DNA of 64,000 nucleotides from Camelus ferus (lineage: Eukaryota): positions 9,858,001 through 9,922,000 of the forward strand of contig NC_045699.1 of assembly GCF_009834535.1 (NCBI RefSeq), written 5' to 3'. A model generated the notes under the pieces. It worked only from the letters and a program-made list of their open reading frames with translations, had not been told where the DNA came from and did not search any database. The translations under genes and the position numbers were made by a program. Shown piece by piece: positions 1 to 64,000 of the stretch; positions within the stretch are counted from its first letter, which is position 1, and every line of letters begins with the position of its first letter.

Positions 1-418
1 CCACCCAGCCACCCACTCTCACGCTGGCAGACACAATCTCAAACCCCACCGAGACCTTCTCAAGACACATTCTCTGATGTGGTCGCAGGCCCTCTCACAC
101 ACACACGAGCACACGACCCAGTCTCTGCCCCCAAACTGCACAATGACAGACGCGCACAGCATCCCACACTGGCCCAGCCACATGCAGACTCAGCCACATG
201 CACAGTGACACCCGCAGTCACGTTAGCTGAGGGTTGCACCAAGTGACACTGTTGCGGCGTCTCACACACTGACATCGTCACACACAGTCTGCCGGTCTCA
301 CACACACTCACACTGACAGCGCGCCCGCCACTCCGGGCCCTTCAAATCCCACACCGCCCGCCCCGCCCTCTGCTGGCAAGGCTCCCGACTGCGCACCCGC
401 GGCCCCATCAGGCCTCAC

Positions 419-510
419 CTTCCGCGGCCGCCGCCGCCAGCGCCCTCCGCCCTCGCCCTCGCCCTCGCCCTCGCCCTCGCCCTCTGCCCCGGCAGCTACT
501 CCCTCCCGCC
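419..510 (-). other. IL11RA: IL11RA non-coding exon 1 (5' UTR); coding exons lie beyond the left edge of the window
   Basis: Minus strand reads ...GGCGCTGGCGGCGGCGGCCGCGGAAG|GTGAGG with donor at 418-417, matching the recalled human IL11RA leader that ends GCGGCCGCGGAAG just before ATGAGCAGC. It lies ~1.7 kb downstream of the GALT stop as in human, within a CpG island. The 5' end is approximate. Confidence 0.8.
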
Positions 511-539
511 CTGGGGCCCCGCCGTGGGGGCGGCTCCGC

Positions 540-612
540 CCAGGCACCAATGGAAGGAGAGGGGTGAAATAGGGGGGGTCTCGGCCCATTGGAGACTCCG
601 ACTGCCAATCAC
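540..612. promoter_or_regulatory. IL11RA promoter CCAAT-box cluster
   Basis: CCAAT at 547-551 and 605-609, ATTGG at 588-592, just upstream of exon 1, with GC boxes nearby. Confidence 0.55.
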
Positions 613-2139
613 CGCCACCCCCACCTCGGCCGGACACTTCCTGTCCCGTCCGGGACCGAGGAGGCTGCCTGGGGACCGAGTCTGGAGCCGGATTCCTGGG
701 TCCTGGCCTGCAGGCCTCGCCTCCTGGGACTGCAGGACCAGAAGCCCTCGGGCCCCTCCCCCTCCCAGCTGTCTGCAAAGCCTTAAGGTCGGTGGCTCAG
801 GAGCCACTGGGCAGGTGACTGGAGAAGCTGAAGGTGCCCCTGACTCCAGATAAGATAGGGAAGGAGGTGGACGGACTGGTGTGAGGCAGTGATTCTTAAA
901 CTTCCCTGGACATTGTGGTTTTAAAACTGCCAAGCCACATTCCAATTAAATCAGTATTGTTTAAAATTCCCCAAATGATTCCAACATGCAGCCAAATCAA
1001 AGGTGTAGGATCGGGGCGGGGGGGGGGGGGTGTCTCACTCTCTTAAGAAACTTCTTGTCCACTCCCCAGTCAATGGGGGCTCAAGGGAAATGTGCACCAT
1101 GTTTGTCTGAGCATCTTCCCGACCAGGGCAACACTCCAAGTCCTGAACCATCCCCTACAGTGTCTCAAGGAAGAATCCTGGACTAGAAAGCAGGCAGCCA
1201 AGCTTTTCCTGGGTCAAGTCATCACTCTCCAGCCTTGCATGATTTCCCCTCCCAGAGACTCAATTCCTTTGAGAAGAATGGAGACGAAAATCACTCTGGT
1301 TGTCTATGCATTGCTCACAAGCCCCCGACCTGACCTGAAAGTTTGGAAGACCTTAGGTGACATCATGTCTCCTGGGCTGTATGGCTTATTCTCACACAGT
1401 TACACATCCTTGCCAAGGAAACAGGTCCAGAGGGGAGGTGACCCAGGGTTACTCCAAAAATCATGCCCTCCTTCTAGGCCCTGAGGCTTCTAACTCTGGC
1501 AGCCCTTCCCCTCCCAAAGCCATCTTCAGCCCTGTGCAACAATGGGGTACAGGGGCAACAGAGGTGTGTAGAGCCTGTGCATGCATGCTGCACGTGGGAG
1601 TCTGGAAAAGCCAAGGACACAAAGCCACGTACACGTTCCCTACCCGCCCCTTCAGCCCCTGTGGGCTGGAGCAGAGCCAAGGTGCAGCCGCTCACAAAGC
1701 CAGGATTCTGGCCAGCAGCCCAGTGTCTGGCCACTGACCACTGGGACTAGGATCCTGCTCACTCACTCCCCACCAAACCCTCAGTCCCAGGCTTGGGTGA
1801 GCTGACACCCTAGGGATGGCTGTAAAGGGGGCACTGGCCCTCCCAAAGCCTCAGTGACAGACAAGAACAAAGGATTCTAAAGCAGTTTTGAACTGGTATC
1901 TTTGTTACTCTAGAAGTAAGAGTATCTATAGGCCAGAAATGACACTGAGTATTAATTTTGTTCAGAGACTTGGGGCGAGCAGTGGTGGGGAGAGGTTGTA
2001 TCCTTAAGTTTTTGCACATCTGTAGGCAAAGAAAAGTTGTGGCCGGAGCTGTGCCTTCAGCCTTCAACCCCAGGCCCCCAAGGATCAGAGTTCACACTCC
2101 TTTGGCGTTAGGATATGTGATTAAAGTTTGAGAAGCAGT

Positions 2140-2145
2140 TTTATT
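2140..2145 (-). terminator. GALT polyadenylation signal
   Basis: AATAAA on the minus strand ~70 nt after the TGA stop. Confidence 0.7.
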
Positions 2146-2211
2146 TATCCCACATCTGCCCAAACCCTAGGCCCTGGTTCCCTCAGGCAGAAGGCCCTGT
2201 GGTCAGCGTGG

Positions 2212-5345
<3,134 letters not shown>

Positions 5346-5419
5346 GATGCCACTGCAGGAAGGTATCGTCTGGGACTTCTGCCTGCTCGCTTGCTGGGAC
5401 CTCCTAGTCTGTCTAGCCC

Positions 5420-5500
5420 CGCTCCTCCCCGCCCGGCCGATTGGACAGCCGCCTGCACGTGACTGCCCGAGGGGCCGCCCGGCCACCTGGGGGCGGGGCC
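5420..5500 (-). promoter_or_regulatory. GALT CpG-island promoter: GTCACGTG E-box, CCAAT box, GC boxes
   Basis: Minus strand GGGCAGTCACGTGCAGGCGGCTGTCCAATC: GTCACGTG at 5463-5456 and CCAAT at 5444-5440; GGGGCGGGGC at ~5490-5499. Confidence 0.7.
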
Positions 5501-6011
5501 CAGGACCGCCGACCGCTCCAGGGGGCTGCTTTGAAGATCCCATTCCGCCAAAGGCTAAAGCCACTACCCTGGAAGACCCCCTGTAAAAGCTCCTTACTGC
5601 AGATGCTTCCGCTCCAGGACGCTTACAAGATTTCTTTGCTGCATTAAATTATTCATTTGGTCATTCATTCAGCAAATATTTGCTGAGTGCCGGGCACCTA
5701 GGCTCCATGTAGAGCAAAGGGATGCCCCTGTTGCATAAGTCAGGCATGGCCTCTGCCTTCCCAGAGCTTACATTGTAGGGTCACATAAGGGTATAACCCT
5801 GGGTCTATAATCACCTCACTTACCTACTCAGTGACTATGATGGAGGAAGGACAGGGGAGTCGGAGTAGGGGGCTGTGGGGCTTGATCTGCTTCAGCTTAA
5901 ACCTGGCCTCAGGTACTACCTGGAGGAGTGGGTATATCACCATAACCATACCCCATCTGCACCAGACAGCAGCAACAAGTTTGGGGAAAAAGAGACTAAC
6001 CATATTCTCTC

Positions 6012-6012
<1 letters not shown>

Positions 6013-6064
<52 letters not shown>

Positions 6065-6106
6065 CGCGCGCGCGCGCACACACACACACACCCGCACACA
6101 CACACC
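6013..6106. repeat. Compound microsatellite (TG)22(CG)10(CA)7
   Basis: Read directly: TG 6013-6056, CG 6057-6076, CA 6077-6090, followed by a degenerate CA tail. Confidence 0.97.
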
Positions 6107-7106
6107 GAAAGCACAAGAAGTGGACAGGGTAAGAAATCTGAAAATGTGAGGAGTACAGCCTGTCAGTAGCTCTAGCCACCGTCTGGGTGGGGTCAGGATT
6201 ATTTCCTTTACACGTTCCCTTTCCTTCTCCAACATTTCCTTAGATCAAACCAATTGGCTAACACTAGGATAACATTCAAATTATTTCCTCCCTTGGCACT
6301 TTTAAAGAGCCATTTAAATATTGTCTTTACTTCCTCCCCATTCCATAGTGAAGAACAGAGGCCTCGAGATCACCCAGAGAATAAGTGGCCAAGCTCAGAT
6401 TTGAAACCAAGTTTCCGCTCCTCTTAATGCTTTGAAATGCCTCTAAGACTTCAGGGAGCCTCAAGATAGAAACCTAATGAGCTAGGAGCTGGGCAGTAGC
6501 AGGGAGGCCCCCTCCCCCAAGCCAGGCCAGGACAAGCCAGGTGTTTTTGTGGAGCTCGGTTGTAAAAACTGGGTCATAGGTCGTTTACCTTACCTCTGCC
6601 CTAGGGGCCTCAGACTGGAATCTGAGGGGGCGGGCAGGGAGCTGGAAGCTGAGAAAGCAGAGTTTTACCTTTCCCCCTGGCTGCTCAAGGTATGGGGAGG
6701 CAAGGGGGATAGAAGATCAGCGTTTTGTGGAAAGAGAATGTCACCTGCCACTCCAGTAAACAACAAAGATTGCCACTGCATCAGCCACAGCAGCCCCCAC
6801 CCCCAAGTGTGCCCTGAGAGGAATTCAGAATGGAGAATGACAGGAAGCACTTTGGACACTGGCCCTAGATAGTCAAGATGCATATCTAAGGAATAATTTC
6901 AATGGACCCAGATTCTCGAATTTTCCCAAACACAGAAAATCCTTAACTTGAGATGTCTGTTTGGGGCATTAGCAGTAATTTTTTGATGTTCTACTAGATG
7001 GTTTTTTTCCTGAAAAAAAAAAAAAAAAACCCTCCTATATATCTTGGCTCCTCCCTTATCTCTTTGAAGCATTTCCTCAGAGCTGTCTGAGAGGCTGTCT
7101 TCCCAG

Positions 7107-7950
7107 TGTCGACTGAAATAAATGCGCAGCCTAAAAGTTGAGAGTTATGTTTTATTTGGCGGGAGGACTCGAGCCGGGATGACAGCCCCTCAGATCGCTC
7201 TGAGGGACTGCTCGGAAGAGGTAGGGGAGGAAATAGGATATATAAGAGCTTTACAACAAAGACCAGGTAGTTGGAACAATAAAAGAGTGTTTGTTATCTA
7301 AAGAAAACCAGGCATCTCAAGTTAAAGAATTTAGTGCTTTTCTATGTATAGGAGGAAGCAAACATTTGGGCTGACGTGGGGTTTTAGGAGATGAGTGGCC
7401 CAAACAAAAAAATGCATGAGGAGTTGCCATACCATCAGACAGACTTTAGCAGGAGACACCATGGGGTTAACAACACTTTATTGCCACAGGGAGGTGTGCG
7501 CCTATGATGCACCTGTCCTGCTTTTTATCTGTTCTCTGCCAGCACGTGCACAATGTGAGTTTCTTTGTTTATTAGGCCTATAGAATTATCTCTAGCACAT
7601 GCGTACTTCTATTTTCTTTGTTTTAAATCTTATATAATTGATGCATGCGTACAGCAATTATTTACTGCATACTACAAACATGCTCTGATTGTGGCCTTGA
7701 GTCCCATGGCCTTAACTCATCTCAAGGCCAGCTCACAGGCTCATTGAATTCATTCCGCTGATAAGCACCTAGCTATCTAGGGCCAGTTTCCTGTCCTTTC
7801 TTATTCTGAGTCTGCTCAGAGTGCACCATTGTGAGTGGCTGCAGAGGCCAGGCTGCAGGCTTGTCTTTACTGGGGGGTGGCGGCAGCCGCTGATGACTTG
7901 GTTTCAGCATTCTTTGTTTACTGATATGGTTGCAGTATTTTCGTTAGCAC
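7107..7950 (-). mobile_element. ERV1-like solo LTR (7107-7371 and 7738-7950) interrupted by a second ~365-bp LTR (7372-7737)
   Basis: The outer segments resemble a laurasiatherian ERV1/MER41-like LTR and rejoin as ...TTTGGGCT/CATTGAATTCATTCC... The inner segment has TG...CA ends on the minus strand, a TATA-like motif (~7631-7637) and AATAAA (7477-7482). Family names not verified. Confidence 0.55.
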
Positions 7951-8096
7951 CGGCTATACCTATAGTTCTCCATAAGGTTAAAATTTAACTCAAAACTTTT
8001 AGGTTGTGTGTTTTTCTTCAGGCGACATTTTCTACTCTCTCAGCTGTCTTCATCCTTTGAGTGGCTGGATTTTGGAGGCAGCTCGGTTTTCCCAAG

Positions 8097-8179
8097 AACA
8101 CTGATGCTTCTTTCTTCTTTTTTTTTTTTTTAAGCATTTTTTATTGATTTATAATCATTTTACAAACACTGATGCTTCT
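8097..8179 (-). mobile_element. Extremely 5'-truncated retroposon (probably an L1 3' end with poly-A) with a perfect 15-bp TSD
   Basis: AACACTGATGCTTCT at 8097-8111 and 8165-8179 flank 53 bp that read TGTAAAATGATTATAAATCAATAAAAAATGCTT(A)n on the minus strand. Confidence 0.75.
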
Positions 8180-8794
8180 GTACCACTCCATGGATCATGC
8201 TAACTAACTCCTGATCCCCTTCAAAAATATCTCTAGAGGAACATCTCCAAATCTCTCTCCTCCTTCTGTGTCTCCCCAAAGTCACTTTTCTGAGGAAGAG
8301 GAGAATGGCTGAGATGGGGCTTACCTCGTCCTTTCTCTCCAAGATCCCAGAGGTGGGATCTCTAACACAGTATCTAGGGAAGATGGCTGTGAGTGCAGCC
8401 CTTAATCTCCTTCGTGGGGTGTCACAGACTCTCTTAAGGCACAAAGGACACTCCTTTTTCTTTTTTTTCAAACAGCGTGTGCTGGAGAAGCTTTCTGAAA
8501 GACCAGATAGGGGAGCCTAGACAGTCCAAGAGGACTCTGCCTGAAACAGGGAGGCAGAGGCCAGATATGAAGGCTAGTCCTTGCTACTCAGGGTTCTTAA
8601 AGAATGGTCTGCTCAAGAGTATCACAGAAGCCAGAGCCAATACAAAAACATGCTCCCTCAATCCTGCAGTTTCCTCTAAATAATCCCTTCTTTATCTTTC
8701 CCTTCTTGGTCAAGTTTCTCAGAAAAATAGTCCATCTTCCCGGCCTTTACTCTTAACCTGCACAGTACACTGTAACACATCTTTTGCCCTGTAA

Positions 8795-9150
8795 TAGTCA
8801 GGGTAAATAATCTTAGTTGCTGTAACAAACAACCCCCAAATTCAGTGACTTAGCACCACAGTCCATTGTCAGGGAGCGGGGGAGCTCTGTCCCAGGCAGC
8901 ATTCAGAATTCTCCACCAACTACTTAATTGTGTGTAACTGTGATAATAGATAAGGGAGGAGAGAGAATGTCAAGATTTCACAGATTTTAGGACCCAGCCC
9001 TGAAAGTGGTGAACATCATTTCTGCCCATATTTCATTGGCCAGAACACAATCACGTGGACTCATCTAACTACAGAGTAGACTGGCATGTAACCTGGCTGC
9101 CCAGGAATAAATGGAATGGATTTGTGAGTGTATAGCATCATCTCCTACAT
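8795..9150 (-). mobile_element. Old MLT1 (ERVL-MaLR) LTR remnant
   Basis: GTTGCTGTAACAAACAACCCCCAAATTCAGTGACTTA and CATTGGCCAGAACACAATCACGTGG are typical reverse-strand MLT1 segments. Confidence 0.6.
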
Positions 9151-9299
9151 GCCCTACTGGGAAACCCAATGACCATTTCCCATCATTTTATAAGACCACT
9201 CAGTTATATTTGGCTGTGTTGATCCTTCATTCCATTACTCTCATGTGTGTGCCTACACTCTTCCTGTGCTCTTCCCTTTATGTTTTACTTATATAACTA

Positions 9300-9480
9300 A
9301 CACATATGACACCAGGTGCCAGACACTAATTGCTTTATAAATACTAACTTATTTCATTTTACAGATGAGAAAACTGAGTCATAAAGAGTTTAAGTAACTT
9401 ACCCAAGATCACACTACTAGTAGGTGGCAGGAGCCAGGCTTTTAACCCAGTCAGTTCAGTGTAACCCAGTCTCACTGCAC
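9300..9480 (-). mobile_element. MIR SINE
   Basis: MIR core CATTTTACAGATGAGAAAACTGAG...AAGTAACTTACCCAAGATCACAC. Confidence 0.8.
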
Positions 9481-9959
9481 TATGCTGCCTCTTTTCTCTT
9501 TTGCTTCTCTTCCTTTATCACTCCCCGGCTGATAACTTTTAGTTGGCTTACAAGGTCCTCCTCTCACATCTTGTGCTTCAGAATAACGAATGAATTGTAC
9601 GCCCCCAGAAGACCCCACGCTGTGTCTCTCCTCTGTGCCTTTGCTCTTGGAGTAGGTTTCATTGGCTCACTAGAATGCTCTTCGCATCTCTCTCCTTAAA
9701 TACAATGCTCAGGTGTCACTGCCTCCAAAACGCCTTCCTTAACGTTCCCAAGTTGAAGAGCCTCCTCCCACTTTCTGCGCTACAAAAGGGGGCCCTTAAC
9801 CATCACAAGTCCCGGAAGGCTCTGCTTCCGGGCCCTCCTGCTTCACCAGTGAGCCCAGGCGGGCCAGTCCATTCCGAGTCTCACCGCCACCCCTCTTCCC
9901 CACGGAGGACAGCGCTTGGAGAGACTCTGCCTGGAGGACGCCCCAATGCGGGGAGCCAG

Positions 9960-11941
<1,982 letters not shown>

Positions 11942-12765
11942 CCAGCCAGGCCTGAAGGAGAACCTGTGGATGGACAGGAGCGGGCAGGCCCGCATGCATC
12001 CACTTGCTGGAGCCCAGGTGAAAAAACAGGGACGTACCCACAACATGCAGATACTGAGTTCCTGGTGTCCAAGCAGGAACATACATGCTTATACAACCAG
12101 ACACAGAGACTCATGGGAACATACAGGACACACATTCAGATACTGAATCCGTTGTGTACAGCAGCATCACGTGTTCACACCCATCCAGAGAGGGAGCCCC
12201 ATGTATACCAAGAAGGCCAGTCATGTTCGACCACACATACCACAAGCTTGACTCACTAACTCAGGCCTTTCCAGAGCTCTGCCCCTAGTCAGGGCTCTGG
12301 AGTTAGGGGTGGGAGTGGCGATTACAAACTGCCTGGGTCTGACCCTTCAACCCAGCAGCAACTGGCGGGGGGGGGCGGATAAGGGAGAAGAGGAGCTGCC
12401 TTTGGAGGCTCCCTTTACCTGCAGCTATGATACCATTCCCCTTCACCTCCCTGTCCTCACCATATGCCTTACCCCATTCTGTTCCCTGCTATGCAAGTAC
12501 CCTCATGACCTGTCTCCCACTCTCTGCAACCCAGTTAGCTGGAGAACCAGAAGAATGTGGAAAATGCTGAGGTCAAACCTCCCTCCAGGGTATGATGGGG
12601 AGGCTGACCTCAGCTCAGGGCCCACTGCTGGGGAGAGGACCTGGAGGGGTGGGCCTAGGTCCAGGGGGCCATCTCTGGCCTAGAGAAATCCTTTTCTGCG
12701 CGCGCACAAACACACACACCCATCACAGCTTCCAGACACTGCCCTTGCTGCATTCTCTGTCTGTT

Positions 12766-12771
12766 AATAAA
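12766..12771 (+). terminator. SIGMAR1 polyadenylation signal
   Basis: AATAAA ~830 nt after the stop, followed by a T/GT-rich downstream element. Confidence 0.7.
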
Positions 12772-14070
12772 GACCTGTTGAACAGTTTCATTTCTTTTTG
12801 TGTCTGAGCAGCAGGAAAACCTCTAATTCTTAGGGGCCTCAGGAAGGGCTCTCCCTTGCCATGTGATTCAGTTTATGACAGTATTTCTTTTTTTTTACGA
12901 TATATACATTAGTGTTCCCAGAAATCACCCAGCAGGCTTGTTGACTCTACAGATTATGCCCAGTCCCCACAGATCAGTTCTTCTGGGATGAGGCCTTGAG
13001 ATCAGCATGTTTAGTAAGATTCTCTCCAGGTTTGAATGCCATAATGTAAGAGATTCAGAGCTGAGTGGGGTGGTGTGTGTGTCTCAGTCTTGCTCCCTGC
13101 CAGTGCCGTTCTGGAAGCAGTCCTGGGAGTCCTACCCTGGATGACCACGAGGTGGCAGTGTGCAGCCACTTTTGAGCTGAAAGTTATAATCATTCTCCAT
13201 CTGCTTTTTCTGAGTTTCCAGGGTATCATTCCCACCTCCACCCAGAGCAGGAGTTCCCCTCTCCAGTCTACCTTCTCCAGGACCCCCCCACCCCCCGCCA
13301 CTTCTGTGGAGGCTCCCAGGGGTAGGAAGCAGGCACACTATCTAGTGGTGTCTGAAGTGGTTGGGGCCAGTGGGACTAGGGTGAGGCCAGAGATGTCCCT
13401 GAGGTATACCCTCCCAGGGACCCTGCACTTTCTTCACCCTCCTCCTGGCCCTGCTCCAAGGCTGAGTAAAACCCAGGCCTCTCACATCTTAAGACTTCTG
13501 GCATATTAAAAATGGAAGGAACATGGTTATAAAAATTGTGTATTCTGAAATTTTGACATTCTAATGAACAAAAATACAAAAGACTACATGTACAACCATT
13601 TGGAAGCAACATTAAAAGTCTAAATCTGTGGCTCAGTGAAGGTGAGGCCCGGGCAAGATGGCCATCCTGGCATCCCACCAGCACCACCATGTTGGCCATG
13701 ACAGGTCCTGGCTGGGGCCTCTCCATTGATCACAGGTTGCAAAGTCAAGCCTCGAGATTTCTCCTACCCTGTAACCCAGCCTTGCCTCGGCTCAGCCCAC
13801 ATCTGTTGGGGATGCCCCAGATCCCTTTGTCATCCCCCTCTTTCCCATGACTAGACTCCTAGGCTTTGCCCCATCTCTGTTGTCAAGTCCAGTGGTTATT
13901 TCTTCTCACTTTGATTTGACACAGTTAATCACTCCTAAAACTCTTAGCATCCAGGACATTACTCTTCCTTCATTGCCCCCTTTGCTTCTCCTCAACCTCT
14001 GACTTCCCAGGTCTGAACCTTCTGAGATAAGCCCAGCCATATCATGACTTTAAATGCCATCTGTATGTCT

Positions 14071-14742
14071 ATATACCAGTTTTATTGAGATCTACCTGAC
14101 ATAAGCTATTATTAGTTTAAGGTATACAACATAATGATTTGATACATGTCTGTATTGTGAAATGATCACCACAATAAATTTAGTTAACATCACCTCCCAT
14201 AGTTACAAATTCTTTTTTTCTTGTGTCGGGAAATTTCAAGATCTCTCTTAGCAACTTCAAATAAACAATATAGTATTGTTGACTGTAGTCACTATGCTGT
14301 ACATTGCATCCTCAGAACTTATTTATCTTATAATTGGAAGTTTGTACCTTTTGACCACCTTCACCCATTTTCCCTGGCCTCTGGCAACCACCAATCTGTT
14401 CTCTGTTCCTATGAGTTTGATATTTTTTTAGATTCCACATATAAGTGAGAACATATTGCATTTGTCTTTATCTGATAATTTCACTTAGCATAATGCCCTC
14501 AAAAATTAATGGATAGGAGGGAGGGTATAGCTCAAGTGATAGAGCACATGCTTAGCATGCACGAGGTCCTGGGTTCAATCCCCAGTACCTCCATTGAAAG
14601 TAAGTAAATAAATAAACCTAATTGCCTCCAAAACAAGAATGAATGGATAAAGAAAATGTGGTATATATCTACAATGGAATATTATTCAGCTATAAAAGAA
14701 GGAAATCCTGCCATTTGCAAAAGCATGGTTAGATCTGAAGGA
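14071..14742 (-). mobile_element. 5'-inverted (twin-primed) L1 3' fragment
   Basis: 14075-14500 is L1 3' sequence in antisense, ending ...CTTAGCATAATGCCCTC. 14630-14742 is the immediately upstream L1 segment in sense (GAATGGATAAAGAAAATGTGG...GATCTGAAGGA). TSD-like CCATCT(GT)ATGTCT at 14057-14070 and 14743-14754. Confidence 0.7.
14516..14632 (+). mobile_element. tRNA-Ala-derived SINE, Vic-1-like (camelid)
   Basis: GGGAGGGTATAGCTCAAGTGATAGAGCACATGCTTAGCATGCACGAGGTCCTGGGTTCAATCCCCAGTACCTCC has A and B boxes, then an AATAAATAAACCTAATT tail. Flanked by AATTAATGGATA / AATGAATGGATA. Confidence 0.8.
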
Positions 14743-15524
14743 CCATCTATGTCTTGACTCCTAATTTTTTGTGTCAGCCTAAACCTCCTCTGAGCTCCAG
14801 AGATAGGTATCTGACTGCTTTCATCTCCACTTGACACTTCCACCCTGTCATCTAATTGCCATCTCAAACTTTAAATGTTCTATGCAAGCTGATTTCTCTC
14901 CCAGTCTTGCACCTCCTGCAGTCTTTACTGTCTCAGTTAAGGGTACCTCCACTTACCCAGCTGCCTGGGCCAAAAACCCTGGAGTCATCTTGGATACCTC
15001 TCATTCTCTCACGTTCTGCATTCAAGACTTCAACGGATCCTGTCAGATTTATCTTCAATCATATTCAGGATCTAACCATTTCTTGTCACCTCCGCTGCTA
15101 CCACCCTGGTCCAAGCCATCATTGTCTTTTTCCTTCGTTATTGCAATGGCCTCCTAATTGAGCCTCATGCTTGCATCCCGTGCAGAAGGTTTGCCACACA
15201 ACAGCAAGAGTCAGACTTTCACTCCCTTCTCAGACATTTCCAATGGCTTCCCACCACATTCAGTCCTTTCACTGCCTCCATGAACCTACTCCAAGGTCCA
15301 TGTAACCTCTGACCAAACATGCAACCATTCACCTTGGCCACTGTGTTCTAATCTAGTGGCCTCCATGCTTTTCTTCTGATACATCAAGCAAACTTCCACC
15401 TCAGGATATTTGCACCTGCTCTTCTGACTGCAGTGCTCTTCCCTAGGTATCCCCATGGCTCCTCCCTCCTTCAAGTCCTGCTCAGTGAGTCCTTCCCTTA
15501 ACATCTGGGTAATAGCAGCCCTTC

Positions 15525-16030
15525 TGTGGTGGTTTTCAAATACCTCCATACAATTTTTGATACTCTTTAAGAGATGAAGCCTAATTCCCTTCCCCTTGAA
15601 TGTAGGCTGGACTTAGTTATGTACTTTTAACAAATAATATATGGCCAAAGTGACTGGGTGCGACTTCTAAAACTAGGCCATAAAAAACTTTGCTCCCTCT
15701 TAGTCTCTCTTGAATCCATCTTTCTGGGGGGAACCAACTGCGATGTTGGGAGGACACTCAAGCGTGAGGTCCTCTCCTATGGAGACCCACCTGGGGAGGA
15801 CAGCCTCCTGCCAACGGCGACCTGAGTGAAGCGGATCCTCCAATCCTTCAGACCTTCAGATGACTGCAGCCCTGGCCAACAGTTTTACTACAGCCTCATG
15901 AGAGGCAGCCAGAACCACTCAGCTAAGCCACTCTCGAATTCCTGATGCACAGAATTGTGAAAAAATAAATGCTTGCTATTTTAAGCTGCTAAATTTGAGA
16001 GTCATTTGTTGCAGTAATAGGTGACTAATA
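15525..16030 (+). mobile_element. MLT1 (ERVL-MaLR) solo LTR
   Basis: Starts TGTGGTGGTTTTCAAATACCTCC and ends with the MLT1 3' signature GATGACTGCAGCCCTGGCCAAC...AATAAATGCTTGCTATTTTAAGCTGCTAAATTTG...GCAGTAATAGGTGACTAATA. Confidence 0.8.
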
Positions 16031-18019
16031 TATCCCCTTTCTATTTCCCTGACCCAGATTTATTTTCTATTTTACTTACTGCCATGTGACACACTATATG
16101 TTTTCCCCACTGGAATTATGCCATTGTAATGGGGGCTTTGTTTTATTTACTCCTGTCTCCAACGTGCCTCACATAAAGTAGATACTCAGTTAGTATGTGT
16201 TGGATGAATGGGGGTCTAAGTTTGTCTGTCTGTCTCTGTGAAGGATCAGAGGTGGGCTTTGTGTGCGTATGAGACAGCCTTTCCTCTTCACAGAAGGAGA
16301 GAGAGCAGATTCCAGTCAGGTTATTCCTTCCCCTCTGCCCTTCCCAGTCATAGCCCTCTGACCCAGACTCCAAAGGTGAGTTTTCTATGCTTGATTGATT
16401 CTTTTCTTTTGGGAGTAACTACCCAGGTCCTTGCCCCTCTCCACAGCCTGCAAAACGATCCCCAAACCCTCAAAACTAGAATTTCCACAAGCCAGTTCTT
16501 ACCTTTCCAAGAGGAATCTTACCTTCCACTCTCCAGGCACCTTCTCTGAGCAGCCAGGGAGGCTGTGTGGGGAAAGGGGAGCGAGCTGAGCACAGGAGTT
16601 GGCCCGGGAGAACATATACCACACAGAGCCATGGGGGCAGGGGCACCGGAACTGAAGGTGGTTGGATCACCAAGGCTTCTTGGTGGGGAGTGTCTAACTG
16701 GCTGTAAGACCCAAAATCTGAGCAGGTGGGCACTGGAGTGATCCGAGGGTGTAAGTAGGACTGAGCCTCAGTGTGGCCAGGGACAGGCCAAAAAGAACAG
16801 GGGCCTAGTGCTACAGTGAGAGCTGGGCTGGGGACAAGGGTGGAGGCTGGAGTCAGTGAGAGCAAGGGTGTGTCACCCACCATAATATCCTGGTAAGAAG
16901 AGCTGGCAGTCCAGACCAGGGCAAGCTGGGTCTGAGAGGAGCAGACTGACTGGGAGAGGGTGGGGGAGGAGGGAGGAGGCAAGTCACACCTGAAGGTCTG
17001 CCTCCTAGAGGAATCTTGGCCCTGAGACCAGTTTGCTTTACTGGGTATGAGAGAGGTCAGGGGAAGCTCCCTGGTGCTGAGTGCACCCATGCCAGGTGTC
17101 ACTCCTGCAGAGGCGTGTTCACTCACACACATTGGCATCACCTCCGGGTGACCCTTGTGTTTTTAATAGGTGATTCCCTTGGGCACTGGAAGCAACTGGG
17201 GAATGTGTGAGGGTGCCTAAGAGGGATGAGTCCAGGCTGCTAAGGAACAGCATCTCAGCATCTGGAGGATCAGTGGGGGTAGGGTGGGCCTGGAGCAGTT
17301 GGCTTAAGGGTTCTGGAGATACAGACTGGGGAGTCATGCAAACATGGGTGGAGGCTGTATGTGAAGATGGGCAAAATGCTGATCACTGTTGAAATGCACA
17401 AGGAGTTTCATTATACTACTCATTCTTCTTGTGCATATGTTTGAAAATTTCCATGATAGAACGTCAAAAGAGCTAAAAGCTGCGTGGCTTTGTGCCTGCA
17501 CGTGATGTCTGTACCCTGCTGCTGGCGTGGAATCAGCTCAGAGACCTCTGCGTATGTGAGGGCAAAAGTGAGTCCACCACCATGTTCGGGCATTGTGCAG
17601 ACTGCAGCGTGCATGCAGTTGGAGATGGCACCTGGGCAGGGCAGGGGGAGAAGCTTCTGTTCCGGTCCAAGCCCTCCACACTCACCCTGGCACCCTGCAG
17701 AGTGATTCCCCACAAGATCACAGCCTGTCTAGGCCGTCGGCGCTGTAGTGTAGGTGTAACCAAGTATGTGAGACAAGGCGGCTGTGTGCCCGAACTTGTG
17801 ACAGGGTGTGTTGGTGTGTGAACACGAACGTTTGTGTGTGGATGCCGGGCCCTGAGTACCGGGCGGGGGCGGGAGCGGGTGAGTGTCTGGTGAGGCTGGG
17901 AGGGGCCCTGGTCCGGAGTTCGGTGGTGATGGACTCCTCACTCTCCTTTGCACGAATCCCCGCCGCTCTCCAACGCCCTCTCCCCCCACCGAATCTGGCT
18001 GTAGGAGGGTGGGAGACAC

Positions 18020-18286
18020 CTGTTGGGGGGCTGGGAGAGGCAGAGCCCACCGGGGCCTCCCCTCCTGAGCCCCCGCCCGCCCTGCCCCGCTCGGGTCCCG
18101 CCCCCACGGCCGCCAGCAGCCGAGCAGCGAGTGAGCGCACGGCGGCCGGAGGAGCGCACGGCGGCAGGAGCGCACGGCGCGGGGACCCCGCACTGGGAAC
18201 TGAGCCGAGACAGGGGCCGCCCGAGAGGCGGGCGGAGCGCAGGGAGCGCCGTGGAGACGCCGGGGGCAGCGGGCCGCGCCAGGCTG
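18020..18286 (+). other. ARID3C: Probable upstream leader exon of ARID3C in a CpG island
   Basis: The CpG island ends in CTG|GTGAGT (donor 18287). A matching acceptor CTCCCCCACAG| at 19101 lies 72 nt before the ATG. The 5' end is unknown. Confidence 0.6.
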
Positions 18287-18399
18287 GTGAGTGTGGCCGC
18301 GGGGAGCCAGAGAGCCGGCGTGGAGACCCCGCCGTCCCTGTCCCAGTCCCGGCCTCTGCCGCCGGCATCCTCGGTTCCCGCTCCTCCTCGTTCTAGTCC

Positions 18400-19020
18400 T
18401 CTGCGTCTCTGTCCCGTCTCTCCGTCGGTTTTTCCCTCTCTCCTCATCTATTTACTGTCTCGCCTTGTCTCTTTCTAATTTTTCGTCTGTCTGTCTCCTG
18501 CTGCGTCGATCTTTCCCTGTCTCTCTCAACCCCCGTCTCACTATTTGTCTCTCTCTGACTGACTCTGTCTCTGTCACTCTCCTTGGACTGCCTGTCACTC
18601 AGGTCTTCTGTATTTATCCCTTGCTTCTCTATCTCTCCTCCCTTCCCAGTCTCTTTACCCAATATCTCTATCAATCTCTTCTCTCCGCATCTCTGTCTCT
18701 CCATTCGTGTCTCTGCCCGATATCTCTGTCTCCACCTTGGTCCCTCTTTCTCTCTCTCACCATCTTTCTGTCCCATCTCCATTTCTATCCCCAAATCTTC
18801 CTGCCATTGTCTCTCTCTCTGTCAGATCTCTGTCTCTCCTCCATCTCTCTCTGTTTCTTGGTCCTTGTTACCCCTCTTTGATCTGCTTAGTCGCTATCTG
18901 TCCTCAGTCAATGCTCATTTCTGTCTCTCTGGGTCTGGTCTCTGTCTCTCCTGCTCTTTTTACCTCTCTTTGCATCTCTGGGAAGAGATCTTTTTGCCTT
19001 TTTCCTTATGGCCCCGCTGC
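18400..19020. repeat. Pyrimidine-rich (TCTCTG/TC) low-complexity tract, ARID3C intron 1
   Basis: Dense TCTCTGTC/CTCT runs. Confidence 0.8.
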
Positions 19021-19173
19021 ACTTCCCTGAATGACCACCTCCCCTTGTGTTGGGGGTTGTAGGGGAGCAGGGCCCAACATCCATAATTCCCTCCCCCACA
19101 GGCAGCCCTTTCCTCAGGGCCCCGCCTGGTGCCAGCCCCCCCACCAGTGGGGGGACTGCGCCTGGAAGCTGTC

Positions 19174-22100
19174 ATGGAGGCCCTGCAGAGACAGCAGGCA
19201 GCCCGACTGGCCCAGGGGGTGGGGCCATTGGCACCTCCACGCCCACCGCCACCACCTCGGCCTTCCTTTCCCGGCTCTGGCTCCCGGACCCTGCAGGCCC
19301 CTGAGGGGGTCTTGGGGGAGGTCGGGGCTGAGGAAGAGGAGGACGCCCAAGAGGATGAGGACGGAGAGGAAGCCGGGGCAGAAGATGAGGTGGCTGAGGA
19401 GAGCCGTCCAGGGACCCGGGGCACTAGCTCACCTTCCAGCCAGCCCCCTGGACCTCACCCCCATGAGTGGACCTATGAGGAGCAATTCAAGCAGGTAGGA
19501 TCCTCTGATGGATGGTCAGGCCCTCCCCCTTCCTACTCTCTGGGCCCAACAAGGTGATCATTAGCCCACCCACCCACACCGGGCTCTGCAGGATGTAAAG
19601 ACAGAGACACAGAGACATGGTGAGAGATGGTGGGAAGACTGAAGGATAGACAGGGACAGGGAGGCAGAGACAGACACGCAGAGACACAGAAAGAAGTGCA
19701 CGGATACACACTGAGAGGTGCAGGAGACACCCAGAAACATGGAGGCCAACGGACTGGAGGAGGCGCTTGGTGAGGCTGGAAGGGAAAGTGGGAGGGGTGT
19801 AAGAGCCCTCAAGAATTCTGAGAGAGGGGGTCTGGAAACTGGGGATTCCATGCCAGCACTACCCCACTTTCTCACACATCAAGTCACAAGGTCATATTCC
19901 AGTGACCTGTGGGGGTGTCCTCGGCTACCTACTTCTGTCTTTGGAAGGAGAATGGAGGTTGCCACTCCTTTGGCAAGCCGATACCCACCTCCTCTCTTCC
20001 CTGTCACAGTCCCCTGTCCACATCCTCTCCCTGGCCTGAGCTCTGTGGGTGACAGTTCCCAGACTCTGATGGCCACAACAGCCGCAGTGTGCCTAAAGGG
20101 CCCTTGTACAACTGGGAATGACAAGATCTTACTCACAGGGCCTTAATTTGAGGTTCTTCCTCCCTGCGGAACCCATCTGGGTGTTATTCTAAGGCACTAC
20201 TTTAGGCTGTCATTAAGGTCTTACGCAAGGCTGTGATTCTAGGTGTACTATTCCAGTGGTGTTACTCGTAGGGTGTTGGTTTTGGGTATTTTCCAGAAGT
20301 GTTCGTCTGTGGTTAGTACCCCGTGGCATTAGTGTAAAACTGGGAATGTTACTCAGGGCTCTGTTACTCTGGAGATGTGGCTCTAGTGATTGTTTCTCCT
20401 GGGTAGAATTCTGGGGACTATTACTGGACAGTGTTTCTGTTATTTGCAGGTACCCTTCTAAGACTTAGGGCTCAGTTGCAGGAGTGTAGCTCTAAAGGTG
20501 GATTTCTGGGGTTTGTTACACATGGGTGTTTTTTTCACTCTGAGAGTTCTTACTGGGGGATGGAGTGTTACCTGCAGGTGTTACTCAGGGACTGTTACTC
20601 CGGGTAAAAGACTCTTACTTTAGGGATTGTCCCTCCTAGGGTTATTTGAGAGGTGATATCGGAAATAGGGCTCCAAGTGACTGAGAATGGCTGAGATGAC
20701 CCCTGGGCCTTTCAAGTCCTGTCCCTACAGGTCCTAGGTGGTACAGGGCCATTGCCTCTGTGGCAGCTTCTTTAGTGGGCAGGTCACTGTCCCTGGAAGG
20801 AGATCAGACCAGAATGTGGGCTGACGGGCCCCAGGTTTCAATCCAGGAGCTTTTCTGAGCATCCACTCTGTGAGAGATGGCTTTAAGGCATCTCTGCCTC
20901 TCATCCCCAGCCCTAGCACACAGATCCGTGAACAGCAGTAAGTCCTTGCAGGAATGAATGAGAGTGAAAGAGCGGCTCAGATATGTCTATGGGTTTCCTC
21001 AATGTGGAACACAGCTCCAGCCTGACTTCCTCTTGGGGGCTTTGGAAGGCTGGCAGAGCCTATATAGCTTTCTCTCTTCTCCTATTCCCCAGATGGGTGG
21101 TTTGAGCTGCCAGGGCACCACCTGCCAGCAGAGGGTCTCTGTGTGTATCAGGAAATAAAGTGCCCCTAACCTGCCCCCCGGGGAGAGAGCCCACTGCTCT
21201 CTTAGGAAGTCTACATTTCAGACCCCACTTACCCCTTCAGCTCCCCAGCTTTTTCAGGGTTTGGAGTCCAAGGGGTCCCAGAGGGAGGGGTAGCTGGGCT
21301 GGAAAATGACCTCAGTTTTTCCCCAGCTGTACGAGCTCGATGCAGATCCCAAGAGGAAAGAATTTCTGGATGACCTGTTTAGCTTCATGCAGAAGAGGGG
21401 TGAGTGGGTTGATGTAAGGGAAGGACCCCCACCTACCAGGCTTGAGGAAGGGAAACCCCAGGGTTTAGTCCTCAGTTTGGGTCCTCTCTGCAGAGGCCTG
21501 AGCTTGGCAGCACCTACCCTTGGGCCCTCAATAGCGTCTTTAACCTCTGACCCTGCCCCTCTTCTCCACCCAGGGATTAATTAGTAGCCAGCCCACTGGC
21601 AGGTTAATGAGTGTGGGATCAATTGGGAGGGTGGGAGGGGGAATTGGTGGGGGGCTGGCCTGGTGTTGGGGGGTACCCAGAATTGGGGGACTGGGAATGC
21701 CTTGGTCCTCTTCCCTGGCACTTTCTCCAGCCTTGTCTCTCCTCAGTTTCCCGTGCTTCAGGCAGGAAACACCCAATGTATTCTGCAGCAGGAAGAACTG
21801 GAATTAGACTGAAGGAAGGACTTCTCAAGGGGTAGGCAGGGACTGTGGAGGAGAAGGAATTCCTTTCCAGGAATCTCAGAGCTGGAAGAGAATGCAAGAA
21901 GGGTCTAGGAGGGGATCAGGGTGGGTGGCAGTCCATCACTTAGGCTTCTCCCCAGATTCATGGGTCCTAAGACTGACTCATTATCTCTCTCTACAAAGCT
22001 AATTAACTCACTCCGAGTGTGGCCTGATAAGCCGCTAATTAACTGGCTGCACTGCTCCCCCCTCCTTTAGTGCAGCTGCTGGCTAAAGTCCCTCAGGCCC

Positions 22101-25100
22101 CCACCCAGGCCCAGCACCCTTTTCGGGTCCCTTCCTAACCAGGGCCCTTCGGTGGACCTCCAGGTCCTTTTGCTCCCCAGGAAGGCCCATTCTGATCCCA
22201 ATGTCCCCTCCCTGCCCCTTCCTCCAGGTCTCCCCTACACTGGGGGGTGGGGTAGGGTGGTCAGAGCAGACCCCAGCTACCACCCTCCCCCCCCCACCTC
22301 CGCAAGCTCTGCTTTCCTCAGGTCCCTGCCTTCCTCTGCTCCCTGTGTGGGGGCGGGAGGGGGAGGGGGTCCCACGGGGCNNNNNNNNNNNNNNNNNNNN
22401 NNNNNNNNNNNNNNNNNNNNNNNNNNNNNNNNNNNNNNNNNNNNNNNNNNNNNNNNNNNNNNNNNNNNNNNNNNNNNNNNNNNNNNNNNNNNNNNNNNNN
22501 NNNNNNNNNNNNNNNNNNNNNNNNNNNNNNNNNNNNNAGAGTCTGCGAGCGGAGGTGGGGGCTGCTTCTCCCATCCACCAACCGCCGGCCTCTGGCAGCC
22601 ACCCCGGGGCCGCAGCTTAGGGGAGTTCGGCTCTTCGCTGTCAGGAAGTCCTTCCTATGGTCTACCCCAGGGGTCGGCAAACTAAATCCTGAAGGCCAAA
22701 TCTAACCGCCCACGAGAATAGTTTTCACATTTTTAAATAGTGGAAAAAATGAAAAGACAAATCACATTTCTGGACGTGTGAAAATCGAATTTCGGAGTCT
22801 GTAAACAAAGTTTTATTGGAACAGAGCTGCGCACATTCCTTTCAGTGTCCTCTATAGGTGCTTTCAGGCTGCAATGACAGTGGAGTATTTCTGACAGAGA
22901 CTGTTAGGTCTGCAAAGCCTAAAACATTTACCATCTATCCTGCCCTTTACAGAAGTTTGCCAGTCTCTGGTCTAGCCTCCCGTCCTTCCTGCTACAGTGG
23001 AGGTCTTGGGAGGTCTGTGGGCTCTGCCTGCAATCCTACCTCCCCATCCCTCCCGGTTCCCCTCCTTTCTCGAAGGTCCTGCCCTGTACGTAGGCCTCGT
23101 CCAGGGAGGTCCAGGTAGCCTGCAGTCCCTGAGGATGCCCGCAGACAGGGCCTTAGTCTTAGTGTCCTGACTCTCTGCCTACCCCCAACCAGGGACTCCA
23201 GTGAACCGTGTACCTATCATGGCGAAGCAGGTGCTGGACCTGTATGCGCTCTTTCGCCTGGTGACCGCCAAGGGCGGCCTGGTGGAAGTCATCAACCGCA
23301 AGGTGTGGCGGGAGGTCACGCGGGGCCTCAGCTTACCCACCACCATCACATCGGCCGCCTTCACTCTACGCACCCAGTGAGGCCAGGCGCGCGCGAGCGG
23401 TGGGGGCGAGGCGCGGAAGGGAGAGGGGCGCGAGGCGTGGAGGGCCCCGGGGATTGGTGTCCTTCGGGGTGTGGGGCTTGATCAGCTGGGTCCAGCCTCC
23501 CACCCCACCGCACCCCGTCTGCCCCTAGGTACATGAAGTACCTGTACCCGTACGAGTGTGAGACGCAGGCGCTCAGCTCCCCGGGGGAGCTCCAGGCCGC
23601 CATCGACAGCAACCGACGCGAGGGTCGCCGTCAGGCTTACACCACCGCCCCGCTTTTCGGCTTGGCGGGGCCGCCCCCTCGGGGCACTCCGGGCCCAGCT
23701 CGGGGTCCAGTTCCGGGTCCCGGCCCCGCCCCACCCGCGCCCACGCCCACGCCCACGCCCACGCCTGGGCTCCGCTCTGCTCAGGGCTCCGCCTCCGGCC
23801 TGCCGGTGCACGCCTGCGCGCAGCTGAGCCCCATCAAGAAAGGTGTGAGGGGAGAGGGGTCAGTGAAGCCTTGGGAGATCTGGGGTAGGGGTTACTGTGG
23901 TGTGGGGCTGAAGCTCAGGAAAAAGTCTTTTATCCAGAGCAGCTTCATTCCACACCTGTTCACCCAGGGCTTCTAACTGCATGTGGTTTTGCTTCCTGTT
24001 TCTCCTGGATTATTTAACAACCAAGGGCAAGGAAATTCCCCAAATTGTCTTGGACCAACCTAGTCAGATATATTGGCCTTTTGCGCTCTCCAGCTTCGGA
24101 GCCTCTACGCTGAGACTCTGGATGGAAGGGGACATTGAACTTGGTGCTTGAACTTCGGTGACCTCCCTTGGTCCCAGGCCTGTGGGGAGAACCAAATTCA
24201 GAGACAGAGTTGGTTGGGCCAGGGGAGCTAAATGACCTGTTCTTCCAGAGGAGAGTGGAATTCCAACCTCTCGACTGGCACTGCCTGTGGGCCTGGCCTT
24301 TGGACCTGCACGGGAGAAGGTGGCACCAGAGGAGCCCCCAGAGAAGAGGGCTGTGCTGATGGGGCCTGTGGACCCACCTCGACACAGTGCACCCCCCAGT
24401 TTCCTGCCCCGTGGCAAGGTTCCCCTAAGGGGTGAGGAAGGGCCTATTCTTGAGAGGGCTTAGGGCCGGTGCAATGGGAATACAGACCCATCACCTGATA
24501 GGCTCTGGAGGTGGGGCAGATAGACCCCTCAATAGACAACTGTATGATTACAGGTGGGCTGAAGTGGAATGGGGGCTGTCTATAGGGATGGAGGGGGGAG
24601 CTTGTAAGTCTGAAGTCTGATTCCCCAAAATTTGACTCCCCTGCCCCCTCCTGGACAGAAGAGCAGCTGGATGGGCCTCTCAGTCTGGCAGGCAGTGGTA
24701 TCAGCAGTATCAACATGGCCCTAGAGATCAACGGGGTGGTCTACACTGGTATGGGTACTGCAGGCTGTCTATATTGGCATGAAGTCAGGGGCATTTACAC
24801 TGGCATGGGGATTTTAGACTTTCTCTATTAGCATGAGGTTCAGGGGTATCCACACTTGCATGGGTAACATGGTGTTCAGGAGATTGCTATACTGGCATGG
24901 TTAAAGGGGGTGTCTACATGGCATGGGGTCCAAGGCATGACCTCTCTGGCATGGGTCCCATGGAACGTCTTGTCATGGGCCTATGTATCTTTGTAAATAT
25001 TTCTTGTTTACCTGTTCAAGGGTATCTGTATTGGCACTAGAGTCTCTGACTGACTCAGGGGCTTGTCCTTGTTGATTGTGGCAGGACTATGTGTGTGGTG

Positions 25101-25302
25101 TTCTAGCAATAAGGAAACTGACTTTTGTTTCCCTCTTCTGTTTCTTTGCCTCACATTTTCCTGCTTGCGTTTGCCCTCTTTGCCCCTCACCCCTTTGCCA
25201 GGTGTCCTCTTTGCCCGTCGCCAGCCTGTGCCAGCTTCTCAGGGCCCAACCAACCCTGCACCCCCACCCCCAACAGGGCCCCCTTCCAGCGTCTCACCCT
25301 GA
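19174..25302 (+). CDS. ARID3C: AT-rich interaction domain 3C (Brightlike), 421 aa, 7 coding exons
   Basis: Exons 19174-19494, 21327-21399, 23193-23376, 23529-23842, 24249-24431, 24659-24748, 25202-25302, total 1266 nt with consistent phases. MEALQRQQAARLAQG...; extended ARID WTYEEQFKQLYELDADPKRKEFLDDLFSFMQKRGTPVNR...; REKLES-beta INMALEINGVVYTGVLFAR. Confidence 0.96.
22668..22969 (+). mobile_element. MER58-type hAT-Charlie MITE in ARID3C intron
   Basis: Terminal inverted repeats CAGGGGTCGGCAAACT...AGTTTGCCAGTCTCTG with an 8-bp TSD GTCTACCC/GTCTAGCC. Confidence 0.88.
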
Positions 25303-25682
25303 GAGAGAAATTAAGAGTACCAGCCCCACTGCTGAGGGGGGAGGACACACCCCCTAACCCATTCTTCCAGGGTGCCCACTCTAGGATCCAGCCCTGGGAG
25401 GTGATCCCCCCAAATGCCATGTGGACTTAGAGCCAAAGAGATTTCTTTTGATGTTACATCTACCTCATTGAAAAGGGAGAGCACCCCTCCCTGGTCAACT
25501 CCAGCAGCATCTACGAAAGAATTCTGCCCCCAGTAACCCCCTCATCTCCTCATGTGCTCCTTCGTGTCAATGTCATCTCCAGGACCCCACCTCTTCGAGT
25601 CAGATCTGCTTCTCTTCAGGAGCCAGGTGAAGGGTTGGGTTTGGGTCTTGTGAAGGAGATGTCCCTCAGGTCACATCTGGAT

Positions 25683-25688
25683 AATAAA
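25683..25688 (+). terminator. Candidate ARID3C polyadenylation signal
   Basis: First AATAAA I found after the stop codon, ~380 nt downstream. Confidence 0.45.
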
Positions 25689-26204
25689 GCTGTGGTCACT
25701 CTCTCTCCAGTGCCTCCTCTCCTTGTTTCGGTCTGTGGGCTGGGGAGGAATTATGTGGTAATACACAGGATTGGGCCAGAAGTTCTCAGAGAGGAAGACA
25801 CTATAGCAAAGGTCCATAAGTAGGGGAGCTCAGTCTCATGAATCAGACTGCTTGAGTTCAAATCCCGATTCTGCCACTACAGTGTTGAGTGCCCTTAGGT
25901 ACGACACTTAATCTCTTGAAGCTTAGAAGACTCCAGAAGATTGTGGCATCTCACGGGGCCTCCTACTGGTCTATGGGAGTGGACCAGTCTTAAAATAATG
26001 GGTATATATATATATGCAACCTCGGGGAATGGGGTGGGGAAACCTCTTTGGTACTCTGGAATTAGATGTACAAAGGCAAAGGTTGCCTTGACCAGCAGGG
26101 TCTGGATGTTAGGGTGGGGCCTGACCGGTAGTCGTCGCCTAGGTTACCAGGTAGCTTTGGACACCTTTCTTCAGCTCTGCCGGCTACTTCAGAGTACCGA
26201 AGGG

Positions 26205-32102
<5,898 letters not shown>

Positions 32103-32285
32103 TGGCTGCTGCCCATCCCAGGGTGGGCCAGGGCCTTGTAACAGGGCAGAGCAGAGGCACTTCTGTATTTATTGGATTCACGACCTACATGTCTGCACTC
32201 AGGTAGAGCTCTGAGGTCAGAGGTCTGGCTACTTGAGATTTGCTATTTGCACCCCCTCCCCTCATCAGTGCCCTATTCCAGTGAC

Positions 32286-32291
32286 AATAAA
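32286..32291 (+). terminator. DCTN3 polyadenylation signal
   Basis: AATAAA ~185 nt after the stop. Confidence 0.75.
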
Positions 32292-33739
32292 CTGTGGAGA
32301 CCACTGAGGAGTGTGCCAGCTTCCTGGTCTAGGATGGGGATAGTGGTGGGAATGAGGGTGATGGAAGCGAGAGTTGTCTGCTTTCCTAGAGTTTGGACCA
32401 AGAGCTGTACTCATCCTAGTCTGGCTTTCTGGACGATGTAGAGCTCTCAGGATGAACGCTGTCATTTGCTTGATGTGAGTGGAACATTCGTTTATGTATC
32501 CATTCATCCCACATTTACCAAGTACACTCTGTCAGATGCCATGCCAGGTGGGGAGGACACAGGTAGAGTCCACCTGATCCCTGGCCTGTACGGGATAGCC
32601 AGGGAGACAGTCAAGGAAAAGGGAAGGGAACCAGGTGGCACCAGGGTTCTTTGGGGCACAGAAGAAAAAGGGATGTGGGCCGTAGCCCTGGAGGGTGACA
32701 TGCAGTGTCTTTGAGAGCCAAGGGAGCCCAGCATATGCAAAGTCAGAGAGGAGCTTGAAGTTTCTCTCTTGGGAGCTTACTTGGTGCTATTAACCAAGAA
32801 GGGAGCCTAGCAGAGGTTTGGATGCAGGGGGTATTTCGGGGTAGGGGTAGGGGTGGTGTGGTTGGAAAGGAGAGAGGGAGCATGTTAAAGAGCAGAGAAA
32901 CTGACTGGCATCTCACTCCACCAAGTGTTTGCTGCCCTCTTGTGGTCTCAGGGAGGGCTGTGGCTCCAAGACCTTTCCAACTGCCTGCCCGCCACCCCAC
33001 CGACACGGTCTCATTGGCATCTCAGATGCAGCTTATCTGAACCTGGGAGTTATCCTAGACTCTTCCCTCCTCCGTCCGAACAGTCGTCAAACCTACCTCC
33101 TGGTATCTTCCAACTTATTCTACTTTTCCCCATTCCCACTGCTATTTCTCTGGTTCATCCTTTCAACAAATGATGTGACAACCATTTGAGCGCCTATTAT
33201 ACGCGGGCAAGTCTCCGTGGACACGCCCCCAGGGACCTAGTGGCCAGGAGTCACCAGCAGTCACCAGTGGCTGCGGCTGGGCTCCCACCGCCGCGCCACA
33301 CCCTGCGCTGCAGCCAGAGCGAGCTGTGCACACGAACTGATTTGACTTGCGTCTGATGAAAACCACCCCCCCGCCGTGGTTCGCCAGTGCCCACAGGATG
33401 AGGTGGAAGCTCAGAACTCGCCCCCGCAGCAGCAGCCCCTCCAAACGGAACCTCTTGATCCTTCCCAAAGTGAAGCCCGCTGCTCCGCCTCTGCTCCTGC
33501 GGCCCGCCCTGTCATCTTCCAAAGGCCAAATCCTCCGCGTCCTTCGTACGCAGGACTCCCCAGACGGCCGCTCATCTCCTCCGCAGGGTTCTCTCCGCCC
33601 GGATAGGGGTGCTCCTTGCCGGGGCGAACGCGGGAGACCACCCTGCGCTTCGGCCCCGCGCGTCCCGGCTCGGCTCGCTCCCGGACGCCCCGGCCCCGCC
33701 GGCCCCGCCCCGCCGGCGTGCGCGGCCCCGGCGCGCTCC

Positions 33740-33793
33740 CGGCTCGCGCCATCTTGGCTTCAGATCGAGCTTGAGGAGTGCGTGGCCGCGGCG
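33740..33793 (+). other. RPP25L: RPP25L non-coding exon 1 and CpG-island promoter
   Basis: CpG island ~33230-34000, YY1-type CGCCATCTT at 33747-33755, donor GCG|GTGAGA at 33794. Candidate acceptor TTCCGTGCAG| at 34580. Confidence 0.65.
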
Positions 33794-34626
33794 GTGAGAG
33801 CTGGAACTCGGCGGGGTGGGGGCGCGTGGAGTTGGCGGGGCGGGGCGGGGCGGGGGGAGGAGAGGGGTGGCAGGCTGCCGGGCTGCTGCGGCAGGCAGGA
33901 CACTGAGGGCGGCCCGCGGCAGTGGACCTGACGCCAGGAGTAGCCCGCGCAGCCCTCGGCATCAGGCCTCTGCTCCCGAGTTTCTGAGCGACCTGGGTTG
34001 GAGTATCGACCCTGGGAATCTCCGAGTGAGGCGTGCTCGGCCCTGCCCTCGTGGTCCCGGAGTTGAGGAGAGAGTCAGCTCTGTCCTTGAGGAACTTTTA
34101 GATGCGGGCTTTTGGCTCTGCCTCAGGGAGCTTGGGGTGTAGGGGCTTGACCCTGTCCTCTGGGCGCACGAAGTGAGGGGGCCTCGTCCCTGTCACCCCT
34201 CGGAGAGCCTAGGGTGAGGAACACGCAGTCTTGTTATCAGGGAATCCAGGGTGAGCCCCAGACCCTGTCCCAAGGAGCCCCAGCGGAGGGAAGTTCATCC
34301 CCAGTGCTAGGAAGTTTGGGGTGAGGGGGCGTGGCCAATGTTTGGGGAATTTGATCCTGTCTCAGGGACTCCAGGGTCGGGGAGGGTTATGGCCCTGTCC
34401 AAAGGAATGAGGTACAGCACCTTAGCAGGGTGAGGAGGCAGGGCCCCCTGTCTTGGAGGTGAGGCGATATGGTCCTGTTTCCTGGGGAGTCTGGGATGAG
34501 GAGCAGGGCCAAGTCTTAGAGGCCAGGGTGAGGGGTGGCCTGGACCACATTGCCTGCATTCCTCTGCCGCTTCCGTGCAGTGAGCAGCGAGATTCAGCCA
34601 GGACACAGCAACAGACAGCAAGCGGG

Positions 34627-35118
34627 ATGGAGCACTACCGGAAAGCTGGCTCTGTGGAACTCCCAGCACCTTCCCCGATGCCCCAGCTACCTCCTGATAC
34701 CCTGGAGATGCGGGTCCGAGATGGCAGCAAAATCCGCAACCTTCTGGGGCTGGCTCTGGGTCGGTTGGAAGGTGGCAGCGCAAGGCATGTGGTGTTCTCA
34801 GGTTCCGGCCGGGCTGCAGGCAAGGCTGTCAGCTGTGCTGAGATTGTCAAACGGCGGGTTCCAGGCCTTCACCAGCTTACCAAGCTGCGCTTCCTGCAGA
34901 CCGAGGACAGCTGGGTGCCAACCTCACCTGACACAGGCCTAGATCCCCTAACGGTACGCCGCCATGTGCCTGCGGTGTGGGTATTGCTCAGCCGGGACCC
35001 CCTGGACCCCAATGAATGTGGCTACCAGCCCCCAGGGGCACCCCCTGGCCTGGGCCCCACACCTAGCTCCAGCTGTGGCCCCCGACCCCGAAGAAGAGCT
35101 CGAGACTCCCGGTTCTGA
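34627..35118 (+). CDS. RPP25L: Ribonuclease P/MRP subunit p25-like protein (Alba fold), 163 aa, single coding exon
   Basis: MEHYRKAGSVELPAPSPMPQLPPDTLEMRVRDGSKIRNLLGLALGRLEGG...HVVFSGSGRAAGKAVSCAEIVKRR...RARDSRF*. PolyA signal AATAAA at 35407-35412. Confidence 0.96.
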   Translation: MEHYRKAGSVELPAPSPMPQLPPDTLEMRVRDGSKIRNLLGLALGRLEGGSARHVVFSGSGRAAGKAVSCAEIVKRRVPGLHQLTKLRFLQTEDSWVPTSPDTGLDPLTVRRHVPAVWVLLSRDPLDPNECGYQPPGAPPGLGPTPSSSCGPRPRRRARDSRF

Positions 35119-35670
35119 GGACCTGCTGAGCAAGCTCTTCTCCAGGCCTGTGTGTCTAAGATGGCTTTGCCTTCTTTGAGAAGACTCTGTAACTGCTCAA
35201 CATCTCGAACAAGACTTGAGTCTGCAGAACTGAGCCTCCCAGTCCTGCTTCGATTTCTGTCTGGCTTGTAGAAAGGGACTGCTATGAAGAGTGACAGCTG
35301 TGGGGTCTCTCCCGGGTTCTGGATTGCTTAAGAGAGACTTACTCTGCCTTCTACCTGCAGTATCTCTGATCTGCCTTCTGACAGAGGTCCTGGGAGTGGG
35401 CTGGGAAATAAATCATTTGTCTGATGAGCCTCTGCTTGGCCTACTGTGTAGAGGCGGGATTAAGAGTGTGGGAGTCACCCCAGGAGCTCACAGGCTGCAG
35501 ACAGGAAGGGTAGGCTCAGGTTAGTGCTGGGAGGATCTGGAGTCAATAAGAAGCCTCAAACAGTAACCTCCCTGACTGTGTCTAGACCCCTGGGTGGCTG
35601 TCTGCTGCCTGTTTGGGGCTGGTTTAAGGACTCTACTAGGTCACACATTTTTTTCTATCTGCAGCATATA

Positions 35671-36138
35671 CAGACATATCTCATTTTATTGCACTTCTCA
35701 GATACTGCGTTTTTTTACAAAGTGAGAGTTTGTTGCAAATCTGCATTGAACAAATCTGTCGGCGCCATTTCTCCAACAGCATTTGCTCACTTCGTTTCTC
35801 TGTATCACATTTTCATAATTCTCACAATATCTCAGATTTTTTTCATTATTNNNNNNNNNNNNNNNNNNNNNNNNNNNNNNNNNNNNNNNNNNNNNNNNNN
35901 NNNNNNNNNNNNNNNNNNNNNNNNNNNNNNNNNNNNNNNNNNNNNNNNNNNNNNNNNNNNNNNNNNNNNNNNNNNNNNNNNNNNNNNNNNNNNNNNNNNN
36001 NNNNNNNNNNNNNGTAGAGTGTAACCATAACTTGTATATAGTGGGAAACCGAAAATTTTGTGTGACTTGCTGTATTGAGATCTTCATTTTGTTGAGGTGG
36101 TCTGGAACTGAATCCACACTATCTCTGACGTATGCCTG
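35671..36138 (+). mobile_element. Tigger1-type TcMar DNA transposon, internally deleted (N gap 35851-36013 inside)
   Basis: 5' end TA|CAGACATATCTCATTTTATTGCACTT...TTTTTCATTATT and 3' end ...ATCTCTGACGTATGCCTG. Confidence 0.85.
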
Positions 36139-36144
36139 CATTAT

Positions 36145-36325
36145 GGTGTAGTAGTTAAGATCATGGTCTTGGGGCACCAGACTACCTCGATTTGAATCCT
36201 GATTTGGCCAGTTAATTAGCAAATTACTGCTCCTGCCTCAGTGTTCTCATCTATAAAACAGGATATAGTGCTTACCTCATAGGGCTGTTATAAGGATTAA
36301 ATGTAGGAATAGGTGTATAGGATTC
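36145..36325 (+). mobile_element. MIR SINE
   Basis: GGTGTAGTAGTTAAGATCATGG...GCCTCAGTGTTCTCATCTATAAAACAGG...CTCATAGGGCTGTTATAAGGATTAAATG. Confidence 0.8.
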
Positions 36326-36356
36326 TTAGATCATATATATACACCTGGGCCTATAT

Positions 36357-36520
36357 ACAGTCAGATCTGCACATCTGTGGATGCAGAACCCGTGGATACA
36401 GAGGGCTGACTGTACTATACCATCCTGTGTAAGGGACTTGAGCATCTGCAGATTTTGGTAAAAAAAAAAGTCCAGGGGAGCTCTGGAACTAATTCCCTGA
36501 GGATACCAAGGGATGACTGC
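36357..36520. mobile_element. MER2/Tigger-family MITE remnant
   Basis: TACAGTCAG...GGATGCAGAACCCGTGGATACAGAGGGCTGACTGTA...GGATACCAAGGGATGACTG. Confidence 0.7.
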
Positions 36521-38795
36521 AAATATTAATTGCTCTCATTATTAATGACTCAGCTTACAAACATGCTTTTGCCTAAAAAACATAACTTCTATCCCACATC
36601 TCCCCTCCAGGTCTTTCGTTTTTACCCCTTGCTGCTTCTTTTCTACCTCACCTTGGCCGTAGACTCTCAGATTCACCACGGTCAGGTCAGGGGCATGAGG
36701 AGAAAGGTGAAGATTGCAGTGGTAGCCAGGGTTGCCAGGAACCAGAGCAGGATCATGGGCAGTGGTAGACTAAGTGAAGAGTTGAGTGAATTGGGTCCCC
36801 CACTGGATTTTAAGGTCTTCTCTGTTGTGTCCAGTATCCTGGGTGTCCAGTCACCAGGAAAGCACACGGTTAGGGCTCTTTTGGGCTAATGTGGAAAGGT
36901 GGGCACAGCAGTTTGAGAGTGTTGAAGTGATGCTTGGCTGAGTGCAGGCAGGAGGGGCTGAGATATTGGGAGAGTTGGAGTTGGGAGACTGGAGGCCTCA
37001 ATAAGGGCTTCTTAGAGCAGGGATGAGGGGACCACAAGGCCAGGAGGCTATGGTCAAAACTTCGAACTTTTTTGCTTTCCAAGATAAGTTGCCCAGAGTG
37101 GAGGATGGAGATTTGAGGGATATTAGGAGAGACAGGAAACCCTTTCAGCAGCTGCCCAGCCAGGCCTCTCAACTGCAGAAGGTCATGAAGCATCTAACAC
37201 TCCAAGAGGCTGTGGTCATGACTCAGGTGTCTTGCTACCAGCAACTGCCTGACTTCTCCCCATTCTCTTTGTGACTAATTCAGGGTTTTTGCATCCCCCC
37301 ACTGTCAGCTTCTGCTTATTGCCTTTTCTCTGAGCAACTCCACTTAAGTGTCTTCTACCATCAACAGCTCTCTGAGTGTCACTGGTCCCCAGAGCCTTAG
37401 GGCCAGGCTACTTGCAGACTGTTGATCTTTGGCTCCGTATCCCATCCTGATCCAGTCTGCTGTGGCCAGGGTGTGATGATCATGTGGAATAAGCATGGTG
37501 ACTGGTGCTGAGGGAATGGTTCAGCAAGGTGGCATCACCAGCTCCAGGGGTCCTAGGATGAACTCCTCATTAAGGCGCCACCCGGGGTCTCCAGGATGAT
37601 GGCAGGGGTAGTGTGGAGGGAAACTGAGCTGAGGTCAGAATCCCTTGGGGAGAACAGGATCTGCAGCCCAGAATCAGGAGAGAGGACACAGGCTGAGGGA
37701 GAGATGGCTAGTGATTCTGGGGCCTTTCCTCTCCTTGGCTTCTGCAGGGCCCACAGGGGACCCACAGGAGGAACGGCAGGGAGGGAGCCAGAGGGAAGTA
37801 GGGCCTTCAGAGTTGGAGAGCCTGACCAAGCTTAGGAGGGATGGAGCATGAGAGATGTGTATAATTGCTGATTCAATTTCTTTACTTCCCACTTTCTCCT
37901 TCATCCACTGTAATATGGCTTCTTCCTCCATAATCTCTTAGAAAAGGTTATGCCTGGGCACAAAAGGTAAGGAATTAGAGACAGCTTTTTCAAAAAACTG
38001 TATTGTGATGGGAGAGAGGTAATTGGGATACAGAGAGAGTTTTATTTATTTGTTTATTTTTAATGCATTGGAGACTTGAGCATGTGTGTAGGCTGATGGA
38101 GGGGGCCTATAGTGAAAGAGACGAAAGATTCAGGAGACTGGGTAACTCCAGTGAGACTCCTTGGGGGAGGGCGGTGGTGAAAGGAAGCGGGCCTGGGAGC
38201 AAGGAGGTAAGGGAAGAGGAGAAATGACCCCCTACAACAGGAGGGAAGGAGCTGAGGATGGCTCTTACGCATGCGGATGGGTGTGGAGGTAAAGGTGGGA
38301 CGTGAGGGGATTCAGAGAGTTCAGAAGGCTTCTAATCTCTGGAAGCAGGAGCACTGCTCTGCTGGTGAGAGTGGAGCGAGGAGGCTGGTGGGAAGGAAGT
38401 GTGAGATGGTTGCTGCAACTGGGAAAGTTACCCAAGGAGGTACAGGAGGGTGACCAGGCAGGGCTGAAAGCTCAGGTGAGGCTGGTGACCATGAACTTGT
38501 AATGTCACCAGTCACGGGGTGTGAGCTCCAGCAGCACCCACAGGTGCTGAGGTGAAGACTCAGAGGAAGCACTGTTGCATTCTTCTAGACTGAGGTTAAG
38601 ACGGGCAGGAATGATGGAAGAATAGTGAGGACGCTAGCAAGAAACTGCACGTGGTGAAAGGTCATGGAATCCAAACTGAGTCAGGAAAGAAAGAAGTGAA
38701 GATACAAAGGGCCAAGGGTCAGTGGCCTGGCGGTCCCTGTGGAGATGTCTGGGGTGGGCCAGGGTAGGGAGAGATGAGAACAAGGTGTCAGAGCT

Positions 38796-39238
38796 GTGAA
38801 GTGTCTAGGGCTTGCCATGACAAAGTGTCACCTACTGGGTGGCCTACAACAACAGAAATGTCCGGTCTCACATTTTGGGAGACTAGAAGTTCGAAATCAA
38901 GGTGTCAGAGCCATTTTCCCTCCAAAACCTGCAGGGGAACCCTTCCTTGACTCTTCCTGGCTTCTGGCTTGCCAGCAGTCTTTGGCCTTCTTGGCTTTGG
39001 GATGCATTACTCCAATCACCCATCTTCACGNNNNNNNNNNNNNNNNNNNNNNNNNNNNNNNNNNNNNNNNNNNNNNNNNNNNNNNNNNNNNNNNNNNNNN
39101 NNNNNNNNNNNNNNNNNNNNNNNNNNNNNNNNNNNNNNNNNNNNNNNNNNNNNNNNNNNNNNNNNNNTCACATTTTGAGGTATTAGGGGTTAGGACTTCA
39201 ACATAGTTTTATGGAGGGAAGCAATTCAACACATAACA
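38796..39238 (-). mobile_element. MLT1 (ERVL-MaLR) solo LTR, with N gap 39031-39167
   Basis: AACAACAGAAATG...TCTCACATTTTGGGAGACTAGAAGTTCGAAATCAAGGTGTCAG...TTAGGGGTTAGGACTTCAACATA...CAATTCAACACATAACA. Confidence 0.8.
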
Positions 39239-39559
39239 GTAGCTAAAGGATGAAATGAAGGCCATCAGTGAGTTTGAGAGTTTTGGGAGCTGACAGGACT
39301 TGGTTGTGGGCATGAGAGTAGAGTGCTGCCTGGAGGGAAAGTCACTCACGATAAGGAGCTAAGAGGCTGGGGACTGCGGTGGTATGTGTGCTGAGTTGGG
39401 GAGCATCCAGGATACGATGTGCTGAGCTTTCTCACTACCTACCTGAGAAGAGGCATGTCTAGTGAGCTTGTCAGTCTTGAAATGGGGACTTCAGGACACA
39501 ATAGGACCAGAGGAGTTGCATATCTCCAACATGCAGGCAGGCTCCAAGTCTTGCCGATT

Positions 39560-39980
39560 TTGCTTCCGAGATCTCTCTCCATTCCCACAGCCTCCATTGG
39601 TTTGCGCCCATCATTGTCTTGCAAACCTAGCCACTGGCTGTTCCCTTTGTTAGAATGCTCATCTGCCAGATACCTGCATGGCTGTCTCCCTCCCTCCTTT
39701 AAGCCTTTTCTCAAATGTCACCTCAAGGAGGCCTACTCTGACCACTCCATTTAAAATTGCACATCTGATCTCCCTTACCCTGCCTTTTTTCTTTTTTCCT
39801 TTTTTGCCTTTGAATATAATTTACGCCTTTAATATTTTTGTTTGTTGTCTGTCTCCTCCTGATGAGAATGTACACTCTGAATGGTCAGGAATCTGTTTTG
39901 TTCAGTGATGTAACCTATGGCTCTTGAACATCGCTTGGCACATAGTAGGTGCTCCATAAATATTTAATAGGTGAATGAAT
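39560..39980 (+). mobile_element. L2 3' end
   Basis: CTCAAATGTCACCTC...GGCACATAGTAGGTGCTCCATAAATATTTAATAGGTGAATGAAT. Confidence 0.75.
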
Positions 39981-41989
39981 ATTGAGCCTCCAAGTGTGTG
40001 GCCACACCCGGATCTGTCATTCTTCTGCTCCCTTAGTCTCCCCATGCTCAGATTAGAAGATAAGATCCAAATCCATTCACCAGATGGCCTTAAAGGACCC
40101 CCTTTATTGGGCACTTCCATGGCACAGTCCGTCTTTGGCTTGGTCCCCTTGGACCCTGGGCTGTGGCCACACTATTCCTCACTCGTCCCACTTGCCATGA
40201 GACTTTTCTGCGTCTGAGCCTTTACTCTTGCCATTCTGTCTGCTTACAGCTCATCAAGAATGTTCAAAGGACACCGGTGGCTCTCTCTCTTCAGGCCCAG
40301 CCTGCTCACTTTCCCCTGTTTGCTTGGAGCTCAGGAATCAGGCCTGGTCTCTAAGGCACCTCCCCTCCCAGGTGATGTCTGGCTGCACTTCTGAGTCTGT
40401 CCACAAGATGGCGGCATTTGCAAAGGAATAGCCTATCCGTTCCCTTTGCAGGATCTGTGCAGAAAGACAGACAGTCAAGGCTTGAAATTTGCCTTCAGTA
40501 GGCTCAGTGACCTCTCAGTTATCCAACAAATAGCTAACCATCACCCATTATGGGACAAATATAGTCACTGGGCTGGGACACTCCAGCCCCCTGAGGGCTA
40601 TAAGCCATGTATGTAGATGATTTTACTATTGGTGTGATAAGCACAGAAATTTGGGAGGTTCATCAGACTGGAAGAATTCAGAGCCCCTCCTCCAGTCTCC
40701 AGGGACAGGCAAAGCTTCAAAGAGAAGGAGGTAATGCCTGTGTAGAATCCTGAAGAAGAGCTAGGAGAAAAGTGGAAAGGACATTCTGGGTAAAGAGCAG
40801 GCCTGAGCTAAAGCGTAGAGGTGAGAAGAACACAGGTAGATCACTGGAGCCTGAAGTTCAGAGCAGGGACAGTGAGGAATGAGGCGCAGAGGTGGGTGGG
40901 GGGCGGGACCGGAAAGGCCTGAGTGCCTGGCCAAGGAGCTTGGACTTTTCTTGTGGGTGATGGAGAGTCTGAAGGCTTTAAGGGGGCAGTGATGTGGAAT
41001 ATCAGCCTGATGTTTCAGGCTGCTGCAGTGTGGAAGGTGGATTGGGAGCACAGGGCAGGGAGAGCAGCGAGGAGGCGGCTGTAGGGATCCAGCGGGAGAC
41101 AGTGAAGCTAAAATTGTGGCTGGAGCGGGCTCTGGAGAAGCCCCTCCCAGCCTACGAGAGCTTTCAAGGCTTGGCACTTTGAAAGGTTTCTTGACCCCCA
41201 GCACCCTCTTCCCAACCATCGGAGCTGCCTCAGTTCTCTGTTCCTGAGACTCCTTTGGGCTCTATCCTAGCCCCTCTGGTTATTCTGGCTACAACCAGGC
41301 CTCTGTCAGTTTCCACGTGGAGGCCACAATGTCCCAGGTCCCTCTCTGTTGGTAGATGTATTGCCTTTAGCTGAGCCTACACCCCAGCCCCTCTAAGTGT
41401 GATCCCTTCATGCACTCCCTTCTTTGACTCCAGAGAGGAGTGTGACCAAAGGGCCTCCTCCACCAGGGAGCCAGAGTGAGCACTGGTCACTCACTGCCAT
41501 GCCCGCTCCATCAGAGTTCATGTGCACACACGTGCAAGGGCATGCATGCAAGTGTACTGTTGGTAGGACTGATGCTGAGGGAAGGGCATTCCTGGAAGGC
41601 AGAGGCGCATCACCTGAGGAAAGATCTGGAGGAAGGAGAGTACAGGGAAGTGTTTGGGGAGCAGCGGGGGAATGTCATTAGCAGGGCCTGGCAGCGACAG
41701 GTCAGGGCCTGTGAGGTCAGGCCTGGAACCATACCGTGTACTGCAAGCAGGGGGCACCACAGCCAGGTTTTGAGCAGTAATTGGGAGAGTCACCTTCATT
41801 CACAGTCTCATGAATATGCACAGAAACCTGTTGAATTATGCAGATAGAAAGGATGTAAATACATATGCAAATTTGGTGCTGCCCTCCCTGTTGCTATGGA
41901 AACCAAAGAATAGCAAGGGGGGTCCAAACCCTGGGGAGACCAGGCTGGAGAGACTGGAGACCAGGAGACTCTCCTCTGTTGCCTGCTTT

Positions 41990-42480
41990 TCCCATTCCTG
42001 CTGTTTTGATCTCATTCTCTGCCTCACTCTGCCTTTGTCTCCCTTTGCCTTGCTCTCTCTCCATGTCTCTGCCTCTCTTGATCGTTGTGTCTCTCTCTCT
42101 GTCTTCTCCATCTCTGTTTCTTCCTCCTGGTTTTTTTTATTTTTTTCCTGTCTCCTGGTCTCTGAGTGTCTGTCTGTGTCTGCATATTGTTGACTCCATG
42201 TCATTGTTGCTCTGTGACTGAGATACTGTTTCTCTCTGAATCCATGTCTCTCCCTATCTTTGTCTCTGTGACTTTAATTCCATAGCTCCCCCTCCTTCTG
42301 CATCTCCTTGTCTCTGTGTCTCTGACTCACATCTTTCTCTCTCTGCATCTCTATTTTTGTGTCTGACTCTGTCTTCGATTGTGTCTGTCTCTCGGTCTCT
42401 CTCCCAGGTTCTCTCTCTCTTCTCTTTTGCTCTGACTCTGTCTCTCTGAACCTCTTGTCCCAATGCTTGTCTCCATCTGA
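41990..42480. repeat. (TCTCTG)n-like low-complexity tract
   Basis: Dense TCTCTG/TGTCTC repeats. Confidence 0.8.
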
Positions 42481-43949
42481 TGGGGACATGAAGCTGCACA
42501 TCTGTCCTTGCCTGATGGGATGCTCCACCCCGGCCCAGCTGCCCAAATATGCAAGGATCCCTAGGCGCTCTCCCCACGTAAAACCCTGCTTTTGGTCTGG
42601 CCCCTGTCACAGTGTTGGCACAGTGTCTCCATGACAGGCTCAGGCTGACTGCCAGGACACCAGGGCTCCCAGCCTCTGCCTGCTGTGTGACCCTGCCTAG
42701 TGTGTCTCCCTCTCTGGATCTGTAGCCCCATCTCTCTCTCCTTGAAGCTGGTGGGCACCTTGAGGTAATGATGTGCTGGAAATAGGGAATTGAGAGGCAA
42801 GTCTTAATGGCTCACCCATCTGGCCCTCTGCCCAGGGGCTGACGTGAGGGGCCTGGCTGGGGCCCAGGTGTGGGGGCGTCTGGGGCTAGTTGAGACCGAT
42901 CCTGACCCCCAGAGAAGACTCCACGCTGAGCCACAGAGTCAAACAGCAGCCTTTCCACAGTCTGTCCATGCTCCTGCCTGCTGGAGCCTCAGCCATCCAG
43001 CTCCCTGTTTGGGGTCTTTGATTGCCCCTCCTTCGTTTGGTTTACATTCACAGAGCACCTATTTCACACATGCTTTCTGCCTTCACAGATCCACAGTGAT
43101 ACAGAAATGACCACTGGACTTTTTGTATCCCCCCCACCCTCCCACGAAGGGGCTCATTGGTCCCAGTGAAGAACCCAGACCCTTCAACTCCCAGTTTCCT
43201 ATCCCTGTGGCTCCCGTTTGGGGGTGCAAAGTATATGCGGCTGCCAAAGTCACGGATCAAGGTTACGAGACAGAGACATGTCTCCTTACAGGGCTCAGGA
43301 AGGGGTATGGGGAGTTCAGAGCAGGACGTGGGGTGAGGGTGGGAGGAGTGTCTTGAGGGCAGGTAGGCCACGCCACGTGGAGCTGGAGGGCTTCCCCTTT
43401 CGGGCAGGCGGCCTTACCTCCAAGCAGGCACTAGATATGGGGGATCTGGCTTGGGCCCAGGTGTGGGGTGGTCGGAGCAGTCAGGGCAAGAGACTGCCAG
43501 GCCGAGCCCCCAGCAGTCCTGCCCCTCCAGGGAGGACACAGACACAGTCACTCTTCCCACCAACGGCGATTCACTCATGTTTGGGCCCAGGTGTGGTCCT
43601 GCTGCCAGGAATTCTGCGTCTGAATTAAAAACCTCCCTGGATGCCCCACCCCACCTGACCTGGGCCAGTTGTGCCAAAACGGGTTGGAACAGGGTCAAAC
43701 AGGGCGGTCGGGGGAGCTGAGGGCAGAGCTAGACATGTGAAGAGGACAAGGGATCAGGAGAAAGGTGGGGAGACAAAGACTCGGCGATAGAGAATCATGT
43801 AGATAGGGAGTTGGAGAGAAAGACTATGGCAGACAGAGGAGGAGACAGAGACACTGATGGGAAAAAGCCAAGGCCAAAGGGGGCTCTGGTCCCCACCAGA
43901 CTGGTGCTTCTCACTTGACTGAATCACCTCATTTAGTTGCATCTTCACA

Positions 43950-44090
43950 GCAGTCGTAGGAAATAGGCACTATTAATTACCATCCCATTTCACTCCTGAG
44001 GTAATTGAGGCACAGAGACGTTAAGTCACTTGCCTGAGGCCACAAAGCCGGTAAGTGGTGGAGTAGCTATTTGATCCCTTCAGTCTCTCC
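43950..44090 (-). mobile_element. MIR SINE
   Basis: CCCATTTCACTCCTGAGGTAATTGAGGCACAGAGACGTTAAGTCACTTGCCTGAGGCCACA. Confidence 0.8.
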
Positions 44091-47000
44091 GAAGAGCCAA
44101 GGAGAGAGAGAGACAGAGGTGAGGACAGATTCCCACAGCAGCACTGCCAGGGAATTTGGGAATCCTGGAATCATCAGGCAGCTGTGCCAGGGGAGGGCCT
44201 TCCCATCAGGCTGGCAAACACGCAGACAGGAACAAGGTGCCCTGTCCTTTTTGTCAGAGATGAGGACTGCGGTAGAGAGAGCATCAGACCGAGCAGGGAG
44301 AGGGATGGAAAATGAACCCCAGGCCACAGAATTCCTTATCTGAGCATCCTCCTTGCTGCCACCCTGGTGTGCAGCCTGTCTCGTCCCTGCTTCCGGTCCC
44401 GCTCAGCTGACACCTGGACCCCATGGGGCCCTGGCTTTAATCCTCATTCATTCTTTCTCATGTACTTACTAAGCACCAGCTGGTTGAGAGACACTTCTGC
44501 CCACTTCTCCCATCTCCCTTCTCGCACTATTGAGAAATCCTCCCCAGGATAGTTTCTGCAATAAGGGATCAAGATTAGAATCTGGGGATGTTTGATGGGG
44601 TGGGGGGAAGTTAGCCTCACGTACACTGAGGTTGTCTGAGCACAGAGAGGAGGTCCCCAAGGGCTGGCTTTGGGTGCCTTCTGGTGGGAGGCCCCTTCTC
44701 GTTGGTTTGGGGAGGAGGGTCAGCGGCCCAGCTGGTCGGGGCCTAGAGAGCTGAGCTGTCAGCAGCAGGGAGGATCTGGCAAGAAGAAAACCAGGAGCTA
44801 TCCTGGGGGAGCCGGGGAGCCGGCGTTATGGTTTCTAATGTCTTAGCCCTGGTTTCAATTACCCCCAGAGTCCCCAGGGTCCCCTGACCGCTGTGGGCTC
44901 CCAAGCTCAAGGAAGGCCCGGGACCCTCCTGGACAGACCAGAAACCAGGGGCTCAGGGATGGAAGTCTGGAGGCTGGGGAGCTTTGCATCCTCTTCTTCT
45001 CCTACGCCTGGCTGAGAGAGACGCCGGGGGCCACGCAGGGCTCCGGGGACATCCAGGAGGCTGGGAAGGGGGCCCACCCTCACAGTCCCTGGTGGAGGGG
45101 CTACAACAGCCAGCTCCACAGCACCAGCTTGGGCACACTGGCCTCCTCCCACTCCTGGCTGCTAAAGCACAGGGTTCTTTCTCAGCCTCACCAGGCTCCT
45201 TTTTGGTCCCGAGACAACACTGACTCCTGGCTCTTTCCACCTCTGGGGCCGCCATACCTTCCTGCCCTCTCTGTCTTTTAATCATGGCTCCCAGCCATGA
45301 GGAGGTTTCAGCCTCCGTCCTCTCCTCCCCTCCCTCTCATCACTCCCTCTCCCTGCTCCCTGATCTGTATTATCATCTTCCAGCACCCTCATAGCGCCCA
45401 GGGCGGGCTGAGATTTTGATGCCTGAGCCGGTGCAGAGGACCCTGGGAGCTGTTGAACAGGGACTGCAGCCCTCCCCAGCCAGCCAGCCCTCTCTCGACT
45501 TCTCTGTTCTCCTCATTCTTGCCCCTGTTGGCCGCCATCCCACAGAAACTTCAACTGTCAGTGTCCATCCCCTGTCCTCTCCCCAGCTTTGTGGACGGCA
45601 CCATCATCTCCCAGTCACTCAAGCCAAAAACCTGGGAGTCCCCTGTGCTTTTGCACACAGTGTTCCCTCTGGGCCTGGCACACAGTAGGTACTAATAAAT
45701 GCCTGTTGAACTGAATTTAATTCATTTCTCTCTCTTGGACTCCCCTGCTGCCTCTGTTGGTGTCTCTGGCATTCAGTCTCCATATCTCTAATCGTTCTGT
45801 CTTCTGAATCACCACCGTTGAGTTTCTGGCGGGGGAGGGGAGGCGCGGGGAGTTGGGGCCTCTTTTCTTCCCTCTCCCTCTGCCCCAGAGAGTCACAGGC
45901 TGCCCAGGAATGGAGCTGTGAGACATGAAGGGAAGGAGTCCGTCTCGGGGCCACATGGTCCTCAGTCCTATTTGGAAATCCCAGCCGTCTTATCAAGGAG
46001 GCAGCTCCAGAACAGCAGGGATCACAGCCAGACTCTGGGCTGGTACTGGAAGGGGACAATCCTTTAAAGACATATGCCTCCTCTATGATGGATGAGAGGT
46101 GAGGGGGGTCAGGGCCCACTAGGGTGGGGAGAGAGGGAGGGAAGGAGGGAGGCAGGGACTTTGCATTGCTGAGCAGGGAATGAGTTTCATGCAGATTTTT
46201 GCAGCACAAAATGAAAACCTGCATCTGTGATTGTGCAAGTCTGTGCTCTAGCTCCCACCTTCCAACACGCAAAGCTGCTCACCCCTAGTTTCCCTCTCTC
46301 CCCACCCGCCCTGGATCCTCTGCCCCTTCTCTGACCATCTGCTTCTCTTTCCAGACAGCCCAGAGCCCAGGGTCACCTGAGGTGAGGGTCCTTGGGAGGG
46401 CAGGCACTGGACTACGTGTCCAGGGGTCCTGTTTGCTATGTATAGGGTGACACGGGGTTCCTCCAGGGGCCACGGGAACAGATGGAGAAGGTGAATCTGA
46501 GTGCCCCCCGCAAAGCCCTGTACTCTGTCTTCAGCCCCCTGGCCCTGCCCTAGATCAGGCTGGAGGACTCTTTCCTGCGGGCCCTCCCTGGCTGTTCCCC
46601 CTCCAGCCTTAGCCTTTCTCATCACTCTCTACCCAGCAGACTCAGCTTTCTCCCTAGAATGCATATCTGGTTATATTCCTCACCTACTTTATGCCTTTCC
46701 AGGCCTGTGTGGCCTTGGCACCAAAGGCACTTCAGGATGTGGTCTCTGAGCCACTCAGGCTGCCTCAGCCCGCCTTCTGGGTCTCTGCTTAATCCCTTAC
46801 TGGATACCAAGCCCTGTTTCCCACCCCTCCAAGCTGTGACCCATGCAGATAGGCACCGCCCCCTCCCCGTGTCCTCGGTCTCTACTCCCCCAGGTCCTGC
46901 TTTTGTCATTCATTCATTCATTCATTCAACATGTATTTAAAACCATTTCTCACAATAAGGGCACCTGTTCTATGCCAGACTCAGCTCTGGGTGCCTGGAA

Positions 47001-47289
47001 TTGGAGGCCACAGGGCTCCCCTCACGGGGCTCACAGATACCACACAAGTAACCAGTGGTTGAACATCACACTAACTGCTGGAAGGGAAAAGAGTGTGGCA
47101 CTCTGGGAGAGGGCAGAGGGGCTTGGTCCAGGTTTCCCTGAGGTGACATGTAGGCTGTCATCTCTTCCCCAAAGGGCCTGTGGAGTCAGACACAAAACTC
47201 TCACATGGACAAACTGAACACTTACTTATTTTGTTTAGTATCCATCTTCATCTTCCCTGACCAGAAAGTGAGTCCTATGAGGGCAGATT

Positions 47290-47882
47290 TTTAAACTTTT
47301 TTTTTTAAGGCAAAAAGTAAGCAGTCAAGTGCACAAACCTTAAGGGTACAACTTAAATTTTGACATATGTACCATATGTATGGACACTCTTGGAAACCTC
47401 CCCCTCCTCCCAACAAAGGTAACTGCAGTTCCGACTTCTATCACCATAATTGAGTTTTGCCTGTTCTTGGGCTGTGTATAAATGAAATCATTCAACACGT
47501 ACTCTTTTGTCTCTTTTGTGTCTGGTTCTTTTTTTTTTTTTTTTTTTTCTTTGCTCAGCATTTTGGCTATGAGCTTTATCCATTTTTTCTTGTGTGTAGC
47601 TATAGTTGGTTCTTTTCCATTGCTGCAACTATATCACAATCTATTCACTCATTATGAGTTGTTTCCAGTTTGAGGCTATAAATGAATAAAACTGCTAAGA
47701 ACATTCTTGGTAAACGTATGGAATAATTTCCTTTGGGTATATATCTGGGAGTGGAATTGCTGGGTCACAGGATATACATATGTTCAGCTGAGTAGATCCT
47801 GCCAGACAGTGTTCCAAAGTAGTTGTACCAGCTCATACACCCACCAGCAGTGTGTGGAGTTTTAGTTTCTCCACATCCTTGA
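47290..47882 (-). mobile_element. Old L1 (L1MB/ME-like) 3' fragment
   Basis: Antisense L1 signature GTTGTTTCCAGTTTGAGGCTATAAATGAATAAAACTGCT...GGAGTGGAATTGCTGGGTCA...CCCACCAGCAGTG. Confidence 0.8.
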
Positions 47883-50800
47883 GAGGGAAGGGATTTTTGC
47901 CTGTTTGGTTCACTGCTATATCTTATTACTTAGATCAATGCCTGGAATATACTAAGCGTTCAATACATATTTATTGACCGCTTTATGAATGGAGGAGCCA
48001 TCAGCATTACTGGGGTCCTTTTCTGGCCCTAGTACTAAATTGCTGTGTGACTCTGGGCCGGTGACTCCCCCTCTCTGAGCTGTTTCCCTGTCTATTGCAC
48101 CAGGGGACCAACACTAGGGGCTTTGCCTTCCAGCACCAGCCAGGTGTTGTGAAAGCTGGACACCTGTTCATTCATTCACTCCACTTGTATTGAGTAACAT
48201 CCTGCTATATACCAGGATGGTGAAGGTGTGATCTGTAACATGCCACTGACAGCCTCTTTCAGGTCAGCCAAGACCAGGGGTCACTGCCCATCTTGTCCCC
48301 AACTCATCCTCCTGGAGACCGCTCTTCCTCCCTCAGTCCAGCCCTGACCCCAGGGGGAGGGGGGTCTGGAATGAGACTGTGGATGGAAAATATGATTAAT
48401 AATCAAAAAAACATCCAAGAGGAAGAGACCAGGAAAACAACTTGGGGAAGGCTCCTCGCCCAGGGGAGGGGGGCCATGTCCTGGGCCTCAGGACAGCTCC
48501 GGCCGCCCTCCGGCCGCCCTTTCTGGGAAGCTGCCACAGGAGTGGGTAATTTTAGCCAAAAGTGAAAAAAAAAAAAAGCTGCCCTAATTATTTATGAAAA
48601 AAGATGCCCCCTTAGTGTAAATTATGCTTCCCCTGGGGGCTGCTCCCTACTCTGTTACTCCCCTCCTAGTGGTCCCCCTGCTTGGTCAGGCTGAGGGGCC
48701 CTGGAAACACTGGGCTGGGGGCAGAGGAGGAATTTCAACATGAAATGTTTTGTTCATTAACAGAGAACATAGGGGGAAATTCCCTTTCTGCTTGGGCCTG
48801 GGCAGCCCAGGCAGATACTCAAAAGCACTTGTGAAAAATTGAGTCTGGGTTGCAGAGTTGGGGGTGGGGGGGGCGATGGACACAGACAGTCTCTCCCCTC
48901 CTCTTAGACTCCTGACTTTAAGGAGTTTCCTGAGCCTTAATCCTTCCTCCTTCCAATGTCTCAGGTTGCCCTCAAACTTCCTTCTTAGCAAAACAGGAGG
49001 AACTGGGGTTAGACTGGAGTTAGAACTTCCAAGTGAGGAGGAAGGAAGGATATCAAAGAGAGGGAGGGGGGGCTTTGGACCTATCCAAATAAAATAGGCA
49101 ATGTTGAGATTGGTAGGCAGCAAACCTGAGGGGGGTGGGGCAGGAGTGAAAGCACCTCTCTCTCAGCGGCTTTAGAGAACCCCAGTGAGGAAGAAGAGGA
49201 CATCGCTCTGGAGAACTTGGAGCAATTCCAGGCTAAATACTTAGGTACCCCCATTATGGCTTCAGCCCTCTCATTCTCTACCTTTAGGGAATCTTTGCCC
49301 TTTTCTGGTGCCAGAGGGTGGAAGGGTCAGGGCACACTTAGGTGGCCATACAGATGACAGGATTCCAGACGGGGTCTGCACAAGGTGGTGTGAGTGGGCA
49401 CTAAGTGTTGGCCCAGGGTGTGGGTGAGCCGTCTCTGGGGGGCTGAGCTGGACCCTGAGTGTGTTGTCGGGGGGGGTGATCTGGGCCCCCCTCCCTGGCT
49501 CGGCCTGGGGCTGTGTCGGATCGGGTTTCTCGGCGCCTGGAGCCTCCGCGAGGCCGAGCTGTTCCCGGGCCCCGGCCAAGCCGCCCCGGGCGCTGGCACT
49601 GCGTGAGGAAGCGGGGAGGGGGGGAGGGGGAGGGGGTGCTGTGAGGGCGTTTACGTAACTGCCTCCCGGAGCCCGCCCCGACCCGCCAAACCCCAGTGTG
49701 TGATTGAGAGCGTGTGTGACTCTGCGTGTGTGCCTGTGTGACACGCGGTGTGACTGAGTCCACGGCTGTGTGGGTGACCGTGTCTATGTGTGGTATGGTG
49801 TCATTCCGGGAGTCCCGCCCTTCTGAGACCTCTAACTCCCAGCCCCAGGCAGAGGACCCTAGGTCCCAGTGTGCCATAGGGAGGAAATTAGGTGTGTGAA
49901 TTTACATAAGGTGTGTTCAGCATTTATAGGAAGACAGTCTGTGTGTGAGTGTTTGTGACTTTGAGTAGCCAAGTATGTGCCTCATGGTGGAGCTTTCTGA
50001 TGGTATAGAACGTTAGAAATAAGCACCATTTCCCGAAGGAACACTGGAAACGGCAGCGGGGGCCTCTCTTTCCTTGAGGACACATCAGTAAGAATGAGGA
50101 ACGGTCCTTGCTACCCAAAGGCTTGGGATGGCACAGTTGTCTCCCGGGGAAGGGCGTGGGAGGTGGTCCAAGTTTAGGATATCTGCCAGGGTGGAAGAGG
50201 GTGGAGCCAAAAGTCTTTTCATGGTGAGTATAAAACTCCAAGGAGTTATACAAAGTTAAGAAGAACTTCCCCCCAATTTCCCAAGGCCTTCAGGATTATC
50301 AAATCTGCAGTCACAATCATTTGCAGGGCACAGGGCTCTGAACTGGGGGCGTTATTTCTGGCTACCCGTCATGGGAGAGGCAGATGGTGAGGATGCGTGG
50401 GGCTGGGGGGAGGGTATCAGTGAAGTGGGATTTGGCTTAAGGATAAGTGCGCCATGAGCGAGAAGGGGGCTGGTGCAGAACTGGGGATACCGGGGATAGG
50501 GGCGCCCAATAAAGCTGGAGAGGAGACAGGGACAGATCCTGGAAGGGCTCTGAAGAGCCTCCTACGGAGCTTGGCTTTGCCCCCAGGGAAGTGGGGTCCA
50601 GGGGGGTTCAACACGGAGGCTTAGAAAGCTCAGAAGCTCATGTACAGTTAGGGCATTGGAGCCGGAGGGAGCGGAAATCCACGAATAATCTGTTGCCCCA
50701 GCTCAGATGGAAAGAGAACCACTTCTGGGTAGCGGCAGGAGGGAGAGAGGGGCCGCACCCCTAGTTGCTCTATAGGTGGGCGCTGCCTCTTTGCGGGATC

Positions 50801-52559
50801 CGCAGCCCAAGGGAGCACGCGCGTCCCACACTGCCCGCCAGGTGTCGCTGCGGCCCCGGGGAAGCGGGTGCGGACGCTGGGTACTGCACCCAGAGAAGCT
50901 GCGGATCGACTGACTCAGGGATCCGGTCCGACGTGCGCCTCTGGTCTTCGCGAATCCTCTGACACACCAACTTCTCGGGCTGCCGTCCCCGCTTGCTCTG
51001 AGCAGACCCTGCCCCAGCACCCGCGTACTTGGGCACTGTCGACGGCAGCCCCAGCGTCCCCGGGTGGAGAGGAAACGTTGGTTTGGGGCAGAACTCCTCA
51101 CTGCCCTCAACCTGGCAGAAGGGGGCTGAGTCCAGGACACTTGGAGGATCTGGAGGTCATGACAGCCCATCAGTGATCCGCAGATCTCGACGCCCATCGT
51201 CGCCTCGAGGGGAGGGGCGCCTTCCGCAGAACCCAGTCTCTCCGAGGCCTAGTTTAGGTCATGGGGAGGGGCATTCCTGACACCTCTCCCTCGCCCCCCA
51301 CCCACACATTCTGTTGCACCGTCTCGGCTACTTCCTGGTGCCCACCACCTGGTCCCCGCCCGCGACCCGGGTATTTGGAGGCTCCTCCAGAGAGTCCGGA
51401 TAAACGACACCTACTGTGGGTGGCGGCGAGCTGGATCTCAGCAGGGTGCCACTATTTCTCTGTGTCCTTAAACCCCAGCCGGCCCTTTCTGAGCCCCAGC
51501 TCCGGCTGACCCCTGCCGGTTGCACTGAGGGGATTCGGAGGCCACGGAAGTGAAAGTGAAAAGCCCGGGCAGTGGCAGGAAGGTTTTTCCTCTGCAATGG
51601 GAGTCCCTGAGGCATTTGTTGGGAAAGGGCCCGGGTGCTCTGGGCAGCCTACTAGGGAAGGGTGTGAGGAAGCAGCGAGATGTTTCCTTTTCCCCTCCCC
51701 GCCCTCGGCCCTTGCGCAGCATCCCGGAGGGGCCAAGCGCAGGGATTATGGGTCAAAGGTCAGGTGAAAAATCCGTGGGGTGGGGATGGGGGTGGGCCAC
51801 TCCTTATCCGCCTCTGGCATTCACTCTTTCTGTTGCGCTTTCCTGTGGCCTCAGAAGTAGTCGGGTTGTCTAACCTTAATCCCCTATGTTATAGCTGGAC
51901 AGGAGGCCTGGGGGCGAATGAAATTAGCACACCCGCCCCTCAGAGGCCCAGGCTGCGAAAGAGTGAACCTCAAGCGCCAAACTCTGGCACTCGCGCTCTG
52001 GCACTGCCGGTCCAGGCATAGAGGATGCACCCTCCCTACGCCCCGTATCCCAGTGGAGATCTCGCCCCAGGCCTTATGCCCGCGGATGGGAGAGTGAAGA
52101 AGGAGAGGGTAGTTGTGGTGTGTCACTGGAGGCTTGGTGGGAGGCGAGGGCCTGGGTTCCCAGCCTGATCCGTGTCGGGTCATGGGAGCAAATAGCCCTC
52201 TTTCCTCTGCGCGAGGGTGTAAATAAATGTCTGGTGGCTGGGAGGAGGAGGTCGGGGGAGGGAGTCATTGCTGGGGGCGGCAGGAATAGGGGAAGGGCGG
52301 AAACGGCTGGCCTCCCGTGCCCAAAGTGGGGCCTGGTGGCTCCAGCTCGCGCTCTTCTCATGGAGGTGCCCGCGGGAGGACCCCGAGAGTTGGTCCGAGG
52401 TGTACCAGGATGTCGTTGCGAAGCAGTCAGGGCCTGAACGTGCGGGAGTGTGCGCGGCGGAGACCTGGCCAAGGCTGAGTGTGAGAGAGTGAGTGTGAAT
52501 GAGCGACCCCGGGGGTTGGGTGCGCGCCCAGCGGCCCTGGGGGATCCGGCGGAGTGGGT

Positions 52560-52763
52560 GTGGGTGTATGTGCGCGCGCGTTTTTGAGACCCGCGGTCCG
52601 GGCTGCGTCTGAAGCGCGAGGGCCACAGCCGTCTGGAGGGCGTTCCCGAGAAAGGGCGAATGCGAAGGGGCCACGCGTGCCAATGCGGGCGAGTGTGCCC
52701 GCGAGGGGAGGGTGCGTGCTAGCGCGAGACGAGTGGGAGTGGGGGCTCACAGGCCTGCTCAGG
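52560..52763 (+). other. CNTFR: Candidate alternative first exon of CNTFR
   Basis: Near-consensus donor CAGG|GTGAGT at 52764 in the CpG island, ~430 nt upstream of the main exon 1 donor. The 5' end is uncertain. Confidence 0.45.
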
Positions 52764-53027
52764 GTGAGTATGCCCGCGCGAGCGGGCCGCGCGAGCCAGG
52801 CGCGGGAGCGTGCCATAGCGGGGGCGCGCGGGGGCCGTGGCCTGGAGGGGGTCGTGGCGCGCGGCCGCGGAGGCGCGGGGAGACAAGGCGGGAGGGGGAG
52901 GGGAGGGAGGGCGCGCGCGGCCGAGCGGGCGCCCGCGGTCACATGGGCGAGGGAAGGAGGGAGGGAGCGCGCGAGGGAGGGAGGAGGATGGGGGGGTTAA
53001 AGCCGCCGAGCGCCGAGGAGCCGGTGC

Positions 53028-53194
53028 AGAGCGGGCGGCGGCAGCGGCGGCAGCGGAGGCGGCGGCTCCAGCCCGCGCGGCGCGGGGCTCGGCGGCGGGA
53101 TCGGGCAGCGGTGCTAGCTCCGCGCTCCCTGCCTCGCTCCCTGCCGGGGGCGGTCGAAGGGCGAGGTGCGGAGCCCCGGCGACCCGAGGGCGCG
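53028..53194 (+). other. CNTFR: CNTFR non-coding exon 1
   Basis: GCGGCGGCAGCGGAGGCGGCGGCTCCAGCC...GGTGCTAGCTCCGCGCTCCCTGCCTCGCTC...CCCGAGGGCGCG|GTGAGT matches the recalled human CNTFR mRNA leader; synteny agrees. Confidence 0.85.
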
Positions 53195-53414
53195 GTGAGT
53201 ACCCCGCGCGGACCGCGCGCGGCCGGACCCTCAAACCCTCGGGCTGACCGACAGACCCGCGGCCCTCGTGCGCGCGTGAAGAGGGAGGGACAGGCGTGGG
53301 CCCGAGACTGGGGGGAGGGGGCCAGGAAAGTTCACGGGAAACTTTGAGGGTAAACTCGGGGGCGGGGGCGCAGGAGAGGCGGCCCCCCACGTCTGGGCGC
53401 GCCGAGGGTTGGGC

Positions 53415-53438
53415 GTGGTGGTGGTGGTGGTGGTGGTG
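53415..53438. repeat. (GTG)8 trinucleotide microsatellite, CNTFR intron 1
   Basis: Read directly; a (GT)n-like run also lies at ~53684-53711. Confidence 0.9.
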
Positions 53439-54619
53439 GGGACGGACTATCGGCTGGCGGGAGGTGGCAGGGGCCGATTGCCCTAGCCTCCCTGTTCTCC
53501 CTCGCCCCTCAGCAGAGCGCGCAGGGTCTGGGAAAATTCCGGAGCTTGATGGGGGTGTCGCAGTGACCCCCGTGCGCCCAGAAGCTTCCTTCTCCAGGAG
53601 AAATCTGGACTTAAGCGCGCCCAGGGGTGTGAACGGACGGTTGCGCGTCTGCCAGTGTACGTGTGTCCGTGTGAATCCGCTAATGTGTGTGCGTGCGTGT
53701 GTGTGTGTGTGTTGGTGTGAGCCTGACTGTGGTTTCCTCGTGAGTCCGCCTGGATTTATCTCCATTTAGGGGGTCTCCTTCAGTATTTCTTTGTAAGTCC
53801 TGTTGTGTTGTGTGTCCGTGTGAGTCCGCTTGTGGTGTATCTCCGTCTCTTTGTGAGTCTGCCGGTGTGTGTCTCCTCCAGTGCGGCTCTGTGTGAGCCC
53901 GCCTGGGTGTCCCTGTGTGGCTCGGAGTGGTGTATCTCCCCGTGCGTGGGGGCTGGGCCGAGGGGAGGTCACCAGACGGACAGCTCTCCTGCCTCGCTCC
54001 TCTCCTCTCCTCTCCCGAGCCTCTCCTCCTGCGTCTAGCTCTCGAGCTCGCCGGCTCCCTTGGCCCCCTCCCCCTTCAGTAGCTTCAGGCGGGCAGGAGT
54101 ATTTCACGCCTTGTTGAAAATTCAGGATTTTCTTTCTCTTTCCGTCTAGTCTATCTCGATGAGAAGCGTCTCTGTGTGTCTGTGTGGCTGGCAGCTTGTC
54201 TGCAACACTGGATGTGTGTCTGCATGCCGCTGGAGGAGTGTGTCTGCAACACTAGTTGTTTTGCCTGTAATACTTGGTATATTTGTGTCTGTGTCACTGG
54301 GGGTGTGTCTGTGTCACTGAGGTGGTGGGAGTAGGAAATGCTGGGTGTGTTCGTGTATCTATAATTGCTGTTTGTCCAGGGAATCTGAAACAGAGTGCAT
54401 TCTTGTGTGTCTAACTCTGGGTGTGATGGTGTACCAATGCATATGTGGGGATGATGTGGCTTGAACAATTGGATATTCCCATGGCTGTAGAGCTAGCCAG
54501 GGTTTGGCGTTTGGAGGGGGCTGTGTCTCAAAAAACTGTACCCTTGCTTCACTGCCAAAACCCACACAAATCCTCTGGACTGGTTTTTAGGGCTAGGGAT
54601 CAGGATTGGTGACATGGAT

Positions 54620-55730
54620 CTAAAGTTCACACCCCATCTGGGTTAATACTCCAACTGGGACCCTGAGCCTTACATGAAGAGTAGGAGTTTAAAGTTCACA
54701 CTTAAGACTTCTAGGGGTTCTGGAATTCATACTCAGCTTCGCACTGGGACAATTTAACTCATATGGACTCACACTAAGAATTACACTAGGACAATGGACT
54801 GGCAGGCACTCAGATTCACAGTTATGTTCTGGTCATATCCAGTGATACACTTTAGTCCTGGAGTTTACACTCAGACTCGCACTGGGACTCTAGGCTCGCA
54901 CTTAGATGCACATTTCTGTCCTGAGGCTCGAAGACTAACACTGAGACCTAGAACCCATGCTCAGAACTCATTGGGGTCCTAGGGCTCACACTAAGACCCC
55001 AGAGCTTTCTCAGATTCACACTTACGTTCTGGGGCTCACTCTCAGACTCACATGGGGAAGCCGGGTCTCATATTTGAACTCAAGGACTCACACAGGATAT
55101 TGGGGCTCACATACTCACACTTCCATCTCCAAGCTCACACTCAGATTCACAGCAGGGCTCCAGTGCTCACATGCAAGCTTCTCACTTCCATCCTGGGATC
55201 ACTTAGGGACCCAGTATTCACACACAGACTTCTAAAGGGACCCCAGTGCTCACACTCAGACTGATACGGGGAACCTTCGCTCACACTCAGAATGCCCTGA
55301 AGACCAGGAGCTCACATTCGGACCAACACTAGGACTCCGAGGCTTCCACTGCCTTGTCTGGGAATCCTGGGGCTCCCAGTTAGACTCACATTTCAGACCC
55401 AGGGCTTATAGGTACATGCATACAGGGACCCATGTTCACACTCAAACCCATACTTCCATCTTGGAGTTCACACTCAGACCGACATCCCTCGCAATTACAT
55501 TAAACTCACTTCCATCCAGGGGCTTATGCTCAGACTCACGCAAGGGTCCTAGTGCTCACACTCAGACTTGTGCTTCCTTTTTGAGGCTTCCATATTCACA
55601 CAGGAGCCCTGGGGGGCAGGTCACACTTAGAATCACACCCAGTTATGCTTCCATCCTGGGGCTCACATTCAGACCCACATTAGGATTGTGGTATTCACAT
55701 GACCAGTGGCACTTAGAACTCATAGTCAAA
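54620..55730. repeat. Degenerate tandem-like repeat (CTTCCATCYTGGRGYTCACAYTCAGA units), CNTFR intron 1
   Basis: 26-nt related copies at 55120, 55453, 55509 and 55648, with many CTCACACTCAGA cores across ~1.1 kb. Confidence 0.65.
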
Positions 55731-58700
55731 CACACTTATGCTTTCTTTGGCTTATGGTGTATATTGGGGCATTTGGGATCAGGAAGAGACTGTTACAAGA
55801 TCTGTCCCCTCCAGAGGTGGGGAGAGGAGGAGATATGTGTTTGGTCATGTCCCTTGGGCTGTGGGCTGATGGAGAGGGTGGTGGCAAACACTGACACAGT
55901 TAAACCTTTCTGCCTTTTCTTCCAGGAGATAGCTCTTGGCAGGAAGCTCTAAGTGGCTTTTTGGTACAGGAGCGATATGTACGCTTAGAGTCCCCCATGT
56001 GCCATGTACCTGCACATCCCTCTTAAGTAGTTCTAGGTACCCCTTCTGTGATGGAGAGGGTCAGGTGTAGGAAAGTAAGACTCATGTCCTCCCAAGATAG
56101 CTCCAGTCATCCTTAGGATGGGAGTGATGTGAAGATTGACTGGGTGAGGGGTAGACCTCTGGCTCCTTTGACCTTTCCAGGATGTTGAATCTCTGATTCT
56201 AAGGGAGATGATAGCCCCAGACCTGTGCATAGAAGTTGGCTGGAGGAGAAGACTGCACTGGAACCCACCCTCTTCTCTCTTCTATGCCCTGGGCAAGGGG
56301 GTAGGGCCAAGTTAGGTTCTACCTCACAGCATCTCCTGGAATGTCTCTTGAGTCCTTATCTTGTCTCCATGGTATGCCCAGGGTTCTCCACTCAGCTTCC
56401 CAGAAGAGCAATAGCTTTGTGGGGAGGGGACAGTTGGGCCAGGTTGCACTCAACCTTAGGACTCCACCTGCCTTGGATTCACTGCCTAGGCATTTAAACA
56501 CCCTCCCACTGTGGAAGCCCTCGAGGTGCACCATCACCCCACGGGAGTCCATGATGTAGGGACTTGGGCCTCAGGCTCAGATGGCTAGACCGTAACTGCT
56601 CCCTGTCCCTGTGGGGGATACGTGCTCTCCAGCCCCCCTATAGGGATGGGGGGCTTGGAGGCCAAGACGCCCTGCTTTACCCCCCCATGGTGAGTTGAAG
56701 TGTAAATGAATCGGAAACAGATGGAGCATATTTTCTTTGAAATGCAGATGGGTTGGGGGGGACCATGTGTGCCTTGTTTGGGGGAGTCCCAGAGAACAAG
56801 GAGGCTGAGGATGAGGAGAGAGAGCTGACCCCTCCTCCAGACCCACCAAGAGGTAGGGGGAGTGGGGGAGACCTCAGCTGTGTAAACTCCGGTGGCCAGG
56901 GGTAACCACACCCACCCCAGCTCCCAGCTTCCTGTGGGGAGGGGCTGGGGAGGCAAGTGGTCCCTGTGGGCCGAGAGCGCTGAGGTCATCACCCGCCTTT
57001 CCCTCTGCAGAGGGCAAAGAGACCCTCCAGGGCACAGAGCCATCCTGGGTTTGGGGTCACCAGAGCCAAGAGCTCTGGGGGTTAAGAGGTGGGAGGAGAA
57101 GCTGGGGCAGATGTGGGGGAAGAGTCAGACCCTGCTGGTGTGAGGAACTAGCTCCCAGAAGCTGGGACCAGAGCTACGGTGGAAGAAACTAAAGTTAGAC
57201 TGTTGTGGTGCCTTCTGGGCAGTCCTGGGGTTTAGGAATGGACTGAAGAGTCCTCATTCCCGCAGGAAGTCAGCCCGCCCCGCCATACACTACCTGTACT
57301 TTCTCTTCCCAATACTTAGCAAGGCTGTGTAGTAATTGCCCATGAACTCTGGGACCTAGGGATTGGGTCTACTTCCCTCACCCACCGTTCCGGCCCCTGG
57401 CACAGACCAGGTACACAGGAGGAGGGCAGTGTTGAGTAAACCATACATCTTTTTCTCTCCTGCCAGACTGACTGAGTGCTATTGGTGGGCAAGACCAGGT
57501 CCCTAACTCCGGGCACAGTACCTGGCAGGGATTGGGTGCTCAAGAGATGTTGAGGAAGGAACCATTGAGAGAGACAGACCACTGGGAGAGAAGACTCTCT
57601 GGGGTTTGTGGCTTGAGACCCAGCAGCCTCTGTCGTATAACCCTATTTGGCTCGAAGGAATGCTGAGTGATTTGCAGGCTAGACTAAAGGAAGGACTTCC
57701 CTGAATTCAGGGAAGGAGTGCAAAGGATAGACAGCTTCTTCCTTGAAAAGGTCTGGACTAGGAGAGACCGAGGCAGGGCAGTGACCCTGCTTCTGTGGCA
57801 GAGGTCAAAGTTCACCTCTGTCTTCTCCTGGCTTCAGGATTTTTCAGAAGGTAGGAGAGTCCTTTTCTCCCTACGTGGTTGTGAGCGTGTCCCTTGCTCT
57901 CTCTAGGTCTGGGTTTCTTGGACTCTGGCGAAGGCAGTCGACCACATCTCTGAGCCTTTGAGACTGGGCTCTGAGGTTGTTTAGCTGCTGTGGACACCAC
58001 GGACTGTCCGTATTGGTTATTAATGTCTGTTTGAGAACACGGGGTTCAGATCCTAAAAATACCCTGTCTAGCCAGAGCCTCGGAGTTGCTGGTGTGGGCC
58101 AGTGTAGCAGTGGCTGCATCTTGATCAGATGGATACAGAGCCAGGAGAGACTGGGAAAGTGTGGGGAAACTGAGGCACATGCATGGGAGTTGTACAGGAG
58201 ACAGAGCCTTTGTTTTATGTGGAACAAAATAGTGGTGCCAGTTAGTCAAATTATGGCAACATTTAAGGTGATATGTTATCCTATACTGCAGAGAATTTCC
58301 TTCTCAGAGAGTCTGGCCATAATTCTGGTATCAGATATAAAAATCAAGTAGTCAGTAGTAACCGTTTCAAGTCCAGCTTTGCAGTGTTCCAAAATAAGTG
58401 TGTTGCAAAGAAAAAAATCCTGCCCCAGTAGTCTTCCCTCAGCCACTGCCTCCATCCCGACCTCCTAGAGCTCTTCCTTGCAGCCCAGGCCCCAGTGAGG
58501 TTCTTGCACACCTCCTTCTCTAGGCCCCACCTCACTTCTGACCCCCAGGCCTCTGTGTAGCCCTTCTCCCCCAGAAGAGAACTGCACAGTGGTCCCCAAA
58601 AGGTAAGAAGAGCCCAGCCTCTGAGGGCAGATGTTGTTTGACCTTGGCCCTTGAGCTGACCTTACTGGGCCCCTCCGTGAAATCGTGGAATGGGGGGGCT

Positions 58701-60119
58701 GGGCCCTGGCCCAGGCCCGGAGAGAAGGCGGTTTTGGCACCCATCCAGGTCCCTGACGTCAATGACTCCAAATAATGGAATCAATATTGGGGGGGGCAAG
58801 CGTGAACCAGGCCCCAGCGATTAGAAACAGATCAGCACAAACCCGCAGCTGATTCTGATAGAGCTGCCTTGGAGAGCTAGGGTGGGAGGCCTGGAAGGAG
58901 GTGGACCTGGGGAGGGGGGGTGCTTAGGAATGGGGGCGGAGCCACGGGGTGTCCAAAGCGTGAGAGTGCACAAGTGGGCAGGGACTCTGGGGCTGCCTGG
59001 GTTGGAAGGATGGGGTGGGAAGAGGGGGGCTGTCCTGGTCCCTTTCTCTTTTGAGCCTGTGGGGTTCCAAAGCTGGGGAGAGATTGTGAATGGAGACTTC
59101 TGGCAGCCAGTGAGGGATAAAGAGGTGCAAGGGGAGTTCAGAGTTCATCTCTCTGCATCCGAGACCTGGGCGTCGAGGCCACATTGGGTGTCACAGGTCA
59201 TATCAAGGGACCGGGGAGAGTCCTGATGAGACCTAAGGGAGATAGCCTTTTGCTTGGAGGCATTCAGCATTAATCGGAGATGAAGAAATGGGTATTCACC
59301 CTCAGGTTAGGAGTCTGGCCTCCTCCACCAGCCCAAGTCGTCTCAGTCTCCTAGAGGGCAGCAGGTGAGGATGGAGGGGCCCACGAGGTCCACAGGGGGC
59401 TGGCCTGGCGGCAGCTGACAAAAAACAGGAAGAAGGGCTGGGGGAGCGGCTGTAATTACGGGGCATTTATTATTAATCAGATGAAATTGCTGGAAGCAGC
59501 TGGTGTAATGTGCGTCGTGATACAGCCTCGGCATGGCTCCCCCAACACAGGCGCACACGAGTGCACACTTACACACATACCACACACAGCCTGAGTCTTG
59601 TTTGCTTTCACAGTTTTCTTCTCGTGAAGGTTGGATGGCTCAATAAGTGTCTCTGTGTCTGTGCCTGTTGGTGTGTGTCTATGTTTTTTCAGGGGAACCT
59701 GTCCCCTCCTCTCCCTCTATTGTCTCCTTTTCCCACAGTCCCTGTGATTCTTTGGCCCAGTGTGTCTGCCTCTGTCTTCCTCTCTGTCTCCCTCTCTTTG
59801 TCCTTTCTTTTGGTGTGTCTGTATCTGTTACTACCAGCCAGACTGTCTCTAACACCTTGTTTTAGTTTCTGGCCATATCTCCCTGGTTGGTGGTACCTCT
59901 GCCTCTGTGAGCAGAGTTGGATGTCATGGAGTCCTTTTCTCATGAGTATGTGTTTAGGCCCCTGATCATGCCTTTGGCAGACATATCTGGGACCTGATTT
60001 TTTCCAGGAGAGGGGCAGTTGGACCCTGAGATCTTCCCAGTTCTTGTAGAAGTCCAAGGCTCTGTTAACTGACTGGAGTCCTAGAAGCAACAGTGACTTT
60101 CAAAATAGCCCTGAGTACA

Positions 60120-60600
60120 ATACCAGCTTTCTTGCCAACTACCAGTCCTGTGACTTTGGGCAGGGTGCTTTTGCTCTCTGAGCCTCAGTTTCCTCATCTG
60201 TAAAATGGAAGCAGGATTACCTCCAAAGATTGTTTTGATGATTCTGTGCAAAACTGTATGTTAAGTACTTATCATGGTATCTGGCTTATCAAGGACCCTG
60301 AATAAATGTTAGCTGTTATTATTATTATTGAGAAAGGCACTGTGCTGGTGGGAGAGAGAGCTGCAGAGGCAAGCTGGTATTGCAGAAGGGCTTTGGAACT
60401 AGATTTGCACTCAAATCTATGCTCTGGAACTGATTAGCTGTGTGGTCTTGGGCAAATTAACCTCCCTGAATCTTGGGTTTTTCAACTGTCAAATGGGAAT
60501 AATAATAGGACCTACCTCATAGAGAAGTCATGAAGATTAAATGAGATAATGGATATAAAGTGCCTAACACAGTTCCTGGCACATAACAGATGCTCAATAG
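60120..60600 (+). mobile_element. Two MIR SINEs (~60120-60330 and ~60410-60600)
   Basis: CTCTGAGCCTCAGTTTCCTCATCTGTAAAATGG and CCTACCTCATAGAGAAGTCATGAAGATTAAATGAGATAAT...CCTGGCACATAACAGATGCTCAATA. Confidence 0.85.
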
Positions 60601-60987
60601 ATCATAGTGGTGATGAGGAGAAGATGGCTTGATGGTGGCCATGTGTCTCTGTGTGAGTATGCGTGTGAGAATGTGTGTGCTATGGAGGTGCTTGTGTCTG
60701 TAGACTGCTTATATGGGGATTTTGGATTGTCTGTGGGTGTGTGTCTGTGTGTGGTGTCAAGCCATTGGTTTCTTGTCTCCCTCTGTCCTTGTGGTTCAGA
60801 ACCTAAAGTCCACAAAGCGGGCTGCAGGAAGTCAGGACCTCTCCCAACTTCTCTTCTAGACACTGATCTGCTGCCTGCCTCAGTCTCCCCTTCACACAAT
60901 GGGGTTGTGAGTATGAAATGAGATCTGAGTTGGACTAAGGTCTATGGCTCCTCTGTGGCCTCTGATTTGTGCCCTTTGCCCTTCTAG

Positions 60988-61101
60988 AATCCAGTCTTGT
61001 CACATCCTCCCGCCCCCTTGGTTTTGGAAGTCTCAGGAAGAGTTTGGTCCGGAGGAGGAGGAGGACATTGATGTGCTCGGTGTGCAGCCAGTGGTGAAGA
61101 G
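60988..61101 (+). other. CNTFR: CNTFR non-coding exon 2 (114 nt); CDS begins in the next exon, beyond the window
   Basis: CTTCTAG|AATCCAGTCTTGTCAC...CCCCTTGGTTTTGGAAGTC...GGAGGAGGAGGAGGACATTGATGTGC...CCAGTGGTGAAGAG|GTATGT matches the recalled human 5' UTR that directly precedes the ATG. Confidence 0.88.
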
Positions 61102-63559
61102 GTATGTGCTGGGGACCCAGGGGAGGCAGGCCAGTTTCGGGGCATCAGGCAGGTGCGGTGGGGCTGTAGATCTGGGAATGAGTGAAGGAGGGCCTGAGAC
61201 CCCTCCCTTCTCTTCCCTCATCCTTCCTCCTGAGGCTTTTCATGCCCTCATGACAGGCTTGTCTTTACAGGGAAGAGACTTACCCACAGTCACACAGGTG
61301 GGTCAGAAAACTGGGTTCTGCACTGAGGGGGCTGAATCCAGGATGTGGGAGTATGTTTCTGTCTCATTGTCAGGCTCCCTCTCTGCCCCCAAAGCATCTC
61401 TCTGGCTTGACTCGGCGGGGAGCAGCTGGGCTTGGAGGAGATGGGAAGGAGGGTCGAAAAGTCCAAAATATTCTGGGGCCAGCCGCGGGGCTGGGCCTGA
61501 CTCTCTCTGCCTTTCATTCATGCTAGGCAAAGCCCCTGGATTGGCAGCCCGGGGGTGGGGGTGTCCAAGGAATCGAGGCGCTGGAGCGGAACGGAAGGGC
61601 CTATTGTCCAAAACCCGCCAGAGGCCCACAAAGGCCGGCCGGGCTTTTCATCTCAGCTCCCAAACAGCCTGGCCTTTTTCCCGGCCCGGGAGTAGGGGGG
61701 CTGACCCTTCAGAGCTAGGAATGGGGTGTTGTTGAGGATGGGGTGGGGTATCCCTGGCTGACAACATGGCCATAAAAGGGACTTAAAATGGAGCTGAGGT
61801 TCTGAAGAGGAGGAAGGGAGGCTCCAGAAGGCTATAGAGAGTTAAGCTTCCATCTCACTGTTCCCAGAGGATCTAAGGACTTAGAGTGGGATATCTGACA
61901 GAAGTTCAGATTTGCACAGTATTAGGGGGCACACCTGGGAGGAGTCTGATTGCTGGTTGGGAAAGTGAGCTGCTGAGCTCTGAGGGTCATAATCCTCCCC
62001 CCAAATTGGGGACCTCTTAGGGAGGAGAGACTGGGATCAGAGAAAGCTAGTGGTCAGGCAAGAGAATGGGCTCCCTGCAGCAGGAGGGACTGAGGCCAGA
62101 CAGCAGGAAGGACTTTCTGCCAATGAACAGTAGCTCAGATGCCCTGACCCTGTCCCTGGGGATCCCAGAGGCTCGCAGAGAGCAGGGGAGCTGGAGAACA
62201 CCCCCGAGGGGTTAAGGCTGAGGCAGCTTCTGTGGGGGCAGAGGAGGAGGCCAAGAGGGAGGACTTGGCAGTGCTGTCCACCTCCCCCAGCAGCACCTCC
62301 AGCACCACTTTAAAAACGGCTTTTTAATTTAACAAAGTGGATGAAAAACTGTTTTTGGAAATAAAAGATATCTCTGCTGTCTCCCAGGCTAGCACTCAGC
62401 CCTTGCAGAGAACCTCTCTGAGTTTCTCCCCGCTGTCAGTGGCTCCTTTCCTCTCTCTCTGTCTGTCTCTTTTGTTTGTTTCTGCTCTTTGGCCCCCCAG
62501 CTTCCCCTTGGCCTCCCATCACCACCCCCCTCCATTCAGCCTCTGTGGGAGTGTCATCCTCAGCCTCCTATTTCCGTGTCTCTGCATCTCCTCTCTCTCC
62601 TCTCCCAGTCTCTCTCTTCCGGGGCTTGTCTCTCTCTCCTGATTCGTCTCTGTCTCCCAGCCTGTCTCAATCTCTGTCTCCCTCCCCCCCCCCTCCTTTC
62701 TCCCCCCAACCCCTGCTCTAAATGGGTCTATTTAAAACACCCGACGCTGCCAAGTCAGAAAAGCGTCTCCTGATAAAGCGCATTAGGCAGAGGGAGGGAG
62801 GAGGAGGGCGGAGGGAGGAGGGAGCCGCGGGCGGATGGATTGATCCAAGCCCGTAACCCCATTAATCAAGCATCGTGGATCCCCCTCCCTCCCCCAGCTT
62901 CAGCCCCTTCAGGGCTAAAAAGCCCCTTAAATATTTATCACCCCTCCCCCTTGGGGGGGAGGGGAGGGGTGGGTGGCCCTTGGTGTGAGCATCCCCAGCC
63001 ACCTGGTTTCCCCCCTTGTGCATGTACACATGTGTGCCTGTGCTCCTGTGTGCATGTGTGGGTGTGTACACCTGACAGGATCAGGGCCCAACTGCCATCT
63101 CACTCCCCCACCATCTGAGTGGCCTGGTCCCCTGAGCAGCTCCTGGGGACCTTAAGGGTCTGGCCTGGCTCCTGCTCCTCCTGAAAGGTTGGGCATGCAG
63201 AATAGGGAGAACTTGGAGTCAGTTGGGGGCCCTCATGCCCCCCAAAGTGCAGGGCTGGAGGACTGGGTGGCATTGCACTGTCACTCTCAGAAGGCAGAAG
63301 GGTGAGCTGGGGATTAATGTCCAGATTCCCTCAAATTCCCAGCGCAGGAAGTAACTTGAGGAATAGAGTTGAGGACTCCACACTCCTCAGGTGCACAAAG
63401 GTAACTTGGAAGGCTGGCTGAAGTTTCCCCTTTCTCCTCAGAGGGCAGGGATATGACCCGGGGGTGGGTAGGGGGCTTCCCACTACTCTCAGGCGGAGAA
63501 GACCTCCTGGGCCGGGTGGAGGTCCCCATCGCCTCCAGAGAATAGGAAGGTGGCCACTC

Positions 63560-64000
63560 TCTGGGGGTGATGTGGGACTGACCCCCCCGCCCTCCCCGGC
63601 AGCAGAGGTCAGCCCTGAGTGAGACAGGCGGGGGTTTGTCCGAGTTGGCCTGAGACAACTTCGCGCGGGGCGGGGGAAGGGAGGCCCCAGCCGCCCCTGG
63701 ACGTGAGGAGGGGCCCCGGCCCAGAGCCGGGAGGGTCCCTTCCCCCTCCCCTCCCCCGGCATCAAGTGCCACATCTCCTCCTGACTCAGACAATTAGATT
63801 CAAAGGATGACCTCACTGCCTGCCGTCCCTCACTCGCTCCCTCCGCTAGCTCGGCTCGCTCGCTCGCTCGCGGCGCGCTCCTTCCTCCCCTCCTCCCGGC
63901 CCGCTCGCCGCCTTCGCTCGCTCCCTCGCTCGCGGCTCGGCCCCTCGCCCGCCCGCCGGGACCCTCGGGGGTGGGGGGACGCTCCTGCTCCCCGAGCCGG
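63560..64000. promoter_or_regulatory. Intronic CpG island in CNTFR intron 2 (truncated by the window end)
   Basis: CpG-dense, GC boxes, CTCG tetramer repeats. Confidence 0.6.

What the first reader, a model, noticed from the sequence alone, without database searches (positions are those of the whole stretch)
19102..19176. ARID3C leader encodes an ARID3A-like N-terminus starting at CUG: candidate non-AUG extended isoform
The 72 nt between the acceptor at 19101 and the ATG at 19174 are stop-free and in frame: AALSSGPRLVPAPPPVGGLRLEAV-MEALQRQQ. The last six codons (CTG CGC CTG GAA GCT GTC, CTG at 19156, G at -3) give L-R-L-E-A-V-M-E-A-L. This aligns with the recalled paralog ARID3A start M-K-L-Q-A-V-M-E-T-L, with CTG in place of ATG. 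The upstream exon also splices in phase 0, and that frame is open back to a TTG at 18023 (~88 more codons). Paralog similarity upstream of the annotated start suggests a retained near-cognate start or a longer N-terminus.
Basis: partly seen in the sequence, partly recalled or inferred. Interest (0 to 1): 0.72.

Follow-up and report, generated by a model that had tools for sequence, protein, structure and literature searches.

The report
ARID3C conserved non-AUG N-terminal extension
The "untranslated" leader of the ARID3C gene still evolves like protein-coding sequence: it is what remains of an ancient N-terminus whose AUG was lost in placental mammals and which is probably now started at a conserved GUG in the upstream exon. 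The human version of this extension is already in a published list of such candidates.

Summary
Window 19102-19173 is 24 stop-free codons in frame with ATG 19174, ending L-R-L-E-A-V.

The leader is the placental remnant of an ancient ARID3A/C N-terminus (MV[D/E]N..SAL|AA[F/L]SS..GG[M/L][K/R]LEAVME). That N-terminus is AUG-initiated from exon 1 in shark, fish, amphibians, turtles and marsupials.

Evidence from ten placentals:
- The 108 spliced nt from an exon-1 GTG (18251) to the ATG carry no stops and only two 3-nt indels.
- Omega is 0.41 in this frame only (p = 2e-4).
- Substitutions by codon position are 22/12/41.
- The annotated CDS (9/5/28) and the upstream UTR (33/29/34, with frame-breaking indels) behave as controls should.

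The signal extends upstream of CTG 19156. That codon is therefore an internal Leu codon, not the start. The likeliest start is GTG 18251: its context is GCC GTG G, it is invariant, it is ATG in elephant, and it lies next to the marsupial ATG. The 11 exon-1 codons show no codon signal of their own, so this assignment is inferred.

Human ARID3C (PhyloCSF 251) and ARID3A already appear in the updated PhyloSET of Fedorova et al. (2024 addendum). The candidate is therefore already known. The start mapping and the deep homology are refinements.

The parts
18248..18254 (+). Candidate GUG start codon (GTG 18251-18253) in context GCC GTG G
   Evidence: GTG is invariant in 9 placentals and in Monodelphis, and is ATG in Loxodonta (GCC ATG G). 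In Monodelphis the annotated ATG is the codon immediately upstream (C ATG GTG GAG AAC)..
18251..18286 (+). Exon-1 part of the proposed extension (12 codons, V/M-ETPGAAGRARL), ending at the donor CTG|GTGAGT
   Evidence: It aligns with MVENLGTAARSAL of marsupial ARID3C and MVDNT..KSAL of fish and frogs. The only indel is a 3-nt insertion in Sorex. Codon signal is inconclusive: steps 7/6/9, omega about 0.7, p = 0.41.
18287..19101 (+). Intron 1 (GT..AG, 815 nt). An in-frame TAA at 19084-19086 closes the frame if the intron is retained.
   Evidence: Donor and acceptor are conserved in 11 species. The intron evolves 2-3 times faster and has many indels. TAA read.
19102..19173 (+). Exon-2 leader: 24 codons of the extension (AALSSGPRLVPAPPPVGGLRLEAV)
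   Evidence: It is exactly 72 nt in 9 placentals and Monodelphis, and 75 nt in Orycteropus. Omega is 0.345, p = 2.3e-4, and only in this frame. Steps by codon position are 15/6/32. Identity to Monodelphis is 0.69-0.79, equal to the adjacent CDS.
19126..19131 (+). CTG GTG (codons -16/-15): alternative near-cognate starts
   Evidence: At least one of the two is a near-cognate in every placental examined. Codon -15 is ATG in Monodelphis and, from protein models, in Vombatus and Pteropus. Context is weak (C at -3).
19156..19158 (+).
   Evidence: It is invariant, but so are the flanking codons at the amino-acid level. The residue is M, L or H in proteins that start far upstream.
19174..19495 (+). 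Annotated ATG and the rest of coding exon 2 (MEALQRQQ...EEQFKQ|gt)
   Evidence: It is 98% identical to Vicugna pacos ARID3C. The Met is invariant from shark to mammals.

Best explanation
The ARID3C 5' leader in this camelid-like placental is still translated as an N-terminal extension of the annotated protein. It is the retained ancestral N-terminus of vertebrate ARID3A/C proteins. In shark, fish, amphibians, turtles, alligator and marsupials that N-terminus starts at an exon-1 AUG (MVDN/MVEN) and runs across the phase-0 exon 1/exon 2 junction into ...GG[M/L][K/R]LEAV-MExLQRQQ. In the placental stem the AUG codon became GCC. The adjacent GTG (window 18251) now sits in a near-optimal context (GCC GUG G).

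Inferred mechanism: a minority of scanning 43S complexes initiate at this GUG and make a form that is 36 residues longer (M/V-ETPGAAGRARL-AALSSGPRLVPAPPPVGGLRLEAV-MEAL...). The rest leak past it to AUG 19174 (G at -3, G at +4) and make the annotated form. The last five residues of the extension complete the start of the only confidently predicted helix of the N-terminal region. The CTG at 19156 is an ordinary Leu codon inside this extension.

Shown here: the homology, the preserved frame, and the codon-level purifying selection on the exon-2 leader within placentals. Inferred: use of GUG 18251, leaky scanning, and any function of the extension.
For: (1) Deep colinear homology, shown in alignment A1 and in the N-termini listed. 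87 of 117 fish/amphibian relatives start MVDN.
(2) Monodelphis genomic DNA reads C ATG GTG GAG AAC..CTG|GTGAGT, then cag|GCAGCC.., with 72 nt to the second ATG.
(3) Across 10 placentals the spliced GTG-to-ATG stretch is 108 nt (111 in Sorex and Orycteropus). It has no stop and no frame-breaking indel.
(4) IQ-TREE GY codon model: omega 0.41 in frame 0 (2dlnL 13.5, p = 2.4e-4), against 0.92 and 3.5 in the shifted frames.
(5) Fitch steps by codon position are 22/12/41 (p = 1.2e-4). The positive control, CDS codons 2-22, gives 9/5/28. The negative control, 90 nt of UTR upstream in the same frame, gives 33/29/34 with 1-, 2- and 8-nt indels.
(6) The signal persists upstream of CTG -6 (omega 0.41, p = 0.0037) and in exon-2 codons 1-8 (omega about 0.3, p = 0.025).
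(7) The GGLRLEAV block has 0 amino-acid changes but 6 synonymous steps.
(8) GTG 18251 is invariant, is ATG in elephant, and has -3 G and +4 G.
(9) NCBI and Ensembl models of felids, Old World monkeys and a gibbon read in frame through ..AVETPG..|AALSS.., using the same exon junction.
(10) Independent published evidence: the human ARID3C extension has PhyloCSF120 = 251.2 in the updated PhyloSET (PMC10764858).
(11) AlphaFold2 predicts a helix from R(-5) to Q(+14), with block mean pLDDT of 79-84.
Against: - The 11 exon-1 codons after the GTG show no codon periodicity (7/6/9; omega about 0.7, p = 0.41), and their amino-acid sequence drifts (for example VEKPGTAGRTRL in Trichechus). The link from the GUG to the leader therefore rests on frame preservation, context, the elephant ATG and homology.
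- No transcript, Ribo-seq or peptide data could be examined.
- Human ARID3C is absent from the Ribo-seq-based RiboSET, possibly because its expression is low.
- The human Ensembl transcript used in PhyloSET has a contiguous 93-nt leader without exon 1. On such a transcript the GUG would be absent and the frame closed by the intronic stop.
- NCBI annotates even the elephant protein from the downstream ATG.
- Only 10 placentals and 35 codons were analysed, and several sub-tests were run.
Confidence: 0.58

Rival explanations
1. The extension is real but starts inside exon 2, at CUG 19126 or GUG 19129 (a 15-16 residue extension). This could happen on transcripts whose 5' end lies in intron 1, as in the human Ensembl model.
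For: Every placental examined keeps a near-cognate at one of these two codons. Codon -15 is ATG in Monodelphis, Vombatus and Pteropus. The strongest codon signal lies downstream of it (codons 11-24: omega about 0.3, p = 0.0017). The exon-1 part has no signal. The human transcript in PhyloSET has a contiguous 93-nt leader.
Against: Context is weak (C at -3). Neither codon is individually conserved: GTA in Rattus and Microcebus, CCG in Sorex. Exon-2 codons 1-8 upstream of it still show omega about 0.3 (p = 0.025) and steps of 8/1/10. The AALSS motif upstream of it is conserved back to fish.
Confidence: 0.15
2. One reading: CUG 19156 is a retained near-cognate start that gives a 6-residue extension (LRLEAV) mirroring the ARID3A start.
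For: The CTG is invariant, with G at -3. The aligned codon is ATG in fish and amphibians.
Against: The coding signature and amino-acid invariance continue upstream of it (GG at -8/-7; omega 0.41, p = 0.0037 for codons -24 to -7). The same Leu is internal in AUG-initiated marsupial and turtle proteins, and H occurs in Chrysemys. +4 is C.
Confidence: 0.07
3. The leader is an untranslated relic. The ancestral AUG was lost, and conservation reflects nucleotide-level roles such as splice acceptor, AUG context, an RNA hairpin or promoter-proximal elements.
For: The neighbouring intron 3' end and exon-1 UTR are also fairly conserved (0.70-0.93 steps/site against 0.71). A junction-spanning hairpin can be drawn with one compensatory pair. 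There is no experimental evidence of translation.
Against: Nucleotide-level constraint does not predict a three-base periodicity confined to one frame, synonymous-only change in GGLRLEAV, or exclusively 3-nt indels over about 100 My in 10 lineages, while the adjacent UTR accumulates 1-, 2- and 8-nt indels. The independent PhyloCSF score is 251. The hairpin is broken in 5 of 10 placentals.
Confidence: 0.12
4. The leader is coding only on alternative transcripts that supply an upstream AUG, either from further 5' in exon 1 or from another first exon.
For: NCBI models in felids, monkeys and gibbon start at far-upstream in-frame ATGs and read through the leader. Squirrels and marmots have an ATG at the first codon of exon 2.
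Against: These ATGs are lineage-specific. Seven of the ten placentals examined have no in-frame ATG anywhere in the open frame upstream of the GTG, and Sorex, Capra and Orycteropus have them only 86 or more codons upstream. No placental has any ATG within 150 nt upstream of the GTG, and the upstream frame is broken by indels.
Confidence: 0.08

Closest known systems
Human ARID3C and ARID3A entries in the updated PhyloSET of conserved non-AUG N-terminal extensions (Fedorova et al., Nat Commun 2022;13:7910 and addendum 2024;15:228; PMC9789052, PMC10764858)
   Same: It is the same gene and the same leader. The 87-nt in-frame stretch upstream of the annotated AUG scores PhyloCSF120 = 251.2. 87 nt equals the 72-nt leader plus 15 nt back to an in-frame stop, exactly as in this window (TAA 19084-86). 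The ARID3A paralog is listed too (score 156.6).
   Different: It is only a list entry, with no start codon assigned and no discussion. It is based on a transcript model without the upstream exon, so the exon-1 GUG, the elephant AUG and the homology to the MVDN/MVEN N-terminus are not part of it. It was not in the original 60-gene set or the Ribo-seq set.
AUG-initiated long ARID3C/ARID3A-like proteins of marsupials, reptiles, amphibians and fish (for example Monodelphis P0110, Mauremys P0116, Lepisosteus P0197)
   Same: They share a colinear N-terminus, the same exon 1/exon 2 phase-0 junction, and the same invariant GG-x-x-LEAVME-x-LQRQQ block.
   Different: Their start is a true AUG. In placentals that codon is GCC and only the neighbouring GUG remains (an AUG again in elephant).
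Classical dual-start genes with near-cognate-initiated longer isoforms (FGF2, MYC, PTEN-L: CUG) and the GUG-initiated EIF4G2; from established knowledge, not tested here
   Same: An upstream near-cognate codon in good context is read by a fraction of scanning ribosomes, and a downstream AUG gives the shorter form.
   Different: EIF4G2 has no AUG form. In none of these did I check here whether the extension derives from an ancestral AUG-initiated N-terminus. For ARID3C no initiation has been demonstrated experimentally.

Membership tests
Evolutionarily conserved non-AUG-initiated N-terminal extension (criteria of Ivanov 2011 / Fedorova 2022) | In-frame, stop-free sequence upstream of the annotated AUG, without a conserved in-frame AUG | tested here: met
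   there is no stop between GTG 18251 and ATG 19174 in 10 placentals. The only in-frame AUG is in elephant, at the GTG position.
Evolutionarily conserved non-AUG-initiated N-terminal extension (criteria of Ivanov 2011 / Fedorova 2022) | Protein-coding substitution pattern in that frame | tested here: met
   Omega is 0.41 in frame 0 against 0.92 and 3.5 in the other frames (p = 2.4e-4). Steps are 22/12/41. Published PhyloCSF is 251. The signal comes from the exon-2 leader; the exon-1 part alone is inconclusive.
Evolutionarily conserved non-AUG-initiated N-terminal extension (criteria of Ivanov 2011 / Fedorova 2022) | Only frame-preserving indels | tested here: met
   There are two indels, both 3 nt (Sorex, Orycteropus). 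The 90 nt upstream carry 1-, 2-, 3- and 8-nt indels.
Evolutionarily conserved non-AUG-initiated N-terminal extension (criteria of Ivanov 2011 / Fedorova 2022) | Conserved near-cognate codon in favourable context at the 5' boundary of conservation | tested here: met
   The context is GCC GTG G at 18248-18254. The GTG is invariant and is ATG in Loxodonta. The boundary of the codon signal itself is not resolved to this codon.
Evolutionarily conserved non-AUG-initiated N-terminal extension (criteria of Ivanov 2011 / Fedorova 2022) | Experimental initiation evidence (initiation-site Ribo-seq, N-terminal peptides) | not testable with these tools
   No such data were accessible. Human ARID3C is not in RiboSET.
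ARID3 (Bright/Dri) subfamily gene | ARID/BRIGHT DNA-binding domain (PF01388) encoded downstream | tested here: met
   Window 23201-23377 hits PF01388 at 8e-11. The ortholog P0004 hits at 6e-23. Orthologs are named ARID3C.
   Codons -24 to -7 give omega 0.41 (p = 0.0037). Steps are 15/6/27.

The most novel reading that the evidence does not exclude
In the placental stem lineage ARID3C underwent a start-codon downgrade: the roughly 450-My-old AUG of the MVDN/MVEN N-terminus was lost, and the adjacent GUG, now in an optimised GCC-GUG-G context, took over. The main product thereby switched to the internal Met while a minor long isoform was kept under selection. Elephants later restored a full AUG at the same site. 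ARID3A, also in PhyloSET, may have done the same in parallel. If so, the reference proteins of both mammalian genes lack a conserved N-terminal segment that includes the first turns of a conserved helix.
Probability: 0.45. Interest if true: 0.5.

Novelty: already known. Interest (0 to 1): 0.4.

Why it matters
ARID3C is a little-studied transcription factor. Expression constructs, antibodies and annotations that begin at MEALQ would omit up to 36 residues that selection still preserves, including the first five residues of the one conserved helix of the N-terminal region.

The case is also a clean evolutionary example. An AUG-initiated N-terminus was converted to near-cognate initiation at the very next codon, and one lineage (elephant) reverted to AUG. 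This offers a natural experiment on long/short isoform ratios.

For annotation, the exon-1/exon-2 splice needs to be in the reference transcript before the extension can be placed correctly. As a discovery it is incremental, because the human ortholog is already flagged in a published PhyloCSF-based list.

Tried and rejected
- Open frame as evidence: rejected, because all three frames are open across the leader.
- The long open frame back to TTG 18023: rejected as coding. The UTR upstream of the GTG has no periodicity (33/29/34) and carries frame-breaking indels, the nearest being a 1-nt deletion in Rattus about 24 nt upstream. In-frame upstream ATGs are absent or lineage-specific.
- CTG 19156, GTG 19147 and GTG 19129 as conserved starts. 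19147 is not conserved (GCT/GCA/GCG/GCC). 19129 is GTA in two species. 19156 lies inside the constrained block.
- Enhancer hairpin downstream of the GUG. A 9-bp stem (18276-18284 with 19124-19132) forms across the splice junction, with one compensatory C-G>U-A change in Rattus and Microcebus. It starts about 25 nt from the GUG and is disrupted in five species, and its z-scores are unremarkable. It is not used as evidence.
- Retrieving the mammalian ARID3A N-terminus and leader failed. Protein searches returned fish and amphibian relatives only, and a text search for the peptide found nothing.
- No Pfam family covers the extension.
- Earlier scan notes contained nothing on ARID3C.
- Literature search for ARID3C together with non-AUG returned 0 papers. 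The hit was found only in the addendum's supplementary table.
Full report
**Observation.** The window carries ARID3C. Its exons are recognisable from 19102 to about 25302, an ARID domain is confirmed at 23201-23377 (PF01388), and exon 2 is 98% identical to Vicugna pacos ARID3C.

- The acceptor AG lies at 19100-01.
- 24 stop-free codons (AALSSGPRLVPAPPPVGGLRLEAV) run into ATG 19174.
- CTG lies at 19156 with G at -3.
- A GC-rich upstream exon ends at 18286 (CTG|GTGAGT) in phase 0, and its frame is open back to TTG 18023.

Openness itself is uninformative, because all three forward frames are open over the leader.

**What the leader is.** A HMMER scan of 1.8 billion representative proteins with the leader plus exon 2 found models that align to the leader itself. 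One is a turtle-like protein reading ..[28 protein letters not shown]. Another is a fish contig with ..GPGGMKLEAVMESL.

Annotated ARID3C of Monodelphis, Antechinus, turtles and alligator starts MVEN... in an upstream exon and reads through ..SAL|AALS..GGLRLEAVME. Shark, bichir, gar, coelacanth, teleost, caecilian, salamander and frog relatives start MVDNT..KSAL.AAFSS..SLPLLV..GGGM[KR]LEAVMENLQRQQ. NCBI names these ARID3A or ARID3C inconsistently. 87 of 117 begin MVDN. The residue at -6 is M in 112, L in 2 and H in 1.

Alignment A1 is colinear from shark to the window. The conceptual placental sequence A-VETPGAAGRARL|AALSSGPRLVP..GGLRLEAV-MEAL matches M-VENLGTAARSAL|AALSPMPRPMP..GGLRLEAV-METL of opossum.

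The residue aligned with the paralog's Met is an internal position of an ancient N-terminus. I could not obtain a mammalian ARID3A sequence with the tools, so the recalled MKLQAVMETL remains unverified.

**Ortholog DNA.** I fetched the locus from Monodelphis, Loxodonta, Trichechus, Orycteropus, Lutra, Capra, Myotis, Sorex, Rattus and Microcebus.

- The exon-2 leader is exactly 72 nt in all but Orycteropus, which has 75 nt (an extra CGC codon).
- Donor and acceptor are conserved.
- At the exon-1 end the opossum reads C ATG GTG GAG AAC ... CTG|GTGAGT.
- The window and eight other placentals read GCC GTG GAG ACG ... CTG|GTGAGT.
- The elephant reads GCC ATG GAG ACG.

The ancestral ATG codon is therefore GCC (GCG in Rattus, GCA in Orycteropus) in placentals. 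The next codon, GTG (window 18251), is invariant. It has G at -3 and G at +4, and it has become ATG in the elephant lineage (the manatee keeps GTG).

**Is it still coding in placentals?** I ran the following tests over the spliced GTG-to-ATG stretch (108 nt; 111 nt in Sorex and Orycteropus) in 10 placentals.

- There are no stops and only two indels, both 3 nt.
- A GY codon model on the accepted species tree gives omega 0.41 in the ARID3C frame (2dlnL 13.5 against omega = 1, p = 2.4e-4). The two shifted frames give 0.92 and 3.5.
- Parsimony steps by codon position are 22/12/41 (p = 1.2e-4).
- The positive control, annotated codons 2-22, gives 9/5/28.
- The negative control, the 90 nt of UTR upstream of the GTG read in the same frame, gives 33/29/34 and contains 1-, 2- and 8-nt indels.
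- Substitution rates per site are similar in the leader (0.71), the exon-1 part (0.61) and the CDS (0.64). They are higher in the UTR (0.93) and the intron 5' end (1.88).
- Opossum-placental identity of the leader (0.69-0.79) equals that of the following CDS (0.68-0.76).

CpG decay cannot explain the asymmetry. In the NCG codons of this Pro/Ala/Ser-rich frame it would hit position 2 as often as position 3. This last point is reasoning, not a test.

| Segment | Omega | p | Steps by position |
|---|---|---|---|
| Codons -24 to -7 | 0.41 | 0.0037 | 15/6/27 |
| First eight codons of exon 2 | about 0.3 | 0.025 | 8/1/10 |
| Exon-2 codons 11-24 | about 0.3 | 0.0017 | 6/4/21 |
| 11 exon-1 codons after the GTG | about 0.7 | 0.41 | 7/6/9 |

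 The GGLRLEAV block shows no amino-acid change and six synonymous steps. The start must therefore lie upstream of CTG 19156, and probably upstream of exon 2.

The 11 exon-1 codons show no signal of their own. Assigning the start to GTG 18251 therefore rests on other grounds:
- its invariance and context;
- the elephant ATG;
- its position next to the ancestral ATG;
- the absence of frame-breaking indels downstream of it, in contrast to the sequence upstream;
- the conserved junction-spanning motif (S/R)AL|AA(F/L)SS.

Alternative starts are CTG 19126 and GTG 19129. One of the two is near-cognate in every species, and codon -15 is ATG in marsupials and Pteropus. Their context is weak and neither is individually conserved.

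Gnomon and Ensembl models in felids, Old World monkeys and a gibbon use the same exon junction and read in frame through AVETPG..|AALSS.. from lineage-specific upstream ATGs. This supports the splice but not those ATGs, which are not conserved.

**Mechanism proposed (inferred).** Scanning ribosomes meet GUG 18251 first. A fraction initiate there and give a protein 36 residues longer. Most continue to AUG 19174, which has a good context.

AlphaFold2 on a 21-sequence alignment of the N-terminal region is mostly low-confidence (mean pLDDT 59). It does predict one helix, with block mean pLDDT of 79-84, running from R(-5) to Q(+14). The annotated Met therefore lies five residues inside the only conserved structural element, which fits with selection keeping the upstream residues.

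**Comparison with what is known.** No paper in the library mentions ARID3C together with non-AUG initiation. ARID3C is also absent from the original PhyloSET, RiboSET and UntranslSET tables of Fedorova et al. 2022.

The authors' 2024 addendum recomputed PhyloCSF on 120 mammals and enlarged the set to 177 genes. It lists ARID3C (ENST00000378909.2, transcript positions 6-93, 87 contiguous nt, score 251.2) and ARID3A (positions 116-290, score 156.6). The 87 nt equal the 72-nt leader plus the 15 nt back to an in-frame stop, as in this window (TAA 19084-86).

The existence of a conserved candidate non-AUG extension of ARID3C is thus already public and independently supported.
- the homology to the MVDN/MVEN N-terminus;
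- the loss of the ancestral AUG in placentals;
- the upstream-exon GUG, with the elephant AUG at the same site;
- the demotion of CTG 19156 to an internal codon.

**Verdict.** I rate it as moderately interesting. The main uncertainty is which 5' transcript structure and which near-cognate codon are used, and that needs transcript and initiation data.

Noticed in passing
window 18276-18284 with 19124-19132: In the spliced mRNA a 9-bp stem (GCGCCAGGC / GCCUGGUGC) forms across the exon 1/exon 2 junction. One pair changes C-G to U-A in both Rattus and Microcebus (a nonsynonymous change in exon 1 matched by a synonymous GTG>GTA in exon 2). Five other species carry a mismatch.
   Followed up: partly
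window 18011-18037: The block GGGAGACACCTGTTGGGGGGCTGGGAG, with an E-box CACCTG at 18017-18022, is nearly invariant in all placentals aligned. It sits at the 5' edge of the conserved exon-1/CpG-island region and may be a promoter element of ARID3C.
   Followed up: no
L006 (Microcebus) about 4101, exon 1: CGC>CAT creates an out-of-frame ATG. In the spliced leader, as read by eye, it would open a uORF of roughly 28 codons that ends at a TGA overlapping the main ATG. It is seen only in this species.
   Followed up: no
L005 (Rattus) first codon of exon 2; proteins P0038, P0312, P0318, P0320: The first codon of exon 2 is ACG in rat and reads T in hamster. It is ATG in ground squirrels and marmots, whose NCBI isoforms start MALSSGPRLV.., so this is an in-frame AUG born inside the leader. 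Pteropus medius likewise has ATG at codon -15.
   Followed up: partly
window 26329 onward (+ strand): DCTN3 (dynactin p22) begins about 1 kb downstream of ARID3C ([26 protein letters not shown]..). The same neighbour follows ARID3C in all placental loci fetched. One hamster database entry (P0106) carries the ARID3C leader and N-terminal sequence (..TALSSGPRLVPGAPPAGGLRLEAVMEAL..) but is named Dynactin subunit 3 and has a Dynactin_p22 Pfam hit, so it looks like a fusion of the two neighbouring genes.
   Followed up: no
window 22381-22537 (N run): The masked stretch lies in the intron between the exon ending ..FMQKRG (about 21404) and the exon starting TPVNRVPIMAKQ (about 23190). No ARID3C coding exon appears to be hidden by it. 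It was left untouched.
   Followed up: no
proteins P0120, P0169-P0188: Amphibian orthologs of one gene are named ARID3A, ARID3A-like or ARID3C in different NCBI annotations. Fish proteins with the MVDN N-terminus are mostly named ARID3A. The orthology of ARID3A versus ARID3C outside amniotes needs a proper tree.
   Followed up: no
protein P0001 (Vicugna pacos isoform X1): This NCBI model matches the window's exon 2, but its C-terminal half reads other frames of later exons (for example ..GEWNSNLSTGTACGPGLW.. equals a window ORF in another frame). It looks like a mis-spliced or frame-shifted prediction.
   Followed up: no
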